DNA from: an uncultured Actinomycetota bacterium
GTDB taxonomy: Bacteria; Actinomycetota; Actinomycetes; Propionibacteriales; Nocardioidaceae
Length of the DNA stretch: 64,000 nt
Direction of reading: 5' to 3'
Assembly (NCBI GenBank): GCA_963718725.1
Contig: OY970374.1
Location: 2,259,215 to 2,323,214 of the forward strand
Part shown: piece after piece, positions 1 through 64,000 of the stretch
Numbering within the stretch: the first letter of the stretch is position 1
Layout: each line of letters opens with the position of its first letter
Translations under genes and position numbers: made by a program
Notes under the pieces: generated by a model
The model's input: only the letters and a program-made list of their open reading frames with translations
The model's database searches: none
Told to the model about the DNA's origin: nothing

Positions 1-577
1 ACTCGCGGCCCAGCAGGTCGACCGCTCCCGCGATGGTCTCGGCGCCGATCGGCGCGGCCGCTCCCCCGGTGGTGCCCGTCAACGAGACGAGGTGTTCACG
101 CAGCCTCGTCGCCACCCGGCGGACCTCGTCGGGCTGGCCGCTCCACGCATCGGTGAGCGCGGCGAGGACCTGGCGGAAGCTCGGCTGCCCGTGCCGCGGC
201 TGGTCGGGGAAGTACGTGCCCGCGAAGAACGGGTTGCCGTCGTGGTCGAGGACGACGGTCATCGGCCAGCCGCCATGGCCGGTCATCGCCGTCGTGGCGT
301 TCATGTAGATGGCGTCGACGTCCGGCCGCTCCTCGCGGTCGACCTTGATGCTCACGAAGTGCTCGTTGAGGTAGGCCGCCGTGGTGTCGTCCTCGAAGGA
401 CTCGTGCGCCATGACGTGGCACCAGTGGCACGCGGCGTACCCGACGCTGAGCAGCACCGGCAGGTTCCGGCGGCGGGCCTCGGCGAACGCGTCGTCGCCC
501 CACTCCCACCAGTCGACCGGGTTGTCGGCGTGCTGGAGCAGGTACGGCGACGTGGCGTCGGCCAAGCGGTTCGGCAT
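1..577 (-). CDS. Thioredoxin-domain protein (DUF255/YyaL-like), N-terminal part; the 3' end lies outside the window
   Basis: My own minus-strand translation from the ATG at 575-577 (GGGAGGA RBS upstream) gives [64 protein letters not shown]... GC3 is high. It is not in the ORF track because it is open at the window edge. Confidence 0.8.
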
Positions 578-593
578 GCGGTCCTCCCAGCTC

Positions 594-1853
594 TCACCGT
601 AGCGATCGTTCCTCCGTGAGGAGCGGCCGCGACGGAGCCCCGGCCGCCAGCAGCACGGCACCAAGTCCGGCCAGGACGGCGAGGACGAGGAACGCGCGCG
701 CGTAGGACCCGGTCGTCGTGGCCAGCAGGGCGCCGGCGAACGGTGCGAGGGCCGAGGCGGCGAGCGCGGGAGCGGTCAGCACGCCGTTGAGCCGGCCGTA
801 GGACGCGGGTCCCCACCGGTCCGTGACCGCGGTCGCCTGCACCAGCGTGTAGAGGCCGCGTGCGAGGCCCAGCAGCATCCCCAGCCCGATCACCACGCCC
901 GTGACCGGCGGCGCGAGGGCGAAGCCCGCCGTGAACGCCGCGACCGCGCCCACGACGAGCACCCCGCGCAGCGTGACTCCTGTCGCCGCGGCGAACCGCG
1001 CGTAGCCGACCCGGCCGAGCACCTGCCCGACGCCGCCGAGACCGAGCACGACGGCCGCGGTACGCGTGTCCATGCCCTGCTCACGGAGCATCGGAACGAG
1101 GTTCACCACGACGGCGAACACGGACAGCGCGACGAGGGTGTTGGCCGCGGCGAGCATCACGAAGGGCCGCGAGGCCGTCACCCGCCCCCGCGGCACCCCC
1201 GGCCCGACGCCGTCGCTGCCGGCTCCCTCGAGCCGTGACCACGGCCGGCGGAGACCACGCCAGTGCAGCGGCACGGTCACGACGGCGGCCACGACCAGCA
1301 GCACGACGTACGCCGTGCGCCAGCCCCAGGCGGCGTCGACGGTCGCGGCGAGCGGGGCGAACACCGTGCTGGCGAGCCCGCCGGCGAGCGTGACCGTCGT
1401 CAGCGCCCGCACCCGGCGCTCACCTCCCCAGCGGGTCAGCGCCGCGAACGCGGGCGGGTACAGCGTCCCGGCCATCGCGGCACCGACCAGCACCCAGCCG
1501 ACGTAGAAGACGAGGAGGGACGGCGCCGCGGCAACCGTCAGCATCCCCGGCACCGCGATCAGCGACCCAGCCGTCATCACCGCCCGCGGGCCGTAGGCGT
1601 CCAGGTGCCGACCGACCCAGAGCCCCACCAGGGCGCTGACGAGCTGGGCGACCGAGAAGGCGCCGGTGACGGCCGTCGCGGACCACCCCGTGTCGGCGGT
1701 GATGGACGACTGGAGCGCGGCGAAGCCGTAGTAGAGGCAGCCCCACGACACGATCTGGCTGATGCCGAGGACGGTGACGACCTGCCGCAGGGCCGGGGCG
1801 TCGAGCGCCGCGGGTACGTCGACCGCACCCGTGGGGCCGCCGGCGCGCGTCAC
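594..1853 (-). CDS. MFS transporter
   Basis: ORF track, 419 aa. The protein is multi-TM and hydrophobic throughout ([33 protein letters not shown] loop motif). The GTG start overlaps the upstream stop (GTGA at 1850-1853). Confidence 0.8.
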
Positions 1854-3205
1854 TCCGGCGCGCGACCCACGGTGAGGAGCTCGGGCTCCCGCGCCGACGA
1901 CCCGCAGCAGCCGCCGGACGTGTCACCCGCGACGGCGGCGGGTGCGTCGAACGCGCCGGCTCCGTTGCACACCCCGGACTCGGGCAGTACGAGGTCGACC
2001 CGGTCGGCGGCCTCCAGGTCACCGTCGAGCGCGGCCACGACGGAGCGGACCTGCTCGAAGCCGGTCATGGCGAGGAAGGACGGTGCCCGGCCGTAGGACT
2101 TCATCCCGGCGAGGTACAAGCCGGGCTCGGGCTGCACCAGCTCGCGGTGCCCGTGGGGGGCCACGTCGCCGCAGCTGTGGTGGTCCGGGTGGATCTGGTC
2201 GGCGAGCACCCGTGGCGACCCGAGGGCCGGGTCGAGGTCCAGCCGGACCTCCGACAGGAACCGGAGGTCGGGCCGGAACCCGGTCACGACCACGACCTCG
2301 TCGACGTCGCGGACCTCCTGACCGGCCATCGACACGACCGTCACGCGCCCGTCGGGCTGCGGCCGGACCTGGCCCGAGCGGAAGCCCGTCACCGTGGTGA
2401 CCACGCCACCCTCGGCTGCGTCGCGCGCGGCCTGCCCGAGCCGCCCACGCTCGACGAGCTGGTCGTTGTCGCCGCCACCGAACGCGTCACCCACGGCCGG
2501 GCGCCGCAGCACCCACGTGACCCGGGTCCCCGGTCGCTCGGCCGCGAGCTCGGTCAGACCGACCAGCACCCCCTGCGCCGAGGCACCCTTGCCGGCGAGG
2601 AGGACGTGCTTCCCGGCGTACCGCGCCGCGACGTCGGGGTCGGCGAGGTCCGGGATGCCGTAGGCGATCCGGTCGGCGTGCTCCCGCTCGCCGAGGGCGG
2701 GGTAGCCGTCGGCGCCGAGCGGGTTCGGCTGCCGCCACGTGCCCGAGGCGTCGATGACGGCGCGCGCCACCAGCCGCTCCGCGCCCTTCTCCGTGACGAC
2801 GTGGATGGCGAACGGGTCGTCCTCGCGGCCGAGGTCGACCAGCAGGTCGCGGCTGGCGCGCCCCACACCCACGACCTCGGCGCCGTACCGGAGGCTCCCG
2901 TGGGGGTGGGCGGCGAGCAGGTCGGCGAGCGGCTGGAGGTACTGCTCACGCCACTCGCCGCCGGTCGGGTACGCGTCCTCGTCGGGCGCGCGCCAGGTCC
3001 CCGCCGCGTCGAGCAGCCGCCGGGCCGCCGGGTCGACCAGCTCGCGCCACGCGGAGAACAGCCGGACATGGGCCCACTCGCCGACGGCGGCGCCGGCCAC
3101 CGGGCCGGACTCGAGGACCACGAAGTCCAGCCGGCGCTCGGCGGCGTGAGCTGCGGCGGCGAGTCCGATGGGACCGGCGCCGATGATGGCCACGGGATGG
3201 TTCAC
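1850..3205 (-). CDS. FAD/NAD(P)-binding flavoprotein (CzcO/ArsO-like class, from recollection) with a Cys-rich C-terminal tail
   Basis: ORF 1850..3334 is trimmed to the GTG at 3203-3205 (GGAG RBS just upstream), so the protein starts VNHPVAIIGAGPIGLAAA (GxGxxG). A second dinucleotide site is LLAGKGASAQG. The tail reads GVCNG...GGCCGSS. Confidence 0.75.
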   Translation of the reverse strand: MNHPVAIIGAGPIGLAAAAHAAERRLDFVVLESGPVAGAAVGEWAHVRLFSAWRELVDPAARRLLDAAGTWRAPDEDAYPTGGEWREQYLQPLADLLAAHPHGSLRYGAEVVGVGRASRDLLVDLGREDDPFAIHVVTEKGAERLVARAVIDASGTWRQPNPLGADGYPALGEREHADRIAYGIPDLADPDVAARYAGKHVLLAGKGASAQGVLVGLTELAAERPGTRVTWVLRRPAVGDAFGGGDNDQLVERGRLGQAARDAAEGGVVTTVTGFRSGQVRPQPDGRVTVVSMAGQEVRDVDEVVVVTGFRPDLRFLSEVRLDLDPALGSPRVLADQIHPDHHSCGDVAPHGHRELVQPEPGLYLAGMKSYGRAPSFLAMTGFEQVRSVVAALDGDLEAADRVDLVLPESGVCNGAGAFDAPAAVAGDTSGGCCGSSAREPELLTVGRAPE

Positions 3206-3225
3206 GAGGATCTCCGTCCACTTTG

Positions 3226-3273
3226 ATCGACGTCGGTCGATGTAGATAGGGAACTGTATCGAGGAAGATCGAT
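3226..3273. promoter_or_regulatory. Two inverted repeats in an AT-rich divergent promoter region (candidate ArsR-type operators)
   Basis: ATCGAC-gtcg-GTCGAT lies at 3226-3241 and ATCGA-ggaaga-TCGAT at 3258-3273. Both sit in the 91-bp spacer between the flavoprotein GTG (3205) and the ArsR-GNAT ATG (3297). This is the most AT-rich stretch nearby. Confidence 0.4.
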
Positions 3274-3296
3274 GAAGACAAGGTAGACTTCGGGAC

Positions 3297-4193
3297 ATGC
3301 CCGCCACCCAGACCGCCCCGGTCCCCGCCGCCACCCGGTCGACGCTGCCGCTGATCCAGCCCGACCCCGGATCGAGCGCACTGTCGAAGGAGCAGGCCGA
3401 GGACTACGCCGAGTGGTTCGCGGTGCTGTCCGACCCGACCCGGGTGCGGCTGCTGCACGTGCTGTCGACGTCGACGTCGGGGGCCCTGAAGGTCGGTGCC
3501 CTCGCGCAGCGGCTCGGCATCAGCCAGTCGACCTGCTCCCACCACGTCGAGCTGCTCCGCAAGGTCGGCTTCGTCGTCGTCGACAAGATCGGCAACGCGT
3601 CGATGGTGTCGGTCAACGCGGCCTGCTGCACCGGCCTGCCGCACGCCGCCGACGTCATCATGGGCACCCTGGCGTCGCAACCGTGCTGCCCGACCGACCT
3701 GCCTACCGACGTCACGGTCCGCCCGGTCACCGACGGTGACCTCGATCAGGTGCTGGCGATCTACGCCGAGGGCATCGCCACCCGCAACGCCACGTTCGAG
3801 ACAAAGGTCCCGGGTGCGGAGCAGCTGCAGGCCCGCTGGCTGTCCGACCTCGCCTGGGTCGCTGTCCTCGACGACGAGGTGGTCGGGTGGACCGCAGTGA
3901 TGCCGACGTCCGGCCGGGATTGCTACGCCGGCGTCGGCGAGACCGCGGTCTACGTCGCCGAGTCCGCCCGGGGACGCGGGGTCGGGAAGGCGCTGCTCCA
4001 CACCCAGGTCAACGCGGCCGACGCCGCCGGGCTGTGGACCCTGCAGACCTCGATCTTCCCCGAGAACCGGGCCAGCCTGGCTCTCCACCGCTCCGCCGGC
4101 TACCGGACCCTCGCGGTCCGGAGCAGGATCGCTCAGCTCGACGGCGTCTGGCGCGACACCGTGCTCATGGAACGGCGCAGCGACCGCACCTGA
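3297..4193 (+). CDS. Fusion protein: ArsR/SmtB-family wHTH regulator + PAT/YwnH-type (ArsN1-like) GNAT N-acetyltransferase
   Basis: ORF track, 298 aa. The wHTH region reads DPTRVRLLHVL...ISQSTCSHHVELLRKVGF. There are vicinal Cys pairs at C110-C111 and C130-C131. A complete GNAT follows (VRPVTDGDLDQVLAIYAEGIATRNATFE..., ESARGRGVGKALL, FPENRASLALHRSAGY). Confidence 0.8.
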   Translation: MPATQTAPVPAATRSTLPLIQPDPGSSALSKEQAEDYAEWFAVLSDPTRVRLLHVLSTSTSGALKVGALAQRLGISQSTCSHHVELLRKVGFVVVDKIGNASMVSVNAACCTGLPHAADVIMGTLASQPCCPTDLPTDVTVRPVTDGDLDQVLAIYAEGIATRNATFETKVPGAEQLQARWLSDLAWVAVLDDEVVGWTAVMPTSGRDCYAGVGETAVYVAESARGRGVGKALLHTQVNAADAAGLWTLQTSIFPENRASLALHRSAGYRTLAVRSRIAQLDGVWRDTVLMERRSDRT

Positions 4194-4451
4194 TCATCGG
4201 GCGAGCGCGACCGCGACCAGCACGAACGCGGCCACGGACGTCACGGTGCGCGCACGTTCCAGCGGACCCACCGCTCCTCGAACCGCGCCCGGGTCGCGCT
4301 CGGGTTGGTCGATCCCCTGGAACGCGCCCACCTACGACGCGTCGTCGCGGCGCGCCAGCCCCGGCATGGCGGTGTGGGCGAACGCGTAGAAGAACCCCGC
4401 GAGGAGTCCGGTCATGACCGTGGCAGCCGCCAGCACGACGGTGTCGGTCAC
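4194..4451 (-). pseudogene. Degraded DUF1772 (anthrone-oxygenase-like membrane protein) relic
   Basis: My own translation gives VTDTVVLAAATVMTGLLAGFFYAFAHTAMPGLARRDDAS*VGAFQGID... There is an in-frame TAG at 4332-4334 where the family has Tyr/Phe. The family C-terminal motif RFEERWVRWNV appears only in the +1 frame, followed in frame 0 by RTVTSVAAFVLVAVALAR. The relic is about 86 codons, against about 150 for intact members. Confidence 0.45.
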
Positions 4452-4846
4452 GGCCTCGGCCAGGTCGTCGCGTGACGCTCGAAGTGCTCGCCGGTCTGCA
4501 CGGGGACGACGCAGAACACCATCCCGCCCGGGTCGGTCAGGATCGTGTAGCCCTCCCGCTCCTCGAGCACGGTCGCGCCGAGGTCGGCCACGCGGGCCAC
4601 CTCCGCCGCGACGTCGTCGGTCTCGAGGTCGAGGTGGACCCGGGCCGGTGTCCCGGCCCCGGTGCGCTGGAGCTCGAGCAGCTCACCACCACCGAGCGGG
4701 GCGAGCGACTCGTAGGGGTCCTCCCCCGGCGGCCCTTCGGCGCTGTCCCGCTCGGAGCCGGTGACCCCGGCCCAGAAGGCTGCGGCGGCGTCGTAGGACT
4801 CCGCGGGGTGATCGATGAGGAACACGCCGATCCGGCTGCGGTGCAT
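4448..4846 (-). CDS. VOC (glyoxalase/bleomycin-resistance/dioxygenase) family protein
   Basis: This is the C-terminal 132 aa of ORF 4448..5629, starting at the ATG at 4844-4846: MHRSRIGVFLIDHPAESYDAAAAFWAGVTG...HLDLETDDVAAEVARVADLGATVLEE...DPGGMVFCVV. The upstream part of the ORF is low-complexity shadow frame. Confidence 0.75.
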   Translation of the reverse strand: MHRSRIGVFLIDHPAESYDAAAAFWAGVTGSERDSAEGPPGEDPYESLAPLGGGELLELQRTGAGTPARVHLDLETDDVAAEVARVADLGATVLEEREGYTILTDPGGMVFCVVPVQTGEHFERHATTWPRP

Positions 4847-4909
4847 GCCGGGAGCGTACGACGAGCCGGGGACGTGGAGCAGCCGGTCGAGCGGTGCTTG
4901 AATCGGGTC

Positions 4910-5527
4910 ATGGACTCCGAGGCCTGGGACGAGCGGTACGCCGCGACCGAGCTGGTGTGGTCGGCGGAGCCGAACCAGTTCGTGGCGGCCGAGTGCGCCG
5001 ATCTCACGCCCGGACGCGCGGTCGACCTCGCCGCGGGTGAGGGCCGCAACGCGATCTGGTTGGCAGGGCGGGGCTGGGAGGTGACCGCGGTCGACTTCTC
5101 GCAGGTCGCGCTCGACAAGGGCCGACGGCTCGCCGCTGCGACCGCGCCCACCGGGTCGCTCGAGTGGGTGTGCGCGGACGCGACGACGTGGACCGGATCG
5201 GGCCACGACCTGGCCGTCGTCGCCTACCTGCAGCTGCCGGCGGAGGAACGGCGGGCGGCCGCCCGTCGCGCGGTCGAGGCGCTCGCGCTCGGCGGGACCC
5301 TCCTGTGGGTGGCGCACGACTCGAGCAACCTCACGGAGGGCACCGGTGGCCCGCAGGACCCGGGCGTGCTGATGACGGCGGTCGACGTGGTCGCCGACGT
5401 CGAGGACCTCGGGGTCGAGGTGCAGCGTGCGGAGCGCGTGGCACGCGTCGTACCACCGTCCGGCGAGCACCGCGGCGAGCCCGACCGCACCGCGTGGGAC
5501 TGCCTCGTCCGGCTGGTCCGCACCTGA
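4910..5527 (+). CDS. Class I SAM-dependent methyltransferase (TehB-like)
   Basis: ORF 4472..5527 is trimmed to the ATG at 4910: MDSEAWDERYAATELVWSAEPNQFV...AVDLAAGEGRNAIWLAGRGWEVTAVDFS (SAM motif I). Confidence 0.8.
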   Translation: MDSEAWDERYAATELVWSAEPNQFVAAECADLTPGRAVDLAAGEGRNAIWLAGRGWEVTAVDFSQVALDKGRRLAAATAPTGSLEWVCADATTWTGSGHDLAVVAYLQLPAEERRAAARRAVEALALGGTLLWVAHDSSNLTEGTGGPQDPGVLMTAVDVVADVEDLGVEVQRAERVARVVPPSGEHRGEPDRTAWDCLVRLVRT

Positions 5528-5531
5528 CCGC

Positions 5532-6371
5532 TCAGAGCCTGCGCCACCGGAACGTGGCGCTGTGGAGCCGGTGGTCGCTGATCTTGACGTCCTGGGCCCG
5601 GTAGTCGCGCCAGCCGAACTGGCCGTCACCCATCAGCCAGTCGACGTACGACGGGTCGGGCGGCGAGCACCCGTCGCCGGTCACCCCACCGCCGTTCGCG
5701 GCCCGCGCGCCCGTCCGGCGGACGACCCTGCAGAACCACTCGCGTCGCTCGTTGGCGTCGCCGAGGACCAGCACGGGTCCGCCGCGCTCGCGGAGCCGCC
5801 GGAAGAGCCTGACCTCCTCGCGGGTGGCCGAGTCGCGGTCGGACTCCTGCTTCAACGGCGAGTTGTGGACGTCGATCACGAAGATCCGCCGGCCGGTCGC
5901 CTCCTCGCGCAGCCGCACCCACGGCACGGGCCGCTCCTGGTTGCTGAACGTCGTGGTGATGCTGCCGGCGTCGATCAGGTCGAAGCGTTCGCGCACCCAC
6001 GCGATCTGCAGGCGCAGGCCCCCGGGGCCGAGGTTCTCGTTGGGCCAGAAGCGGTAGCGGGGCAGGTGCACCTTCAACCAGCGGAGCTGGTCGTCCTGCA
6101 CCTCCTGCATCGCGATCAGCTTGAGCTCCTGGCGGCGGACCAACCGGGCGGTCCGGACGGTCCGCCGCTTGTCGCGGCGCTTTGTGTGCTGGCTGCCGAG
6201 GATGTTGAGCGTCGCGACCGAGAACGTGCGGTCGACGCGTGGCCGGTCGCCCTGCTGCACCCCGTTCACCGGGTCGGCGGGGGCCGCGGGCGCGACGGCG
6301 AGGGTCGCGGCCAGCAGCAGTCCGGTCAGGGAGGCGGACGCCGACGTGGGGGTCACTCGTCGTCGTGGCAT
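5532..6371 (-). CDS. Secreted endonuclease/exonuclease/phosphatase (EEP) family protein
   Basis: ORF 5532..6479 is trimmed to the ATG at 6371. The signal peptide is MPRRRVTPTSASASLTGLLLAATLAVAPAAPA. EEP motifs are FSVATLNILG, LIAMQEV, VLGDAN and ISDHRL. Confidence 0.75.
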   Translation of the reverse strand: MPRRRVTPTSASASLTGLLLAATLAVAPAAPADPVNGVQQGDRPRVDRTFSVATLNILGSQHTKRRDKRRTVRTARLVRRQELKLIAMQEVQDDQLRWLKVHLPRYRFWPNENLGPGGLRLQIAWVRERFDLIDAGSITTTFSNQERPVPWVRLREEATGRRIFVIDVHNSPLKQESDRDSATREEVRLFRRLRERGGPVLVLGDANERREWFCRVVRRTGARAANGGGVTGDGCSPPDPSYVDWLMGDGQFGWRDYRAQDVKISDHRLHSATFRWRRL

Positions 6372-6417
6372 CGGACCACCATACGGAAGTGACGGACGGG
6401 GCGGGTGGGGCCAGACC

Positions 6418-6666
6418 TCAGTCGGTGGGGCTCCGGCGGTCGTCGGGCACGACGGGCTCGTCGCCGTAGACGCCGGCATCCTTGGCCGCCTGCGCCTTGC
6501 GCAGCTGCTTGACGAGGCTGAACGCGAGGAGGACCACGGCGGCCGCGAGGCCCAGGAAGATGAAGAGCGCGACGTAGCCCGCCTTCACGTCCTCCGGCTC
6601 GGGGCCCTCCATCAGGCCCTCCGAGAGCGGGACCAGCGCCGACGCCAGCGCGGTGGTGAGGAGCAT
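6418..6666 (-). CDS. Small membrane protein (single TM), function unknown
   Basis: ORF track, 82 aa, with very high GC3. The central TM is GYVALFIFLGLAAAVVLLAFSLV. Confidence 0.6.
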   Translation of the reverse strand: MLLTTALASALVPLSEGLMEGPEPEDVKAGYVALFIFLGLAAAVVLLAFSLVKQLRKAQAAKDAGVYGDEPVVPDDRRSPTD

Positions 6667-6692
6667 GCTCCCAGTGTCTCAGGTGGCCACGC

Positions 6693-7577
6693 TCAGGTCG
6701 GGGTCGGGATGCCCGCGAAGAGGTCGTCCTCGGGGGTGGGCGCATCGACGTGCGAGACCACGAGCTCGAAGTCCTCCGTCGGCCAGATCTTCTCCTGGAG
6801 CTCACGCGGGATCGCGAACCACGGGCCGTCGGGATCGATCTGGGTCGCGTGCGCCAGCAGCGCCTGGTCGCGCACGCCGAAGTAGTCGCCGCACGGGACC
6901 CGGGTGGTGATGCGGGCGTCCCACTCAGGCTCGGGCTTCCACTCCTCCAGGCGCTCGCCCCAGGGGGACTCGAGCCCGTGCTCCAGCATCGCGTCGTGGA
7001 GCGCCTGCATCCGCGGCCGGTTGAAGGAGTGGTGGTAGTAGAGCTTCAGCGGCTGCCACGGCTCCCCCGCGTCGGGGTAGCGCTCGGGGTCTCCCGCCGC
7101 CTCGAACGCCGCCACCGAGAGCTCGTGGCAGGCGATGTGGTCGGGGTGCGGATAGCCACCGCGCTCGTCGTACGTCGTGACGACGTGGGGCTTGAAGTCG
7201 CGGATCAGCCGCACCAGCCGCTCGGCGGCCTCCTCCACGGGCACGAGGGCGAAGCAGCCCTCGGGCAGCGGGGGCTTGGGGTCGCCCTCGGGCCAGCCGG
7301 AGTCGACGAAGCCGAGCCAGTCCTGCCGCACCCCCAGGATGTCGCGGGCTCGCTCCATCTCCTGGCGACGTACCTCGGAGATGTTCGCGAGGATGTCGGG
7401 GCGGTCCATCTTGGGGTTGAGGATCGAGCCGCGCTCGCCGCCGGTGCAGGTGGCGACGTGGACGTCGACCCCCTCCGCGACGTAGCGGGCGGTCGTGGCC
7501 GCGCCCTTGCTCGACTCGTCGTCGGGGTGGGCGTGCACGTGCATCAGCCGGAAGCCGGTCCGGGGGCGCTGCTCCAT
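6693..7577 (-). CDS. mca: Mycothiol S-conjugate amidase (LmbE/MshB-Mca family)
   Basis: ORF track, 294 aa. Motifs are [20 protein letters not shown] and HATQ. The conserved actinobacterial neighbourhood mca-DUF4307-greA is present. Confidence 0.85.
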
Positions 7578-7606
7578 GGCCCGAGTTTAGGTGTGAGGAT
7601 CGGGCC

Positions 7607-7993
7607 ATGACGGACCTGGCCGACCGGTACGGCGCCCCGTCGCCGGTGCGCCGGCGGGTGGTGGTCGTCGTGGCCACGGCGGTGGCCGTGGCGTTCCTGG
7701 CGTGGCTGGCGTGGACCACGGTGTTCCACGCGAACCCGGTGGTCGAGTCGGAGCTCACGTCGTACGACGTGGTCGACGACGGGTCCGCGTCGGCGGTGGT
7801 CACCGTCTCGCTGGCCGACGGCGTGGTCGCGAGCTGTCGGATCCGGGCGTTCGCGGACGACCACACGACGGTCGGCGAGGTCGCCTTCGAGCCGGTCGAC
7901 GGACGCAACGAGGTGACCGTGCGGACCGAGCGGCGGGCGACGTCGGTGACCCTCCTGGGCTGCACGGCGCCGGACCAGCCGCGACCCCGTTGA
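7607..7993 (+). CDS. DUF4307 domain membrane protein
   Basis: ORF track, 128 aa, with an N-terminal TM (VVVVVATAVAVAFLAWLAW). It occupies the usual position between mca and greA. Confidence 0.7.
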   Translation: MTDLADRYGAPSPVRRRVVVVVATAVAVAFLAWLAWTTVFHANPVVESELTSYDVVDDGSASAVVTVSLADGVVASCRIRAFADDHTTVGEVAFEPVDGRNEVTVRTERRATSVTLLGCTAPDQPRPR

Positions 7994-8131
7994 GGGTCGG
8001 TCACGCCCCGCTCGACCTGCGTCACGCGGCACGAGTTGCTAAAGTGATCAGCGATCACCCCGCAGGGCATCCCGACGCTGAGGAAGCGCCCGGCGGGTTT
8101 TGCTTTGTTTCACGCAGGAGTTGACGCACCC

Positions 8132-8629
8132 ATGACGCAGTCCGCACAACCGACCACGGTCTGGCTCACCAAGACGACGTTCGACCGCCTCACGGCAGAG
8201 CTCGAGGACCTCCGAGGTCCCCAGCGGCAGGAGGTCATCGAGCGGATCAGTGCTGCCCGCGACGAGGGTGACCTGAAGGAGAACGGCGGCTACCACGCCG
8301 CCAAGGACGAGCAGGGCAAGATCGAGGCCCGGATCCTCCAGCTCGAGGAGATGCTGCGCACGGCCGTCACGGACGTGTCCGACGACGACGGGGTGGTCTC
8401 CCCCGGCAAGGTCGTCACCTACCGCTTCGTCGGTGACGACGAGGACGAGGTGTTCCTGCTCGGCGCCCGAGAGATCGACGACGACCACGACATCGCCGTC
8501 GTCTCGCCGCAGGCCCCGCTCGGCGCCGCGATGCTCGGCGCCGCCAAGGGCTCGACGATCGACTTCGAGGCCCCCAACGGCAAGACCCTGAAGATCGAGG
8601 TCGTCGACGCGGTCCCGTTCCAGGAGTGA
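8132..8629 (+). CDS. greA: Transcription elongation factor GreA
   Basis: ORF 8105..8629 is trimmed to the ATG at 8132 (AGGAG upstream). The sequence reads WLTKTTFDRLTAELEDLRG...ARDEGDLKENGGYHAAKDEQG. Confidence 0.9.
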   Translation: MTQSAQPTTVWLTKTTFDRLTAELEDLRGPQRQEVIERISAARDEGDLKENGGYHAAKDEQGKIEARILQLEEMLRTAVTDVSDDDGVVSPGKVVTYRFVGDDEDEVFLLGAREIDDDHDIAVVSPQAPLGAAMLGAAKGSTIDFEAPNGKTLKIEVVDAVPFQE

Positions 8630-8639
8630 CCCGGGCGGG

Positions 8640-9845
8640 TCACTGCTGGACGCTGTAGCCGCGTTCGCGCAGCCGCGCGACGACCTGCTCGGCGTGCGGC
8701 TCGCCGCGGGTCTCCATCTGGATCCGTACCTCGACCTCGTCGAGGGCGAGGTTGGCCGAGATCCGCTCGTGGCTGATCTCCAGGATGTTGGCGCCGGCCT
8801 CGCCGAGCTCGGTGATCAGCCGCGCCAGCCCGCCCGGGACGTCGGGGATGCACACCCGCAGGTAGAGGTAGCGGCCGGCCGACGCCATGCCGTGCCGGAT
8901 CACCTTCCCGAGCAGCAGCGGGTCGATGTTGCCCCCCGAGAGCACCGCCACCGTCGGGCAGCCGAACGCCGTGGGGTCGTCGAGCAGCGCCGCGACCGCG
9001 GCCGCGCCGGCCGGCTCGACCACCATCTTGGCCCGCTCGAGCAGCGCCACCAGGGCGCGTGACAGCGACTCCTCGGACACGGTGACGATCTCGTCGACGT
9101 ACTGCTCGACGAAGGCGTAGGTCACGTCGCCGGGCAGCCCCACCGCGATGCCGTCGGCCATCGTCTGCATCGACTCCAGGGCTACCGGCGCTCCCGCGGC
9201 CAGCGAGCCCGGGAACGCCGCGGCGCCCTCGGCCTGCACGCCGACGACCCGGACGTCGGGCCGCGACTGCTTGACCGCGATCGCGATCCCGGCGAGCAGC
9301 CCGCCGCCTCCGGTCGGCACCACCACGGTGGACACGTCGGGTGCCTGCTCGAGGATCTCGAGCCCGCAGCTGGCCTGGCCGGCCACGATGTCGAGGTGGT
9401 CGAAGGGGTGGATCAGCACCGCACCCGTCGCGTCGGAGAACTCGCGGGCCGCGGCGAGCGCGTGCTCGAGGTAGCGGCCGTGGAACACCACGTCGGCGCC
9501 GTACCCGCGGGTCGCCTTCTCCTTCGGGATCGGCGCTCCCTCGGGCATGAAGACCGTCGCCTTGATCCCGAGCATCTGCGCGGCCAGCGCGACCCCCTGC
9601 GCGTGGTTGCCGGCCGAGGCCGCGACCACCCCGTTCGCACGTTCGGCCTCCGACAACCGTGACATCCGCACGAACGCGCCGCGCGCCTTGAAGGACCCGG
9701 TGCGCTGGAGGTTCTCGCACTTCAGGCTGACCGGCCCGCCCGCGAGCGCGGAGAGCCACCGTGAGTCCTCCATCGGGGTCCGTACGGCGACGCCCTCGAG
9801 CAGCTCACGGGCGGCCCGGAGGTCCTCAGGCGTCAGGTCGGTCAC
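8640..9845 (-). CDS. ilvA: Threonine ammonia-lyase (short form with C-terminal ACT-like domain)
   Basis: ORF track, 401 aa. The PLP site is ENLQRTGSFKARGA, followed by ASAGNHAQGVALAA and GGGGLLAG. Confidence 0.85.
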   Translation of the reverse strand: MTDLTPEDLRAARELLEGVAVRTPMEDSRWLSALAGGPVSLKCENLQRTGSFKARGAFVRMSRLSEAERANGVVAASAGNHAQGVALAAQMLGIKATVFMPEGAPIPKEKATRGYGADVVFHGRYLEHALAAAREFSDATGAVLIHPFDHLDIVAGQASCGLEILEQAPDVSTVVVPTGGGGLLAGIAIAVKQSRPDVRVVGVQAEGAAAFPGSLAAGAPVALESMQTMADGIAVGLPGDVTYAFVEQYVDEIVTVSEESLSRALVALLERAKMVVEPAGAAAVAALLDDPTAFGCPTVAVLSGGNIDPLLLGKVIRHGMASAGRYLYLRVCIPDVPGGLARLITELGEAGANILEISHERISANLALDEVEVRIQMETRGEPHAEQVVARLRERGYSVQQ

Positions 9846-11115
9846 CGGTCTCTCCTTCCCCGGACTCGTCGGGCGCGGCCTCTGCCGCGGCCACCTCGAC
9901 CCGATCCTCCTCCAGCTCCAGCTCGGGGTCCTCGGACCCCACCTGGGTGTGGGACGCCAGGTGCTGCACGACCGCGTTGAGCGAGGCCGCCAGCGGGACC
10001 GCGATGAGGGCGCCGACGATGCCCGCGGCCAGCACGCCGCAGCCGATCGCGAGGATGACGCCGAGCGGGTGGAGCGAGACGAACCGGCCCATGAGGAACG
10101 GCTGCAGCACGTGGCCCTCGATCTGCTGCACCAGGACGACGCCGCCGAGCATCAGCAGCGCGGTGATCGGCCCCTGGTCGACCAGCGCCACCAGCACCGC
10201 GACCGAGCCCGCCACCGTCGCTCCCACCATCGGGACGAACGCGCCGAGGAACACCAGCACGCCGATCGCCAGCACGAACGGGACGCCGAGGACGACGGCG
10301 ACGAGCATGATCCCGATCGCGTCGACCGCTGCCACCAGCACCGTGGCCCGGACGAACTTCGTGAGGCTGCTCCAGGCCACCCACCCGCTGTCGTCCATCC
10401 GCTGCCGCGCTGCACGGGGGGCGAGCCGCACGGTCCAGGCCCAGATCCGGCCGCCGTCGGCGAGGAAGAAGTACGTCGAGAAGAGCACGATGAAGAAGCC
10501 GGCGACGGCATGCCCGAGGGCCGTCCCCAGCTCCGCGGTGCGCGACAGCACCCCGCCTTCCGCCGTGCTGTCGGTGATCGCGTCCTGCGTGGCCGCGAGC
10601 GCGTCGTTGATCTGGGTCTCGCTCGCGTTGAGCGGCCCGGTCTTCAGCCAGCCCCGGATCTGCTCGATGCCCTGCACGACCGAGTCCGCCAGGTCGGATG
10701 CGCCGGCTGCCACCTGCGCGCCGACGAACGTCAGGAGCAGCGCCACCGTGGCGAGGCCGGCGAGCACGACGATGCCCGCCCCGAGCGCGCGGGGCACGCC
10801 GATGTCGTGCAGCCGGCGGACGAGCGGACCGACGAGCGCCGAGATGAGGAGGGCGATCGCCACCGGGACCGTGATGACGGCGAAGAACGCGAGCAGCCAG
10901 AGGATCAGGTAAGCGGCGGCGGCGATGACCAGGAAGCGCCAGGACCACGCGGCGGCGAGGTCGACCCCGTAGGGCACCTGCGCCTTGGCGAGGTTGGTGG
11001 TGCCGGCCTCGATCGGCGGCGGTTCGGCGCGGCGCTCGGCCCGCGACATGGCCCACTGGTGGGCGAACCTCTCGGCGAACCGCTGCTGCTCGCTCCGCTC
11101 CGGCTCGCTCGTCAC
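9826..11115 (-). CDS. AI-2E family transporter (PerM/UPF0118)
   Basis: ORF 9826..11850 is trimmed to the GTG at 11113-11115, since GC3 stays high from there. An alternative ATG lies at 11049. The protein is multi-TM (FVPMVGATVAGSVAVLVAL...QQIEGHVLQPFLMG) with an acidic C-tail. Confidence 0.8.
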   Translation of the reverse strand: MTSEPERSEQQRFAERFAHQWAMSRAERRAEPPPIEAGTTNLAKAQVPYGVDLAAAWSWRFLVIAAAAYLILWLLAFFAVITVPVAIALLISALVGPLVRRLHDIGVPRALGAGIVVLAGLATVALLLTFVGAQVAAGASDLADSVVQGIEQIRGWLKTGPLNASETQINDALAATQDAITDSTAEGGVLSRTAELGTALGHAVAGFFIVLFSTYFFLADGGRIWAWTVRLAPRAARQRMDDSGWVAWSSLTKFVRATVLVAAVDAIGIMLVAVVLGVPFVLAIGVLVFLGAFVPMVGATVAGSVAVLVALVDQGPITALLMLGGVVLVQQIEGHVLQPFLMGRFVSLHPLGVILAIGCGVLAAGIVGALIAVPLAASLNAVVQHLASHTQVGSEDPELELEEDRVEVAAAEAAPDESGEGETGDRPDA

Positions 11116-11125
11116 GGGGCTCAGG

Positions 11126-12514
11126 CTACTTCGCGACCGGGGCGGCGCCCGCGAGGCGCCGCGACAGGTCGTACGCCGCCTCCGGGTGGGGCACGGCGAG
11201 CAGTCCGATCGCGCAGAGCGCGTAGTCGTGGTCGACGACCACGCGGGGGACGCGCGGCAGCTGCCAGCCGCCCTCGAGGTCGGCGCCCACGCTCCCCGCG
11301 AGCACGCGGGCGGCAACACCCGGGCGGCCGTTGCGCAGCACGCCACCCGACCCGACCAGCAGGTCGATCTCGCGCAGGTCCTTCCCGCTCCGCTCGACCA
11401 CCCGGCCCTCGGGGCTGACCACCACCCGCGAGCGGCCGGCGTGGCGGCGCAGCGCGAGGTCGACCGCGGCGTGCGCGATCTGCTCGTCGATGCCTGCCTG
11501 CCGCTCGTCGTCGGGCAGGTAGCCCGGCTGCTCCTTGCGGCGGCTCGCCTCGGCCGCGAGCTCGGTGAGCCCCGCCGCCTCGACCGTCGACAGCGCCGAC
11601 CACCGCATGCCGAGGTCGCCCTCGACCGTCCGCGTGACCGGGGTGACGGCCACGACCTCCCGCGACAGCCCTGCCTCCTCCGGGTCGAGCGCGACCACGC
11701 TGTGCACGTCGGTCGTGGCACCCCCGACGTCGACGACGGCCACGTCCCCGGCGCCGGGCCGGTCCTGGCCGAGCCCGCGGGCGAGCAGCTCGACGCCGGC
11801 CAGCACGACGTCCGGCGTGGCGCCGCGGACCATCGCCCGGAAGTCGTCACTGGCGCTGAGGTGCTTGCCGCCGATCACGTGCGCCAGGAACATCTCGCGG
11901 ATCGCCGCCCGGGCACTCTCCGGGGCGAGCACGCCGATCCGCGGCACCACGTTGTCGGCGAGCACGTACGGCGTGCCGCCGTCAGTCAGGAGCGACGCGG
12001 CCTCGGCGTGGGCCTCGACGCTGCCCGCGACGACGACCGGCCCTGCCCACCCCGCCGCGACCAGGCCGCGGGCGCCGTCGACCAGCGACTCGGCGTTGCC
12101 GCCGTCGGTGCCCCCGGTCAGAAGCACGACGTCGGCCTCGAGCCCGGCGAGGCCGGCCAGGTCGTCGCCGCGACCGAACACGCCGACCACCTTGCCGCCG
12201 CTCGACAGCGCCACCCGGCGGCCGGCCTCGGCCGTCACCAGCTCCTCGTTGCCGACGACCGCGATCCGCAGTCCGCCGCCCGCGCTGGAGCACGCGAGCA
12301 CCTCGGCCGTCGCGGTCCGGGTGTCCTGCTCCTGGAGGGCGTCACGGCACGCGGCGTACCCGTCGAGGACGTCGGTGCCGATGGTGGTGGGGTGGCTCGC
12401 CGAGGCCACGATCCGGCCTGCGGCGAGATCGACCAGCGACGCCTTCGTGAACGTCGAACCGAAATCGACGCAGAGAGCGACCTCAGCCAGGTCCTCAACC
12501 ACCGGCGAGTGCAC
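11126..12514 (-). CDS. Glutamate mutase L (GlmL/MutL, ASKHA-fold ATPase) family protein
   Basis: ORF track, 462 aa. Motifs are ALCVDFGSTFTKA, LLTGGTDGGN and VVDVGGATTDVHS. It overlaps metB by 20 nt. Confidence 0.7.
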   Translation of the reverse strand: MHSPVVEDLAEVALCVDFGSTFTKASLVDLAAGRIVASASHPTTIGTDVLDGYAACRDALQEQDTRTATAEVLACSSAGGGLRIAVVGNEELVTAEAGRRVALSSGGKVVGVFGRGDDLAGLAGLEADVVLLTGGTDGGNAESLVDGARGLVAAGWAGPVVVAGSVEAHAEAASLLTDGGTPYVLADNVVPRIGVLAPESARAAIREMFLAHVIGGKHLSASDDFRAMVRGATPDVVLAGVELLARGLGQDRPGAGDVAVVDVGGATTDVHSVVALDPEEAGLSREVVAVTPVTRTVEGDLGMRWSALSTVEAAGLTELAAEASRRKEQPGYLPDDERQAGIDEQIAHAAVDLALRRHAGRSRVVVSPEGRVVERSGKDLREIDLLVGSGGVLRNGRPGVAARVLAGSVGADLEGGWQLPRVPRVVVDHDYALCAIGLLAVPHPEAAYDLSRRLAGAAPVAK

Positions 12515-13661
12515 GGTCGAGGTCGGCGAGCAGGTCGTCGGCGGTCTCGATGCCGACGCTGAGCCGGACGAGGTCCGCCGGGACCTCCAGGTCGGTGCCA
12601 GTCACGCTGGCGTGGGTCATCCGTCCGGGGTGCTCGATCAGGCTCTCGACCCCGCCGAGGGACTCGCCGAGGATGAACACGCGGGTGCGGTCGCACACGG
12701 CCAGCGCCTCGGACTCGCCGCCCGCGACGCGGAACGACACCATCCCGCCGTACCGCCGCATCTGCCGGCTCGCGACCGCGTGGCCGGGGTGCTCCGGCAG
12801 GCCGGGGTAGATCACGTCGGTGACGGCCTCGTGCCCCGTGAGGAACTCGACCACCCGCTCGGCGTTGTCGCAGTGACGGTCCATCCGGACGCCCAGGGTC
12901 TTGAGGCCGCGGTGCGTGAGGAAGCAGTCGAACGGGCCGGCAACCGCGCCCATGGCGTTCTGGTGGAAGCCGATCCGCTCGGCCAGCTCGTGGTCGCGCA
13001 CGACGAGCGCCCCGCCCACGACGTCGGAGTGGCCGCCGACGTACTTGGTGGTGGAGTGCACCACGACGTCGGCGCCGAGCGTCAGTGGCTGCTGGAGGTA
13101 CGGCGTGGCGAACGTGTTGTCAACGACGAGCAGCGCGCCCGCGTCGTGGGCCACTGCCGCGAGCGCCTCGATGTCGGCGACGTTGAGGAGCGGGTTCGTG
13201 GGCGTCTCGACCCAGAGGAGCTTCGTCTCGCCCGGCCGGATCGCGGCCCGGACCGCGTCGACGTCCGACACCGGGGCCGGCGTGTGTGCGAGTCCCCAGG
13301 GCAGGGCGACCTTGTCGAAGAGCCGGAACGTGCCGCCGTACGCGTCGTCCGGCAGCACCACGTGGTCGCCCGGTCCGCACAGGCCGCGGACCAGGGTGTC
13401 CTCGGCGGCGAGGCCGGACGCGAACGCGAACCCGCGCTCGCCGTCCTCGACCGCCGCCAGCGCGCCCTCGAGGGCGGTCCGGGTCGGATTGGCGGACCGG
13501 CTGTACTCGTACCCGCCGCGCAGCCCTCCGACGCCGTCCTGCTTGTAGGTCGAGGTCGCGAAGATCGGCGGGATCACCGCACCGGTCGTGGGGTCCGGCT
13601 CGTAGCCCGCGTGGATCGCCCGGGTGTCGAAGCCGGACTTGTCGGCATGCTCCTGGTTCAC
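12495..13661 (-). CDS. metB: Cystathionine gamma-synthase/lyase (Cys/Met-metabolism PLP enzyme)
   Basis: ORF track, 388 aa, GTG start. Motifs are GFDTRAIHAG, YSRSANPT and HSTTKYVGGHSD (PLP lysine). Confidence 0.8.
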   Translation of the reverse strand: MNQEHADKSGFDTRAIHAGYEPDPTTGAVIPPIFATSTYKQDGVGGLRGGYEYSRSANPTRTALEGALAAVEDGERGFAFASGLAAEDTLVRGLCGPGDHVVLPDDAYGGTFRLFDKVALPWGLAHTPAPVSDVDAVRAAIRPGETKLLWVETPTNPLLNVADIEALAAVAHDAGALLVVDNTFATPYLQQPLTLGADVVVHSTTKYVGGHSDVVGGALVVRDHELAERIGFHQNAMGAVAGPFDCFLTHRGLKTLGVRMDRHCDNAERVVEFLTGHEAVTDVIYPGLPEHPGHAVASRQMRRYGGMVSFRVAGGESEALAVCDRTRVFILGESLGGVESLIEHPGRMTHASVTGTDLEVPADLVRLSVGIETADDLLADLDRALAGG

Positions 13662-13758
13662 GTCCTGAGGCTATCCGCCGCGGCGGGAAGGTTGGGTGGC
13701 GCGGTGTTGTTGGACATGCTGGAGGCACCACAGACCACCTCCGAGGAGGAGCAACCCG

Positions 13759-14403
13759 ATGTTCGGACTGGGCCGCAAGACCGAGATGGTGACCCCGGAG
13801 CAGGCGCTCGGCGGCCGCGACACCCGCCCCTGGCAGCTCGGCGAGCACGTCGTGCTGAAGACGCCGGTCGTCAGCGACGAGGTGCCCGCGGGCCACGAGG
13901 TCGCGATCTTCGGGCTCGGCTGCTTCTGGGGTGCCGAGGAGATCTACTGGCAGCTGCCCGGCGTCTGGGCGACGTCGGTCGGGTACGCCGGCGGCGTCAG
14001 CCCGCACCCGACGTACGAGGAGGTCTGCAGCGGCCGCACCGGTCACACCGAGGCGATCCGGGTCGTCTTCGACCCGTCCGTCGTCTCGTACGCCGACCTC
14101 GTGAAGCGGTTCTTCGAGGTGCACGACCCCACCCAGGGCATGCGTCAGGGCAACGACGTCGGCACCCAGTACCGCTCCGCGATCTACTGGACGACGCCCG
14201 AGCAGGAGCAGACCGCGCGCGAGCTGACCAAGGTCTACGGCGACGAGCTGGCCCGCCGCCGGCTCGGCGACATCACCACCGAGATCCGGCCGGCCTCCGA
14301 GACGCCGTACTTCTACGCCGAGGACGCCCACCAGCAGTACCTCGCGAAGAACCCGTTCGGCTACCGCTGCCACGCCAACACGGGCGTGAAGTTCCCCGCC
14401 TGA
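13759..14403 (+). CDS. msrA: Peptide-methionine (S)-S-oxide reductase
   Basis: ORF 13696..14403 is trimmed to the ATG at 13759 (GAGGAGGAG RBS). The active site is GLGCFWGAEE. Confidence 0.9.
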   Translation: MFGLGRKTEMVTPEQALGGRDTRPWQLGEHVVLKTPVVSDEVPAGHEVAIFGLGCFWGAEEIYWQLPGVWATSVGYAGGVSPHPTYEEVCSGRTGHTEAIRVVFDPSVVSYADLVKRFFEVHDPTQGMRQGNDVGTQYRSAIYWTTPEQEQTARELTKVYGDELARRRLGDITTEIRPASETPYFYAEDAHQQYLAKNPFGYRCHANTGVKFPA

Positions 14404-14479
14404 GCTGTCGATCCGACCCCTGCTCGCTCGTCACTAGGGTGGCGACGGACACCGGGTCCGTTCGAGCGAGGGAGCAGGG

Positions 14480-14839
14480 ATGGCGCAGTACCTCATCTAC
14501 TTCAACCAGCAGTGGGTCGGCGACCACCCGGACGAGTGGTGGGGCACCCGCGTCGAGCCGTCGATGGCGGTGATGCGGGAGATGGAGGCGCAGGGCGTGC
14601 TCGTCTTCGCCGGCGGGCTCGAGGAGGAGGACGGCCCGGTCCACGCGGCTGACGCCACGAGCGGCGAGATCGTCGTGACCGAGGGCCCCTTCGTCGAGCA
14701 CACCGAGTTCCTCGGCGGCCTGACGGTCATCGACGTCCCGGACGAGGAGGACGCGAAGTACTGGGCGGGCCGGGTCGCGGAGGGGTGCGGCTGGCCGCAG
14801 GAGCTCCGCAAGTTCAAGCCGATCCCGGGGTCGGGCTGA
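14480..14839 (+). CDS. YciI-family (YCII-related) protein
   Basis: ORF track, 119 aa: MAQYLIYFNQQW...GVLVFAGGLEE...EGPFVEHTEFLGGLTVIDV. Confidence 0.7.
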   Translation: MAQYLIYFNQQWVGDHPDEWWGTRVEPSMAVMREMEAQGVLVFAGGLEEEDGPVHAADATSGEIVVTEGPFVEHTEFLGGLTVIDVPDEEDAKYWAGRVAEGCGWPQELRKFKPIPGSG

Positions 14840-14842
14840 GGC

Positions 14843-15646
14843 TCAGCCGAGCAGGCCGTCGACGTTCGGCAGGTCCTCGAAGGCCGTGAACGTGCCCTGC
14901 TCGGCGATCTCCCGTGCGGCTGCGAGCCAGCCGCCCCAGGCGGTGCGAGCGAGGGTGCCGCCGACGCTGATCCTCCGCACGCCGGTCGCGGCCGCCTCGG
15001 CGTAGGTGGTGAACGGGGCGTTGACGAGCAGGTTCACGGGCGTGGGGGCGAGGGCGGCGACGATCGCGGCAGCCTCCTCCACGGTCCCGAGCCGTGGGGC
15101 GTAGACGCAGTCGGCGCCGGCCTCGGCGTAGGCCTGCAGCCGCCGGATCGTCTCGGCGAGGTCGGGGCGGCCGACCACGAAGCCCTCGGACCGGCCGGTA
15201 AGCAGCACCCCGGTCCCGCTGTCGTCGATCGCCTGCCGGGCGGCGCGGATCCGGTCGACGGACAGCTCGAGCTCGAGCAGCGGCTCGCGGGGGTCGCCCG
15301 AGGAGTCCTCGATCGAGAGTCCGGCGATGCCGGTGGCGACCGCGAGCGTCACGTTCGCCGCCACGCCGTCGGGGTCGACCGCATGGCCGCCCTCGAAGTC
15401 GGCGTTGACCGGGACGGCGACGGCCGCGGAGACGGCGCGAAGGTGCTCGATCACCTCGGGCAGCGTCGCCTCCGTGTCCGCGCGGCCGACCGTCCAGGCG
15501 AACCCGGCGCTCGTCGTCGCCAGGGCCGGGAAGCCCAGCTGCTCGAGGGCCCGCGCGCTGCCGACGTCCCACGGGTTCGGCATCACGAAGCAGCCGGCGT
15601 CGTGCAGCCGGTGGAACTCGTCGACCCGGTCGGCTTGCACGTCCAT
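14843..15646 (-). CDS. Isocitrate lyase/PEP mutase family protein
   Basis: ORF 14843..15661; the ATG at 15646 is preferred. Motifs are FVMPNPWDVGSARAL, VNADFEGGH and SIEDS. Confidence 0.75.
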   Translation of the reverse strand: MDVQADRVDEFHRLHDAGCFVMPNPWDVGSARALEQLGFPALATTSAGFAWTVGRADTEATLPEVIEHLRAVSAAVAVPVNADFEGGHAVDPDGVAANVTLAVATGIAGLSIEDSSGDPREPLLELELSVDRIRAARQAIDDSGTGVLLTGRSEGFVVGRPDLAETIRRLQAYAEAGADCVYAPRLGTVEEAAAIVAALAPTPVNLLVNAPFTTYAEAAATGVRRISVGGTLARTAWGGWLAAAREIAEQGTFTAFEDLPNVDGLLG

Positions 15647-15834
15647 GTCACACCTCGTCACGGTCGGGACCCCTCACCACAGTGTCGCGGACCGCGGCGC
15701 TCGCGTCACGGGTCGGACACCATGCCCTGACCGAGCCGGGCAAATGACTGAACCGTCACCCTGGGGTACCGGCCTCCGGGGCACCTCCGGCTTATCGTCG
15801 TCCGACCGCACAATCCCGAGGGGGGATCGCATAC

Positions 15835-16770
15835 ATGAAGAAGTTGATGGGCGGCCTGGTCGCCATCGTCAGCGGCGCCGCGCTGCTGGCCCAAACCGTT
15901 CCGGCCCAGGCCATCGTCGGCGGTGCACCCGACGCGGGTGAGCACCCGTACGTCGGCCAGCTGCTGTTCTACGTGCCGGACGCGGTCGACCCGCGCTTCG
16001 ACGAGCCGGGCGCCTGGTTCAACTGCACCGGCACCCTGATCAACGCCGACACGGTCGTCACCGCCGGCCACTGCACGTACGCCGTCGGCACCGAGGGCGA
16101 GCTGCCTCCGGACCCGCTGCACGGCGGGACCGACGTGTGGTTCACCGTGAAGGAGGCGGCCGACTACTCGATGCTGCCGCCCAGCGCCGACTTCATCCCC
16201 GACCGCAACCCCGAGCGGTACGACGCCTACGCGGCGGCGCTCGACGCCAGCCCCACGTGGGCCGAGGCGGAGATGACGTTCACGCACCCGGAGTACGTCG
16301 ACGCGGCGTTCCTGCTCCACGACCTCGGCGTGGTCGAGCTGAGCGAACCTGTCCGCCGATCGGAGTACGGCGCGCTCCCGGAGCCGGACTACCTCGACAC
16401 CTACTACCCGAAGAAGGCCAAGCAGCGCGGTCTCTTCGAGTCGGTGGGCTACGGCCTGGAGGCCAGCGGTCCGAAGTTCTCCTTCGGCGGAGACACCCGA
16501 CGCAAGGCCGACCGCAAGCTCGTGAGCTTCAAGGGTGCCTACGGCCTGAAGAACATCGCGGTGAAGTTCTCGCACAACACCGGCGGGACGTGCTTCGGTG
16601 ACTCTGGAGGCCCGACGTTCGACATCGCCACCCCGGCGATCGCGTCGCAGAACATCATCGTGGCGGTGACGTCGTTCGGCCAGAACTACAACTGCAACGC
16701 GAGTGGCAGCTACCGGATCGACCAGCCGGACGACCTGGCGTTCCTGGCCGACCCGGCCGGCGCCTACTGA
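15835..16770 (+). CDS. Secreted trypsin-like serine protease (S1 family)
   Basis: ORF track, 311 aa. A signal peptide is followed by IVGG. The catalytic motifs are TAGHC and GDSGGP. Confidence 0.8.
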   Translation: MKKLMGGLVAIVSGAALLAQTVPAQAIVGGAPDAGEHPYVGQLLFYVPDAVDPRFDEPGAWFNCTGTLINADTVVTAGHCTYAVGTEGELPPDPLHGGTDVWFTVKEAADYSMLPPSADFIPDRNPERYDAYAAALDASPTWAEAEMTFTHPEYVDAAFLLHDLGVVELSEPVRRSEYGALPEPDYLDTYYPKKAKQRGLFESVGYGLEASGPKFSFGGDTRRKADRKLVSFKGAYGLKNIAVKFSHNTGGTCFGDSGGPTFDIATPAIASQNIIVAVTSFGQNYNCNASGSYRIDQPDDLAFLADPAGAY

Positions 16771-16804
16771 GCCGCCTGACCAGCTGATCCGACCGACGCC
16801 GGCG

Positions 16805-17275
16805 TCAGGTACGGCGGCCACTCGCCAGTGGCTTGCTGAACCAGACGTCGGCGTCGGCGTTCCCGTTGTAGTCGGGCACCCGCTCGTATCCACGGGACTC
16901 GTAGAGGCCCACCGCCGTCGTCAGGGAGCTGTTGGTGTCCAGCAACGCGAACCGTCGCCCGCTCGCGACGATCTGCTCCTCGAGGTGGGCCAGCAGCGCC
17001 GCCGCGAGGCCGCTGCCGCGCGCGTCTGGCGCCACCCACATCCGCTTGATCTCACCCCGCTCGTCGTCGAAGAACTGCACCGCGCCGCACGCGAGCGGCG
17101 GCTCCTCGGCACCCGCGAGCACGAAGACCCCGCGCGGCGGAGCGAACGCCGTCGCCGCGTCGTCCAGCGCCGTCCCGACCTCGAAGCCGAAGGCGGCGCC
17201 GATCTCGGCGAAGTACTCGCTCATGGCCCACCGGGCACCCGGGGACGCGGGGTCGACCACGCGGAACTCAGGCAC
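16805..17275 (-). CDS. GNAT family N-acetyltransferase
   Basis: ORF track, 156 aa. It contains MWVAPDARGSGLAAALL (motif A). Confidence 0.75.
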   Translation of the reverse strand: MPEFRVVDPASPGARWAMSEYFAEIGAAFGFEVGTALDDAATAFAPPRGVFVLAGAEEPPLACGAVQFFDDERGEIKRMWVAPDARGSGLAAALLAHLEEQIVASGRRFALLDTNSSLTTAVGLYESRGYERVPDYNGNADADVWFSKPLASGRRT

Positions 17276-17314
17276 GCCGTCATCCTCTCACCGCGGGTCA
17301 GGGAGACTGGACCC

Positions 17315-18646
17315 GTGAGTGACCTCCCACGCAAGGCAGCCGCGCGCACCGCGCGGCTCGCCGCCCTGCCCCTCGGGTACGCCGGGCGGACGGCCGTCGG
17401 CCTCGGCCGGCGCCTCGGAGGCACGCCGGCGGACGTGGTGCTGACCGGGGTCCAGCAGCGGACGGCCGAGCAGCTGTTCCGCACGCTCGGGGAGCTCAAG
17501 GGCGGCGCGATGAAGTTCGGCCAGGCCCTGAGCGTGCTGGAGGCTGCCCTCCCGGACGACGTGATCGCGCCGTACCGCGAGCACCTCACCGCCCTGCAGG
17601 ACTCCGCTCCCCCGATGCCGACCCAGACCGTGCGTGAGCAGCTGGCCCGTTCGCTCGGCGACGACTGGCGCGAGCGGATCACGTGGCTCGACGGCGCCCC
17701 CGCCGCGGCCGCCAGCATCGGCCAGGTCCACCGCGCGCGGTGGAACGACGGGCGCGACGTCGCGGTCAAGGTGCAGTACCCGGGCGCCGGCGAGGCCCTC
17801 ATGTCCGACCTGCGCCAGCTGGCCCGGGTCGCCCGAGGCGTCGCGCCGGTCTTCCCCGGCCTCGACATCAAGCCGCTCGTCGAGGAGATCCAGGCGCGGG
17901 CGTCCGACGAGCTCGACTACCGCCTCGAGGCCGAGGCGCAGTCGGCGTACGCCGAGGCGTTCGCCGCCGACCACGAGGTCACCGTGCCCGGCGTGGTCGC
18001 CGTGGGTGAGCAGGTGCTGGTCACCGAGTGGCTGGAGAGCCCCCACTCCATGGCCCAGGTGATCCGGCACGGCAGCCAGGAGGAGCGCGACCACTACGGG
18101 AGGATCTTCGTCACGTTCCTGTTCGACGGCCCGACCCGGACCGGGATGCTCCACGCCGACCCGCACCCCGGCAACTTCCGGATCGTGCCCGGGGCCGACG
18201 GATCGCTCGGCCGGATCGGCGTGCTCGACTTCGGGGCGGTCGCGCGGCTGCCGGAGCGCGGGCTGCCGTCGGCCATGGGACGGCTGATCCGGCTCGCGCT
18301 CGACAACGGCGCCGAGGAGCTCGTCGAGGGGCTGCGCGCGGAGGGGTTCATCAAGGACCGGATCCGGATCGAGCCCGAGCAGGTCCTCGACTACCTCGCG
18401 CCGTTCGTGGAGCCCGCACGCTCCGAGACGTTCGCGTTCACGCGCGAGTGGATGCGCGAGCAGTTCGAGCGGATCAACAACCCCCGCAGCCCGTCGTTCG
18501 CGATCGCGACCAAGCTGAACCTGCCGACGTCGTACCTCATGATCCACCGGACCTGGCTCGGCGGGCTCGGCGTGCTGAGCCAGCTCGAGTGCGAGGTGCC
18601 GTTCCGGCGGATCATGGAGCGGCACCTGCCGGGCTTCGCCCTCTGA
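17315..18646 (+). CDS. ABC1/UbiB (AarF) family atypical kinase
   Basis: ORF 16703..18646 is trimmed to the in-frame GTG at 17315 (GGGAG RBS). Motifs are KFGQALS, ASIGQVHRA, VAVKVQYPG and HADPHPGN. Confidence 0.8.
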   Translation: MSDLPRKAAARTARLAALPLGYAGRTAVGLGRRLGGTPADVVLTGVQQRTAEQLFRTLGELKGGAMKFGQALSVLEAALPDDVIAPYREHLTALQDSAPPMPTQTVREQLARSLGDDWRERITWLDGAPAAAASIGQVHRARWNDGRDVAVKVQYPGAGEALMSDLRQLARVARGVAPVFPGLDIKPLVEEIQARASDELDYRLEAEAQSAYAEAFAADHEVTVPGVVAVGEQVLVTEWLESPHSMAQVIRHGSQEERDHYGRIFVTFLFDGPTRTGMLHADPHPGNFRIVPGADGSLGRIGVLDFGAVARLPERGLPSAMGRLIRLALDNGAEELVEGLRAEGFIKDRIRIEPEQVLDYLAPFVEPARSETFAFTREWMREQFERINNPRSPSFAIATKLNLPTSYLMIHRTWLGGLGVLSQLECEVPFRRIMERHLPGFAL

Positions 18647-18648
18647 CC

Positions 18649-19146
18649 TCAGGTCAGGTCGCGGTACATCACGTGCAGCCCGACGTGCCCTCGTGACGCC
18701 GAGTCGAAGGCGCCGGGCACGGTGCCGACGATCTCGAAACCGAGGCCCTGCCACAGCCGCACGGCGGCCGTGTTGGTCGCGACGACCGCGTTGAACTGGA
18801 TGCCCCGGTAGCCCTGCTCCCGCAGCCGGTCGACCGCGTGCTCGCCGAGCGCCCGGCCGACACCACGCCCGCGCGCGGCGGCCGCGACCATGAACGACGC
18901 GGTGCCGACGTGGCGGCCCCGGCCCGGCCGGTTCGGCCCGTACTTCGCGGTGCCCAGGACCTGGCCGTCCGACTCCAGCACCACCGTCTCGCCAGGGGGT
19001 CGCTCCATCCAGAGCGCGCGCGCCTGGTCCGACGTCAGGTCCTCGGGGTAGGCGTAGGTCTCCCCGGCGGCGACGACCTCCAGGAACACCGGCCAGATCG
19101 CGGGCCAGTCGGCGTCCGTGGCCGGTCGGATCCGCCGATCCGTCAT
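18649..19146 (-). CDS. GNAT family N-acetyltransferase
   Basis: This is the C-terminal 165 aa of ORF 18649..19881, from the ATG at 19146: MTDRRIRPATDADWPAIW...AAARGRGVGRALGEHAV. There is an ATGA overlap with the upstream gene. Confidence 0.8.
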   Translation of the reverse strand: MTDRRIRPATDADWPAIWPVFLEVVAAGETYAYPEDLTSDQARALWMERPPGETVVLESDGQVLGTAKYGPNRPGRGRHVGTASFMVAAAARGRGVGRALGEHAVDRLREQGYRGIQFNAVVATNTAAVRLWQGLGFEIVGTVPGAFDSASRGHVGLHVMYRDLT

Positions 19147-19868
19147 CGGGGCGCCCGGTCGGTGATGCAGTACGCCGAGCCGGTGGGGTCGGCCAGCACG
19201 GTCCAGGCGTCGTAGGACTCGACGTGCGTGGCCCCCAGGGCCAGGTGGCGCTCGGTCTCCGCGGCCCGGTCGGAGCACCCGAGGTCCAGGTGGGCGCGGA
19301 CCTCGCCGCCTTCGTCGTCGAGCCGCTGCACCAGCAGCTCCAGCCCCTGGTCGACCGGCCGGCGCAGCCGCCGGAACTCCGGCCGGATCGACGGCACCGG
19401 CTCGCGGCCCGTCACCGCCAGCCAGAAGGCCAGCTCGCGCTCGAACTCGTCGGCGGGGATGTCGAGGCACACCTGGTCGACCAGGGTGCGGTGCCCGCCG
19501 GGCCAGACGCTCGCGGGTGCAGGCCGCGATGCCGGATGGCTGACGAAGCAGAACGGGAACCCGCCCGGTGAGCTCAGCACCACGTGACCACGGTCGGCGA
19601 CCTCGACGGCGCCCAGGGCCAGCGCCCGGTCGGCGGCGACCCGCGGCTCGGCGACGTGGAGGTCGAGATGCATCCCCGGCGTACCGGACCCCAGCCGCTG
19701 CACCCGCAGGTGCGCGTCGCCCTCGGACGGGACCAGCGTCACGAACTCGCCGTGGACCCCGCGCGCCGGGGAGACCTCCCAGCCGGAGACGTCGCGCCAG
19801 AACGCGAGGCTGGCGGCGTGCGACTCGGGTGCCAGGTCGAGGAACCCACTGACCCAGAACGGGGTCAC
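19143..19868 (-). CDS. Tandem-domain VOC (glyoxalase-like) protein
   Basis: ORF 19143..20540 is trimmed to the GTG at 19868. There are two repeats of the VOC pattern (FWRDVSGWEV...HLDLHV...; FWLAVTGREP...HLDLGC...). There is a GTGA overlap with the upstream gene. Confidence 0.7.
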   Translation of the reverse strand: MTPFWVSGFLDLAPESHAASLAFWRDVSGWEVSPARGVHGEFVTLVPSEGDAHLRVQRLGSGTPGMHLDLHVAEPRVAADRALALGAVEVADRGHVVLSSPGGFPFCFVSHPASRPAPASVWPGGHRTLVDQVCLDIPADEFERELAFWLAVTGREPVPSIRPEFRRLRRPVDQGLELLVQRLDDEGGEVRAHLDLGCSDRAAETERHLALGATHVESYDAWTVLADPTGSAYCITDRAPR

Positions 19869-20386
19869 AGGTCCACCGCACCGTCGACGGACTCGCGGAT
19901 CAGGTCGGCGTGGCCGCAGTGCCGGGCGTACTCCTCCACGAGGTGCACCAGGATCCAGCGGAGGCTGAAGTGCTTCCGGTAGCGCTCGCGCTCTGCGAGC
20001 GCGTCGAGCCCGACCTCGTCGATCGCTCGTCGGTAGATCGCGTCGGCGGCTGCGATCTCGGCGTCGTGCAGGCGGCGGAGCTCGGCGGGCGGGTCGAGGG
20101 CGGCCGACGTCAGCTCCCAGTCGGGATCGGCGTCCCAGTCGGCGGAGGCCCACGGCTCGGTCATCTCCTCGCCCTCGAACACGTACGTCGCCCAGTACCG
20201 CTCGACGTGCGCGAGGTGCTTGAGCAGCGCTCCGAGCGTGAGCGTGCTGGGCGGCAACCGGGTGGCGAGCTGCTGCGCGTCGAGACCGTCCGTCTGCCGT
20301 CGCAGCGTGGCGCGGAAGTAGTCGAGGAACGCCAGGAGCGTGGTGGACTCGTCCGCCGCGGCCGGCGGGTGGGTGCGCGCGGTCAC
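19865..20386 (-). CDS. DinB-superfamily protein (DUF664, mycothiol-transferase-like)
   Basis: ORF 19865..20620 is trimmed to the GTG at 20386. Motifs are LLAFLDYFRATLRRQTDGL, LLKHLAHVERYW and ILVHLVEEYARHCGHADLIRE. There is a GTGA overlap upstream. Confidence 0.7.
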   Translation of the reverse strand: MTARTHPPAAADESTTLLAFLDYFRATLRRQTDGLDAQQLATRLPPSTLTLGALLKHLAHVERYWATYVFEGEEMTEPWASADWDADPDWELTSAALDPPAELRRLHDAEIAAADAIYRRAIDEVGLDALAERERYRKHFSLRWILVHLVEEYARHCGHADLIRESVDGAVDL

Positions 20387-20757
20387 GTGACCGGTACGCA
20401 GTCGTTGCCGCAGTCGCCGACCGAGGCGCTGGGGCCGTCCGCGTGCGAGGCCGGACGGTGGAGGACCGCGGACTCCGGGGTGAACGCGATGCCCGCGTCG
20501 TCGGCGGCCGCGGTGCCGTCGACCAGCAGCGTGTGACCACGGTCGTCGACCGGGGGGAAGAGCAGCGTGGCGGCGGGCTGGGCGGCGAGGTTGGCGGCCG
20601 AGCCGCGGCTGGCGGGACACCGGAGCACGCCCTCGACGAGGGTCGGCTCGACCGTCACCGCCTTCACGCGGCCGTCGCCGGAGGCGGTCAGGAGGTAGCC
20701 GGGGCCCCGGCCGGCCAGGGCCTCGCCGAGCTGCTCGATCTCCACAGGAACGCTCAC
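20383..20757 (-). CDS. Pyridoxamine 5'-phosphate oxidase (PPOX)-like split-barrel family protein
   Basis: ORF 20383..20943 is trimmed to the GTG at 20757 (alternative GTG at 20745, with GGAGG 11 nt upstream). Motifs are YLLTASGDGRVKAVTV, LLVDGTA and AVLHRPA. The assignment is from recollection. Confidence 0.55.
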   Translation of the reverse strand: MSVPVEIEQLGEALAGRGPGYLLTASGDGRVKAVTVEPTLVEGVLRCPASRGSAANLAAQPAATLLFPPVDDRGHTLLVDGTAAADDAGIAFTPESAVLHRPASHADGPSASVGDCGNDCVPVT

Positions 20758-20839
20758 CTCCCAGACCCTAGCCGCGCCGATTGCAACCTGCCTGCGCCAT
20801 TTCGCGTCTTGGGAGCGATGGAATGGAGGTGCACACCGG

Positions 20840-21400
20840 ATGCACGCACTGGCGCCCACGGGGGTGACGATGGCTCGGGCGATGACCCGTGACGAGGACT
20901 TCTCGTCGTACATGCACGCCCGCCAGCCCAGCCTGCTGCGCACCGCCTACCTCCTGACCGGGGACCGCCACTCCGCCGAGGACCTCGTCCAGACCGCCTT
21001 CGCCAAGCTCTACCTCTCCTGGGACAAGGTCAACGACCGCGGTTCCCTCGACGGCTACGTGCGTCGGATCCTGGTCAACGAGCACAACTCGCTGTGGCGC
21101 CGCGCCTGGAAGCGCCGCGAGACGACCACCGACGAGCTGCCCGACCGTCCCCACCACGACGACCTGGACCACGGCACCGGCACCGCGCTCTGGGACCTGG
21201 TCCAGACGCTGCCCACCAAGGCCCGCGCCGTGGTCGTGCTCCGCTACTACGAGGAGCTCTCGGAAGCCGAGACCGCCGAGACGCTCGGCATCTCCGTCGG
21301 GACCGTGAAGTCCCAGGCCAGCCGCGCTCTGGCCGCGCTGCGTGACCGCGCACCCCAGACCCTGAACCCGACCCTGGACCCCCGGGAGGAGGACCGATGA
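20840..21400 (+). CDS. ECF sigma factor (SigE-family, TIGR02983-like)
   Basis: ORF track, 186 aa (GGAGG 9 nt upstream; later ATGs at 20870/20882 are possible). Region 2 is LLRTAYLLTGDRHSAEDLVQTAF. Region 4 is VVVLRYYEELSEAETAETLGISVGTVKSQASRAL. Confidence 0.85.
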   Translation: MHALAPTGVTMARAMTRDEDFSSYMHARQPSLLRTAYLLTGDRHSAEDLVQTAFAKLYLSWDKVNDRGSLDGYVRRILVNEHNSLWRRAWKRRETTTDELPDRPHHDDLDHGTGTALWDLVQTLPTKARAVVVLRYYEELSEAETAETLGISVGTVKSQASRALAALRDRAPQTLNPTLDPREEDR

Positions 21401-22647
21401 ACGACGTCCCCCACGGACTGGCGTCCGAGCTGACCCGCCAGCTCCACGCCCAGGTCGACGACTGGCACCACGCACCCCTGACCCTCGACGACGTGCAGGG
21501 CAAGGCCCGCGCCATCCGACGCCGCCGCGCTGCCGTCACCACCGGCATCGCCGCGGCCGCGGTCGTGGCCGTCCTGCTGCCCGCCGGGCTCGTCCTCGAC
21601 GACCCCGGCACCCCACGGCCCTCGCCGGCGCCCTCACCCACGGAAGCGGTCGAGCCGACGCCGAATCCCGACGGCACGTTCCCGCTGACGCTCGACGTCC
21701 CGGAGGGTGAAGTCCCGGCCACCGGCTACCTCACCCTCGACGACCAGCAGCTCGTGACGCAGGCCGGCCGGTTCGACGTGCCCGGCCACTTCGTGCAGAT
21801 CGCGCCGTACGACGGCGGCTGGGTCGGCATCCGCGCCGGGGACTCGGGGGCCTACCAGCCCACGGCCGCCCAGGTCGTAGTGCTCGACGCCGACTTCCAG
21901 GAGGTCTCCGCCGTCATCGGCGGGCCGGCCCTCGCCATCAGCGCGGACGGCAGCCGGGTTGCCTGGGTCGAGGCCCGCGGGACCGGCGACGACTGGACGG
22001 TCGTGAACGCCCCGACCGACGGCGGCGAGCCGATCCTCACTCCGACCCGGCCCCTCACCCAGGTCGAGGGCTTCCTGGCCGACGACGCCGTGGCCACGTC
22101 CCACTTCGAGAACCCCGACGACTACTACTCCTACGGACAGGCCACCCCGGAGGGCGAGTTCGACGCCATCCCGCTCGCGGGCTACCAGCGCGTCGGGGGC
22201 GTCTCCGCGACCAGTGGCCTGGCCGCGGGGCAGACGAAGTTCCTCGGCGACCGCACCTGCTCGGAGGTCCGCAACACCGACACCGCCCAGAAGCAGCTCG
22301 TCTACGAGACCTGCGACTACCAGCTCGCCGACTTCAGCCCCGACGGCCGGTGGCTGATCGGGTACGCCACCTACTACGACCTCGGCTCGCCGACGCTCGC
22401 GATCCTGGACGCCGCCACCGGCGACCCGGTGGTCGAGTACCTCAGCAGCCGCGAGCAGGCGGAAGCCGCGACGGTGCTCGCGGCGGCCTGGGAGGACGAC
22501 GACACCGTGATCGCCATGGTCGAGCAGGGCGGTCAGCAGGCCGTGCTGCGGCTCGAGGCGGACGGCACGGCGACCCGGGTCTCCGACGTGCGGGACGCCG
22601 CGATGTCGATCGAGTTCTTCCTGCCGCAGCACCTGTTCGGGCAGTGA
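21397..22647 (+). CDS. Sigma-associated membrane-anchored protein with beta-propeller-like ectodomain (putative anti-sigma/sensor)
   Basis: ORF track, 416 aa, with an ATGA overlap with the sigma gene. It has a short cytoplasmic N-terminus, an RRRR + TM (AVTTGIAAAAVVAVLLPAGLVL), a Pro-rich linker and TolB-like SPDGRWL/SADGSRVAW repeats. Confidence 0.65.
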   Translation: MNDVPHGLASELTRQLHAQVDDWHHAPLTLDDVQGKARAIRRRRAAVTTGIAAAAVVAVLLPAGLVLDDPGTPRPSPAPSPTEAVEPTPNPDGTFPLTLDVPEGEVPATGYLTLDDQQLVTQAGRFDVPGHFVQIAPYDGGWVGIRAGDSGAYQPTAAQVVVLDADFQEVSAVIGGPALAISADGSRVAWVEARGTGDDWTVVNAPTDGGEPILTPTRPLTQVEGFLADDAVATSHFENPDDYYSYGQATPEGEFDAIPLAGYQRVGGVSATSGLAAGQTKFLGDRTCSEVRNTDTAQKQLVYETCDYQLADFSPDGRWLIGYATYYDLGSPTLAILDAATGDPVVEYLSSREQAEAATVLAAAWEDDDTVIAMVEQGGQQAVLRLEADGTATRVSDVRDAAMSIEFFLPQHLFGQ

Positions 22648-22650
22648 TCG

Positions 22651-23697
22651 TCAGACCAGCACCTCGGTGACCGGCAGCGAGGAGTCGGCTGGGAGGTCGA
22701 GCGCCGACGGCGGCCGGTTCCTCGCGACCATCTCCGCGCCGAGCGCGGCGACCATCGCGCCGTTGTCGGTGCACAGCCCCGGCCGGGGCACCCGGACCCT
22801 CAGCCCGCGCGCAGCAGCGCGCTCCTCGGCCAGCGCCCGCAGCCGCGAGTTGGCCGCGACCCCGCCCCCGATCAGCAGGTCCTCGATGCCCTCGCTGACG
22901 GCCGCGTCGATCGCCTTGCGCGTCAGCACGTCGCACACGGCCTCCTGGAAGGACGCCGCGACGTCGGCCACCGGGACCGGCTCCCCCGCGCGCTCGCGCG
23001 CCTCGACCCAGCGCGCGACCGCCGTCTTGAGCCCCGAGAACGAGAAGTCGAACCGGTGCCGCTCGAGGTCGCGGCGGGAGGAGAGACCGCGGGGGAAGTC
23101 GATGGCGACGGTGCTCCCCTCGCGGGCCACGCGGTCGATGTGGGGGCCGCCGGGGAACGGCAGGCCGAGCAGCCGCGCCACCTTGTCGAACGCCTCGCCG
23201 GCCGCGTCGTCGATCGTCGCGCCGAGCGGCACGACGTCGCCCGTGACGTCGGAGACCCGCAGCAGGCTGGAGTGGCCACCCGAGACCAGCATCGCCAGGC
23301 ACGGCTCCGGCAGCGCCCCGTGCTCGAGCTGGTCCACGGCGACGTGCGCGGCGAGGTGGTTGACGCCGTAGATCGGCTTGCCGAGCCCGATTGCGAGGGC
23401 CTTGGCCGCCGCGACGCCGACGAGCAACGCGCCGGCGAGGCCGGGCCCGCTGGTCACCGCGATGGCGTCGACGTCGTACAGCTCGACGCCGGCGGTCTCG
23501 CAGGCCCGCTCGATCGTCGGCACCATCGCCTCGAGGTGGGCCCGGCTGGCGACCTCGGGCACGACTCCGCCGAACCGGGCGTGCTCCTCGACGCTGCTCG
23601 CGACCGCGTCGGCCAGCAGCGTGTGGCCCCGCACGATCCCGACACCGGTCTCGTCGCACGAGGTCTCGATGCCGAGGACGAGCGGGGCATCGGTCAT
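22651..23697 (-). CDS. tsaD: tRNA N6-adenosine threonylcarbamoyltransferase TsaD
   Basis: ORF 22651..24129 is trimmed to the ATG at 23697 (alternative 23706). Motifs are [23 protein letters not shown] and SGGHS. Confidence 0.9.
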
Positions 23698-23703
23698 GGC
23701 CGC

Positions 23704-23722
23704 CATTGTGCCGGGGACAATG
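23704..23722. promoter_or_regulatory. Inverted repeat CATTGT-N7-ACAATG between the divergent tsaD and GNAT starts
   Basis: Seen directly. It occupies most of the 30-nt gap between 23697 (tsaD ATG) and 23728 (GNAT GTG). Confidence 0.3.
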
Positions 23723-23727
23723 CTGGG

Positions 23728-24471
23728 GTGCGCGTCGTGGGGGTCTCCGAGCTCGGCCACCTGCCCTTCGTGCGGCATGCCGTCGACCCGGGCCGCGTCC
23801 TCGGGGCGTGGCGGCTCGACGAGGCGGCCGCGGTGCTGGCTCGGCGGCCGATGGCACGCGAGCTGCTGACCACGATCACCTGCTTCGGCCCGGCTCCCGA
23901 CCAGACGCGGCTGCTTGCCGCCCTGACCGCGGAGGTCGCGCCGCCGGACCGGCTCACCGTGGCCGCTCCGGTCGAGGTCGTGCCGGACGGCTGGCGGCTG
24001 CGCGAGGTGCGCCACTGGCACTGGATGCTGAGCAGCACGCCGCCGTCCGGCGAGCCGCCCGACGTGGTCGAGGTGGACGACCCCGACGAGGTGGACGCGC
24101 TGCTCGACGCGGCCGCCCCGGACTCCCACGCGCGGCCTGGGACGCCCGGGGTCGAGGCCTGGCTCGGGCTGCGCGACGGGCGCTCACTCGTGGCGGTCGG
24201 CGCCGTGGTCCGCCAGCCCGACGGGTCCGGTCACCTCCGCGCGGTGACCGTCGCGCCGCACGCGCGCGGCCGCGGGCTCGGGCGGGAGCTGAGCGTCGCC
24301 CTCACCCATCGCGCGATGCGCGGTCCGGGCGTCGCCAGCCTGGGGGTGTACGCCGACAACGAGCCGGCGCTGCGGATCTACCACGGCCTCGGCTACGAGG
24401 TCGCCCACGCGTTCACGTCGGGCCCGGTCACCGGCAGCTCGAGGACGACCGCGGTCGCACCGTCGCGGTAG
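23728..24471 (+). CDS. GNAT family N-acetyltransferase (about 247 aa, with an N-terminal accessory domain)
   Basis: ORF 23056..24471 is trimmed to the in-frame GTG at 23728, where GC3 becomes coding-like. The sequence reads ...HWHWMLS...[25 protein letters not shown]...[15 protein letters not shown]. No minus-strand frame in this gap looks coding. Confidence 0.65.
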
Positions 24472-24863
24472 TAGCGCCGCCGATGAGCCAGCTCGGTGAA
24501 CCCGGCCGCGCGGTAGAACGCGAGCGCGGCCGTGTTGTCCTCGCGCACTTCGAGCAGCAGCCGCTCGGCCCCGTCGGCCCGGGCCAGCCGGACGACCTCG
24601 GCGAGCAGCCGGGTAGCCACACCGTCTCGCCGATGGGCCGGGTCGACAGCGATCCGCTGCAGCTCGGCGACGTCACCGGCCACGCTCACCGTGACGTAGC
24701 CGGTGACCAGTCCGTCCTCTCGGGACACGAGGTAGTGGACCGTCGGCAGCTCGCCGGTGATCCCCTGCTCGACCAGCACCGCTGACCACGCGTCCGGCCC
24801 CAGCGCGACCAGCTCCAGCGCCGCGACCCCCGCCACGTCCTCGGCTGTCGCCGCCTCGATCAT
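24393..24863 (-). CDS. rimI: Ribosomal-protein-alanine N-acetyltransferase
   Basis: ORF 24393..24971 is trimmed to the ATG at 24863 (ATGA overlap with tsaB). Motifs are ELQRIAVDPAHRRDGVATRLL, NTAALAFYRAAGF and RRRYYRDG. Confidence 0.8.
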   Translation of the reverse strand: MIEAATAEDVAGVAALELVALGPDAWSAVLVEQGITGELPTVHYLVSREDGLVTGYVTVSVAGDVAELQRIAVDPAHRRDGVATRLLAEVVRLARADGAERLLLEVREDNTAALAFYRAAGFTELAHRRRYYRDGATAVVLELPVTGPDVNAWATS

Positions 24864-25537
24864 GAGTTGGTTCCTGAGGAGGGCGCCCCGCGCCCGTCTC
24901 GAACGGCCGGCTTGCGCGGCCCGGGCATCACGGCGTCGGGCCGTCGCAGGTAGAGCGGCTCGGGGTCGCACAGCTCGGCCCGTTCCTCGGCCACGGTCCG
25001 AGCCAGCCAGCCGGCACTCGGCCGGCGAGGCCCGATCGGAGTCGGGAAGTGCTCGGGGAAGAGCAGCGCGCCCTCGCCCACCACCTGCCCGTCATCAGCG
25101 AGGACGTCCGGCCGGTCGACGACCGGGCCGGTGAGCCGCTGCCCGTCCTCGTCGTAGGTCGCGAGGTAGACCTCCTTGCGTCGCGCGTCGGTCGCCACCG
25201 CGAAGTCCCCGATGACGGCCCCGGTGTCGACCGCCTCGACCGCGAGCACGTCGAGCGAGCACACGCCGTAGACGGGCAGGTCGAGCACGAAGCCGAGCGT
25301 GCGGGCGGTGACCAGCCCCACCCGCAGCCCGGTGAACGGACCGGGGCCGACCCCGACGGCGATCGCGGTGAGGTCCTGCCGCACGAGGCCGGCACCGGTG
25401 AGGGCCCGGTCGATCAGCGGCGCGAGCTGCTCGGCGTGGCGCATCGGCTGGTCGCTGTCGAGCTCGGCCACGACGTCGGTGCCGTCGTGGAGCGCCACCG
25501 TGACGGTCGGCGTGGCGGTGTCGAAGGCGAGCAGCAC
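24860..25537 (-). CDS. tsaB: tRNA threonylcarbamoyladenosine biosynthesis protein TsaB
   Basis: ORF track, 225 aa: MLLAFDTATPTVTVAL...IAVGVGPGPFTGLRVG. Confidence 0.85.
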   Translation of the reverse strand: MLLAFDTATPTVTVALHDGTDVVAELDSDQPMRHAEQLAPLIDRALTGAGLVRQDLTAIAVGVGPGPFTGLRVGLVTARTLGFVLDLPVYGVCSLDVLAVEAVDTGAVIGDFAVATDARRKEVYLATYDEDGQRLTGPVVDRPDVLADDGQVVGEGALLFPEHFPTPIGPRRPSAGWLARTVAEERAELCDPEPLYLRRPDAVMPGPRKPAVRDGRGAPSSGTNS

Positions 25538-25546
25538 GCCGTCAGG

Positions 25547-26953
25547 CTAGTCGCCGTCCGAGGACGTGCCGCGGAGCACCCGGACCAGGTGGGCGTCGAT
25601 CGCGGAGAGCCCGGCGTGCTCCTCCGCAGGGTCCCACCACGTGAGTCCGTCGACGTCGCCCCCCGGCCGCAGGTCGTCGGCGCCGGGCAGCGTAGTCCGG
25701 TAGACGGCGACCCGCTTGATCCGGCGCTGGTGGCCGTGCTGGATCGTCGCCACCCCCGCGAACCGCACCGGCCCGGGCTCACCGCCGGTGACCGCCCGGA
25801 ACTGCTCGACGACCGCGTCGCGCGGCGGCTCGTCGGCCCCGAGCCGCGCCAGCGGCAGCTCCCACTCGGCCGTGCGCAGGTTGCGGACGAGCAGCACCCG
25901 GTCGCCGTGCTCCGGCACCAGGATCGACATCGTGAGCGGTACGTCGCGGTCGAGGTCGCGCAGGTCGTCCTCCGCGCCGGTCCAGAAGTCGACCAGCAGC
26001 GTCTCACCCGGCTTCGCCGCCAGCGGCGGGCGCCGCGAGTCGGGCACCTCCAGCTCGTACCAGCGAGGTCCGACCGGGGCCATGAGCACCCGGCGCGGGT
26101 CGTGGTCCTCGGCCTCCTCGGTGTGCGCCAGGGCCCGGATCACGCGGATCTCGAGACGCGACTCCGCCAGCCCCTCGGCGATCCCCTCGCCCCACTCGAC
26201 CACGGTGACCGCGTCGTCGAGCGCCGTGTCGAGGTCGAGGTCGTCGAGCTCGTCGATCCCGCCGAGCCGGTAGGCGTCGACGTGGACCAGCGCCGGTCCG
26301 CCGACCAGGGACGGGTGGACGCGCGCGATCACGAACGTCGGGGAGGTGACCGGGCCGCGCACCTCCAGCCCTGCGCCGAGTCCCTGGGTGAACGTCGTCT
26401 TGCCGGCCCCGAGCTCACCGCTGAGGACGACCAGGTCGCCGGCGCGCAGCTGCTCGGCCAGCGACTCACCGAGGGCGCGCATGGCGTCCGCGTCGGGGAC
26501 GTCGAACAGGAACGTGTTGAGCGGGCGGCGCAGCTCGACGTTCGGCTCGTTGCGCCGTACCTCCCGGAAGCCGCGGCGCTCCCAGAAGCCGACCGTCTCG
26601 GGCAGCTCCAGCCGCGCGACGACGGTGAGGTCGTCGTAACCCTCGGCCTCGGTGACCGCTGCCTGGATCAGCCGCGCTGCGATGCCGTGTCCCTGGGCAC
26701 CCGGCAGGACCCCGAAGCGCCGGACGTACATCGTCGTGCCGACCGGGTCGAGCACCAGCCCGCCGACCGGCTCGCCGTCGAGCCTGGCGAGCAGCCCGCC
26801 CCGGTGCGAGAGCAGCTCGGCGAGCGACTCGACCGTCTCGACGAGCGTCGCCGCGGGTGGGTCGAGCGGCGGCCGGGCCGCGAAGGCCGGCCGCACCGTG
26901 TCGAGCAGCACGGCCGCGTCCGCCGGCCCGATGAGCTGGATCTCGACGGTCAT
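25547..26953 (-). CDS. tsaE: Tri-domain fusion: GNAT acetyltransferase + TsaE (t6A ATPase) + Nudix-like domain with degenerate Nudix box
   Basis: ORF 25547..28009 is trimmed to the ATG at 26953 (ATGA overlap with the hydrolase gene). It is 468 aa with no internal stop. The GNAT motif is RRFGVLPGAQGHGIAARL. TsaE motifs are GELGAGKTTFTQGL, TSPTF, DAYRL, VEWGE and VGPRW. The C-terminal WELPLARLGADEPPRDAVVEQFRAVTG aligns to the Nudix box without its catalytic residues. Confidence 0.8.
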   Translation of the reverse strand: MTVEIQLIGPADAAVLLDTVRPAFAARPPLDPPAATLVETVESLAELLSHRGGLLARLDGEPVGGLVLDPVGTTMYVRRFGVLPGAQGHGIAARLIQAAVTEAEGYDDLTVVARLELPETVGFWERRGFREVRRNEPNVELRRPLNTFLFDVPDADAMRALGESLAEQLRAGDLVVLSGELGAGKTTFTQGLGAGLEVRGPVTSPTFVIARVHPSLVGGPALVHVDAYRLGGIDELDDLDLDTALDDAVTVVEWGEGIAEGLAESRLEIRVIRALAHTEEAEDHDPRRVLMAPVGPRWYELEVPDSRRPPLAAKPGETLLVDFWTGAEDDLRDLDRDVPLTMSILVPEHGDRVLLVRNLRTAEWELPLARLGADEPPRDAVVEQFRAVTGGEPGPVRFAGVATIQHGHQRRIKRVAVYRTTLPGADDLRPGGDVDGLTWWDPAEEHAGLSAIDAHLVRVLRGTSSDGD

Positions 26954-27993
26954 CCGCCCGCCCGCTCCCGGGCCGCCGAGAACAGCCGGTCGAGCTCGGC
27001 GTTGACCTCCTCGTGCCGCTCGAGGATCACCATGTGCCCGGCGCCCTCGAGCTCGAGGAGTCGCGAGCCCGGGATGGTGGCGTGCAGCTTGCGGCTGTGG
27101 CCGACCGACGTCATCTTGTCCGCCGTGCCGCAGATGATCGAGACCGGCACGTGCGCGAGCGCCCGCACGGTCTCGAACTTGTCGAGCGAGGAGAAGTTCG
27201 GGAAGAACTCGGCGATCACCTCGAACGGCGTGGCCGACAGCATCGAGTCGACGAACTCGACGTACGACGCTGGGACGTCGTCGCCGAAGGCGAACGCGTC
27301 CGTGACGACCGACGCCACGGCCCGGCCGACCCGCCGCACGCCGTCGACGGTCCGGTGGCCGCGCGACAGCACCGCGACCGCCCGCAGGGCCAGCGCGCTG
27401 CCGAGTCCCGACGGCACGGCGGGGACGAGGACCCGGTGAGGGGCGAGGCCGCCGGCCGTGGTCGCGATCAGCCCGACGCCGACCACCCGGTCCCCGAAGA
27501 GCTCCGGGTGCTCCTCGGCCAGGGCGATGATGCCCATCCCACCCATGGAGTGCCCCACGAGCACGACCGGCCCCGGGGGGACGACCTCGTCGATCAGGCG
27601 CGCCAGGTCGCGGCCGAGCTGGTCGATGGTGGCGTGCCCGTCGGTGGACCGGCCGGAGCGGCCGTGGCTGCGCTGGTCGTAGTAGACGGCGTGGGCCAGG
27701 CCGCGGTAGCTGGCACGCTGGAAGTGCCAGCAGTCGAGGTTGAGGGCGTAGCCGTGGGCGAAGACCACCGTCAGCGGCGACCCCTCGCACGGGTCCACCT
27801 CGACGTGCAGCGGGACGCCGTCGTCGGCGACCACCGTCACGGCTGGCGACCGGAGCGAGCCGAAGTCCGTCGTGTCGCCCGCGCCGGGGCGGGCGATGAT
27901 CTGGCGCCGGCGTGCGACACCGACCGCCGTGCCGGCGACGGCGACGCCGGCCGCGGACGCGACGATCCCGACGACCTTGCCCCGGACGCTCAC
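26950..27993 (-). CDS. Alpha/beta hydrolase
   Basis: ORF track, 347 aa, GTG start (GTGA overlap with alr). It has an N-terminal TM, the nucleophile elbow GHSMGG and a C-terminal GAGHM. Confidence 0.8.
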   Translation of the reverse strand: MSVRGKVVGIVASAAGVAVAGTAVGVARRRQIIARPGAGDTTDFGSLRSPAVTVVADDGVPLHVEVDPCEGSPLTVVFAHGYALNLDCWHFQRASYRGLAHAVYYDQRSHGRSGRSTDGHATIDQLGRDLARLIDEVVPPGPVVLVGHSMGGMGIIALAEEHPELFGDRVVGVGLIATTAGGLAPHRVLVPAVPSGLGSALALRAVAVLSRGHRTVDGVRRVGRAVASVVTDAFAFGDDVPASYVEFVDSMLSATPFEVIAEFFPNFSSLDKFETVRALAHVPVSIICGTADKMTSVGHSRKLHATIPGSRLLELEGAGHMVILERHEEVNAELDRLFSAARERAGG

Positions 27994-29147
27994 TCGGCGG
28001 GCACCTCACGGACGCTCTCGTCGACGTACCGCCGCTCGAACCGCCCGCCGACCCGGGTCACGATCTCGTAGCTGATCGTGTCGCACCACTCGGCCCAGTC
28101 CTGCGCGGTCGGCTCGCCGTAGAGGCCGGCGCCGAACAGCACGACCTCGTCGCCCGCGGCCGCCGGGTCGTCTCCGAGGTCGACGACGAACTGGTCCATG
28201 CAGACCCGTCCGCGGATCGGCCGCCGGCCGTCGGCGACCAGCGCCTCGGCGCGGTTGCCGGCATGGCGGGGCACCCCGTCGCCGTACCCGACCGGCACCA
28301 GCCCGACCGTCGTCGGCCGCTCGGCGTGCCAGGTGTGGCCGTAGGAGACGCCGTCGCCGGACTCGATCCGCTTCACGAGCGCGAGCCGGGCGGAGACGTG
28401 CATGGCCGGGACCAGTCCGGGTCGGTCTGGCTGGGCGAGGTCGGGGGTGTGGCCCGGGGCGGGGTCGAGGCCGTACGACGCCAGGCCGCACCGGACCAGG
28501 TCGTACCGCGCGCTCGGGCGCAGGATGGCCGCCGCCGAGTTGGCGAGGTGGCGCACCTCCGGCTCGAGGCCGGCGCTCGCCGCCAGTGCGAGGGCGTCGT
28601 CGAAGGCCGCCTCCTGGGCGTCGTTGGCGGGGTGCTCGGGCTCGTCGCTGCAGGCGAAGTGCGACCAGACCCCCGTCACGCGGATCGTGCCCTCCCGCTC
28701 GTGGTCGGCGGCGACCGCGAAGAGGTCCCGCCAGGTCGCGCGGGCCGCGCCGCCCCGCGAGAGGCCGGTGTCGACCTTGACCTGCACGCGCGCCGGGGCG
28801 TCGCCCACGGTCGCGACGACCTCCGCGAGCTCGGCCTCGGTGTAGACCGTGACGTCCACGTCCGCGGCGATCGCCGCCGCGTAGTCCTCACCGGGCACGC
28901 CGAGCCAGCAGAGGATCCGACCGGAGTCGCCCGCCTGCCGGAGGGCCAGCGCCTCGTCGATCGTGGCCACCCCGAGCCAGGTGGCGCCGCCCTCGCGCGC
29001 GGCTCGGGCTGCGGGCACCATGCCGTGGCCGTAGCCGTCGGCCTTCACGACCGTCATCACGTCGACCCCCGTGTGCGCGCGGAGCACGCCCACGTTGTGC
29101 CGGATCGCGGGCAGCTCGACGACGATCTGCGCGCGCGGCCGGGTCAT
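27990..29147 (-). CDS. alr: Alanine racemase
   Basis: ORF 27990..29687 is trimmed to the ATG at 29147 (ATGA overlap with nnr). Motifs are VVKADGYGHG (PLP lysine) and GYGDG. Confidence 0.9.
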   Translation of the reverse strand: MTRPRAQIVVELPAIRHNVGVLRAHTGVDVMTVVKADGYGHGMVPAARAAREGGATWLGVATIDEALALRQAGDSGRILCWLGVPGEDYAAAIAADVDVTVYTEAELAEVVATVGDAPARVQVKVDTGLSRGGAARATWRDLFAVAADHEREGTIRVTGVWSHFACSDEPEHPANDAQEAAFDDALALAASAGLEPEVRHLANSAAAILRPSARYDLVRCGLASYGLDPAPGHTPDLAQPDRPGLVPAMHVSARLALVKRIESGDGVSYGHTWHAERPTTVGLVPVGYGDGVPRHAGNRAEALVADGRRPIRGRVCMDQFVVDLGDDPAAAGDEVVLFGAGLYGEPTAQDWAEWCDTISYEIVTRVGGRFERRYVDESVREVPAE

Positions 29148-30538
29148 TCCGCGGATTCTTCCATCCCGGTCGCGAGCACCTGACGGACCGTCTCGGGGAG
29201 CGCGCGCGCCACGTCGCCCGCAGCGATCGGCCCGCCGTGGGAGGCGACGGTCGCCGCGGCACCGTGCAGCCAGCTGCCGACGGACGCGGCGTCGTACGGC
29301 GTGAGGCCGGTGGCCAGCAGCGAGCCGATCAGCCCCGCGAGCACGTCGCCGGCCCCGGCGGTGGCGAGCCACGGGACGCCGGTCGTGGTGACCCGCACTC
29401 CGCTCTCCCCCGCGATCAGGGTGTGCCGTCCCTTGAGCAGCACGACCGCGTCGAAGCGCTCGGCCGCCGCCCGGGCGTGCGCGAGCGGCCGGGCCTCGAT
29501 GTCCGCCCGGTCGGCACCGGTCATCGCGGCGAGCTCGCCCGCGTGCGGCGTCAGGACTGCTGGCGTGCTCAGGGGCTCCGTGAGGTGCTGGAGCGCGTCG
29601 GCGTCGACCACGACCGGCACCCCGTCGGCCAGGGCGGCCTTGAGGTGGTCGGCCGCGTCCTGGTCCGTGCCCGAGCCCACGACCCACGCCTGCACCCGAC
29701 CGTCACCGACCACCTCGGGGCGGATCGCGCGCACCGTGTCGGCCGCCGCGCCGACGTACCGCACCATGCCGGCGAGGCCGCTGGACGCGCCGGCGACGCA
29801 GAGCTCGGCGGCGCCGGGATAGGTGGCCGAGCCGGCGCGCACGCCGACGACGCCGCGGGTGTACTTGTGGGCGTCGGGGTGGGGCCGCGGCAGCAGCCGC
29901 CGTACGTCGACGGGCTGCAGCGCCTCCACCGCGGCCTGCGGGAGTGTGAGCCGGAGGTCGACGAGGTAGGTGACGCCGCAGGCGGCGGCCGCGGGGTCGA
30001 CGAGGTGGGCGACCTTGTGGGTCCCGAAGGTCACCGTGAGCGCGGCTCGCACGTGGGGTCCGGCCAGCTCGCCGGTGTCGACGTCGACCCCGCTGGGGAT
30101 GTCGACGGCCACCACCGGGACGCCCTCCAGCCGGGCGAGCGCGGCGACGGCCTCGGGCCGCAGCCCGGGCCTGCCGCCGATGCCGACGATCCCGTCGACC
30201 GCGACGTCCGCGCGGGCGTCCTCGCGCGGCTCGCCGACCCGCCCGCCCGCGGCCCGCAGCGCCGCGAGCCCGCCCTCGTGCACCTGGTCCGCCAGCAGCC
30301 ACGCCTCGACCCAGGCGCCGCGGCGGGCCAGCACGGCGCCGGCGTGGAGCGCGTCCCCGCCGTTGTTGCCCGGCCCGACGAGCAGCACCACCCGCCGGCC
30401 GTAGGCGCCGCCGAGCCAGTCCACCACGGCGTACGCCAGTCCGGTCGCCGCCTGCTGCATCAGCGACCCCTCGGGCAGCGTCGCCAGCAGCGCCTCCTCG
30501 GCGGCTCGGACCTGCTCGACCGTGTGCGCGTGGCGCAT
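29144..30538 (-). CDS. nnr: Bifunctional NAD(P)H-hydrate repair enzyme (epimerase/dehydratase)
   Basis: ORF track, 464 aa. The N-terminal YjeF_N motif is GPGNNGGDAL. The C-terminal carbohydrate-kinase part contains GAGDVLAG. Confidence 0.85.
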   Translation of the reverse strand: MRHAHTVEQVRAAEEALLATLPEGSLMQQAATGLAYAVVDWLGGAYGRRVVLLVGPGNNGGDALHAGAVLARRGAWVEAWLLADQVHEGGLAALRAAGGRVGEPREDARADVAVDGIVGIGGRPGLRPEAVAALARLEGVPVVAVDIPSGVDVDTGELAGPHVRAALTVTFGTHKVAHLVDPAAAACGVTYLVDLRLTLPQAAVEALQPVDVRRLLPRPHPDAHKYTRGVVGVRAGSATYPGAAELCVAGASSGLAGMVRYVGAAADTVRAIRPEVVGDGRVQAWVVGSGTDQDAADHLKAALADGVPVVVDADALQHLTEPLSTPAVLTPHAGELAAMTGADRADIEARPLAHARAAAERFDAVVLLKGRHTLIAGESGVRVTTTGVPWLATAGAGDVLAGLIGSLLATGLTPYDAASVGSWLHGAAATVASHGGPIAAGDVARALPETVRQVLATGMEESAE

Positions 30539-30576
30539 GCGCCCAACCTAGCGGCGGGTCGCGGCTGCTGGGCTGC

Positions 30577-30644
30577 CTCACGTGCCCGCGATGCGGCTTC
30601 TGCACAGCTGTAGCTGTCCAGGAGCAGGAGGGAGGGCACGTGAG
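30577..30644. promoter_or_regulatory. 11-bp perfect inverted repeat, each arm centred on CACGTG, between acpS and nnr
   Basis: CTCACGTGCCC lies at 30577-30587 and GGGCACGTGAG at 30634-30644, separated by 46 nt. Both sit in the 133-nt acpS-nnr spacer. Confidence 0.3.
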
Positions 30645-30671
30645 CCACGCAGGACGGGCGGGAGGAGCGGC

Positions 30672-31025
30672 TCAGGACTCCAGCACCACGACCGCGGACG
30701 CGATCCCGGCGTCGTGCGAGAGCGACAGGTGCACGGAGGTGACGCCGAGCTCGTCGGCGCGGGCCTGGACCGAGCCGCGGATGGTCAGCAACGGGCGGCC
30801 GGAGGACTCCGAGACCACCTCGGCGTCGTGCCAGGCCATCCCGGTCGGCGCGCCGAGCGCCTTCGCCATCGCCTCCTTGGCCGCGAACCGCGCTGCGAGC
30901 GACGCCGGGGGTCGAGAGGCCTCGGCCGGCGTGAACAGCCGCGCGCGCAGCCCGGGCGTCCGCTCGAGCGACGCCATGAACCGCTCGATGTCGACCACGT
31001 CGATGCCGACCCCGATGACTGCCAC
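30672..31025 (-). CDS. acpS: Holo-[acyl-carrier-protein] synthase
   Basis: ORF track, 117 aa: [14 protein letters not shown]...[13 protein letters not shown]. Confidence 0.85.
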
Positions 31026-31028
31026 CCG

Positions 31029-32873
31029 CTACTCCACCGTGACGGACTTGGCGAGGTTGCGTGGCTGGTCGACGTCGTGGCCGAGCAGGGTCGCCAGCTC
31101 GCACGCGAACAGCTGCATCGGGATCACCGCCAGCATCGGTTGGAGCAGCACCGGCACGCGTGGCAGCTCGATGAGCTCGTCGGCGTACGGCGTGATGGTG
31201 GTGTCGCCCTCCTCGGCGAGACAGATCGTGTGGGCCCCCCGGGCCCGGATCTCCTGGATGCCGCTCACCATCTTGTCGTGGAGCTGGTCACGCCCCTTCG
31301 GAGGTACGACGCACAGCACCGGCACCCCGGCCTCGATCAGCGCGATCGGACCGTGCTTGAGCTCACCGGCGGCGAACCCCTCGGCGTGCAGGTAGGCGAG
31401 CTCCTTCAGCTTCAGCGCCCCCTCGAGCGCGATCGGGTAGCCGGCGTGACGACCGACGAACAGCACCGAGCTGTCGTCGCGGTGGGCTCGGGCCAGCTCG
31501 TAGATCCGCTGGTCCTGGTCGAGCACCCGTCGGATGAGCTGCGGCATCCGCTCGAGCTCGTCGACGATCTGGGTGATCTCGTCGCCGTAGCGCGTGCCCT
31601 TCACCTGCGCGAGGTAGAGCCCGAGCAGGTAGCACGCCACCATCTGGGTCATGAAGCCCTTGGTCGACGCGACCGCGATCTCCGGGCCGGCGTTGGTGTA
31701 GATCACGGCGTCGGACTCACGCGGGATCGTCGACCCGTTCGTGTTGCAGATCGCCAGCACCCGGGACCGCTGCCGCCGCGCGTGCCGGATCGCCTGGAGC
31801 GTGTCCGCGGTCTCGCCCGACTGGCTGATCGCCACGACGAGCGTCGACTGGGTCAGGACCGGGTCGCGGTAGCGGAACTCGGAGGCGAGCTCGACCTCGC
31901 ACGGGATCCGGGTCCAGTGCTCGATGGCGTACTTCGCGACGAGCCCGGCGTAGAACGCGGTGCCGCACGCGATCACGATGATCTTGTCGATGTCGCGCAG
32001 GTCCTGCTCGGCCAGGCGCATCTCGTCGAGCTGCAGCTCGCCCGAGGCCGTACGCCGGCCGAGGAGCGCGTTCGCCACCGCCCGCGGCTGCTCGTAGATC
32101 TCCTTGCGCATGAACCAGTCGTGGCCGTCCTTCTCGGCGGCCGACAGGTCCCAGTCGACGTGGTAGCGCTTGCCCTCCGCAGGCGTGCCGTCGAAGTCGG
32201 TGACCGCGACGCCCCCGCGGGTGATGGTCACGACCTGGTCCTGCCCGAGCTCGAGCGCCTCCCGGGTGTGCTCGATGAACGCGGCGACGTCGGAGCCCAG
32301 GAAGTTCTCGCCCTCTCCGATCCCGACGACCAGCGGCGAGTTGCAGCGCGCGGCCACGACGAGCGACGGGTCCTGCGCGTCGACCGCGACCAGCGTGAAC
32401 GCCCCGGTCAGCCGCCGGCAGGTCGCCTGCATCGCGGCCGTGAGGTCACCGCCACGCTCGAGCTCGGCCTCCAGCAGGTGGGCGGCCACCTCGGTGTCGG
32501 TGTCGGACACCAGGTCGTGACCGTCGGCCTCCAGCTCGGCTCGCAGCGTCGCGAAGTTCTCGATGATGCCGTTGTGGACCAGCGCCACCCGGCCGCCCTG
32601 CCCGAGGTGCGGGTGGGCGTTGCGGTCGGTCGGCGGCCCGTGTGTGGCCCAGCGGGTGTGCCCGATCCCCGTCGTGGACGGCGGCAGCGGGTGGTCGGCG
32701 ATCGCCTTGTCGAGGTTCGCCAGCTTGCCGGCGCGCTTGTCGGAGGCGATCGTGCCGTCGGTCACCAACGCGATCCCGGCGGAGTCGTAGCCGCGGTACT
32801 CCAGCCGCCGCAGCCCCTCGATCACGACGTCCTGCGCCTGCCGAGGGCCGACGTACCCGACGATTCCGCACAT
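31029..32873 (-). CDS. glmS: Glutamine--fructose-6-phosphate aminotransferase
   Basis: ORF 31029..32903 is trimmed to the ATG at 32873, so the protein starts MCGIVGYVG (Ntn Cys). It has two SIS domains and ends KSVTVE. Confidence 0.95.
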
Positions 32874-32914
32874 GGGTCCACTGTAGGGCGGACCCGGCTG
32901 CAAGAATGCCGCGC

Positions 32915-33895
32915 ATGTCTCCGAACGGCGGGTCGGTCGGCGCCTCGGACGCGGGCCGCGAGCCGTCGCCGTACGTCGAGCTCGACCGCGACGCGTGGGC
33001 GGCCCTCGGCAAGGAGACCGAGAGCCCCCTGACGGCCGACGAGATCACCAGCCTGCAAGGTCTCGGCGACGCGCTCGACCTGCTCGAGGTCGAGCAGATC
33101 TACCTCCCGATCTCGCGGCTCCTCAGCCTGTACGTCGCCGCCGCGGGCCGGCTGCACCGCGAGCAGGAGGAGTTCCTCCACCTGCCGCAGCCGCCCCGCA
33201 CACCGTTCGTGATCGGCCTCGCCGGCTCGGTCGCGGTCGGCAAGTCCACCACCGCCCGGGTGCTCCAGCAGCTCCTCGCGCACTGGCCCGAGCACCCGAA
33301 CGTCGCGTTGGTGACCACCGACGGCTTCCTCTACCCCAACGCGGAGCTCGAGCGCCGCGGGCTGCTCCAGCGCAAGGGCTTCCCTGAGTCCTACGACCGG
33401 CGCGCGCTGCTGCGGTTCGTGGTCGACATCAAGTCCGGCAAGGACGAGGTGGCGGCGCCGACGTACTCCCACCTCGTCTACGACGTCGTCCCCGACGAGC
33501 ACGTGGTGATCCAGAGCCCCGACATCGTGATCATCGAGGGACTCAACGTGCTGCAGCCGGCGCGGGTCCGCGAGGACGGCCGCGCCGGTCTCACCCTGAG
33601 CGACTTCTTCGACTTCACCGTCTACGTCGACGCCCGCACCGAGCACATCCGGGAGTGGTACGTCGACCGCTTCAAGCGGCTGCGCGAGACGGCGTTCCGC
33701 GACCCGGAGTCCTACTTCGCCCAGTACGCCGCGCTCAGCGAGGACGAGGCCGTCGAGACCGCCACCCGGCTGTGGGACACCATCAACGGGCCGAACCTCA
33801 CGCAGAACGTGCTGCCGACCCGCTCCCGCGCGACGCTCGTGCTGCGCAAGGACCTCGACCACTCGGTCCGCTACGTCCGGCTCAGGAAGCTCTGA
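32915..33895 (+). CDS. coaA: Type I pantothenate kinase
   Basis: ORF 32642..33895 is trimmed to the ATG at 32915 (alternative 32906). The P-loop is [17 protein letters not shown], followed by IIEGLNVLQ. Confidence 0.9.
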
Positions 33896-35081
33896 GCCGG
33901 TCGGGCGCCGACCGCGCGGTTGCCACGACGTGCTGCGTGACGGCCAGGGCCAGCACCAGCCCGATCAGCAGCACCACCACGCCCGTCGGGAGCCCGAGCG
34001 CGAGCCCGGCGCCCGCCACCACGAGCCCGGCGACCGACGTAGCGACCGCGGGCACGGCCAGCCGCAGGTCGTGGTCCGACAAGGCGTGCACGACGCCGAG
34101 GACGAGCGTGAACACCGCGACCGGCACCGCGACCGACCAGACGGCGACCGCGTCGGTGGTGTGGCCGTGGTGGGTGACGACGTCGACCGCGACGGCCAGG
34201 CCGGCCCCCGCCGCGGCCACCGAGGCGAACCCGAACGCGTGCGCGTACGCCGTCGTGAACACCGTCCGCTCAGACGCGAACAGCGGCGCGTTGTCGCGCT
34301 TGAAGTAGAGCCACCACAGGGAGAACACGAGCAGCATGCCGCCGATGACGAGCGGGATCAGGTCGTCGACGTACTCGTCACCTTCGAGCGCGCCCTGCAC
34401 GGCCATCACGGACGACAGCACCACCTCACCGAGCACGATGATCGTGAAGAGGGCGTAGCGCTCGGCGATGTGCTCGGGGTGGTACGGCGTGCGGTGGTGG
34501 CGCTCGGCGAGGTAGGGCACCGTGAACTCGATGGCCATGCCGAGGACGAACGTGCCGAGCAGCACGGCCTGGCCGTCCAGCCCGAGCCGGGCGAGCCAGA
34601 AGACCTGGACGGCGGTGATCCCCGCGGCGTACGTCAGGGCGGCGCGGCGGCCCTCGGGGTGACCGTGGGCGGCGCGCAGCCACAGCGACACCATCCCGAG
34701 GCGCATCACGCAGTAGCCGGCGACGACCAGCACCGAGCTGCCGTCGTCGAAGAGCGAGGGCACGCCGGCGGCCAGCAGCAGCGACCCGGCCATGATGACC
34801 AGCGACAGCAGCCGGTAGATCACGTCGCCGGAGTCGTAGGCCGAGGCGAACCAGGTGTAGTTGACCCACGCCCACCAGATGGCGACGAAGACCAGCGCGA
34901 AGTAGACGACCGCGTCGAGGTGGTGCTCGGCGAGGCCGTGGTGGAGCTCGGCGGCGGCCGCGGCGATCGCGACCACGAAGACCAGGTCGAAGAACAGCTC
35001 CAGCGGGGTGGCCGCGCGGTGCGGCTCCTCGGTGTCGCGAGGGCCCATCGGGACCGACCACGGGAGCGGCGTGATGCTCAT
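33882..35081 (-). CDS. Low-temperature-requirement A (LtrA) family membrane protein
   Basis: ORF 33882..35180 is trimmed to the ATG at 35081. Motifs are [15 protein letters not shown] and [15 protein letters not shown]. There is a 14-nt tail-to-tail overlap with coaA. Confidence 0.75.
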
Positions 35082-35127
35082 GGCCGCCAGCCTGGCACAG
35101 CCGGGCCAGGTGGTCGGAGCGAGCGCG

Positions 35128-36474
35128 TCAGAGGGCCAGCTGACGCCGTACGACGCCGGCGAGCCGCTCGGCGACCTCACGTGCCTGCTGCTCGGTCGGC
35201 GCCTCGACCATGACCCGCACGATCGGCTCGGTGCCGGAGGGCCGCAGCAGGATCCGGCCGGTGTCGGCCAGGCCGGCCTCCTCCTCCGCGACCGCGGCCG
35301 CGACGACCGGGTCGTCGTCGGCGCGCGCCTTGTCCACCTGGTCGACGTTGAGGAGCACCTGGGGCAGCCGGGTCATGATGGAGGCGAGCTCCTGGATCGA
35401 CTGCCCGGTCGTGGCCATCCGTTCCAGGACCGCCATCGCGGTGAGGATGCCGTCGCCGGTCGTGGCGTGGTCGCTCATGATCACGTGGCCGGACTGCTCG
35501 CCGCCGAGGGAGTAGCCGGAGACCTTCATCGCCTCGAGCACGTAGCGGTCGCCGACCTTGGTCTGCCGGACGCCGATGCCCTGGCCGCGCATCGCCTGCA
35601 CGAAGCCGAGGTTGCTCATGACGGTCGCGACGACCGTGTCCTTCGCGAGCCGGTCGTGGTCGTGGAGCGCGAGCGCGAGAATCGCGAGCAGCTGGTCGCC
35701 GTCGACGACGTTCCCCTCGTGGTCGACGGCGAGGCAGCGGTCAGCGTCGCCGTCGAGGGCGAAGCCGACGTCGGCGCCGTCCTGGATGACCGCCTTCTGC
35801 AGCGACTCGAGGTGCGTGGACCCGCAGTTGTCGTTGATGTTCAGGCCGTCCGGCATGGCGTGGATCGCGCTCACGTCGGCACCCGCGCCGACCAGCGCCC
35901 GCGGGCCGGCCTCGGACGCGGCGCCCTCGGCGCAGTCGAGCACGACCTTGATCCCGACGAGAGGGTGGTCGATCGACATGATCAGGTGGTCGACGTAGTC
36001 GTCGATGGCCTCGGCGTACTGCTCGACGCGGCCGACCCCGGCGCCCACCGGCCGCTGCCAGTCATCGTGCAGCCGGCGCTCGATCGCGTGCTCGGCGACG
36101 TCGTCGAGCTTCTGGCCGCCGCGGGCGAGGAACTTGATGCCGTTGTCGGGCATCGGGTTGTGGGACGCCGAGAGCATGACGCCGAGGTCGGCGCCCAGCT
36201 TCTGGGTGAGGAACGCGACGCCCGGCGTCGGCAGCACACCGAGCAGCAGCACGTCGACGCCGGCCGACGCGAGCCCGGCGACGACGGCCGCCTCGAGGAA
36301 CTCGCCGGACACCCGGGTGTCGCGGCCGACGACCGCGACCGGCCGGTGGCCCTCGAAGTCGCCGCGGTCGGCGAGCACGTGGGCCGCGGCAACGGAAAGG
36401 TCCAGGGCCAGCTCTGCGGTGAGATCACCGTTCGCCAGGCCCCGGACCCCGTCCGTGCCGAAGAGTCGCGCCAT
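35128..36474 (-). CDS. glmM: Phosphoglucosamine mutase
   Basis: ORF track, 448 aa. Motifs are [24 protein letters not shown] and GEQSGH. Confidence 0.95.
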
Positions 36475-36491
36475 GCGACGACCCTAGAGCG

Positions 36492-37004
36492 TCAGCGCTT
36501 GCTGAACTGAGGCGCCTTGCGGGCCTTCTTGAGACCGGCCTTCTTGCGCTCGATGACGCGGGCGTCGCGGGTGAGCAGGCCGGCCTTCTTCAGGATCGCG
36601 CGGTTGGCGTCCTCGTCGACCGCGTTCAGGGCGCGGGCCACACCGAGGCGCAGCGCGCCGGCCTGGCCGGTGATGCCGCCGCCGTGGATCCGGGCGATCA
36701 CGTCGAAGCGGCCCTCGAGGCGGGTGGCCGCGAACGGCTCGTTGACCACCTGCTGGTGCAGCTTGTTGGGGAAGTAGGAGTCGAGGGTGCGGCCGTTGAC
36801 GGTCCAGGTGCCGGAGCCCGGGACGATCCGGACGCGGGCGACGGCCTGCTTGCGACGGCCGGTGGCCGCCGCCGGGGCGATCGCGGACGCGACGGGCGCG
36901 TCCGCGGCCGGGGCGCTCTCGGAGCTGTAGGCGACGCCCTGCTCGTCGGTCTCGAAGGTCTCCTCGACCTCGGTGGTGCTGTTCTCGGTCACGTTCTCAG
37001 TCAC
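36492..37004 (-). CDS. rpsI: 30S ribosomal protein S9 with N-terminal acidic extension
   Basis: ORF 36492..37625 is trimmed to the in-frame GTG at 37004, downstream of the rplM stop. The core is [17 protein letters not shown]...[19 protein letters not shown]...[12 protein letters not shown]. Confidence 0.9.
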
Positions 37005-37024
37005 GTCAGGAATCCTTGGGTCGA

Positions 37025-37468
37025 TCACTGGGAGATCTGCGAGATCTCGAAGGGCGTGGCCTGCTGGGCCTGGTGGGGGTGGTTCGGGCCGGAGTAGACC
37101 TTGAGCTTCTTGATCATCTGGCGACCGAGCTTGTTCTTCGGGAGCATGCCCCACACGGCCTTCTCGACGACCTTGCGAGCGTCCTTCTCGAGGATCTCGC
37201 CGACCGGGGTGGCGGTGAGGCCGCCCGGGTAGCCGGAGTGGCGGTAGGAGAGCTTCTTGGTGGCCTTGTCGCCGGTGAGAGCGAGCTTCTCGGCGTTCAC
37301 GATGATGACGAAGTCGCCGGTGTCCATGTGCGGGGCGAAGATCGGCTTGTGCTTGCCGCGGAGCAGGTTCGCGGTCTGGACCGCGAGCCGGCCCAGCACC
37401 ACGTCGGTGGCGTCGATGACCAGCCACTGACGGTTGATGTCGCCCGGCTTGGGGCTGTAAGTGCGCAC
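37025..37468 (-). CDS. rplM: 50S ribosomal protein L13
   Basis: ORF 37025..37546 is trimmed to the GTG at 37468, giving the 147-aa [29 protein letters not shown]... Confidence 0.9.
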
Positions 37469-37607
37469 GTGACGTGCCCTTCTCGTTCGTGGAAACCGGC
37501 CGGCGGTCGCCGGTCGGTCGGTGGTGCTGCGGCTTCTGACGAACACGGCCCGGCTCAGATCTCAGTCCGGGACTGCACCCCGACCCACGTGGGAGGTCAG
37601 GACGCGG

Positions 37608-37647
37608 CAGGAGTCGCGACCACACAGGCTACCCGCAGCGACTCCTG
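37608..37647. other. 10-bp perfect stem (CAGGAGTCGC / GCGACTCCTG), 20-nt loop, in the rplM-gltA divergent spacer
   Basis: Seen directly. The function and the transcribed strand are unknown. Confidence 0.35.
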
Positions 37648-37719
37648 AGCGGCAAAACCGCGCGAGCGCCCGCAAGACTCGGATTCGCCCCGTCCCCGGG
37701 GCAGGGTTAGGTTGTCCGG

Positions 37720-38984
<1,265 letters not shown>

Positions 38985-39009
<25 letters not shown>

Positions 39010-39133
39010 GCGAAGCGATGGCTCCACGCTCTGAGGGAGCAGGGCCAGGTCGAGCAGCGGCACGGCTGAGCCTGCGAAGCCGTGACCCGCGTGTCGAGAC
39101 CAAGCCCGCCTCGGAGCGTGGGGCCAGAGCGAA
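38985..39133 (+). repeat. 30-nt direct repeat (28/30 identical) duplicating the gltA 3' end
   Basis: Copy 1 (38985-39014) is GCCCGCCTCGGAGCGTTGGGCCTGAGCGAA and includes the gltA stop. Copy 2 (39104-39133) is GCCCGCCTCGGAGCGTGGGGCCAGAGCGAA. The 89-nt spacer contains the hairpin CACGGCT-N10-AGCCGTG (39061-39084). Confidence 0.75.
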
Positions 39134-39193
39134 CCTCGGCGGTGGTCAGCGACTCCGGACCGCCAGGATCGCGAGCACCACGTCCAGCCTGAG

Positions 39194-39712
39194 CTATTCG
39201 TCGGGAGAGCGGGTCCAGCTCCACTCCCAGACCGTGCCCACCTCCGGGTCCTCCTGGTCGGCGACGTGCTCGAAGCCCAGCGACACGAGCACGCCGGTCG
39301 ACGCGTTCGGACCGGGCAGCGTGTGAGCGACGACCCGGTCGACCTCGCCGCTGTCCACGGCACGCTCGACGAGCGCCCGGGCGGCGGCGGTCCCGAACCC
39401 CTGCCCTCGGAACTCCGGTGCGACCTCGTAGCCGATCTCGACGACGCGGTCGGCCGGCGGGGTCGCGAAGCCACCGGAGCCGACCAGGCGCCCGGTCGCG
39501 GCGTCGACGAAGAACTGCATCGTCCACGGATGATCTCCCTCCGGCGCGTTGCGGAGGTGCTCCAGGGTGGAGCCGATCGCCTCGGGGAACTCGGGCCAGC
39601 CGTCCGGCGCAGGTGAGCCGAGCAGCTCACCGAACGTGGTGCGGTCCTCGTCCAGGGCGGTCAGCAGGGTCACGGTGGCCGGGACGAGCCGGACGTGCGG
39701 GTGAGACGGCAT
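39194..39712 (-). CDS. GNAT family N-acetyltransferase (RimJ/RimL-like)
   Basis: ORF 39194..40084 is trimmed to the ATG at 39712. It contains EIGYEVAPEFRGQGFGTAAARALV. Confidence 0.75.
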   Translation of the reverse strand: MPSHPHVRLVPATVTLLTALDEDRTTFGELLGSPAPDGWPEFPEAIGSTLEHLRNAPEGDHPWTMQFFVDAATGRLVGSGGFATPPADRVVEIGYEVAPEFRGQGFGTAAARALVERAVDSGEVDRVVAHTLPGPNASTGVLVSLGFEHVADQEDPEVGTVWEWSWTRSPDE

Positions 39713-39720
39713 GCGGGATT

Positions 39721-40572
39721 CTACGAGCCACGCCCTGCGGAGGCCACGGCCAGGATCGCGGGCACCACGTCGGGCCAGCTCTCGGGTGGTGGCACCTGGT
39801 GTCCCATGCCCTCGACGACGAGCAGCCGGGCGCCGGGGATCGCGGCGGCCAGCGCCTCGCCGTGCGGCAGCGGGAACAGCGGGTCGTCGGTGCCGTGCAC
39901 CACGAGCGTGGGAGCGGTGATCCGGCGTACGTCGACCGGCTCGCCACCGTCGCCGGTCAGCAGCCAGTGGTTGCTCGCAGCGGCCGGGTCGAGGCTGCGG
40001 TCGAACACCTGCCCGGCGACGTCCCGCGTCTGCTGCTCGTCGAACAGTCGCCCGGAGAACGCGCGGTCCGCCTCGGTGTGCCACGCCACGACCGCGTCAC
40101 GATCGGTCCAGTCGGGGTCGGGCGGCGGGTCGTCGAAGAGGGCGGCGACCTCGGGTGACACGCCCGGGAGGTCGGCCTCGACGCCGCCCAGGGGCGAGGT
40201 GGCCACCAGCGTCAGCGCCGAGACGACCTCAGGGCGGTGACAGGCGACGGACTGCGCGATGCCGCCGCCCATCGAGAGCCCGACCAGGTGCGCCGGGCCT
40301 AGGCCGAGTGCCTCGACCAGAGCGACGCAGTCACGCTCCAGCGCCTCCCCGCCGTACGTCGGCGCGCCGGCCGGGTCGGTGGTCGACCGGCCCGTGTCGC
40401 GGTGGTCGTAGCGGACCACCCGGCGTCCGCCAGCGGCGATCGCCTCACAGAAGCCGACGTCCCACCAGTCCATGGACGCGGCCGCCCCGCCAACGAGCAG
40501 GACGAGCGGGTGTGCCGGGTCGCCGAACTCGTCCACGCACAGCTCGACGTCCCGGACGCGCAGCAGCCTCAT
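39721..40572 (-). CDS. Alpha/beta hydrolase
   Basis: ORF track, 283 aa. Motifs are LVGLSMGGGIA (nucleophile elbow) and GMGHQ. Confidence 0.8.
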   Translation of the reverse strand: MRLLRVRDVELCVDEFGDPAHPLVLLVGGAAASMDWWDVGFCEAIAAGGRRVVRYDHRDTGRSTTDPAGAPTYGGEALERDCVALVEALGLGPAHLVGLSMGGGIAQSVACHRPEVVSALTLVATSPLGGVEADLPGVSPEVAALFDDPPPDPDWTDRDAVVAWHTEADRAFSGRLFDEQQTRDVAGQVFDRSLDPAAASNHWLLTGDGGEPVDVRRITAPTLVVHGTDDPLFPLPHGEALAAAIPGARLLVVEGMGHQVPPPESWPDVVPAILAVASAGRGS

Positions 40573-40603
40573 GCAAGGGTCAGACCGGTCGCGGGCGCCG
40601 GAC

Positions 40604-41696
40604 TCATCGGTCGGAGCCGGGTTCCTGCGGTACGGGGACAGACCCGTCGAGCCCGCCGCTCCAGCCGGGCATGAGCACCCACCGCATCACGTCCTCGGTC
40701 AGGTCACGTGAGCCGCCGGACAGGTAGACGCCGTTCTCGGTGGCGCACCAGCTCTCGAACACCACGGTGACGCTCCCGAGATCACCGCCGGAGCCGGCGA
40801 TGACGCGCCCGGACGGCTCGAGATCGACCGGTTCGCCGCAGGGGCCCTCGTCGCCCTTCGGCGGCGCCTCGGAGACCGCCTCGAGGAACGCCGCGGAGTC
40901 GGCGGCCGACAACAACTCGGCTCTCCCGGAGCCAGCCGTCGGCACCGTACCGGCACATGCTCCACCGGTCGCCGTCCCCCTGAGCGACGTCCGTGCCGTC
41001 ACGGACGGCGCAGCCGTTCGGGTCGTGACCGCGGACCACCCCCGCCGACTCGAGCACCGCGCGCGTCGTCGCCTCGTCGGGCGTGACGACCATCAGGTAG
41101 TGGTCACCGTCCTGGAAGAACCCGAGCCACGCGTCCTCCGGATAGACCTTGAGCTGGTCGGGCGAGTCCCAGCCGTACTGCCACACGTGCCCGCTGTCGT
41201 GGACGAAGCTGATGGCCGAGCCGTCGCCGAAGTAGAGCCCGTAGCCGTTCTGGGGCGTGCACCCGATGGTGCGCACGGCGTTCTCTGGCCGCACCACCAC
41301 CGGGGGCTGGCGGGGTCCGCCGTCGGCGCACCAGTCGGTGCCGCCGCCGTACCCCCAGGCGTCGGGGACCGTGGCCGTGAGGTTCCGCCACGACTCGACG
41401 CGCCGGCCGGCGGGCACCGGGTCGGTGTCGGGTGACGGGTCCGGCGAGGCCGCCGACTCCGATGCCGTCGGCCCTCCCGGAGCGGGCGCCGCGTCGCGAG
41501 ACGGACCGGTCACCGCCAGCACGGCGGGCACGGCCGCCACCGCGACCGCGGCGGCCACGACCGTCATCGTCGTACGTCGCCGCGACCGCAGCCGCGCCCG
41601 GGCTCCGTCCGCGAGCCCGGCAACCCCGGTGCGGTCGCTCTCCCGGTCGTGCGACGCCAGCGCCGCCCGTACCTTGTCCTCGAACTGCTCACTCAT
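40604..41696 (-). pseudogene. Sigma-associated membrane protein disrupted by a 1-nt frameshift (or sequencing error)
   Basis: The coding-like GC3 signal moves from the frame of ORF 40782..41696 (MSEQFEDKV...RYGADGWLRES) to the frame of ORF 40604..41002 (AELLSAADSAAFLEAV...PGSDR) near 40915-40935. The total span is 1093 nt, which is 3n+1. After the switch each frame turns Arg-rich and low in GC3. Confidence 0.6.
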
Positions 41697-42180
41697 CGCG
41701 CTCCCCCAGGTCGGCCCTCAAGGCAGCCAGCCCGCGCGAGACCCGCGACCGGACCGAGCCCTCGCGCACGCCGGTCAGCTCGGCGATCTCGGCGTACTCC
41801 AGCTGTTCGTAGAACCGCAGCACCACCGCGGTCCGTTGCGCCTCCGGCAGCCGCCGGCACGCGGCCCAGATCCGGTCGCGCTCCTCGTGCGAGCCCGCGG
41901 CCGGTGCCTCGACGTCGTGGTTGACGGGGTCGGGCACCGGCGTCTCACGGCGGCGGAACCGCCGCCACCACGACGTGTGCTCGTTGACGACCATCCGCCG
42001 CACGTACGCGTACGGGTCGGAGAGACCCGAGATCCGCGACCAGCGCGGAAGCGCCCGCGAGAGTGCCTCCTGCACGACGTCCTCGGCCTGCGCCTCGTCG
42101 CCCGTCATCACCCGCGCCAGCCGCAGCAGCGCGGGGCCGCGGGCGGCGACCCACTCGTCGAAGTCGGGCGCGGCCACCAT
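41689..42180 (-). CDS. ECF sigma factor (SigE-family, TIGR02983-like), paralogue of 20840..21400
   Basis: ORF 41689..42228 is trimmed to the ATG at 42180. Motifs are LLRLARVMTGDEAQAEDVVQEAL, VNEHTSWWRR and VVLRFYEQLEYAEIAELTGVREGSVRSRVSRGL. There is an 8-nt overlap with the downstream gene. Confidence 0.85.
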   Translation of the reverse strand: MVAAPDFDEWVAARGPALLRLARVMTGDEAQAEDVVQEALSRALPRWSRISGLSDPYAYVRRMVVNEHTSWWRRFRRRETPVPDPVNHDVEAPAAGSHEERDRIWAACRRLPEAQRTAVVLRFYEQLEYAEIAELTGVREGSVRSRVSRGLAALRADLGERDE

Positions 42181-42252
42181 CGTCACCTCGTCCCTGAGCG
42201 CGATCGCCTCCACGCCATACAAACGCACCCGACGGTGATCGTGTTGCAGGAT

Positions 42253-43218
42253 TCAGACCACGCGTTCGTCCGGCCGTCCCGGATCGTCCAGCACCGGCGC
42301 CGAGTCGTGGGCTCGCACGGCCTCGAGCTGCGCGCAGACGGCCAGCCCGTAGAAGAGCCCCATGGACGACAGCAGGCTCCAGAGCAACAACGCGAACACC
42401 CCGGCGAGGGGGCCGTAGGTGCTGGAGAACGACGCGCTCACTGAGACGTACGCCGCGAACCCCGCGGCGGCCAGCATGCTCAGGACCACGGCGACCGCCG
42501 ACCCGAGCGCCAGCCACGACAGCGCCGGCTGTCGCCGGCGGGGGGCGTGGTCGAAGAGCACCGCGATCGCCAGGACCAGGACCGCGAGGCCGGCGGGCCA
42601 GCGGAGCACGTTCCACCAGGTGCTGGTCGAGTCGGACCACCCGTACTCCTGGACCATGGCGTCACCGAAGGCGCCTCCCGCCACGAGCAGGAGGAAGCCC
42701 AGCCCCAGCGGCACCGCCAGCACGGCGGTGTAGATCGCGGCTCGGCCGTACTTGGCGAGCGCCGGGCGGTCGCGGCGGATCCCGTAGATCCGGTTGCCAC
42801 CACGCTCCACCTGCGCCATCGCGGTCGTCATCGACAGCAGGGCGAACGCCAGCCCGAAGGCCAGCGCCAGCTCCGCGGTCCGCTCCGACCCGCTGGAGAG
42901 CGCTTCGGTGAGAGCGTCCCGCTCCCGCGCCCCGGGCGAGACGGCGTCGACGGTCGCGGCGACCACGCGGGCCGGGCGCTCCTCGTCGAGGTCCGCGGCC
43001 AGGCCGGTGACCGCCAGCATGAACGGCACCACGGCCAGGCAGGTCTGGAGCGCGAGCGCGCGACTGTTGGTGAAGCCGTCGCCGTACCGGAACCGGAGGA
43101 ACGACTCGACCAGGATGCGCCGGAGACCGTGGGCGCGGACCAGGTGCCACGCGTCCTCGGCGTCCAGCTCGTCGCCGTCCATCTCGGTGGTGACCGGGAC
43201 GGTCCGGGCGGTGGTCAT
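42253..43218 (-). CDS. YihY/BrkB family membrane protein
   Basis: ORF track, 321 aa. The sequence reads FLRFRYGDGFTNSRALALQTCLAVVPF, followed by multiple TMs. Confidence 0.8.
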   Translation of the reverse strand: MTTARTVPVTTEMDGDELDAEDAWHLVRAHGLRRILVESFLRFRYGDGFTNSRALALQTCLAVVPFMLAVTGLAADLDEERPARVVAATVDAVSPGARERDALTEALSSGSERTAELALAFGLAFALLSMTTAMAQVERGGNRIYGIRRDRPALAKYGRAAIYTAVLAVPLGLGFLLLVAGGAFGDAMVQEYGWSDSTSTWWNVLRWPAGLAVLVLAIAVLFDHAPRRRQPALSWLALGSAVAVVLSMLAAAGFAAYVSVSASFSSTYGPLAGVFALLLWSLLSSMGLFYGLAVCAQLEAVRAHDSAPVLDDPGRPDERVV

Positions 43219-43277
43219 GCCGCATTCTGTCCGAGCACATATCGGGCGACAACAGATGGGGCGCCCGGCAGAATGAG

Positions 43278-43829
43278 GTGGTGACCGTCACCGCGACCGA
43301 CCTGACCGCCCGGTTCGACCACCTGCGCGAGGCGCCGACCCAGGTCGGCACGCTCGCGCTCGTCGTACGCCGCCCCGCGGCCCGCGAGCGTGAGCTGCTC
43401 GACGAGGGCGTCGTCGACGAGGTGGACGGGCTCGTGGGCGACAACTGGCTCAGCCGGGCGACCACACGGGCCGTCTCCGCGGGTCGCCACCTCGACGCGC
43501 AGCTGACCGTGATGAGCGCGCGGATGGCGGCGCTGCTCGACGACGACCCCGCCGGCCAGGCGCTCGCCGGCGACCAGCTGTACGTCGACCTCGACCTGTC
43601 GCACGAGAACCTGCCGGCCGGCTCCCGGCTGGCGATCGGCGACACCGTGGTGATCGAGGTGTCCGCCAAGCCGCACCACGGCTGCAAGAAGTTCCTGGAC
43701 CGGTTCGGCGACGACGCCGTCGCGTTCGTGAACTCCGAGGTCGGCAGGGCGATGCGGCTGCGGGGCCTCAACGCGCGGGTCGTCACCGGCGGCGTCGTCC
43801 GGCCAGGGGACCCGGTCCGCAAGATCTAA
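43278..43829 (+). CDS. MOSC domain-containing protein
   Basis: ORF track, 183 aa, GTG start: ...IEVSAKPHHGCKKF...GLNARVVTGGVVRPGD. Confidence 0.75.
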   Translation: MVTVTATDLTARFDHLREAPTQVGTLALVVRRPAARERELLDEGVVDEVDGLVGDNWLSRATTRAVSAGRHLDAQLTVMSARMAALLDDDPAGQALAGDQLYVDLDLSHENLPAGSRLAIGDTVVIEVSAKPHHGCKKFLDRFGDDAVAFVNSEVGRAMRLRGLNARVVTGGVVRPGDPVRKI

Positions 43830-43877
43830 CCGTTTCTGTAGGCGCTTCTCAGGACCTTCACAGGCTCGCTCGGCACG

Positions 43878-45089
43878 GTGGGTGACATGAGCGAGACCCG
43901 TGTCCTCCCGCCGATGCCCGACGAGCCGTCGGGGCACGAGCACCCGCCTGCGACCGCGACCCCTGACCCGCGGCCGCGGCGGCGGACCGGCGCCGTCACC
44001 GCCCTCCTCCTGGGTTCCTTGGCCCTCGGTGGAGCGGCGGGGGTGGGCGGCGCCGCCGCCTGGGAGACCTGGCAGGACGACACCGGAGCGGCAACTCCGG
44101 ATCCTCAGGTCTCCCAGGTGGTCGACACGGGCGACTCCCCCGCGCCGGACGGCTCGGTCGAGCAGGTGGCCTCCGAGGTGCTGCCGTCGGTCGTGAAGAT
44201 CGACGTGTCGGGTCCGGAGGGCTCCGGGTCCGGTTCGGGGATCATCCTCAGCTCGGACGGCCAGATCCTCACCAACAACCACGTGGTCGAGGTCGCCGCC
44301 GCGGGCGGGGCACTGACCGTCTCCTTCGACGACGGCACCCACGCCGAGGCCCGCGTGCTCGGCACCGACCCGCTCACCGATACCGCCGTCATCCAGGCCG
44401 AGGACGTCTCCGGGCTGACCCCGGCGACCATCGGGCAGTCGGCCAACGTCGACGTCGGGCAGCAGGTCGTGGCCGTCGGCTCGCCGTTCGGTCTCGACGC
44501 CACGGTCACCAGTGGCATCGTCAGCGCGCTCCAGCGTCCGGTGAACGTCGGCTCGGACGCCCAGGGCAACGCGACCGTCTACCCGGCGATCCAGACCGAC
44601 GCCGCGATCAACCCGGGCAACTCCGGCGGACCGCTGGTCGACCTCGACGGCAACGTCATCGGCATCAACTCCTCCATCCGCACGTCCGGCTCCTCCCTGA
44701 GCGGCTCAGGGACCGGCTCGATAGGCCTCGGCTTCGCGATCCCGATCGACGAGGTCATGCCGCTGGTCGAGGACATGGCGAACGGCGAGACGCCCGCCCA
44801 CGCCCGGATGGGCGTCAGCGTGCAGACCGCCGCCGCCACCGAGGACCTGGTCGCGGACGGCGCCGTGATCCGCGAGATCACCGAGGGCTCCGCCGCGTCC
44901 GAGTCGGGCCTCGAGGTCGGCGACGTCGTCACGGCCGTCGACGACATCCTGGTCACCGACTCCGACAGCCTGATCGCCACCGTCCGCTCCTACCGCCCCG
45001 GGGACGAGGTCGAGGTGACGTTCACCCGCGACGGCGAGGAGCAGACCGCGACCGTGACGCTCGAGTCGGACGCCGACACCACCAGCTGA
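43878..45089 (+). CDS. HtrA-like S1C serine protease with PDZ domain, membrane anchored
   Basis: ORF track, 403 aa (alternative ATG at 43887). It has a TM, then TNNHVV and GNSGGPL, then a C-terminal PDZ domain (GLEVGDVVTAVDD). Confidence 0.85.
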   Translation: MGDMSETRVLPPMPDEPSGHEHPPATATPDPRPRRRTGAVTALLLGSLALGGAAGVGGAAAWETWQDDTGAATPDPQVSQVVDTGDSPAPDGSVEQVASEVLPSVVKIDVSGPEGSGSGSGIILSSDGQILTNNHVVEVAAAGGALTVSFDDGTHAEARVLGTDPLTDTAVIQAEDVSGLTPATIGQSANVDVGQQVVAVGSPFGLDATVTSGIVSALQRPVNVGSDAQGNATVYPAIQTDAAINPGNSGGPLVDLDGNVIGINSSIRTSGSSLSGSGTGSIGLGFAIPIDEVMPLVEDMANGETPAHARMGVSVQTAAATEDLVADGAVIREITEGSAASESGLEVGDVVTAVDDILVTDSDSLIATVRSYRPGDEVEVTFTRDGEEQTATVTLESDADTTS

Positions 45090-45116
45090 TCCAGCGCGAC
45101 GGGGCAGGTAGGCCCA

Positions 45117-46811
45117 TCAGCGGGCCCGGACGACCCGGCCCTCGTCCCAGACGGGGCCGTCGGACTCGTAGACCGAGCCGTCGGCGCCGTAGACGAGGAA
45201 CCGGTCGAAGCCGCGGGCGAACCAGCGGTCGTGGGTGACCGCGACGACGGTGCCCTCGAACGCCTCCAGCCCGGCCTCCAGCGCCTCGGCACTCTGGACG
45301 TCGAGGTTGTCGGTGGGCTCGTCGAGCAGGAGCAGGGTCGCGCCGGAGAGCTCGAGCAGCAGGATCTGGAAGCGGGCCTGCTGGCCGCCGCTGAGCGACT
45401 CGAAGGTCTGCTCGCTGGCGTGGGCGAGCTCGTAGCGGTCGAGGACGCGAGCGGCCTGCTCGCGACCCATGCCGGTGCGCCCGTCGGGCGAACCGTCACC
45501 CCGGTGGAGGATGTCCAGCAGGGTGCGGCCGAGCAGCTCGGGGTGCTCATGGGTCTGCACGAACCAGCCGGGCCGCACGCGGGCGCCGAGCTTGGCGCGA
45601 CCGGTGTGGTCGACCGGCTTGACTCGCACCTCCCCGATCGGCTGGTGCTCCTTGTCCGGGTCGGAGCCGCCGGCCGCGAGCAACCGCAGGAAGTGGGACT
45701 TGCCGGAGCCGTTGCTGCCGAGCACGGCCACCCGCTCGCCGTACCAGACCTCCAGGTCGAACGGCTGCATCAGGCCGGTGAGCTCGAGCTGTTCGCAGAC
45801 GACGGCCCGCTTGCCGGTGCGGCCGCCCTTGAGGCGCATCGTCACCTGCTGCTCGCGCGGCTGCTCGGTCGGCGGACCGGCCTCCTCGAACTTCCGCAGC
45901 CGCGTCTGGGCGGCCTTGTACTGCGAGGCCATGCCGTCGTTGTACTCCGCCTTGATCTTCAGCCGCAGCACCAGGGCCTTGATCTTGGCGTGCTCCTCGT
46001 CCCAGCGCCGGCGCTGCATCTCGAACCGGAGGAAGCGGTCGGCGCGGGCCTCGTGGTAGCTCGCGAAGCCGCCCGGGTGGGTCCAGACCAGGTTGCCCGC
46101 CTGGCCGAGCTCGACGGTGACGATCCGGGTGGCCGTGTTGTCGAGCAGCTCGCGGTCGTGGCTGATGAAGAGGACCGTCTTGGCGGACTCGCGGAGCCGC
46201 CCCTCCAGCCAGATCTTGCCGGGTACGTCGAGGAAGTTGTCGGGCTCGTCGAGCAGCAGCACCTCGTCGGGACCGCGGAGCAGGTAGTCGAGCACCAGCC
46301 GCTTCTGCTCACCGCCCGAGAGGGTGCGCAGGTCGCGGTACTTGGCGCGGTCGTAGGGCACGCCGAGCCCGGCGATCGTGCAGACGTCCCACGTGACCTC
46401 GAGGTCGTAGCCGCCGGCGTCGGCGTACTCGGCCAGGGCCGCGGCGTACTCGAGCTGGGTCTTCTCGTCGTCGTGCTCCATGAGGGCCTGCTCGAGCCGG
46501 TCGATCTCGGCGTGGGCGCGACGGATCCGCTGCGGCGCCACCGAGAGCAGCAGCTCGGCCACCGTCGGGTCGTCGCCGAGGCCGTGCGAGACCATCTGCC
46601 GCATCACGCCGAGCCCGCCGCTGCGGGTGACGACGCCCGCGTGGGGCGTGAGGTCGCCGGTGATGATGCGCAGGAGGGTGGTCTTGCCCGCGCCGTTGGC
46701 GCCGACCAGCGCGACCTTCGCCCCGTCCCCCACGCGGAACGACACGTCGTCGAGCAGCACCCGGCCGTCGGGCAGCTCGTAGCGCACCCCGGCGACGTCC
46801 ACGTGACCCAT
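45117..46811 (-). CDS. ABC-F family ATPase (two ABC domains, no TM)
   Basis: ORF 45117..46847 is trimmed to the ATG at 46811. Walker A motifs are GANGAGKTT and GSNGSGKSH. Signature motifs are LSGGEQ and LSGGQQ. An Arg/Lys-rich interdomain linker is present. Confidence 0.85.
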   Translation of the reverse strand: MGHVDVAGVRYELPDGRVLLDDVSFRVGDGAKVALVGANGAGKTTLLRIITGDLTPHAGVVTRSGGLGVMRQMVSHGLGDDPTVAELLLSVAPQRIRRAHAEIDRLEQALMEHDDEKTQLEYAAALAEYADAGGYDLEVTWDVCTIAGLGVPYDRAKYRDLRTLSGGEQKRLVLDYLLRGPDEVLLLDEPDNFLDVPGKIWLEGRLRESAKTVLFISHDRELLDNTATRIVTVELGQAGNLVWTHPGGFASYHEARADRFLRFEMQRRRWDEEHAKIKALVLRLKIKAEYNDGMASQYKAAQTRLRKFEEAGPPTEQPREQQVTMRLKGGRTGKRAVVCEQLELTGLMQPFDLEVWYGERVAVLGSNGSGKSHFLRLLAAGGSDPDKEHQPIGEVRVKPVDHTGRAKLGARVRPGWFVQTHEHPELLGRTLLDILHRGDGSPDGRTGMGREQAARVLDRYELAHASEQTFESLSGGQQARFQILLLELSGATLLLLDEPTDNLDVQSAEALEAGLEAFEGTVVAVTHDRWFARGFDRFLVYGADGSVYESDGPVWDEGRVVRAR

Positions 46812-46860
46812 GGCAGCCATTGTCCGGGTCGGCGAGGTCGGGCGCACCCGGGTTTCGGGC

Positions 46861-47799
46861 TCAGTGTGTGGTGCCGCCGACGAGCGAGCGTCGGGCGATC
46901 GCGGCGGCCCCGGTGACCGGGTCGGCCGCGCTGAGGACGTCGAGGCGCCGCTCGGTCAGGTGCCGCCGCAGCGCGTGGCCGATCGGGGTCCCGCGCTCGG
47001 TGAGGGCGCCCGCGAGCACGACCGGTTCCCGCGGCTGCGGCTCCGGCAGCCGGCCGAAGAGCGCCACGAGGTGGTCGATGCCCGCCAGGACGATCCGCTG
47101 GGCGACCGGGTCGCCGGCGTCGTGGGCCGCGGTGACGAGCGGCGCCAGCGACGAGAGCGCGACCGGCGACTGCGCGTACACCTGCTGGACGAGCGCCGAG
47201 CGTCCGTCGCCCGTGCCCGGCAGGGTCGCCAGCACCGCCTCGCCGAGGGGACCGGGCGGGAGACCCTCGTCCAACGCGTGGAGCGTGGCCCGCACCGCTT
47301 CGCGGCCCAGCCAGAACCCCGACCCCTCGTCGCCGAGCAGCCAGCCGTGGCCGCCGGCGGTGGCGACCAGCCGGCCGCGCTCGATCCGGGCGGCGACCGC
47401 GCCGGTGCCGGCGACCAGCACCGACCCCGTGGTCGCCTCGGTCCCGGCGGCGAAGGCCACCTCGACGTCGGAGCGGACGTCGGGCCGGCCGGTGAGCCCC
47501 GCCGCGCTCCAGGCGTCGTCGTACGCCGCTCGCACGGCCGGGTCGCGCAGCGCCCCGCCCCCGGCCATGCCGAGCACGCCCGCGCGGACCAGGATCGGGT
47601 CGACGGCCCGGAGCGCCTCGGCCAGGGCGACGGCCAGCGCGTCGCGCGCCGTCGCGGGGTGGGCCGTCGGGTTGCCGCCGCCCGCCGTCCCCCGGCCGAC
47701 CGGTCGGCCGGCCAGGTCGGTGACGAGGATCCGGGTGGACGTCCCGCCGAGGTCCCCGCCGAGGGCGAGAACCCCTGCGTCGGGCGAGGAGGCGGTCAC
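46861..47799 (-). CDS. BadF/BadG/BcrA/BcrD-type ATPase (N-acetylglucosamine-kinase-like)
   Basis: ORF track, 312 aa. Motifs are GGDLGGTSTR, GTGAVAA and GWLLGDEGSGFWLG. Confidence 0.75.
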   Translation of the reverse strand: MTASSPDAGVLALGGDLGGTSTRILVTDLAGRPVGRGTAGGGNPTAHPATARDALAVALAEALRAVDPILVRAGVLGMAGGGALRDPAVRAAYDDAWSAAGLTGRPDVRSDVEVAFAAGTEATTGSVLVAGTGAVAARIERGRLVATAGGHGWLLGDEGSGFWLGREAVRATLHALDEGLPPGPLGEAVLATLPGTGDGRSALVQQVYAQSPVALSSLAPLVTAAHDAGDPVAQRIVLAGIDHLVALFGRLPEPQPREPVVLAGALTERGTPIGHALRRHLTERRLDVLSAADPVTGAAAIARRSLVGGTTH

Positions 47800-47835
47800 G
47801 ACATACTCCTACAAGACCCGAGGAGGGGTGTCCAC

Positions 47836-48597
47836 GTGCCCGACCAGCCCATCAACGCGCAGTCGTACCTCGACGCGCTCTCCCCCGTCCTGACCGCCGT
47901 CACCCAGCAGGCCGACGGCCCGGTGCTCGAGGCGGCCGACCTGATCGCCGACTCCGTGCGACAGGGCGGCGTGCTGCAGACCTTCGGGTCCGGGCACTCC
48001 GAGGCGCTCGCGATGGAGCTCGCGGGCCGCGCCGGCGGCCTCGTGCCCAGCAACCGGATCTCGCTGCGCGACGTCGTCGTGCACGGCGGGGAGCCGCCCG
48101 AGGTGCTCGGCCGCGGCATCCTCGAGCGCGACCCGGCGATCGCCGCCCGGCTCTACGAGCTCGCCGCGCCCGACCCGCGCGACGTGTTCGTCATCGCGTC
48201 CAGCTCGGGGGTCAACGGCTCCGTCGTCGAGATGGCCCGGATCGTCAAGCAGCACGGCCATCCCCTGATCGCCGTCACGTCGGTCGCCCACACCACCGGC
48301 GTCGACTCCCGTCACCCGTCCGGCGAGAAGCTCGTCGACCACGCCGACGTGGTCCTCGACAACGGCGCGCCGTACGGCGACGCGGTGCTGCCGCTGCCGG
48401 GCGGCGGGTCCGCGTGCGCGGTCTCGTCGATCACCGCGGCGCTGCTGGCGCAGCTCGTCACCGCCGAGGTCGTGCGGCGGCTGCTCGAGGCGGGCGAGAC
48501 GCCGCCGGTCTACCTGTCGGCCAACGTGCCGGGAGGCGACGAGCACAACCACGCGCTCGAGGAGCGCTACGCGGGCCGGATCCGCCGCACCGCCTGA
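47836..48597 (+). CDS. SIS (sugar isomerase) domain protein, UPF0309-like
   Basis: ORF 46810..48597 is trimmed to the in-frame GTG at 47836 (AGGAGGGG RBS). Motifs are LQTFGSGHSEALAMEL and VFVIASSSGVNG. It is divergent from the BadF-type kinase across a 36-nt spacer. Confidence 0.7.
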   Translation: MPDQPINAQSYLDALSPVLTAVTQQADGPVLEAADLIADSVRQGGVLQTFGSGHSEALAMELAGRAGGLVPSNRISLRDVVVHGGEPPEVLGRGILERDPAIAARLYELAAPDPRDVFVIASSSGVNGSVVEMARIVKQHGHPLIAVTSVAHTTGVDSRHPSGEKLVDHADVVLDNGAPYGDAVLPLPGGGSACAVSSITAALLAQLVTAEVVRRLLEAGETPPVYLSANVPGGDEHNHALEERYAGRIRRTA

Positions 48598-48599
48598 GG

Positions 48600-49643
<1,044 letters not shown>

Positions 49644-49684
49644 GCCTCCACCCTGTCACGCGGCGCCGACGGGCACCGAGCCGG

Positions 49685-50080
49685 TCAGGCGAGCAGGTCG
49701 GCGAGCAGCCGCTCGATCCGCGCGCGGATCTCGTCGCGGATCGGGCGGACCGCGTCGATGTCCTGGCCGGCGGGGTCGTCGAGGACCCAGTCCTCGTAGC
49801 GCTTGCCGGGGAAGTACGGGCACTCGTCGCCGCAGCCCATGGTGACGACCACGTCGGACTCCTGCACCGCCTCGGCGGTCAACACCTTCGGATGATGGGT
49901 CCCGATGTCGATCCCGACCTCGGCCATGGCCGCGACGGCGACCGGGTTGATCGTGGACGCCGGCGCCGACCCGGCGGACAGCACCTCGACCCGGTCGCCG
50001 GCGAGGTGCCGGAGCCAACCGGCGGCCATCTGGGACCGACCGGCGTTGTGGACACAGACGAAGAGGACGGTGGGCGTCAT
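49685..50080 (-). CDS. arsC: Arsenate reductase, LMW-PTPase type
   Basis: ORF track, 131 aa. The P-loop is VLFVCVHNAGRSQMA (CX5R). The second Cys cluster is MGCGDECP. There is an ATGA overlap with the MIP gene. Confidence 0.85.
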   Translation of the reverse strand: MTPTVLFVCVHNAGRSQMAAGWLRHLAGDRVEVLSAGSAPASTINPVAVAAMAEVGIDIGTHHPKVLTAEAVQESDVVVTMGCGDECPYFPGKRYEDWVLDDPAGQDIDAVRPIRDEIRARIERLLADLLA

Positions 50081-50748
50081 GACGGGACCTCTGGGGTCGG
50101 GAACAGGAACCGGACCAGCCCGACGGCGACCGCGCCGCCGGCGAGCTGCATCAGCACGAACATCGGGGCCGCCGACGGCGCGATCCCCGCGAACGTGTCG
50201 GAGAGCGTGCGCGCGACCGTGACGGCCGGGTTGGCGAAGCTCGTCGAGCTGGTGAACCAGTAGGCCGCGGCGATGTAGCCGCCGACCGCGAGCGCGACGG
50301 TCTCAGGGCGGTCCGAGCGCAGCGACCCGAAGACCACGACCACGAGGCCGAGCGTCGCGACCGCCTCGGCCAGCCAGAGCCCGCCGCCCGTGCGCTCGGT
50401 GGTGGCCAGGGTCACCGCGTCCAGCCCGAACATCAGGTTCGCGAGCACCGCGCCGGCCACGCCGCCGACGAGCTGGGCCGCGACGAGGGCCGCCGCCTCG
50501 CGGGCCGGAACGAGCCGGAGCGCGGCCTCGACCAGGGTGACGACCGGGTTGAACGACGCCGACACGGGTCGCAGTGCCAGGATCAGGGCGACCAGCGCGG
50601 CACCGGTGGCGACGCTGTTCTGCAACAGCTGGAGTCCGACATCTCCCGGGGAGAGCCGGGCGGCCATGATGCCCGAGCCGATGACGGCCGCCACGAGGAA
50701 CGCGGTGCCGAGGGCCTCGGCCGCGGCCCGGCGTACGACTGCGGTCAC
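50077..50748 (-). CDS. MIP-family channel (aquaglyceroporin, AqpS/GlpF-like)
   Basis: ORF 50077..51060 is trimmed to the GTG at 50748 (GTGA overlap with arsR). It has two NPx boxes (SFNPVVT, FANPAVT) and six hydrophobic segments. Confidence 0.8.
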   Translation of the reverse strand: MTAVVRRAAAEALGTAFLVAAVIGSGIMAARLSPGDVGLQLLQNSVATGAALVALILALRPVSASFNPVVTLVEAALRLVPAREAAALVAAQLVGGVAGAVLANLMFGLDAVTLATTERTGGGLWLAEAVATLGLVVVVFGSLRSDRPETVALAVGGYIAAAYWFTSSTSFANPAVTVARTLSDTFAGIAPSAAPMFVLMQLAGGAVAVGLVRFLFPTPEVPS

Positions 50749-51101
50749 CGGCCGGCGCTCGCGACGAGGGCGCCGAGGTCGGCCAGCACCTGGTCCTGGA
50801 CCCGGTAGAACACCCACACGCCACGCTTCTCGCGGTGCAGCAGCCCGGCCTCGTGCAGCACCTTGAGGTGGTGGCTGACCGTCGGCTGCGAGAGGTCGAG
50901 CGCGTGGTTGAGGTCGCACACGCACGCCTCGCCGCCCTCGTGGGAGGCGACCAGCGACAGCAGCCGGAGCCGCGCCGGATCGGCGAGGGCCTTGAGCATC
51001 GGCACCACCCCCGCCGCCGCGAGCGCGGACAGCGGCTCGCCTCGCAGCGGGGTGCAGCACGCGACCGCGTCGATCGGCGCCAGCATCGCGGACTTCGACA
51101 T
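50745..51101 (-). CDS. arsR: ArsR-family arsenic-responsive repressor
   Basis: This is the C-terminal 118 aa of ORF 50745..51851, from the ATG at 51101. It has C15-C16 (AVACCTP), the EACVCDL motif, and QPTVSHHLKVLHEAGL. Confidence 0.85.
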   Translation of the reverse strand: MSKSAMLAPIDAVACCTPLRGEPLSALAAAGVVPMLKALADPARLRLLSLVASHEGGEACVCDLNHALDLSQPTVSHHLKVLHEAGLLHREKRGVWVFYRVQDQVLADLGALVASAGR

Positions 51102-51126
51102 GCCTCGATATTGACGCCTGTCGATG

Positions 51127-51138
51127 TGTTGCGCAACA
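51127..51138. promoter_or_regulatory. 12-bp perfect palindrome TGTTGCGCAACA plus two TCGAT repeats in the arsR/methyltransferase divergent promoter
   Basis: The palindrome is at 51127-51138. TCGATA lies at 51105-51110 and TCGATG at 51121-51126. All lie within 40 nt of the arsR ATG (51101). Confidence 0.35.
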
Positions 51139-51237
51139 ACGCGGACCCGCTGACGCTCACCACCGGAGGTCGAGGTGCGAGGGCGCCCCGCGCCGAGCCC
51201 ACGAAACCTCGGGACCGTCCGGGCTACCGTGGCCGCC

Positions 51238-52008
51238 ATGGGCTTCGAGGTCTCGGCCGACGCGTACGACCGGTTCATGGGCCGGTTCAGCACCCCGCTC
51301 GCGGCACAGTTCGTCGTCGAGGCCGGGATCTCGGCCGCGATGCGGGTGCTGGACGTCGGGAGCGGGCCAGGGGCCCTGACGGGCGCGCTGGCCGCGACCG
51401 TCGGCGTCGACCATGTCGTCGCCGTCGACCCGATGCCGGTCTTCGTGGAGACCCTGCAGCAACGGCACCCCGGGGTGGCGGCCCAGGTCTCAGCGGCCGA
51501 GGCGCTCCCGTTCGCCGACGGCGACTTCGACGCGGCGTTGGCGGCGCTGGTGGTGCCGTTCATGGCCGACCCGGTCGCGGGGCTCCGCGAGATGGCCCGC
51601 GTGACGCGCCCGCGCGGGGTCGTCGCCGCGACCGTGTGGCAGCACGCCGCCGGCACCAGCCCGCTCTCGCCGTTCTGGGACGGCGTCCGCGACGTCGACC
51701 CCGGCGCGGTCAACGAGTCCGTGGCCGCAGGCACCCGCGAGGGACATCTCGCCGAGCTCTTCACCGAGGCCGGCCTCCCCGACCCGCGCACCACCGAGCT
51801 GACGGTCACGATCGAGTTCGGCCGGTTCGAGGACTGGTGGGAGCCGTTCACCTACGGCGTGGGGCCGGCCGGCGGCTACGTGGCGGGCCAGTCGCCGGAG
51901 CGGGTGGCCGCGGTGCGTGAGGCGTGCGCGGCCAGGCTCGGCCCGGAGCCGTTCTCGGTGTCCGGCAGCGCGTGGTGCGCCGTGAGTCGGGGGCCGCGGA
52001 TCGGCTAG
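51238..52008 (+). CDS. Class I SAM-dependent methyltransferase (Methyltransf_11-like)
   Basis: ORF 51175..52008 is trimmed to the ATG at 51238. Motifs are VLDVGSGPGALTGAL and FDAALAALVVPFM. Confidence 0.75.
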   Translation: MGFEVSADAYDRFMGRFSTPLAAQFVVEAGISAAMRVLDVGSGPGALTGALAATVGVDHVVAVDPMPVFVETLQQRHPGVAAQVSAAEALPFADGDFDAALAALVVPFMADPVAGLREMARVTRPRGVVAATVWQHAAGTSPLSPFWDGVRDVDPGAVNESVAAGTREGHLAELFTEAGLPDPRTTELTVTIEFGRFEDWWEPFTYGVGPAGGYVAGQSPERVAAVREACAARLGPEPFSVSGSAWCAVSRGPRIG

Positions 52009-52064
52009 TCCACGGCCGAACGGCCCTCACGGCGGTCTCCGAGGGGCCGTTCGGCCGTGGACTA
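52006..52064. terminator. Perfect 21-bp inverted repeat (17-nt loop) between convergent genes; likely bidirectional terminator
   Basis: TAGTCCACGGCCGAACGGCCC lies at 52006-52026 and GGGCCGTTCGGCCGTGGACTA at 52044-52064. The outermost triplets are the TAG stop codons of the two flanking genes. There is no U-tract. Confidence 0.55.
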
Positions 52065-52667
52065 CCGACCCGGGCGGACCGTCTCCAGCACCCGGAACCC
52101 CTTGGCGCTCGCGAGCCGGGTCGTGGGCCAGCCCCGGTCGGTCAGCCACCGCTGCAGGGAGTCGGCGCCGAGGTGCTTCCCGACCACCATCACCGCTCGG
52201 CCCTCCGGTCGCAGCCGCGGCAGCCACGCGAGCAGGAGGTCGTGCAGTGCGTCCTTGCCGATCCGGATCGGCGGGTTCGACCAGATCTCGTCGTACGTCG
52301 CGTCGGTGGGAACCTGCTCGGGTGTGCAGGCGACGAACCGACCCTCGACGCCGAGGGCCCGAGCGTTCTCGTTGGCGAGCAGCAGCGCCCGCTGGTTGAC
52401 GTCCGTGGCGGTCACGTTGGCCAGCGGCACGGCGGTCGCGATGGCCAGCCCGATCACCCCGTAGCCACACCCGAGGTCGAGGAACTGACCCTGCGGCGGC
52501 GGCTCGGTCTCACGGAACAGCACCGCCGTCGCGTGGTCGAGATGTCCCTTGCTGAAGACTCCGGCCCCGCTGGTCAGCCGCAGCGTGTGACCCCACACCT
52601 CGCACTCGAAGGCGTCGCGCGCGAACGCCACCGACGGGTCGGCCGAGAAGTAGTGGTCGTCGCTCAC
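52062..52667 (-). CDS. Class I SAM-dependent methyltransferase (RsmC/MTS small-domain type)
   Basis: ORF 52062..53492 is trimmed to the GTG at 52667 (GTGA overlap with truA). Motifs are [14 protein letters not shown] and [11 protein letters not shown]. Confidence 0.75.
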
Positions 52668-53464
52668 GGCACCTCCCGCCTCGCGCGCGACAGGTCCGCC
52701 CGCGCCGCCAGCCCGGCGTCGTCGGGGTAGCCGACCTCCTCGAGCGTCAGGCCGTGCGCCGCGACCACGGCCACCGACGGGTCGCGCACGGCCGCGCCGA
52801 GGATCTCGGCCGGCCACGTCACCGGACGCCGCCCGTCTCCCACGGCGAGCAGGCAGCCGACCAGTGAGCGGACCATGTGGTGGCAGAACGCGTCCGCGCG
52901 GACGGTGGCCACGACGAGTCCGCCGGCGTCCCGCGCCCACCCGAGGTCGAGCAGGGTGCGGACCGTGGTCGCCCCCTCGCGCTGCTTGCAGAACGCGGCG
53001 AAGTCGCGCAGTCCGACGAGCGGCGCCGACGCCGCCGCCATCGCCTCGACGTCCAGCGGGCGCGGCCACGACAGCACGTGACCGCGGGTGAGCGGGTCGG
53101 CGAGCGCGGGACCGTCGGCCACCCGGTAGGCGTAGCGCCGCCACGCCGCCGAGAACCGCGCGTCGAAGCCCGCGGCGGCCACCCCCGCCGCCGTCACCCG
53201 GACGTCCGCCGGGAGGATCCCGTTGAGCCGCCGCAGCAGCTTCTCGTCGTACGTCGACCCCTCGGGGAGGTCGAGATGGACCACCTGGCCGCGCGCGTGG
53301 ACGCCGGTGTCGGTGCGTCCCGCGCACACCAGCGTGACCGCCGGCACCCGCAGCACGGTCGCCAGCGCGGCCTCCAGCGTCCCCTGCACGGTGCGCAACC
53401 CCGGCTGGGCCGCCCAGCCGTGGAAGTCGGTCCCGTCGTAGGACAGGTCGATCCGCAGTCGCAC
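52664..53464 (-). CDS. truA: tRNA pseudouridine(38-40) synthase
   Basis: ORF track, 266 aa, GTG start. Motifs are [17 protein letters not shown] and [11 protein letters not shown]. Confidence 0.9.
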
Positions 53465-53475
53465 GGTCGCTCATC

Positions 53476-53766
53476 CTAGGGTCGACCGCCATCGGTCATG
53501 CTGGGCTCCTGCTCGGAGCCGCGCCCCACTGTGACTGGGTGCCGCCCGACGTCGCCCGCGACGAGCGCGGTTTCGTTCTCACCGGCCGCGACGTCCCCAC
53601 CGAGGAGTGGCAGGACGGACTGCCGCCGCCCAGCCTCGCCACCACGGTGCCGGGCGTGTTCGCCGTCGGCGACGTCCGGGCGGGCTCGATGAAGCGGGTG
53701 GCCGCCGCCAGCGGTGAGGGCGCCAGCGTGGTGCCGCTGGTCCACACCTGGCTGGCTCCCGCCTGA
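53476..53766 (+). pseudogene. C-terminal relic of a thioredoxin-reductase-like FAD-dependent oxidoreductase
   Basis: ORF 53539..53766 plus in-frame upstream codons reads ...GAAPHCDWVPPDVARDERGFVLTGRDV...TTVPGVFAVGDVRAGSMKRVAAASGEGASVVPLVH. Only the last 90 aa or so of a protein of at least 300 aa are present. There is no N-terminal FAD/NAD domain. Confidence 0.55.
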
Positions 53767-53772
53767 CTGTGT

Positions 53773-53835
53773 TCAACCAGAGGGTTGACAACGACCGGAT
53801 CGCCTCGTACGGTTCTATTCAACCGATGAGTTGAA
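53773..53835. promoter_or_regulatory. Two inverted repeats sharing TCAAC/GTTGA half-sites upstream of the ArsR-SRPBCC operon
   Basis: TCAACC-agag-GGTTGA lies at 53773-53788 and TTCAAC-cgatga-GTTGAA at 53818-53835. The second ends 12 nt before the ATG at 53848. Confidence 0.4.
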
Positions 53836-53847
53836 CGAAGGATCGAG

Positions 53848-54210
53848 ATGTCCGACCCGCTCTCCCGCGTCTTCGCCGCCCTCGCCGACCCGACCCGGCG
53901 CGACATCGTCGCCCGGCTCACCGAGCAGGACGCGACCGTGGGTGAGATCGCGGCGCCGTACGACGTGAGCCTCCAGGCCGTCTCCAAGCACCTCAAGGTG
54001 CTGGAGGAGGCCGGCCTCGTCACCCGGAGCCGCGATGCCCAGCGCCGGCCGGTGCACCTCGAAGCGGAGGTGTTCGACCTGATGACGAAGTGGATCGAGC
54101 GCTACCGCCGGCAGGCGGAGGAGCGCTACCGACGCCTGGACGCCGTCCTGGCCGAGCTGGACGACAACGAGAACGAGCACGACCGACCCCAGGAGGGAAC
54201 CGCATCATGA
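53848..54210 (+). CDS. ArsR/SmtB-family transcriptional regulator (non-metal type, SRPBCC-paired)
   Basis: ORF track, 120 aa. Motifs are FAALADPTRRDIVARL and SLQAVSKHLKVLEEAGLV. It has no Cys. Confidence 0.8.
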   Translation: MSDPLSRVFAALADPTRRDIVARLTEQDATVGEIAAPYDVSLQAVSKHLKVLEEAGLVTRSRDAQRRPVHLEAEVFDLMTKWIERYRRQAEERYRRLDAVLAELDDNENEHDRPQEGTAS

Positions 54211-54710
54211 GCCAGACCACGCACCCCACCACCCGGTACGCCGAGGCCGCCATCGAGGCCGTCCCCGACCTGCCGATCGTCCGCATCACCCGCGACTTCC
54301 GCGCCAGCGTGGAGCAGCTGATGCGCGCCCACACCGACCCCGAGCTCTTCGTGCGCTGGATCGGCCCGGACGCCGTCACGGCCCGGATCGACCAGTGGGA
54401 CTGCCGCACCCTCGGCTCCTACCGCTACGTCTGCGAGCACGACGGCGCCGAGCACGGCTTCCGGGGGACCTTCCCCGAGGTCGGCGACGACCGGATCGTC
54501 CAGACGTTCACGTGGGAGGGCATGCCCGAGGCGATCGCGCTGGAGACGATGTGGTTCGAGGACCTCGGCGACGGCACCACCCGGCTGCACGCGCAGTCGC
54601 TGTGCGACTCGATCGAGGGTCGGGACGGCATGCTGAGCAGCGGCATGGACACCGGCGTCCACGAGGGCTACGCGAAGCTCGACGCCCTGCTCGCCGACGG
54701 CGCGATCTGA
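54207..54710 (+). CDS. SRPBCC (AHSA1/START-like) family protein
   Basis: ORF 54090..54710 is trimmed to the ATG at 54207 (ATGA overlap). The sequence reads ITRDFRASVEQLMRAHTDPELFVRWIGP... Confidence 0.8.
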   Translation: MSQTTHPTTRYAEAAIEAVPDLPIVRITRDFRASVEQLMRAHTDPELFVRWIGPDAVTARIDQWDCRTLGSYRYVCEHDGAEHGFRGTFPEVGDDRIVQTFTWEGMPEAIALETMWFEDLGDGTTRLHAQSLCDSIEGRDGMLSSGMDTGVHEGYAKLDALLADGAI

Positions 54711-54720
54711 GGACGGGACA

Positions 54721-55302
54721 GTGACCCGGTCCGACGCTGCCGACCGTCACCGCCGGTACGCCGGCGCCTTCACCGACCTGGTGCGGGGCGCCGGCGACTG
54801 GGACGCGCCGGCGCCCGTGGCGGGGTGGCGCGCCCGCGACGTGGTCGACCACCTGGTCACCTGGCTCCCGGGCTTCCTGGCCGGCGACGGCGTCGAGCTG
54901 CCGCGGGGGCCGTCGGCCGCGGCCGACCCGGTGGCGGCGTGGGAGCACCATGCCGGGGCCGTGCAGACGATCCTCGACGACCCCGCCACCGCCGACCGGA
55001 CGTTCGCCAACCGCCACGTCGGCGACCTGCCCCTCGCCGACGCGATCGACCGGTTCTACACGACGGACGTGTTCATGCACACGTGGGACCTCGCCCGAGC
55101 TACCGGCCAGCCTGCCGGGCTCGACGAGGCCGAGTGTGCCGCGCTGCTCGCCGGGATGGAGCCGATGGACGAGCTGTTGCGGTCCTCGGGCCAGTACGGA
55201 CCGCGCGTCGTCGTCCCCGCCGAGGCTCTCGCGGTGGACCGGCTGATGGGGTTCATCGGCCGCGACCCGGCGTGGCAGCCACCGACCCGTTCGTCGGGCT
55301 AG
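54721..55302 (+). CDS. DinB_2/TIGR03086-like metal-binding protein (mycothiol maleylpyruvate isomerase N-domain class)
   Basis: ORF track, 193 aa, GTG start. Motifs are WRARDVVDHLV and DVFMHTWDLARATG. Confidence 0.7.
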   Translation: MTRSDAADRHRRYAGAFTDLVRGAGDWDAPAPVAGWRARDVVDHLVTWLPGFLAGDGVELPRGPSAAADPVAAWEHHAGAVQTILDDPATADRTFANRHVGDLPLADAIDRFYTTDVFMHTWDLARATGQPAGLDEAECAALLAGMEPMDELLRSSGQYGPRVVVPAEALAVDRLMGFIGRDPAWQPPTRSSG

Positions 55303-56222
55303 GCGGAGCTGCCGTCGAGCTCGCGCAGGTACGGCGGGTCGGCACCGGGCCGGCCCACGGTCACCGCCGCCGCTCGCGCGGCGTGGGCCAGCACGTCGAC
55401 AACGGCGTCGCGCGCCACGTCGACGAGCGCCTCGCGTCCACCCGGGCCGAGCAGGTCGCGGGCCCAGAGCGCGTCGAGCATCGCGGCGCAGAACGTGTCC
55501 CCAGCGCCGATCGTGTCCGCGACCACCACCGGCACGCTCGCCACGTCGACCTCCTGCAGCGCACTCACCCAGGTCGCGCCGCCTTGCCCACGGGTCACGA
55601 CCACCGCGGCCGGGCCGAGGGCGAGCAGCCGCTTGGCGCCGGCCAGGGGGTCGACGCCCTCGTAGAGCGCCTCGAGGTCCTCGTCGGACGCCTTCACGAG
55701 GTCGCTGCGCGCCGCCACTGCCTCGACCCGTGCCACGAGCGCCGGGCCGGTGCCCGTGATCGCCGGGCGGACGTTCACGTCGTAGCTGGTCGTGGTGCTG
55801 CCCCGCAGCCGACCCAGCAGGTCGAGGACGTCGTCGGCCCCCGGCGTGATCACGGCGCCCAGCGAGCAGGTGTGCAGGACCAGGGGGTCGTGGGTGTCCG
55901 GGAGCGGGTTCAGCCGCCAGGCCAGGTCGAACTCGTACGACGCGTGCCCGTCGGAGCCGATCGTCGCGATCGCCGTCGAGGTGTGGCCGATGGCGTGCGG
56001 GTCGACCGCGAGGGTGACCCCGTCGCGCTCGAGCCGGTCGGCGAGCATCCGACCGCGGTCGTCGTCGCCCCAGCTCGTCGCGAACTCGACGGGGCGGCCG
56101 AGGCGCGCGAGAGCCACCGCCACGTTGGCAGCACTGCCGCCCGCGAACTCGTTCGTGCTGCCGTCGCCCGCGCGCACGATGTCGACGAGGGACTCCCCCA
56201 CGACGAGAGCGGACTGCGGCAT
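55299..56222 (-). CDS. PfkB-family carbohydrate kinase
   Basis: ORF track, 307 aa. Motifs are FAGGSAANVAVALARLG and DTIGAGDTF. Confidence 0.8.
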   Translation of the reverse strand: MPQSALVVGESLVDIVRAGDGSTNEFAGGSAANVAVALARLGRPVEFATSWGDDDRGRMLADRLERDGVTLAVDPHAIGHTSTAIATIGSDGHASYEFDLAWRLNPLPDTHDPLVLHTCSLGAVITPGADDVLDLLGRLRGSTTTSYDVNVRPAITGTGPALVARVEAVAARSDLVKASDEDLEALYEGVDPLAGAKRLLALGPAAVVVTRGQGGATWVSALQEVDVASVPVVVADTIGAGDTFCAAMLDALWARDLLGPGGREALVDVARDAVVDVLAHAARAAAVTVGRPGADPPYLRELDGSSA

Positions 56223-56275
56223 GGGCCAATGACTATCGCATCGACGACCGCCCTGGCGAGGGTAGTGTCCGCGCC

Positions 56276-56635
56276 ATGCGGATCCACCCGCCCGACCCGT
56301 CGCTCGCGGAGCCGCCCTTCGAGCAGCTGCGCAGCCAGGTCGCGCGACGAGCGGCCACCGGCGACCTGCCCGCCGGCACCAGGCTGCCGACCGTGCGGGC
56401 CCTGGCCAACGAGCTGGGGCTGGCCGCCAACACCGTCGCGCGGGCCTACCGGGAGCTGGAGGCCGACGGCGTGGTGGTCACCGAGGGCCGACGGGGCACG
56501 TTCGTCGCCACCAGCACGGCGGCCGGCTCGGACGAGGCGGCGGCCGCCGCCTCGACGTACGCCGCCACGGCACGGCGCCTCGGCCTCACCCGCGCCGAGG
56601 CGACCCGACTGCTCGCGGGCGCCTGGCCGGTCTGA
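56276..56635 (+). CDS. GntR-family transcriptional regulator (short, YtrA-like)
   Basis: ORF track, 119 aa. It contains LPTVRALANELGLAANTVARAYRELEADGVV. Confidence 0.8.
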   Translation: MRIHPPDPSLAEPPFEQLRSQVARRAATGDLPAGTRLPTVRALANELGLAANTVARAYRELEADGVVVTEGRRGTFVATSTAAGSDEAAAAASTYAATARRLGLTRAEATRLLAGAWPV

Positions 56636-56693
56636 ACCGGGTCCGAGGGCACCGCCGTGGACCGGCACCACCGTGGTCACTCGTGGCGGTGGA

Positions 56694-57188
56694 TCATCCG
56701 CAACCACGGCGACCCTCGACGCCGCCACCGAAGGCGTGGGCCCCGTCGCCGGCGACCTCGCGGAACCAGGCCGCCACCTCCCCGAGCGCGGCAGCGCAGT
56801 CGTCGCGTCGCTGGGCGAGGTCGCCGTGGTACCACAGCAGCTCCACCTGATCGCAACGGCCGCGCGCGGCTCGGAGCCGGCCGTCGGCACCTGCCACCGC
56901 CTGGCTGACCAACCCGAGCAGCTGCTGCTTGACGTCCCCGTCACGCATCGCGAACACCGTCGGCCGGACGGTGCCGGTCCTCGCGGTCAGCCGGCCGAAC
57001 TCCGCCGCGATCGCCGCGGCTCCGTGCTGCCGGCAGGCGGCAACCTCCTCCGACCCGCGCGAGCGCGAGGACCGGTCGAGCACGGCGGCGCCGACGCCGA
57101 GGACGAGGAGCAGGGTGAGGAGTCCCGCCACCCAGCGACGTGACCGCCGCGGTGGTCCGGCGTCGATCACCTCCGCCTCGTCGCTCAC
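56694..57188 (-). CDS. Hypothetical membrane-anchored protein (single TM, 4 Cys)
   Basis: ORF 56694..57737 is trimmed to the in-frame GTG at 57188, where GC3 is high. The TM is WVAGLLTLLLVLGVGAAVL. I recognise no family. Confidence 0.5.
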   Translation of the reverse strand: MSDEAEVIDAGPPRRSRRWVAGLLTLLLVLGVGAAVLDRSSRSRGSEEVAACRQHGAAAIAAEFGRLTARTGTVRPTVFAMRDGDVKQQLLGLVSQAVAGADGRLRAARGRCDQVELLWYHGDLAQRRDDCAAALGEVAAWFREVAGDGAHAFGGGVEGRRGCG

Positions 57189-57233
57189 CTCCCCAGTGTG
57201 CCCCGCGCACCTGACGGGTCGCGCTGGCAGACT

Positions 57234-57770
57234 GTGCGGGTGCCGCTGGGTCCCGGGGTGGAGACGCTGGAGACCGACCGCCTGTTCCTCCGGGATCGCC
57301 GGGAGGACGAGGCCGCGACCTACCGTCGGCTCTGGACCGAGCGTGACCCTCGGGTGCCGCCCCACCGCCGGCTCGACCCCGACGGGAGGCCCACCGTGGC
57401 GGACCTCGCCGCCCAGATCCGCGCCGAGCACGAAGCGCCTCGACCAGGCCTCCTGGCAGTGGAGCGGAAGGACACGGGCGACGTCATCGGCTACTGCGGG
57501 CTGGTCTGGCACGGGAACGGATCGCCCGACGAGCCCGAGCTCGCCTTCGAGCTGCTGCGGGCGGTGCACGGCCGCGGCTACGCCACGGAGGCGGGTCACG
57601 CCGTCGTTGCGTGGGCAGCCGACACGGGTTCTCCGCGGCTGTGGGCGACGGTCCGCGACTGGAACGACGCGTCTCAGCGGGTCCTCGAGAAGCTCGGCTT
57701 CCGGCAGACGGGCCACGTGGAGCCGGACCCCGTCCACGGCGACAGCCTGCTGATGGTCCGGGAGCCCTGA
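57234..57770 (+). CDS. GNAT family N-acetyltransferase (RimJ/RimL-like)
   Basis: ORF 57198..57770; the GTG at 57234 is preferred. Motifs are LETDRLFLR and ELAFELLRAVHGRGYATEA. Confidence 0.7.
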   Translation: MRVPLGPGVETLETDRLFLRDRREDEAATYRRLWTERDPRVPPHRRLDPDGRPTVADLAAQIRAEHEAPRPGLLAVERKDTGDVIGYCGLVWHGNGSPDEPELAFELLRAVHGRGYATEAGHAVVAWAADTGSPRLWATVRDWNDASQRVLEKLGFRQTGHVEPDPVHGDSLLMVREP

Positions 57771-57852
57771 CCGAGCCGAGCGCCCGCCCCCATCGGACGA
57801 CGACGGCCCGCCACCCAGGCGGGTGGCGGGCCGTCGTGCGTCGGTCGCGGGG

Positions 57853-58434
57853 TCAGGCGTCCTTGGACTCCTCGGCGGACTCCTCAGCGGGAGCCTCGTC
57901 GGTGTCCTCGGCGGCAGCCTCGTCGGCCGGAGCCTCCGTGGTCTCCTCGACCTCGTCGGTCGTCTCGACCGGAGCCTCCTCGGCGGGGGTGTCCTCGACC
58001 GGAGCGTCCTCGACCGGGGCGGGTGCCGCGGCCTTCGCGGTGCTCTTCTTCTTGGTCGTCGCCGGCTTGGGCGCGTAGGGCTCGGTCACGAGCTCGATGA
58101 CCGCCATCGGGGCGTTGTCGCCCTTGCGCGGACCGATCTTCGTGATCCGGGTGTAACCGCCCGGCCGCTCGGAGAACGACGGCGCGATCTCGGTGAAGAG
58201 GGTGTGCACGACGGACTTGTCGCGCACCGTCCGCAGCACCAGGCGACGGCTGTGCAGGTCGCCCCGCTTCGCCTTGGTGATCAGCTTCTCCGCGAGCGGG
58301 CGCAGCGTGCGCGCCCGAGTCTCGGTGGTCGTGATCTTGCCGTGCTCGAAGAGCTGGGTCGCCAGGTTCGACAACATCAGCCGCTGGTGGGCCGGGCTAC
58401 CGCCGAGGCGGGCACCCTTCTTGGGAGTAGGCAT
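57853..58434 (-). CDS. rplQ: 50S ribosomal protein L17 with acidic Ala/Glu/Pro-rich C-terminal tail
   Basis: ORF track, 193 aa. The core is [37 protein letters not shown]. The tail is [26 protein letters not shown]... Confidence 0.9.
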
Positions 58435-58483
58435 GCGTCTTCTCGATTCTCCCCGGCCGTGTCAGGTACCGGAGTAGAGGGGA

Positions 58484-59503
58484 TCAGTACTGCTCGTCCT
58501 CGACGAACGCGTCGTCGTCGTCGTCCGAGCCGTAGGCCGCCAGGGCGGCGTGCGGGTCGAAGCCCGGGCCGCTGTCCTTGAGCGAGAGGCCCATCTCGAC
58601 CAGCTTGGCCTTGACCTCGTCGATCGACTTGGCGCCGAAGTTGCGGATGTCGAGCAGGTCCTGCTCCGAGCGGCTGATGAGCTCACCCACGGTGTGGATG
58701 CCCTCGCGCTTGAGGCAGTTGTAGGACCGGACCGTCAGGTTGAGCTCCTCGACCGGCAGGGCCAGGTCGGCCGCCAGCTGCTCGTCGACCGGCGACGGGC
58801 CGATGTCGATGCCCTCGGCCTCGACGTTCAGCTCCCGGGCCAGGCCGAACAGCTCGACCAGCGTCTTGCCGGCCGACGCGATCGCGTCGCGCGGGCGGAT
58901 CGACGGCTTGGTCTCGACGTCGATGACCAGCTTGTCGAAGTCGGTGCGCTGCTCGACACGGGTGGCCTCGACCTTGTAGGTCACCTTGAGGACCGGGCTG
59001 TAGATCGAGTCGACCGGCATCCGGCCGATCTCGTTGTCGGCCCCCTTGTTCTGGACCGAGGAGACGTAGCCGCGGCCACGCTCCACGACCAGCTCCATCT
59101 CCAGCTTGCCCTTGTCGGACAGGGTGGCGATCTTCAGGTCGGGGTTGTGGACCTCGACCCCGGCCGGCGGGTTGATGTCGGCGGCGGTCACGTCACCGGC
59201 ACCCGACTTGCGCAGGTACATCGTGACCGGCTCGTCGTGCTCCGAGGAGACGACGAGGCCCTTCAGGTTGAGGATGACCTCGGTGACGTCCTCCTTGACG
59301 CCCTCGATGGTCGAGAACTCGTGGAGGACACCGTCGACCTTGATGCTCGTGACCGAGGCACCGGGGATCGACGACAGGAGGGTACGGCGGAGCGAGTTGC
59401 CGAGGGTGTAGCCGAAGCCGGGCTCCAGCGGCTCGATCACGAACCGCGAACGGAACTCGTCGACGGACTCTTCCGACAGGGTGGGGCGCTGTGCGATGAG
59501 CAC
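58484..59503 (-). CDS. rpoA: DNA-directed RNA polymerase subunit alpha
   Basis: ORF track, 339 aa: [12 protein letters not shown]...[10 protein letters not shown]...[16 protein letters not shown]. Confidence 0.95.
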
Positions 59504-59574
59504 TTGTTCTTTCCTTTCCGGGCGCGACCGCTATTTGACGTCGCCCAGATCTGCGAGGTGGGGCCGAAAGGGTC

Positions 59575-60183
59575 TTACTTCTTCGAGTAGTACTCGACGA
59601 TGAGCTGCTCCTGGATCGGGAGGTCGATCTGCGCGCGCACGGGGACCTGGTGGACCAGGACCCGCATCCGCGTCGGGATCGCCTCGAGCCAGGCCGGGAC
59701 GACGCGCTCGCCGTGGGTCTCACGGGCGACGATGAACGGGGTCATCTCGAGCGACTTCTCGCGCACGTCGATCACGTCGTGGGCGGTCACCTGGAACGAC
59801 GGGATGTCGACCTTGCGACCGTTCACCAGGAAGTGGCCGTGGACGACCAGCTGGCGGGCGTGACGGCGGGTGCGGGCGAAACCGGCCCGGTAGACGACGT
59901 TGTCCAGGCGGCACTCGAGCAGCTGGAGCAGGTTGTCGCCCGTCTTGCCGCCGCGGCGGCTGGCTTCCTTGTAGTAGCGGACGAACTGCTTCTCGAGGAC
60001 GCCGTAGGTGTAGCGGGCCTTCTGCTTCTCACGAAGCTGGAGGAGGTACTCGCTCTCCTTGATGCGGCCGCGGCCGTGCTGGCCGGGGGCGTAGGGACGC
60101 TTCTCGAAGGCGGCGTCGCCGCCGACGAGGTCGACACCGAGACGGCGCGACTTCTTGGTCATGGGGCCGGTGTAACGGGCCAT
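59575..60183 (-). CDS. rpsD: 30S ribosomal protein S4
   Basis: ORF track, 202 aa: MARYTGPMTKKSRRLG... Confidence 0.95.
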   Translation of the reverse strand: MARYTGPMTKKSRRLGVDLVGGDAAFEKRPYAPGQHGRGRIKESEYLLQLREKQKARYTYGVLEKQFVRYYKEASRRGGKTGDNLLQLLECRLDNVVYRAGFARTRRHARQLVVHGHFLVNGRKVDIPSFQVTAHDVIDVREKSLEMTPFIVARETHGERVVPAWLEAIPTRMRVLVHQVPVRAQIDLPIQEQLIVEYYSKK

Positions 60184-60215
60184 GGGTCAGTGCTCCTTGG
60201 GTCTCTGGTGGCGGG

Positions 60216-60611
60216 TCAGACGCGCCGGCGCTTGGGCGGGCGGCATCCGTTGTGGGGCGTGGGGGTGACGTCCTGGATGGTGCCGACCTCGAGGCCGATC
60301 GCACCCAGGGACCGGATCGCCGTCTCGCGGCCCGAGCCCGGACCCTTGACGAAGACGTCGATCTTCTTCATCCCGTGCTCCATCGCCCGGCGACCAGCGG
60401 CCTCGGCGGCCATCTGCGCGGCGAACGGGGTGGACTTGCGCGAGCCCTTGAAGCCGACGGTGCCGGCAGAGGCCCACGAGATCACCGCACCGGTCGGGTC
60501 GGTGATCGTGACGATGGTGTTGTTGAACGTGCTCTTGATGTGGGCTTCGCCCTGAGCGACGTTCTTCTTCTCCTTGCGACGCACCTTGGCGGTGCGGCTC
60601 TTGGGAGGCAT
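60216..60611 (-). CDS. rpsK: 30S ribosomal protein S11
   Basis: ORF track, 131 aa: ...[18 protein letters not shown]...[13 protein letters not shown]. Confidence 0.95.
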
Positions 60612-60676
60612 TCGTTATCTCCTGAGGTTGCTGGGAAGCGTTCGAGTGGTGGGAAGGCAGGACCGGGAGACCCCGA

Positions 60677-61054
60677 TCACTTGGCCTTCTTCTTGCCGGC
60701 GACGGTGCGCTTGGGACCCTTGCGGGTGCGCGCGTTGGTCTTGGTGCGCTGACCGCGGACCGGGAGGCCCTGACGGTGGCGGCGACCCTGATAGCTGCCG
60801 ATCTCGATCTTGCGACGGATGTCGGCCTGCACCTCACGGCGCAGGTCACCCTCGATCTTGACCTCGAGGTTCTCGATCGCGTCGCGGAGCTTGACCAGCT
60901 CCTCGTCCCCCAGCTGGTGGACGCGCAGGTCCGGGGAGACCCCGGTGGCGGCCAGGAGCTCCTGGGCGCGGGTACGGCCGATGCCGTAGATGTAGGTGAG
61001 TGCGACCTCGATGCGCTTGTCGCGCGGCAGGTCGACCCCAACAAGGCGTGCCAT
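60677..61054 (-). CDS. rpsM: 30S ribosomal protein S13
   Basis: ORF 60677..61150 is trimmed to the ATG at 61054: [26 protein letters not shown]... Confidence 0.95.
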
Positions 61055-61237
61055 TGAGTGGCCTTTCCTGAAGGGACGGTGTCCCCTCGTGTTCACGGTG
61101 GTGTGGTCGTGACGCGTCCCGTGCCTGCTGCGGCTGTGGGCTCCGGCCATCCGCTCCGGAGGTGGTTCAGCGGTCCCGTCGGGGAGCCGCCTAAGCGATC
61201 ACGTGGTGGATGTATTCAGTTGTCCGCTGAGCTGGGC

Positions 61238-61351
61238 TCAGCCTTGGCGCTGCTTGTGACGCGGGTTGTCGCAGATGACCATGACGCGGCCGTGGCGACG
61301 GATCACCTGGCACTTGTCACAGATCTTCTTGACGCTGGGGGCGACCTTCAT
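61238..61351 (-). CDS. rpmJ: 50S ribosomal protein L36
   Basis: It is not in the ORF track because it is too short. My own translation gives [37 protein letters not shown] followed by a stop. Confidence 0.9.
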
Positions 61352-61377
61352 GTCAGCCCTTTCTGCTCGGTAGCGGC

Positions 61378-61599
61378 TTACTTGTAGCGGTAGACGATGC
61401 GCCCTCGAGTGAGGTCGTACGGCGAGAGCTCCACCACGACCCGGTCCTCGGGGAGGATCCGGATGTAGTGCTGGCGCATCTTGCCGCTGATGTGGGCGAG
61501 AACCTTGTGTCCGTTGGTCAGCTCGACCCGGAACATGGCGTTGGGGAGGGCCTCCACGACGGTGCCCTCGATCTCGATCACGCCTTCTTTCTTCGGCAT
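61378..61599 (-). CDS. infA: Translation initiation factor IF-1
   Basis: ORF 61378..61794 is trimmed to the ATG at 61599 (GGAGGA RBS): [42 protein letters not shown]... Confidence 0.95.
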
Positions 61600-61973
61600 T
61601 TCCTCCACAATCCGTTGTTGGCGTCTACCGTCGACCCGCGAACCTCCGGCTGCTTCTCGAACAGCCGGTGGACCTCGTGCAGCGGTTCCGCAGTCCTCAA
61701 CCCCGGGCACGACCGAGCCTCTCGACGAGAGGGATCGGCGGGTGTCCGGGCAGCCGCAAGGCGCCACGAAACACGACCCACGTTGGGCCGACACGCCAGT
61801 GTACGGGGTGCCGAGGGCGAAGCCCTAATCGCGATCCGGGCTCCGGGCGCAGCCCGCAGCGGGGCAACGACTCTGCGTGCCGACGCATTCCCGCAGGCTC
61901 GCGAGCAGGGTTGCCATCGCCTGCTGCCACGGCGGGCACGGCTCGGCAGCGCGACTTTCACCGGCTCGTGGGG

Positions 61974-62348
61974 ATGAGCCTCTGTTCGCCGCTGGTCGAC
62001 CGGTCCAGGCGGTCACAGTCGGCGCACAGTCAGGGGCGCAGGCGGAAGGCGGCCGCCGGACCGGAGCCCGACCCGTCCTTCACGCCGAGCGACGTGGTGC
62101 CCGACGCACCCATCCCCGAGCCGTTCGTCCGGGGACGGCGGGCGGGCGACGACGTGACGTTCACGTGGCGCGTGGTCGGCGGTACCAAGGCGGGCGACAC
62201 CTGGGTCTGGCGCCGACCCGACACCGGCGAGAGCAGTCGGGGCACCCAGCGACGACTCACGGTCACGGAGGCCGGCCGGGTGTGCCTCCAGGTGCAGCTG
62301 GTCCGAGAGGGCGAGCCCTCGACCTCGACCCAGCAGTGCGTGGAGTGA
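61974..62348 (+). CDS. Hypothetical small protein
   Basis: This is the 3' part of ORF 61668..62348. GC3 is clearly coding from about 62080 (FTWRVVGGTKAGDTWVWRRPDTGE...CLQVQLVREGE). The start is uncertain; the ATG at 61974 is the first plausible one. I recognise no family. Confidence 0.4.
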   Translation: MSLCSPLVDRSRRSQSAHSQGRRRKAAAGPEPDPSFTPSDVVPDAPIPEPFVRGRRAGDDVTFTWRVVGGTKAGDTWVWRRPDTGESSRGTQRRLTVTEAGRVCLQVQLVREGEPSTSTQQCVE

Positions 62349-62350
62349 CC

Positions 62351-63403
62351 TCAGCCGGCCAGCAGCCGGAGGGTCTCCTCGCGCGCCGGTGACCGCGTGG
62401 GGTCGGTCCCGGTCCAGGCACCCGCGACCGGGTGCACCATCACCTCGTCGACGGCGTGCTCGGCCGCGAGGCTTTCGATCCGCTGCCGCGCCGTCGCTGC
62501 GTCGCCGATCACCCAGCGTCGGCGCATCGCCCCGATCAGCTCGCGGTGCGCCTCGGGCGGATCCTGCTTCTCCGCGTCCTCCACGAGCTGCTGCGCACGC
62601 AGCGGCTGCCCGGTCCGCAGGGCGACCATGGCGAGCAGCTGGGGCAGCGCGAGCCGGTCGGCCTCCTGCTGGGTGGGTGCCACGGCGGCGTTCACGGTCA
62701 GGAAGGTCCGCGGCGCGTCGAGGTACGTCGAGGGGCGGAACTCGTCGCGGTAGAGCGCGAGGGCCGCAGCCGTGCCCGACCCGGAGAAGTGGTGGGCGAA
62801 CACGTAGGGCAGACCACGCTCGGCCGCGAGCCGCGCCGAGTAGTCGGACGAGCCCAGCAGCCAGGCAACAGGGACGCCCGTCGCGCGCGGCGTCGCCCGC
62901 AGCCCGTGACGGCGACCGCCGACGGACAGCTGGGCGCCGCCCGCGTCCATCAGGGCGAGCACGTGGTCGACGTACTCCGGGAACCGGGCGACGGCGTCGT
63001 CGTCGACCCCGCCGGCGCCGTGCCGCAGCGCGAACGACGTCACCGGGTCGGTGCCCGGGGCGCGGCCGATGCCGAGGTCGATCCGGCCCGGGTGGGCCGC
63101 CTCGAGCAGGGCGAACTGCTCCGCCACCACGAGGGGCGCGTGGTTGGGCAGCATCACTCCTCCGGACCCGACCCGGATGCGCTCCGTCGCAGCCGCCACC
63201 ATCGCGATCAGCACCGGCGGGTTCGTCGCCGCCACGGCGGGCATGTTGTGGTGCTCCGCGAGCCAGTAGCGGCGGAAGCCGAGGTCGTCAGCCACGCGCG
63301 CCATTGACCGGGTCGCCGCCAGGGCGTCGCCGGAGGTCTGGTCGTCGCGAACGGGGACGAGGTCCAGGACGGAGAGCGCGAGCGAGGTCATCGCCCGTGA
63401 CAA
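62351..63403 (-). CDS. LLM-class (luciferase-like) flavin-dependent oxidoreductase
   Basis: ORF track, 350 aa (alternative ATG at 63391). Motifs are LSVLDLVPV, YWLAEHHNMP and RIDLGIGRAPG. Confidence 0.8.
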   Translation of the reverse strand: MSRAMTSLALSVLDLVPVRDDQTSGDALAATRSMARVADDLGFRRYWLAEHHNMPAVAATNPPVLIAMVAAATERIRVGSGGVMLPNHAPLVVAEQFALLEAAHPGRIDLGIGRAPGTDPVTSFALRHGAGGVDDDAVARFPEYVDHVLALMDAGGAQLSVGGRRHGLRATPRATGVPVAWLLGSSDYSARLAAERGLPYVFAHHFSGSGTAAALALYRDEFRPSTYLDAPRTFLTVNAAVAPTQQEADRLALPQLLAMVALRTGQPLRAQQLVEDAEKQDPPEAHRELIGAMRRRWVIGDAATARQRIESLAAEHAVDEVMVHPVAGAWTGTDPTRSPAREETLRLLAG

Positions 63404-63431
63404 CGTCCGGGAGCGTGCGCGGATTCCCGCC

Positions 63432-64000
63432 TCAGTCGTCGTCCCAGTCGCGCCGCGGACCGGTCGCCGCGTCCCGCTGGAGCTGGGACAGCCCGCCCGA
63501 CTTCATCAGCGAGAGCACCGCCGTGACCGCCAGCGTCGCGACGATCACCGTCAGGGACAGCCAGATCGGTATCTCGAGCCAGTCGTAGGCGACGTGCTCA
63601 CCGCCGTTGATGAACGGCAGCTCGTTCTCGTGCAGCGCGTGGAAGATCAGCTTGACGCCGATGAACGCGAGCAGGAACGCCAAGCCGTAGGACAGGTAGA
63701 CCAGCCGCTCGAGGAGGCCGCCGATCAGGAAGTAGAGCTGCCGCAGCCCCATCAGGGCGAAGATGTTCGCCGTGAGGACGAGGTAGGGCTCCTTCGTGAT
63801 GCCGAAGATCGCAGGGATCGAGTCGAGCGCGAAGAGCAGGTCGGTCGTCCCCAGCGTGATGATCACGATGAAGAGCGGCGTGATCATGCGGGCGCCGTTC
63901 TGCTTCGTGAACAGCTGCTTGCCGTGCCATTCCTTGGTGGCGGGGAAGCGCTTCTCCACGAAGACGACGAGCCGGTTCTCCTCGTACTCGTCCTCGTCCT
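63432..64000 (-). CDS. TerC-family integral membrane protein; the N-terminus lies outside the window
   Basis: ORF 63432..63959, with the frame staying open to the window edge (...DEDEYEENRLVVFVEKRFP...). The motif is TTDLLFALDSIPAIFGIT. Confidence 0.8.
   Translation of the reverse strand, partial: DEDEYEENRLVVFVEKRFPATKEWHGKQLFTKQNGARMITPLFIVIITLGTTDLLFALDSIPAIFGITKEPYLVLTANIFALMGLRQLYFLIGGLLERLVYLSYGLAFLLAFIGVKLIFHALHENELPFINGGEHVAYDWLEIPIWLSLTVIVATLAVTAVLSLMKSGGLSQLQRDAATGPRRDWDDD

Follow-up and report, generated by a model that had tools for sequence, protein, structure and literature searches.

Arsenic-containing antibiotics such as methylarsenite and arsinothricin, together with the resistances to them, form an active field. 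The ArsR repressors bind As(III) at convergent cysteine sites, formed by the C-terminal cysteines C95/C96/C102 in the Acidithiobacillus ferrooxidans type and by an N-terminal CC plus C55 in the Corynebacterium type, and the MFS transporter ArsK pumps As(III), Sb(III), Rox(III) and MAs(III) out of the cell. A flexible C-terminal tail with vicinal cysteines, as found on the two-Rossmann flavoprotein MerA, suits the capture of thiophilic substrates. The definition of ArsN1 asks for a GNAT that is PAT-like (clade 1) and whose gene lies in an ars operon, and its prototype, the arsinothricin N-acetyltransferase PpArsN1, also acetylates PPT (PMC6465285). ArsV is cited as oxidizing MAs(III), Rox(III) and Sb(III) in a preprint that reports MarR_ars regulators responsive to As(III)/Sb(III) upstream of arsV and arsN (bioRxiv 10.1101/2021.08.12.456183). 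Finally, ArsRM of Brevundimonas is an ArsR-methyltransferase fusion reported to bind its own promoter (PMC10190100).

The locus described here lies near the start of the window, by which we mean the whole 64-kb stretch of DNA that was analyzed, and combines relatives of several of these proteins. A gene for a 298-aa ArsR-ArsN1-like fusion (3297..4193, + strand) diverges from a gene for a 451-aa flavoprotein (1850..3205, − strand; GTG start at 3205, with a GGAG 7 nt upstream), which is followed by a gene for a 419-aa MFS transporter (594..1853, − strand), and a predicted regulatory spacer of 91 bp (3206..3296) separates the divergent genes. A GTGA overlap joins the end of the flavoprotein gene to the beginning of the MFS gene, a sequence feature of translational coupling. 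The ORF list, Pfam and NCBIfam bear out what a preliminary description of the locus had given for these three genes and their coupling. We estimate a probability of roughly 60% that the block is a metalloid-responsive divergon in which a recurrent accessory module for arsenic resistance has taken a fused form, because the unfused gene set recurs beside ars genes and 15 of the 31 species loci carrying the fusion are linked to canonical ars genes (ACR3, ArsC, MIP or ArsO-like) within 7 kb. Organoarsenicals are the most likely target of such a metalloid-derepressed system, and the earlier interpretation of the block as a metalloid or organoarsenical module is thus supported at the level of sequence by the best-matching family of the GNAT half (ArsN1a), the conservation of the cysteine pairs and the ars linkage.

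The fusion protein consists of an ArsR/SmtB winged helix-turn-helix (residues ~38-110), an α5 helix (~114-126) and a GNAT domain (~138-294), with secondary structure taken from an AF2 model. Pfam and NCBIfam confirm the proposed joining of an ArsR/SmtB domain to a PAT-type GNAT (HTH_20/HTH_5 and GNAT, the latter matching Acetyltransf_1/3/4 in Pfam). The ArsR half passes HTH_metalloreg NF033788 with 60.8 bits against a cut-off of 55 and scores 45 bits with HTH_20 and 38 bits with HTH_5. We recovered 4731 homologues, the best 120 of which are all ~270-333 aa long with both HTH and GNAT Pfam domains, and the fusion occurs in Nocardioidaceae, on Nocardiaceae plasmids and in Pseudonocardiales. Its public annotation is ‘HTH domain-containing GNAT’, and although it is common in databases, we found no literature report characterizing an ArsR-GNAT fusion.

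The cysteines of the fusion are C80, C110, C111, C130, C131 and C209, and the four in the middle form the two vicinal pairs that had been noted between the domains. Specifically, C110-C111 (3624..3629, + strand) lies in the motif ACCTGLPHAAD immediately N-terminal of α5, and C130-C131 (PCCP; 3684..3689, + strand) lies immediately C-terminal of α5 in the linker to the GNAT. Their conservation in orthologues, which the preliminary description had made decisive, is clear: both pairs are invariant in 25 aligned homologues, are found at fixed spacing in 119 of the best 120 of the 4731 homologues, and occur together in 26 of 31 species loci, with pair 1 in 30. Pair 2 is lost in five loci (L021, L026, L027, L028 and L030), four of which also lack the flavoprotein neighbor, such that the ratio of loci keeping both pairs to those that do not is 24/1 with the flavoprotein and 2/4 without it (Fisher p = 0.002, kinship ignored). 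In standalone relatives of the ArsR domain the position of pair 1 holds a single cysteine, and CC-x18-CC is practically limited to the fusion clade. Like the A. ferrooxidans and Corynebacterium types, the fusion is a winged helix-turn-helix protein with vicinal cysteines outside the α3 CVCD site and around the α5 dimer interface. It differs from them in having two pairs that flank α5 and in lacking both a CVCD motif and an N-terminal CC, and its ligand binding is a prediction. The conserved cluster (C110/C111 plus C130/C131) could give S3 coordination, and an inter-subunit arrangement of these residues is suggested by geometry only, because the AF2 model is poor (pLDDT 62.7, with the linker below 50).

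The GNAT domain (3708..4178, + strand) contains the acetyl-CoA motif RGRGVG, the glutamate of GETAVYV and an S-x-R-x-x-Y substrate loop that matches the loop of PGAP-named ArsN1a proteins. Its best NCBIfam family is ArsN1 family A (NF040503) at 143.6 bits, below the 170-bit cut-off of this whole-protein HMM, compared with 64.3 bits for ArsN1b and 44.6 for PAT. By the same measure ArsN1a of B. cereus scores 233 and unfused actinobacterial ars-island GNATs score 113-138. The closest unfused relatives of the domain, at 49-53% identity, are likewise GNATs of actinobacterial ars islands, and given these scores and this ars linkage the domain does not group with housekeeping PAT enzymes, an outcome that would have weakened the original interpretation. 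With regard to the published definition of ArsN1 (PMC6465285), the domain is PAT-like; acr3 and arsC are not adjacent to this copy, orthologous fusions have canonical ars genes nearby in 15 of 31 loci, and the operon partners seen here are of ars-island families. It resembles ArsN1 in its GNAT fold and motifs, its best HMM family and its ars-linked relatives, but falls in a subclade of Actinomycetota with scores of 113-143 bits, is joined covalently to an ArsR domain, and has arsinothricin only as a putative substrate. Taken together, these sequence features support its assignment as an ArsN1-like, arsinothricin-type acetyltransferase.

The flavoprotein is an FAD/NAD(P)-binding two-Rossmann protein (Pyr_redox_3 in Pfam) of an ars-island-associated family, with an identical protein in a public collection and a public annotation of only ‘FAD-dependent oxidoreductase’. 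It has just four cysteines, C345 (HSCG; 2171-2173), C413 (GVC; 1967-1969) and C433/C434 (GGCCG; 1904-1909, all − strand), the last two of which confirm the vicinal C-terminal tail seen previously, and its core contains no redox-active CxxC or CxxxxC. An alignment of 11 homologues, drawn from Actinomycetota, Pseudomonadota and Bacillota, shows no variation at the HSCG and GVC cysteines and a tail CC in 10 of the sequences, marking the conserved cysteine-rich tail as a predicted hallmark of the family. The AF2 model (pLDDT 72) leaves the tail (residues 411-451, holding C413 and C433/C434) disordered, and its Foldseek matches include TrxR-like FNR, YpdA and FMO folds as well as MerA-type disulfide reductases, which did not separate a monooxygenase from a TrxR-like reductase. 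An identity as ArsO was rejected, with 47.2 bits against the NF040505 cut-off of 425, and so was one as a MerA-type mercuric reductase, with a C-terminal CC but no CxxxxC. The protein shares with MerA the flexible vicinal-cysteine tail; MerA is nevertheless a generic low fold match (Foldseek rank 27, TM 0.28), and the context of the flavoprotein is arsenic rather than mercury. As with ArsV and ArsO, it is an NAD(P)H/FAD two-Rossmann protein found in ars islands, where its gene is often controlled by ArsR or MarR_ars and adjoins those of an ArsK-like MFS and ArsN1, a context compatible with ArsV. No member of its database cluster is named ArsV, and a separate ArsO-like gene (243-264 bits), absent from this block, often accompanies it elsewhere, such that ArsV could equally be this accompanying gene or the flavoprotein itself.

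The transporter (MFS_1 in Pfam) finds its best NCBIfam family in ArsK (NF033733), with 164.2 bits against a cut-off of 400 and 513 for Ensifer ArsK. It is 51% identical to the partner MFS proteins of Rhodococcus and Streptomyces and 29.5% identical to the PGAP-named Ensifer ArsK, which occupies the same place downstream of a flavoprotein. By these comparisons it is a distant ArsK relative.

The two ATCGA-type inverted repeats previously noticed in the divergent spacer are both present, as the palindromes ATCGACGTCGGTCGAT (3226-3241) and ATCGAGGAAGATCGAT (3258-3273), each of the form ATCGA-N6-TCGAT and each a predicted operator. They are the only two copies in the 64 kb, where 0.05 are expected and none of 100 shuffles gave at least two. 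Among 25 orthologous spacers, 24 have at least one strict copy and 23 have two or three, the exceptions being L003, with one strict copy and one with a single mismatch, and L017, with none. Two Rhodococcus plasmids have three copies each, and across plasmids and orthologous spacers alike the half-sites are conserved while the center varies; degenerate copies also occur in the spacers of unfused systems. This conservation strongly supports the palindromes as a candidate operator. The spacer had also been called AT-rich, which at 500-bp resolution is not strikingly so (GC of 0.708 in its bin, 0.70-0.77 elsewhere).

Divergent neighborhood of the fusion and the flavoprotein is found in 25 of the 31 species loci, 19 of which also include the MFS gene. 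Beyond the fusion, an unfused set of regulator, flavoprotein, MFS and ArsN1-like GNAT recurs on plasmids beside acr3, arsB, arsC, arsH, arsDA and aioBA, and flavoprotein-MFS homologues on plasmids adjoin arsRBOCT, aioBA, arsH, arsDA, acr3 and arsB; of the 17 plasmid loci where a flavoprotein homologue occurs, 10 also carry PGAP-named arsenic genes. The gene set travels in arsenic islands of Actinomycetota, Pseudomonadota and Bacillota, and a single Cytobacillus operon holds it complete (MarR, ArsO-like, flavoprotein, small ORF, MFS and ArsN1a). In some unfused loci MarR genes lie directly upstream of the flavoprotein or of an ArsN1a-flavoprotein pair. Of the earlier view of the locus as an unusual sensing and detoxification unit, the block itself stands as real and conserved, but it is less unusual than had been proposed, since the unfused set is common and the fusion has thousands of homologues.

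From the observed gene structure, domain families, cysteine and operator conservation, synteny and ars linkage, we infer a mechanism in which the fusion would dimerize through its ArsR α5 helices, and probably through the GNAT domain too because PAT and ArsN1 enzymes are dimers, and would bind both operators, thereby repressing the flavoprotein-MFS operon as well as its own gene. The pairs flanking α5 are expected to come together between the two subunits, at the place of the α5 sites in SmtB and CzrA, such that thiolates of C110/C111 and C130′/C131′ could bind a trivalent thiophilic metalloid (As(III), Sb(III) or methylarsenite) and release the DNA. The GNAT would then N-acetylate an organoarsenical of the amino-acid type, for example arsinothricin; the tail and the HSCG/GVC thiols of the flavoprotein might trap antimonite or a trivalent (organo)arsenical, which the enzyme might oxidize in the manner of ArsV and ArsH, using NAD(P)H, FAD and O2; and the ArsK-like MFS would export substrate or product. 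The fusion would thus parallel ArsRM in joining an ArsR DNA-binding domain to a putative arsenic-modifying enzyme, but its partner is a GNAT rather than a SAM methyltransferase, and its cysteine architecture and operator differ. We also speculate, with considerable doubt, that CC-α5-CC is a further independently evolved ArsR metalloid site, placed at the hinge that links the DNA-binding domain to the GNAT, where one binding event would both release the operator and switch the acetyltransferase, that the flavoprotein represents an uncharacterized class of organoarsenical/antimonite oxidoreductases capturing substrate on the cysteine-rich tail, and that its pairing with ArsN1 across three phyla reflects a shared substrate, e.g., trivalent arsinothricin precursors.

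It is also conceivable, though improbable, that the module handles another thiophilic stress (Hg(II), Cd(II), Cu(I), tellurite/selenite or thiol/persulfide), with the cysteine pairs as an S4 metal site or redox switch and the flavoprotein as a reductase with a MerA-like hand-off tail. Rhodococcus plasmid copies indeed lie among Cu, Cd and other metal genes (Cu/CDF/P-type ATPase islands) with no PGAP-named arsenic genes in their 9-kb flanks, a Staphylococcus arlettae flavoprotein homologue adjoins merR-merA, and one in Roseomonas, controlled by PadR, has chromate and nickel genes nearby; the disulfide reductases among the Foldseek matches (TrxR, YpdA and MerA-type) and weak NCBIfam matches of the fusion to CmtR and BigR point the same way. 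The majority of contexts are nevertheless arsenic-specific, the core of the four-cysteine flavoprotein lacks a redox-active motif, the partner enzyme is ArsN1a-like, and the regulators of unfused systems bear classical As(III) motifs, either an N-terminal CC with CVCD or a C-terminal CCx4C.

The remaining alternatives concern the GNAT half. We regard as very unlikely that it is a general detoxifier of glutamine synthetase inhibitors (phosphinothricin or methionine sulfoximine) with no arsenic substrate, its ars linkage being due to hitch-hiking. Its PDB sequence matches are PAT-type, the best at 59.8 bits compared with 37.6 for P. putida ArsN1 (5jtf/6m7g), PpArsN1 has activity on PPT, and many Acidobacteriaceae relatives have no ars neighbor, yet the HMM scores favor ArsN1a over PAT, the GNAT is repeatedly coupled translationally to an ars-island flavoprotein or ArsR, and the genes of ten relatives from Pedobacter, at 49-53% identity, immediately precede arsC-acr3. 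Similarly remote is a role mainly as a ligand sensor, in which DNA binding would depend on whether the GNAT holds an amino-acid organoarsenical or acetyl-CoA, and the cysteine pairs would be structural or redox-modulatory. Retention of the covalent fusion in all three groups of hosts and the position of pair 2 in the inter-domain linker would fit such a role, and coupling of GNAT and ArsR is sterically plausible because both domains are dimeric. However, ArsRs of the ordinary As(III) type also occur paired with a separate, unfused GNAT, loss of the cysteine pair tracks loss of the regulated flavoprotein, and the acetyl-CoA and catalytic motifs of the GNAT are invariant in aligned homologues, which suggests a working enzyme.

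Under the metalloid-responsive reading, the fused form is a compact candidate sensor-enzyme that is directly testable and predicts a precise 16-bp operator, and CC-α5-CC may prove to be one more cysteine architecture, so far undescribed, among the convergent As(III) sites for which ArsR is known. Better annotation would follow for thousands of Nocardioides and Rhodococcus genes, as would a potential biosensor part. Beyond the MFS gene lies the thioredoxin-domain gene of the preliminary description, identified as DUF255/Thioredox_DsbH (1-577, − strand; 252 bits), which is outside the module. As also described, acr3, arsB and arsC are absent from the fusion/flavoprotein/MFS block, and an arsR-MIP-arsC operon is located elsewhere in the window (49685-51098, − strand).

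By comparison of sequences and gene neighborhoods, the block most likely represents a recurrent arsenic accessory module in a fused form. The module combines a regulator with a Cys-tailed flavoprotein, an ArsK-like MFS transporter and an ArsN1-like GNAT. The metalloid or organoarsenical role proposed in the preliminary description is supported by this comparative evidence, namely conservation, homology and gene context. The ORF map and direct reading also bore out each of the features listed there: an MFS gene (594–1853, minus strand), the gene for a 451-aa flavoprotein (1850–3205, minus strand; GTG start with GGAG 7 nt upstream), the GTGA in which the flavoprotein stop and the MFS start overlap, a 91-bp spacer separating the fusion and flavoprotein genes, and the divergent 298-aa fusion ORF (3297–4193, plus strand). 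GC content in the window is high, about 0.70–0.77, its nearest relatives are Nocardioides and uncultured Actinomycetota MAGs, and public collections contain an identical 451-aa flavoprotein.

The N-terminal part of the fusion is an ArsR/SmtB winged helix-turn-helix (wHTH) domain (Pfam HTH_20 and HTH_5; NCBIfam HTH_metalloreg at 60.8 bits, above its cut-off of 55), which is followed by a complete GNAT domain. A search at E ≤ 1e-5 returned 4731 homologues, the best 120 of which are all ~270–333 aa long and contain HTH as well as GNAT Pfam domains; the named proteins among these 120 are mostly from Nocardioides, and homologues are annotated as ‘helix-turn-helix domain-containing GNAT family N-acetyltransferase’ or ‘ArsR/YncA’ and nothing more. 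We found the fusion in 31 species-representative genomes, from Nocardioidaceae, Nocardiopsis and Pseudonocardiales, and in ~30 plasmids of Rhodococcus, Nocardia and Pseudonocardia. The protein has six cysteines (C80, C110, C111, C130, C131 and C209), four of which form the two vicinal pairs, C110/C111 (pair 1) and C130/C131 (pair 2). These pairs proved to be conserved: all four residues, and the ACCTGLPHAAD and PCCP motifs that hold them, are invariant in an alignment of 25 homologues with 73–91% identity, both pairs occur at fixed spacing in 119 of the best 120 of the 4731 homologues, and among the 31 species loci, pair 1 is present in 30 and both pairs in 26. Both pairs are kept in 24/25 loci that have the divergent flavoprotein, whereas in 4/6 loci lacking it pair 2 is missing, alone or together with pair 1 (Fisher p = 0.002 over 31 loci, a value that ignores kinship); these losses perhaps go back to two or three separate events.

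The AF2 model of the fusion is of low confidence (pLDDT 62.7), too poor for the Cys pairs to be placed in three dimensions, but its secondary structure assigns helix α5 to residues 114–126, so the two pairs would flank α5. In ArsR/SmtB dimers, as established for SmtB and CzrA, the α5 helices pack antiparallel, and by analogy C110/C111 of one subunit should approach C130′/C131′ of the other. When the ArsR half was searched exhaustively on its own, it fell into a subfamily of ~115–135-aa standalone regulators, with which it shares the signature YAxWFxxLxDPTR...GQSTVSHH...VGFV...N..C..FPxAAxxVMG. Where the fusion has pair 1, these standalone relatives (P0323–P0347) conserve only one Cys, and they lack PCCP, which indicates that the double-pair architecture is a derived trait of the fusion clade; a few short proteins with a CC...CC pattern look like truncated or frameshifted fusions.

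The NCBIfam ranking of the GNAT half is headed by ArsN1 family A (143.6 bits, cut-off 170), followed by ArsN1b (64.3 bits) and phosphinothricin acetyltransferase (PAT; 44.6 bits). On the ArsN1 family A model, a PGAP-certified Bacillus cereus ArsN1a scores 233 bits, the Rhodococcus fusion 140.5 bits and unfused GNATs of actinobacterial ars islands 113–138 bits, which defines an actinobacterial ArsN1a-like subclade just under the curated cut-off, with the window GNAT as its top scorer. The domain shares 49–53% identity with unfused GNATs of Rathayibacter, Herbiconiux and Streptomyces F12, and 30–38% with named ArsN1a proteins. The acetyl-CoA motif RGRGVG and the glutamate of GE(T/S)xVYV are invariant across the 25 aligned homologues, and the substrate loop S-G-R-D-C-Y resembles the S-H-R-C-A-Y of B. 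cereus ArsN1a, unlike the R-P-R-x-x-Y of PAT-like proteins. Arg75, Arg77 and Tyr80 of PpArsN1 contact arsinothricin (AST) or phosphinothricin (PPT; PMC6465285); comparison of the window GNAT with these residues was at the motif level only. Standalone relatives in other phyla include ten Pedobacter genes directly upstream of arsC-acr3 and many Acidobacteriaceae genes with no ars neighbor.

The spacer contains the two inverted repeats noted previously, ATCGACGTCGGTCGAT (operator 1, 3226–3241) and ATCGAGGAAGATCGAT (operator 2, 3258–3273), both of the form ATCGA-N6-TCGAT. They are the sole occurrences of this pattern in 64 kb, where 0.05 would be expected, and at least two matches were found in 0/100 shuffles. 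Across 25 orthologous fusion/flavoprotein spacers, 24 keep the ATCGA/TCGAT half-sites while the 6-nt center is free to vary, and 23 carry two or three strict copies; the L003 spacer has one strict copy and one with a single mismatch. Two Rhodococcus plasmids also have the motif, in three copies each. The only spacer with no copy is that of L017, a Nocardioides MAG, in which the flavoprotein and fusion reading frames apparently abut or overlap at ~6880–7010, suggesting a rearrangement or an assembly problem. Spacers of unfused systems (Herbiconiux, Streptomyces) contain degenerate versions such as TTCGAC-N4-GTCGAT. The conserved half-sites are a phylogenetic footprint of a predicted dimeric wHTH operator, which argues that the ArsR half would be a working autoregulatory repressor of the divergent promoter pair. 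A sigma-70 consensus scan of the spacer gave no matches. A putative −10 element, TAGACT, lies 7 nt before the ATG, which might give a short or leaderless transcript and put operator 2 over the −35 region; on the other strand, operator 1 would lie downstream of a −10-like TACAGT.

The flavoprotein is a two-Rossmann FAD/NAD(P) protein (Pfam Pyr_redox_3) with only four cysteines: C345 (HSCG), C413 (GVC) and the vicinal pair C433/C434 (GGCCG), which confirms the previously described CC tail. In its AF2 model (pLDDT 72.3) residues 411–451 are disordered, and Foldseek returned generic two-Rossmann matches to TrxR-like FNR, YpdA, TrxR, FMO and N-hydroxylase structures (TM 0.26–0.48). HMM comparison ruled out ArsO/CzcO (47 bits against the ArsO cut-off of 425), and a MerA-like reductase was ruled out by the lack of a redox-active Cys pair. 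The family is large, spans phyla and has no name in any source we checked. Eleven aligned sequences from Actinomycetota, Pseudomonadota and Bacillota all keep the HSCG and LPxTGVC cysteines, and 10 of them have a tail CC, as do 118 of the 120 closest homologues. LP(E/Q)TGVC with at least one tail CC is found in five of six further relatives (Pseudomonas, Paenibacillus, Cytobacillus, Rathayibacter and Roseomonas), and the sixth, from Cellulosimicrobium, has LPATGVC and a tail CC. The MFS protein is most similar to ArsK in the same HMM comparison (164 bits, cut-off 400), and shares 29.5% identity with a PGAP-named Ensifer ArsK and 51% with the partner MFS proteins of Rhodococcus and Streptomyces.

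The gene set recurs in other genomes. Among 17 annotated plasmid loci with a flavoprotein homologue that we read for gene context, 10 contain PGAP-named arsenic genes and ~12 have an ArsN1-like GNAT next to the flavoprotein or in its vicinity, and in 15 of the 31 species-genome loci ACR3, ArsC, MIP or ArsO-like genes lie within 7 kb of the fusion. In Streptomyces FR-008 pSSFR1, flavoprotein-MFS (56% identity) is divergent from ArsO-like-ArsR and adjoins arsR-acr3-arsO / arsC-trxB; in Streptomyces F12, the MFS and flavoprotein genes are divergent from those for an ArsO-like protein, ArsR and GNAT, and arsO-acr3-arsR / arsC-trxB is 3 kb away; and Arthrobacter has arsC, flavoprotein, trxB, arsC, ArsR, MIP, ArsR and GNAT. 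The flavoprotein is divergent from ArsR-GNAT in Herbiconiux, where ArsR and GNAT overlap by 4 nt, and ArsR is divergent from a translationally coupled flavoprotein-GNAT in Cellulosimicrobium and Rathayibacter. Elsewhere the orders are aioBA ... GNAT, ArsR, flavoprotein, ArsK (Ensifer); aioBA, arsH, arsC, aqp, arsC, ArsR, flavoprotein, MFS (Nitrobacter); ArsR, flavoprotein, small ORF, ArsO-like, ArsN1a (B. cereus); MFS, ArsO-like, MarR, flavoprotein, ArsN1a, trxB, arsR / arsR-arsB-arsC (Paenibacillus); MFS divergent from MarR, ArsN1a, flavoprotein, arsD, arsA ... arsC, arsR, arsC, acr3 (Pseudomonas nitroreducens); ArsR, flavoprotein, small ORF, MFS, acr3, arsR, arsB, arsC (Priestia); and MarR, ArsO-like, flavoprotein, small ORF, MFS, ArsN1a (Cytobacillus). 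The unfused systems have regulators with textbook As(III) motifs: N-terminal CC and CVCD in Streptomyces, Herbiconiux, Arthrobacter, Cellulosimicrobium and Rathayibacter, C-terminal ECCAxxxC in Ensifer and Nitrobacter, and CVCD with LCC in B. cereus. As(III)/Sb(III)-responsive MarR_ars repressors have been reported upstream of arsV or arsN (bioRxiv 10.1101/2021.08.12.456183), in agreement with the MarR-containing Paenibacillus, P. nitroreducens and Cytobacillus loci. The stretches read contained no arsenic-specific genes in Rhodococcus pROB01 and pREL1, which have the same fusion-flavoprotein-MFS trio as the window amid Cu, CDF and P-type ATPase genes, in Staphylococcus arlettae, where the flavoprotein homologue adjoins merR-merA, or in Roseomonas, with PadR, chromate and nickel genes nearby.

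Two additional genes accompany the module elsewhere. In Bacillota, a conserved small ORF of ~67–70 aa always follows the flavoprotein gene and precedes the MFS or ArsO-like gene (L085:8295–8498, L093:6284–6490, L097:7293–7502 and L086:7269–7472 in the respective loci); the window has no equivalent. A second flavoprotein, ArsO-like and 346–356 aa long, is often present (L081:5730–6800, L083:11547–12587, L090:5879–6940, L085:8525–9595, L091:3103–4152 and L097:4666–5733), and is absent from the window block; the two copies scored, from L081 and L083, reach 243–264 bits to ArsO, below the cut-off of 425. The Cys-tailed flavoprotein may be the published ArsV, and the Ensifer ArsR-flavoprotein-ArsK locus may correspond to the ArsV locus; the ArsO-like protein found with the module elsewhere is another candidate.

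Family knowledge and conservation suggest that the fusion would repress at the two palindromes and that a trivalent metalloid would bring about thiolate-mediated derepression. By homology and context, the GNAT half may carry out AST-type acetylation, the flavoprotein may use its flavin to oxidize trivalent organoarsenicals or antimonite captured by its tail, and the MFS protein may act in efflux. The fusion likely arose when neighboring arsR and GNAT genes, which in some cases overlap, were joined; Herbiconiux has such a pair. The ArsR half shares only ~32–34% identity with the ArsRs neighboring GNATs in unfused systems and has its own Cys architecture. The parts of the module belong to or neighbor known kinds (ArsR, ArsN1, ArsK and ars-island flavin oxidoreductases), and there is precedent for an ArsR-enzyme fusion in the ArsR-methyltransferase of Brevundimonas (PMC10190100), in which the enzyme half is a methyltransferase rather than a GNAT. 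No description of an ArsR-ArsN fusion was found in the literature searched. What appears new is the ArsR-ArsN1-like fusion, with its candidate CC-α5-CC site and precise predicted operator, together with the linkage, across phyla, of ArsN1 to the Cys-tailed flavoprotein family.

The module is located in a core region of the genome. The thioredoxin-like DUF255 gene described beyond the MFS gene is present (1–577, minus strand, running off the window start), and downstream of the module lies a Mca/MshB-like PIG-L/LmbE-family deacetylase (6693–7577, minus strand), followed, from their translations, by greA- and ilvA-like ORFs; the DUF255 and deacetylase genes point to a mycothiol-using actinobacterial core region. 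The DUF255 gene was ruled out as a module member, being syntenic only in the two closest genomes. A glyoxalase-like (Glyoxalase_6) ORF (4448–4864, minus strand) points toward the 3′ end of the convergently transcribed fusion gene; next comes a TehB/TPMT-like SAM methyltransferase (4898–5527, plus strand). Neither matches an arsenic-related family, and the methyltransferase is probably outside the module because it is retained only in three loci (L001, L002 and L012).

A canonical arsR-MIP-arsC operon (49685–51098, minus strand) lies 46 kb from the fusion module, with no ATCGA-N6-TCGAT site near it. Its ArsR, MSKSAMLAPIDAVACCTPL...GEACVCDL, has an N-terminal CC (ACC) and CVCD, and the operon also encodes a MIP/aquaporin channel and a thioredoxin-type ArsC with 72% identity to that of Streptomyces FR-008. 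Directly after arsC, and in the same orientation, comes an aldo-keto reductase gene of the L-glyceraldehyde-3-phosphate reductase subfamily (48600–49643; 476 bits, cut-off 448), which may be co-transcribed with the operon. A third ArsR/SdpR-type regulator, of 120 aa, is encoded at 53848–54210 on the plus strand.

Follow-up and report, generated by a model that had tools for sequence, protein, structure and literature searches.

A three-domain GNAT-TsaE-Nudix-fold protein with an eroded Nudix box, encoded in the t6A operon of a Nocardioides-lineage actinobacterium

The window, that is, the whole stretch of 64,000 nucleotides analysed here, comes from an uncultured bacterium of the Actinomycetota (Nocardioidaceae) and carries the genes alr - alpha/beta hydrolase gene - tsaE - tsaB - rimI - tsaD in this order. 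The canonical place of tsaE is occupied by a fused gene whose product consists of an N-terminal GNAT acetyltransferase domain, a TsaE domain and a C-terminal domain of the Nudix fold. The features of the locus are as follows.

26950..27993, minus strand: alpha/beta hydrolase gene, upstream, 347 aa (PF12697, E 3.2e-24)
26950..26953, minus strand: ATGA start/stop overlap of the fused gene with this hydrolase gene, seen in ggcggATGAccgtc
25547..26953, minus strand: whole fused gene, GNAT-TsaE-(pseudo)Nudix, 468 codons and a TAG stop (25547-25549)
26519..26953, minus strand: GNAT domain, aa 1-145 (Pfam PF00583, Foldseek GNAT matches)
26060..26518, minus strand: TsaE domain, aa 146-298, ending ...VGPRW (PF02367, TIGR00150, Foldseek)
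26393..26419, minus strand: Walker A motif or P-loop, G179-ELGAGKT-T187 (TsaE domain sequence)
25937..26059, minus strand: connector and N-terminal extension of the Nudix-fold domain, aa 299-339, RPPLAxK..E.LLVDF...LD..P (conservation, model)
25565..25936, minus strand: Nudix-fold core, aa 340-463 (AlphaFold model, Foldseek, family profile)
25781..25849, minus strand: degenerate Nudix box, aa 369-391, ARLGADEPPRDAVVEQFRAVTGG (column comparison with 15 box-intact members)
24860..25537, minus strand: tsaB (TIGR03725, 172.9 bits against a cut-off of 69.3)
24393..24863, minus strand: rimI, a separate GNAT gene of the same operon (TIGR01575, 89.7 bits against a cut-off of 86.4; gene call in the relative L001)
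22651..23706, minus strand: tsaD (TIGR03723, 408.6 bits against a cut-off of 296.1)

The fused gene reads from 26953 to 25550 on the minus strand as one uninterrupted open reading frame of 468 codons in the window sequence, which bears out the single frame claimed in the earlier note. Its ATG (26953-26951) shares bases with the TGA (26952-26950) that ends the hydrolase reading frame at 26950; this ATGA overlap, given in the earlier note without a strand, suggests translational coupling of the two genes. Every motif quoted there, namely RRFGVLPGAQGHGIAARL, GELGAGKTT, TSPTF, DAYRL, VEWGE, VGPRW and WELPLARLGADEPPRDAVVEQFRAVTG, is found in the translated protein. The plus-strand reading of 25547-26953 lacks a start codon and is a shadow ORF only, and the long plus-strand ORF at 25049-27439 is also a shadow ORF of this high-GC DNA. 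The GC content of the fused gene by codon position is 0.81/0.48/0.955 and stays constant across all four segments, and therefore no frameshift is hidden in it.

Downstream, tsaB starts 9 nt past the stop of the fused gene. The TsaB, RimI and TsaD genes all score above their NCBIfam equivalog cut-offs, so the proposed setting in a t6A operon with a separate RimI stands. A second TsaE signature was found nowhere in the 64-kb window besides the fused gene, and no canonical Nudix box is present anywhere in it. In the relatives L001, L068 and L069 an alpha/beta hydrolase gene takes the same operon position. The identical 468-aa protein is recorded from two contigs, one of which, an ENA metagenome contig of 11.75 kb, has the same gene order.

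Sixty-six species-level genomes carry the three-domain gene; they all belong to Nocardioides or to related uncultured Actinomycetota, and the frame is continuous in 58, cultured Nocardioides strains included. At the other eight loci the frame is shifted between the modules, by single bases and with the spacing unchanged, so errors do occur in these assemblies, and one might ask whether separate GNAT, tsaE and Nudix genes were merged by a sequencing or assembly artefact. This is extremely improbable: the errors at the eight exceptional loci break the gene and do not join genes, the continuous frame recurs in the 58 genomes, a second contig encodes the identical protein, GC3 is uniform along the window gene, conservation and purifying selection extend to the connectors, and neither start nor stop codons lie at the junctions.

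The TsaE domain is matched by PF02367 over aa 153-273 (E 6.9e-34, 117 bits against a cut-off of 26.6) and by the equivalog TIGR00150, where its 85.7 bits exceed the cut-off of 60.1. A Foldseek search matched TsaE/YdiB/HI0065 and the TsaE chains of TsaBDE complexes. In the P-loop, G179, G182, G184, K185 and T186 are invariant across 28 GNAT-TsaE proteins, and S204-P-T-F207, D226-A-Y-R229 and E253-W-G255 are invariant in both the tri-domain and the GNAT-TsaE alignments. The full-length AlphaFold model has a pTM of 0.49 and is of low confidence at TsaE residues 255-321, including the connector. Like the stand-alone bacterial TsaE (YjeE/YdiB), the central 150 residues score above the equivalog cut-off, carry the Walker A, SPTF, DAYR and EWG motifs, and are encoded in the actinobacterial alr-tsaE-tsaB-rimI-tsaD operon; unlike it, the fused protein is three times longer, with a GNAT at its N-terminus and a Nudix-fold domain at its C-terminus. 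TsaE provides the ATP-driven reset of the t6A complex, where tRNA and TsaE compete for the same TsaB2D2 cavity, and its TsaBD-dependent ATPase activity is required for multi-turnover t6A synthesis (PMC6614819). By orthology, the fused TsaE would have the same TsaBD-dependent ATPase and reset function.

The profile searches place the GNAT domain at aa 48-134; PF00583 matches aa 48-129 at E 4.6e-10, its 40.2 bits being well over the cut-off of 20.7, and PF13508 gives 38 bits against a cut-off of 27. The full-length model has a pLDDT of about 90 over aa 1-110, and Foldseek found GNATs, including RimI 5isv, at TM about 0.7-0.77. The acetyl-CoA pyrophosphate-binding loop Q/R-x-x-G-x-G/A is intact as Q87-G-H-G-I-A92; in the alignments it is kept in the tri-domain family and mostly kept in the two-domain GNAT-TsaE relatives. 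Thus a complete TsaE at aa ~150-297 and a GNAT at aa 1-145 with an acetyl-CoA motif, both claimed beforehand, are upheld by profiles above their cut-offs and by the motifs. The GNAT is not a second RimI, since TIGR01575 gives only 13.4 bits against its cut-off of 86.4, and the best NCBIfam match, ArsN2 (E 1.8e-4), lies far under its own cut-off, so that no subfamily was assigned. In a pairwise alignment with the RimI of the operon, V112 and W124 stand at the positions of the RimI catalytic Glu and Tyr, and since both are missing the fused GNAT may itself be a binding module only. Catalytic residues differ among GNATs, however, so that the replacements are compatible with acetyl transfer as well as with its loss. 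In M. tuberculosis, TsaD is an interaction partner of RimI (RimI-Mtb), which also acetylates a peptide from the N-terminus of TsaD (PMC4926160); the fused GNAT differs from RimI in that it is without the Glu/Tyr pair, is joined to TsaE and not to TsaB, and coexists with a bona fide RimI. TsaB-RimI fusions are a known form of the rimI-tsaB linkage.

Between the TsaE domain and the Nudix-fold core, the connector has a predicted beta-strand (318-324) and helix (328-333) at a model pLDDT of 83-87, and R308, P310, L311, A312, K314, E317, L319, L320, D322, F323, L331, L334, D335 and P339 are each at least 95% conserved in the 58 species. The C-terminal domain itself was modelled by AlphaFold (m275154f0e170) with a pLDDT of 85 and a pTM of 0.81. 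When this model was compared with the PDB by Foldseek, the best 50 of 388 matches (E≤1e-3) were without exception Nudix proteins, the highest target TM being 0.72; BsRppH/YtkD held ranks 1-2, 4jzv being the best match. In addition, a family profile of the domain matched 105 Nudix chains among the PDB sequences. Pfam alone is less decisive for the window copy: NUDIX was not reported in a scan of the whole protein even at E≤1, and PF00293 gave sub-threshold scores of 16.6-17.5 bits against a cut-off of 21.1 on the C-terminal part alone. The homologue P0128 (62% identical), however, reaches 41 bits with PF00293, above the Pfam NUDIX threshold, and therefore the family belongs to the Nudix superfamily. 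The Pfam searches and the structure prediction that the earlier note had proposed thus place GNAT and TsaE above threshold and the window NUDIX under it, and return a Nudix fold for the C-terminal region with good model confidence, so that the fold claimed at aa ~340-460 is confirmed by profile, model and homologue together.

The nearest Nudix subfamily is YtkD/BsRppH (TIGR02705; PDB 4jzt, 4jzu, 4jzv), and it is reached by two independent routes. Structurally it is the best match by Foldseek, with 153-156 of 171 residues aligned at an identity of about 11%, and by profile TIGR02705 is the best NCBIfam match of the box-intact members of the family (E 3e-13, 46-49 bits against an equivalog cut-off of 154). 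On the window copy TIGR02705 gave no match at E≤0.1, and its Nudix-fold domain has no NCBIfam match. BsRppH/YtkD is free-standing, whereas the window domain is fused and lacks the catalytic glutamates.

This lack lies in the Nudix box. Compared with GX5EX7REUXEEXGU, the window box shows the replacements G369A, R383E, E384Q, E387A and E388V and keeps E375, F385 and G390, that is, it retains three of the eight Nudix-box positions that were checked. The losses claimed earlier (GG to LA, RE to EQ and EE to AV) appear exactly so in the alignment with box-intact members. The arginine and the three glutamates that serve in catalysis or metal binding are all lost in the window lineage. The domain can therefore not be a canonical pyrophosphohydrolase, and by analogy with NrtR/Slr1690 (PMC2330246) it is predicted to have no hydrolase activity. 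It might be objected that hydrolysis goes on by means of non-canonical residues such as E363, E365, E375, E383 and H408, for E363, E365 and E375 are still present, the old Arg position 383 is acidic (E or D) throughout the window clade, the invariant H408 and R410 could join the chemistry, and YmfB, with its atypical mechanism, is among the Foldseek matches and indicates that the fold tolerates variation. Such an enzyme is nevertheless improbable. The glutamates of the REUXEE helix are all replaced and the arginine is gone, and the residues at 387/388 vary freely inside the window clade (AV, TA, LV, RV, VA, HA), which would be unexpected for a new catalytic site. Moreover, members of the NrtR family with perturbed signatures show hardly any measurable activity, and the rate rose 600-fold once the signature was restored (PMC2330246).

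The architecture search that had been suggested places the tri-domain form in a single clade, that of the 66 species-level genomes, while the GNAT-TsaE part is wider. Two-domain GNAT-TsaE proteins form roughly 30 clusters at 50% identity and are far more widespread than the tri-domain form; their genes lie in the same operon, always with a separate rimI alongside. 'Nocardioidaceae bacterium Broad-1' is among their representatives. A free Nudix gene beside a two-domain gene was considered as the source of the fusion and found in no case, since tsaB comes directly next. An unfused copy of the Nudix-fold domain was not found for the 66-species family, nor were stand-alone relatives of the C-terminal 171 aa, a word-index homology search having given seven proteins, all of them fragments of fused genes, and no clue to the origin of the domain. 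The literature search for TsaE fused to Nudix or to GNAT/acetyltransferase, and for PF02367 with Nudix, found no paper describing or characterising such a protein, and the t6A reviews searched do not mention a GNAT or Nudix fusion of TsaE. The NCBI label for the tri-domain protein is simply 'TsaE'. The tri-domain arrangement is thus genuine, limited to a single clade and, as far as this search shows, unstudied. The earlier note did not recognise it as described; it is no oddity of one genome, being the standard tsaE of a Nocardioides subclade.

Within this subclade the Nudix box is intact in 15 of the 58 species and eroded in 43, and a tree built from the GNAT and TsaE part only places at least five differently eroded states across the lineages. 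N. koreensis is one of the box-intact species, and N. aestuarii JCM 12125 is of the window-clade type. The domain around the box has been kept. Thirty-five positions outside it are at least 95% conserved, including EWEL, GxxTxQxGHxRxI, W440 and LSxIDxHL, and H408 and R410 are invariant. By Nei-Gojobori estimates, which are rough because the genome is 75% GC and its codon usage strongly biased, dN/dS is 0.40 for the Nudix-fold domain in the window clade and 0.44 in the box-intact clade, compared with 0.16 for TsaE and 0.28 for the connector. As no other of the four segments has so high a dN/dS, and none so low an amino-acid identity as this domain (0.54), the sequence comparison points to only moderate selective constraint.

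These values may also be read as those of a relic, that is, a once active hydrolase now functionless in most lineages and kept since the essential TsaE would be disturbed in its folding or expression if it were removed. The erosion of the box in several ways in most of the species, the lowest identity and highest dN/dS of the four segments, and the fall of the window copy under the Pfam threshold without an NCBIfam match all favour this. It is, even so, unlikely, because dN/dS stays well under 1 and is equal whether the box of a clade is intact or eroded, the 35 positions are conserved, the model predicts a Nudix fold with confidence, and among the 66 species, single-base frame shifts aside, the domain has never been lost or truncated. 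Since the domain is under purifying selection and has invariant residues outside the box, it most likely serves for binding without catalysis. Its partner would be either a nucleotide-type effector, in the manner of NrtR, or an RNA or a protein, and the domain would in this way modulate or target the TsaE cycle.

The NrtR family offers the closest parallel to such a module. It includes both intact and perturbed Nudix signatures, and members with the perturbed form bind ADP-ribose without hydrolysing it (PMC2330246). As in the fused protein, a Nudix fold is joined to a functional partner and intact and perturbed boxes occur within one family; furthermore, the Nudix domain of S. oneidensis NrtR is Foldseek match 5 of the C-terminal model. 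The NrtR proteins, however, are transcriptional regulators of NAD genes whose Nudix-like domain is joined to a C-terminal DNA-binding wHTH domain, of which the Pfam scan found none in the fused protein, whereas the partner here is a tRNA-modification ATPase, and the nearest sequence relatives of the window domain are of YtkD type and not ADPR pyrophosphatases. The resemblance would therefore be one of function and not of family membership. Another parallel is given by the TmcA/NAT10-type tRNA acetyltransferases, in which a Walker-type NTPase and a GNAT act in one polypeptide on anticodon-loop nucleotides. They differ from the fused TsaE in having a helicase-like ATPase in place of the TsaE P-loop, another domain order and a dedicated tRNA-binding domain, and the two are not known to be related in sequence.

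Taken as a whole, the fused protein is probably a housekeeping TsaE to which are joined a GNAT that binds acetyl-CoA and an NrtR-like Nudix module that binds a ligand or RNA without hydrolysis. The gene would be the housekeeping tsaE of a Nocardioides-lineage actinobacterium, and its product the P-loop ATPase subunit which, by binding to TsaB/TsaD, readies the threonylcarbamoyl-transfer complex again following each round of t6A37 synthesis. Two accessory domains would have been added to this TsaE in evolution: the N-terminal GNAT, common to the wider two-domain GNAT-TsaE set, and the C-terminal Nudix-fold domain, apparently acquired in one Nocardioides subclade only and with YtkD/BsRppH-type RNA pyrophosphohydrolases as its nearest catalytic relatives. 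Acetyl-CoA is the probable ligand of the GNAT, which may acetylate a partner that belongs to the t6A complex or lies close to it, while the Nudix-fold domain seems to have lost hydrolysis in favour of a ligand-binding or regulatory role. A more specific account, which we regard as unlikely, would make the accessory domains a metabolic sensor or effector, in which the pseudo-Nudix domain binds ADP-ribose, ApnA, a CoA-type ligand or an RNA/tRNA end, the GNAT binds acetyl-CoA and acetylates TsaD, TsaB, a nascent protein or tRNA, and the t6A reset is gated by acetyl-CoA or nucleotide status. If this were true, the widespread GNAT-TsaE fusion would be a 'Rosetta stone' for the conservation of rimI inside tsaE-tsaB-tsaD operons.

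The fused protein bears on t6A37 synthesis, which is universal and, in most bacteria, essential; TsaE is the least understood subunit of its machinery. The rimI gene is embedded in the tsaE-tsaB-tsaD operons of about a fifth of bacteria, which is unexplained (PMC4926160), and the covalent tie of GNAT and TsaE, in both tri- and two-domain forms, offers a practicable way to test whether GNATs and t6A are functionally linked. In addition, the annotation 'TsaE' hides two-thirds of the fused protein. In the C-terminal domain, nature offers a clean case of the passage from Nudix enzyme to pseudoenzyme. Its box-intact and box-eroded versions, which occur in sister lineages under similar constraint, lend themselves to work on how a catalytic fold comes to serve as a binding module.

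The fused protein is a TsaE to which two accessory domains have been added, one being a probable pseudoenzyme. The earlier note placed it in one uninterrupted frame of 468 codons at 25547-26953, and translation from 26953 to 25550 confirms this frame; the coordinates stand, and the strand is the minus strand, the plus-strand interval being only a shadow ORF. The product of 468 residues (MTVEIQLIGP...RGTSSDGD), in which all the motifs quoted in that note are found, ends at a TAG stop at 25549-25547 on the minus strand. Read on the plus strand, the interval lies inside a shadow ORF of 796 codons, a type usual in DNA of 75% GC. The ATGA overlap with the hydrolase gene, also claimed, is present (ATG at 26953-26951, TGA at 26952-26950), and tsaB starts 9 nt past the stop of the fused gene. 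The neighboring features are as follows.

20840-21400, plus strand, ECF-type sigma factor gene (Sigma70_r2/r4 in the matching metagenome contig)
21397-22647, plus strand, 416-aa ORF without a Pfam match on record, its start overlapping the sigma gene by 4 nt
23728-24471, plus strand, GNAT-family gene of 247 aa, antisense, between tsaD and rimI
26950-27993, minus strand, alpha/beta hydrolase gene of 347 aa, upstream of the fused tsaE and after alr

The position of the hydrolase gene 5' of the fused tsaE is kept in the related loci L001, L068 and L069, and its best NCBIfam similarity is to 3-oxoadipate enol-lactonase-type models, far under the cut-offs. The sigma gene and the 416-aa ORF lie just downstream of tsaD and convergent with it, and look like a sigma/anti-sigma arrangement.

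A full-length word-index search gave at least 120 clusters at 90% identity that share the tri-domain architecture (448-484 residues) and that NCBI labels simply 'TsaE [Nocard...]'. When the C-terminal-domain alignment was compared with a single genome from each of 185,579 species, 66 tri-domain loci were found, which belong to Nocardioides (N. aestuarii, taihuensis, koreensis, ungokensis, lianchengensis and several sp.), one Propionibacteriales MAG or uncultured Actinomycetota MAGs, and to no others. In 58 of these loci a single open frame contains the GNAT loop, Walker A and EWEL at constant spacing; in the other eight, those motifs that could be located keep the usual nucleotide spacing with the frame shifted, which points to single-base indels that could be assembly errors or true pseudogenisation. 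The region concerned is about nt 2360-3310 of each locus (L005, L039, L044, L048, L054, L062, L065 and L067). Most of the eight are long-read MAGs, but L044 is from Nocardioides ungokensis LMG 28591, whose genome is complete (CP059164). In the window, the GC of codon positions 1/2/3 in the fused gene is 0.81/0.48/0.955, with no difference among the four segments (GNAT, TsaE, connector, Nudix) or from one 40-codon window to the next, so no frameshift is concealed there. In addition, the identical 468-aa protein is recorded on two contigs, one of which, an 11.75-kb ENA metagenome contig, matches the window in gene order. An assembly artefact as the source of the fusion is effectively excluded by this uniformity, by the two contigs and by the open frame in 58 of 66 species loci.

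The TsaE module proposed earlier is recovered by Pfam in the whole-protein scan (TsaE, aa 153-273, E 6.9e-34) and by the NCBIfam equivalog TIGR00150 (85.7 bits, cut-off 60.1), and Foldseek with the full-length AlphaFold model gives TsaE-chain neighbors in 6n9a, 6s84, 5np9 and 1htw. The TsaE motifs are all invariant in the family alignments, the fused gene carries the only TsaE signature within the 64-kb window, and it occupies the canonical actinobacterial tsaE slot; judged by orthology and synteny, its product would be the TsaE of the cell. TsaE hydrolyzes ATP at the TsaE-TsaD interface, resetting TsaB2D2 for the next threonylcarbamoyl transfer, and the same TsaB2D2 cavity is taken by tRNA and by TsaE (PMC6614819), so the accessory domains would travel with a subunit that alternately joins and leaves the tRNA platform.

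The N-terminal module is likewise a GNAT domain, as proposed (Pfam Acetyltransf_1, aa 48-129, E 4.6e-10, 40.2 bits, cut-off 20.7); two more Pfam GNAT models score above threshold, and the Foldseek neighbors of the full-length model include RimI (5isv) and Naa50. Its acetyl-CoA loop, Q87-G-H-G-I-A92, matches Q/R-x-x-G-x-G/A and is conserved across the tri-domain family and most two-domain GNAT-TsaE relatives. The domain is not RimI, scoring 13.4 bits with TIGR01575 against a cut-off of 86.4, and the operon does contain a separate RimI, the downstream gene reaching 89.7 bits with that model; the two share 27% identity in a pairwise alignment (E 5e-6). The positions that we take to be the catalytic Glu and Tyr of RimI align with V112 and W124 of the fused GNAT, the latter being W in the majority of the wider family and Y in a few members; the domain may be an active acetyltransferase or may bind acetyl-CoA without transfer. 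Counting the antisense 247-aa gene, three GNAT domains are thus encoded in the operon region. That gene is convergent with rimI, their 3' ends overlapping at 24393-24471, and its best NCBIfam models are MshD, CG3035 N-acetylglutamate synthase and RimI, all far sub-cut-off. N-terminal to the GNAT core of the fused protein lies a motif, RPPLDPPAAxLxET (aa 27-39, window about 26837-26875, minus strand), which is almost invariant in the tri-domain family, recognizable in most two-domain GNAT-TsaE proteins and a loop free of secondary structure in the AlphaFold model; it may be a signature of the GNAT subfamily, e.g., a substrate or partner contact.

The last 170 residues give no Pfam match in the whole-protein scan, and the C-terminal part scanned alone matches Pfam NUDIX at E 0.004-0.008 (16.6-17.5 bits), under the gathering score of 21.1. 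However, a profile built from 22 family members gave 105 distinct matches among PDB sequences at E≤1 (best E 4.6e-6), the best 60 of which are all Nudix proteins. Furthermore, the AlphaFold2 model of aa 298-468, a confident one (mean pLDDT 85, pTM 0.81), has the strand/helix order expected for Nudix, and the best 50 of its 388 Foldseek matches in PDB at E≤1e-3 are all Nudix (target TM up to 0.72), including BsRppH, NUDX1, YmfB, the NrtR Nudix domain, Dcp2, NudI, NudC, MutT1 and RppH. P0128, a family representative 62% identical to the window protein, matches PF00293 with 41 bits, and most homologues at ≤73% identity have a precomputed PF00293 match. Together, these three independent lines (profile, model and homologue scores) raise the sub-threshold match to a firm fold assignment, and the Nudix-like fold suggested earlier holds. 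The best NCBIfam model for members keeping the canonical Nudix box (box-intact) is TIGR02705, which describes YtkD, also called BsRppH, an RNA pyrophosphohydrolase of B. subtilis; the match (46-49 bits, E 3e-13) is far under the equivalog cut-off of 154, and the MutT1 and RppH models rank after it. The window domain itself has no NCBIfam match; independently, the two best Foldseek matches of its model are BsRppH structures (153-156 of 171 residues aligned). This similarity is a lead to a YtkD-like ancestor and does not imply membership.

Aligned gap-free with the boxes of box-intact relatives such as P0042 (EWELPGGLIEEGESAREAAAREFLEETGT), the window box (EWELPLARLGADEPPRDAVVEQFRAVTGG) differs from GX5EX7REUXEEXGU by G369→A, R383→E, E384→Q, E387→A and E388→V and retains E375, F385 and G390, exactly the substitutions that the earlier note had read (GG to LA, RE..EE to EQ..AV). 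In characterized Nudix enzymes the glutamates of the REUXEE helix serve as metal ligands and general base, and all three are gone from the window copy. Only 15 of the 58 in-frame species sequences keep all of G369, E375, R383, E384, E387, E388 and G390.

Other box states at the four catalytic positions among the 58 in-frame sequences
RR..EE, 14 of 58
RE..AE, 5 of 58
RE..DE, 3 of 58
RN..AV, 3 of 58
Assorted RA/RV/RC/TA forms, 6 of 58
E/D-Q with variable residues, 12 of 58 (the 12 members of the window clade)

In a neighbor-joining tree built from GNAT and TsaE columns only, the eroded states fall in separate groups with the intact state dispersed among them, which implies that the box eroded independently at least five times. 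Such repeated erosion would fit a functionless relic, as would the dN/dS of the Nudix-like domain (pairwise Nei-Gojobori), which is higher than in TsaE (0.16-0.18), GNAT (0.21-0.32) and the connector (0.28-0.34). However, constraint on the domain is equal with and without an intact box, its dN/dS being 0.44 in the box-intact clade and 0.40 in the window clade; these values are rough given the strong GC3 bias and simple method, and what is robust is how the clades compare. The domain is retained in 66 of 66 species, and 35 positions past residue 298 are ≥95% conserved in all 58 sequences (W298, R308, P310-A312, K314, E317, L319, L320, D322, F323, L331, L334, D335 and P339; E363-L366, R378, G400, T403, Q405, G407, H408, R410, I412, A416, W440, L449, S450, I452, D453, H455 and L456). 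A relic is therefore unlikely, and selection acts on the fold and on residues outside the catalytic helix rather than on hydrolysis. A non-canonical hydrolase is also unlikely, because residues 387/388 vary freely in the window clade (AV, TA, LV, RV, VA, HA), a pattern that speaks against a re-built active site.

The best-supported model is that the pseudo-Nudix domain would be a non-catalytic binding module, for which NrtR is a precedent: that family mixes intact and perturbed Nudix signatures as the tri-domain family does, and in its perturbed members ADP-ribose is bound as an effector but hydrolyzed only negligibly (PMC2330246). By its YtkD-like ancestry, an RNA end or a nucleotide is a plausible candidate ligand. 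For the GNAT domain, RimI of M. tuberculosis offers some context: TsaD is its interaction partner in vivo, a peptide from the TsaD N-terminus is acetylated by it, and fusions of rimI with tsaB are known (PMC4926160). It is therefore a reasonable hypothesis that the domain acetylates the t6A complex or controls it in an acetyl-CoA-dependent manner. These roles are inferred, whereas the architecture, the folds, the missing catalytic residues, the distribution and the constraint are direct results.

As to how widespread the fusion is, the 66 tri-domain species loci are accompanied by a broader two-domain form. Among 1.84 billion representatives of clusters at 50% identity, an exhaustive search gave one other tri-domain sequence (P0128) and roughly 30 clusters of two-domain GNAT-TsaE proteins (about 295-350 aa, 39-63% identity), as well as a GNAT-TsaE-TsaB fusion (P0150, 657 aa, PF00583 + PF02367 + PF00814) and an Alr (alanine racemase)-TsaE fusion (P0252, 642 aa, PF01168 + PF00842 + PF02367). 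The two-domain genes share the operon setting, with tsaB directly after and then separate rimI and tsaD. No free Nudix gene was found in their operon neighborhoods, and no stand-alone form of the Nudix-like domain in the species scan or a domain-only protein search. From the distribution and setting of the two-domain genes, the fusion with GNAT is the older and broader event, and the Nudix domain joined later, in one Nocardioides subclade.

All three domains come from well-known superfamilies, the operon has the textbook layout, and hundreds of database copies already carry the annotation TsaE. The architecture had not been recognized as described, and a literature search, including reviews of t6A enzyme diversity, likewise found no mention of a TsaE-Nudix or GNAT-TsaE fusion. 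To a t6A or Nudix specialist the fusion is noteworthy, not startling. It is useful mainly as a way into the unexplained association of GNAT proteins with t6A and as a natural series of Nudix-to-pseudo-Nudix transitions.
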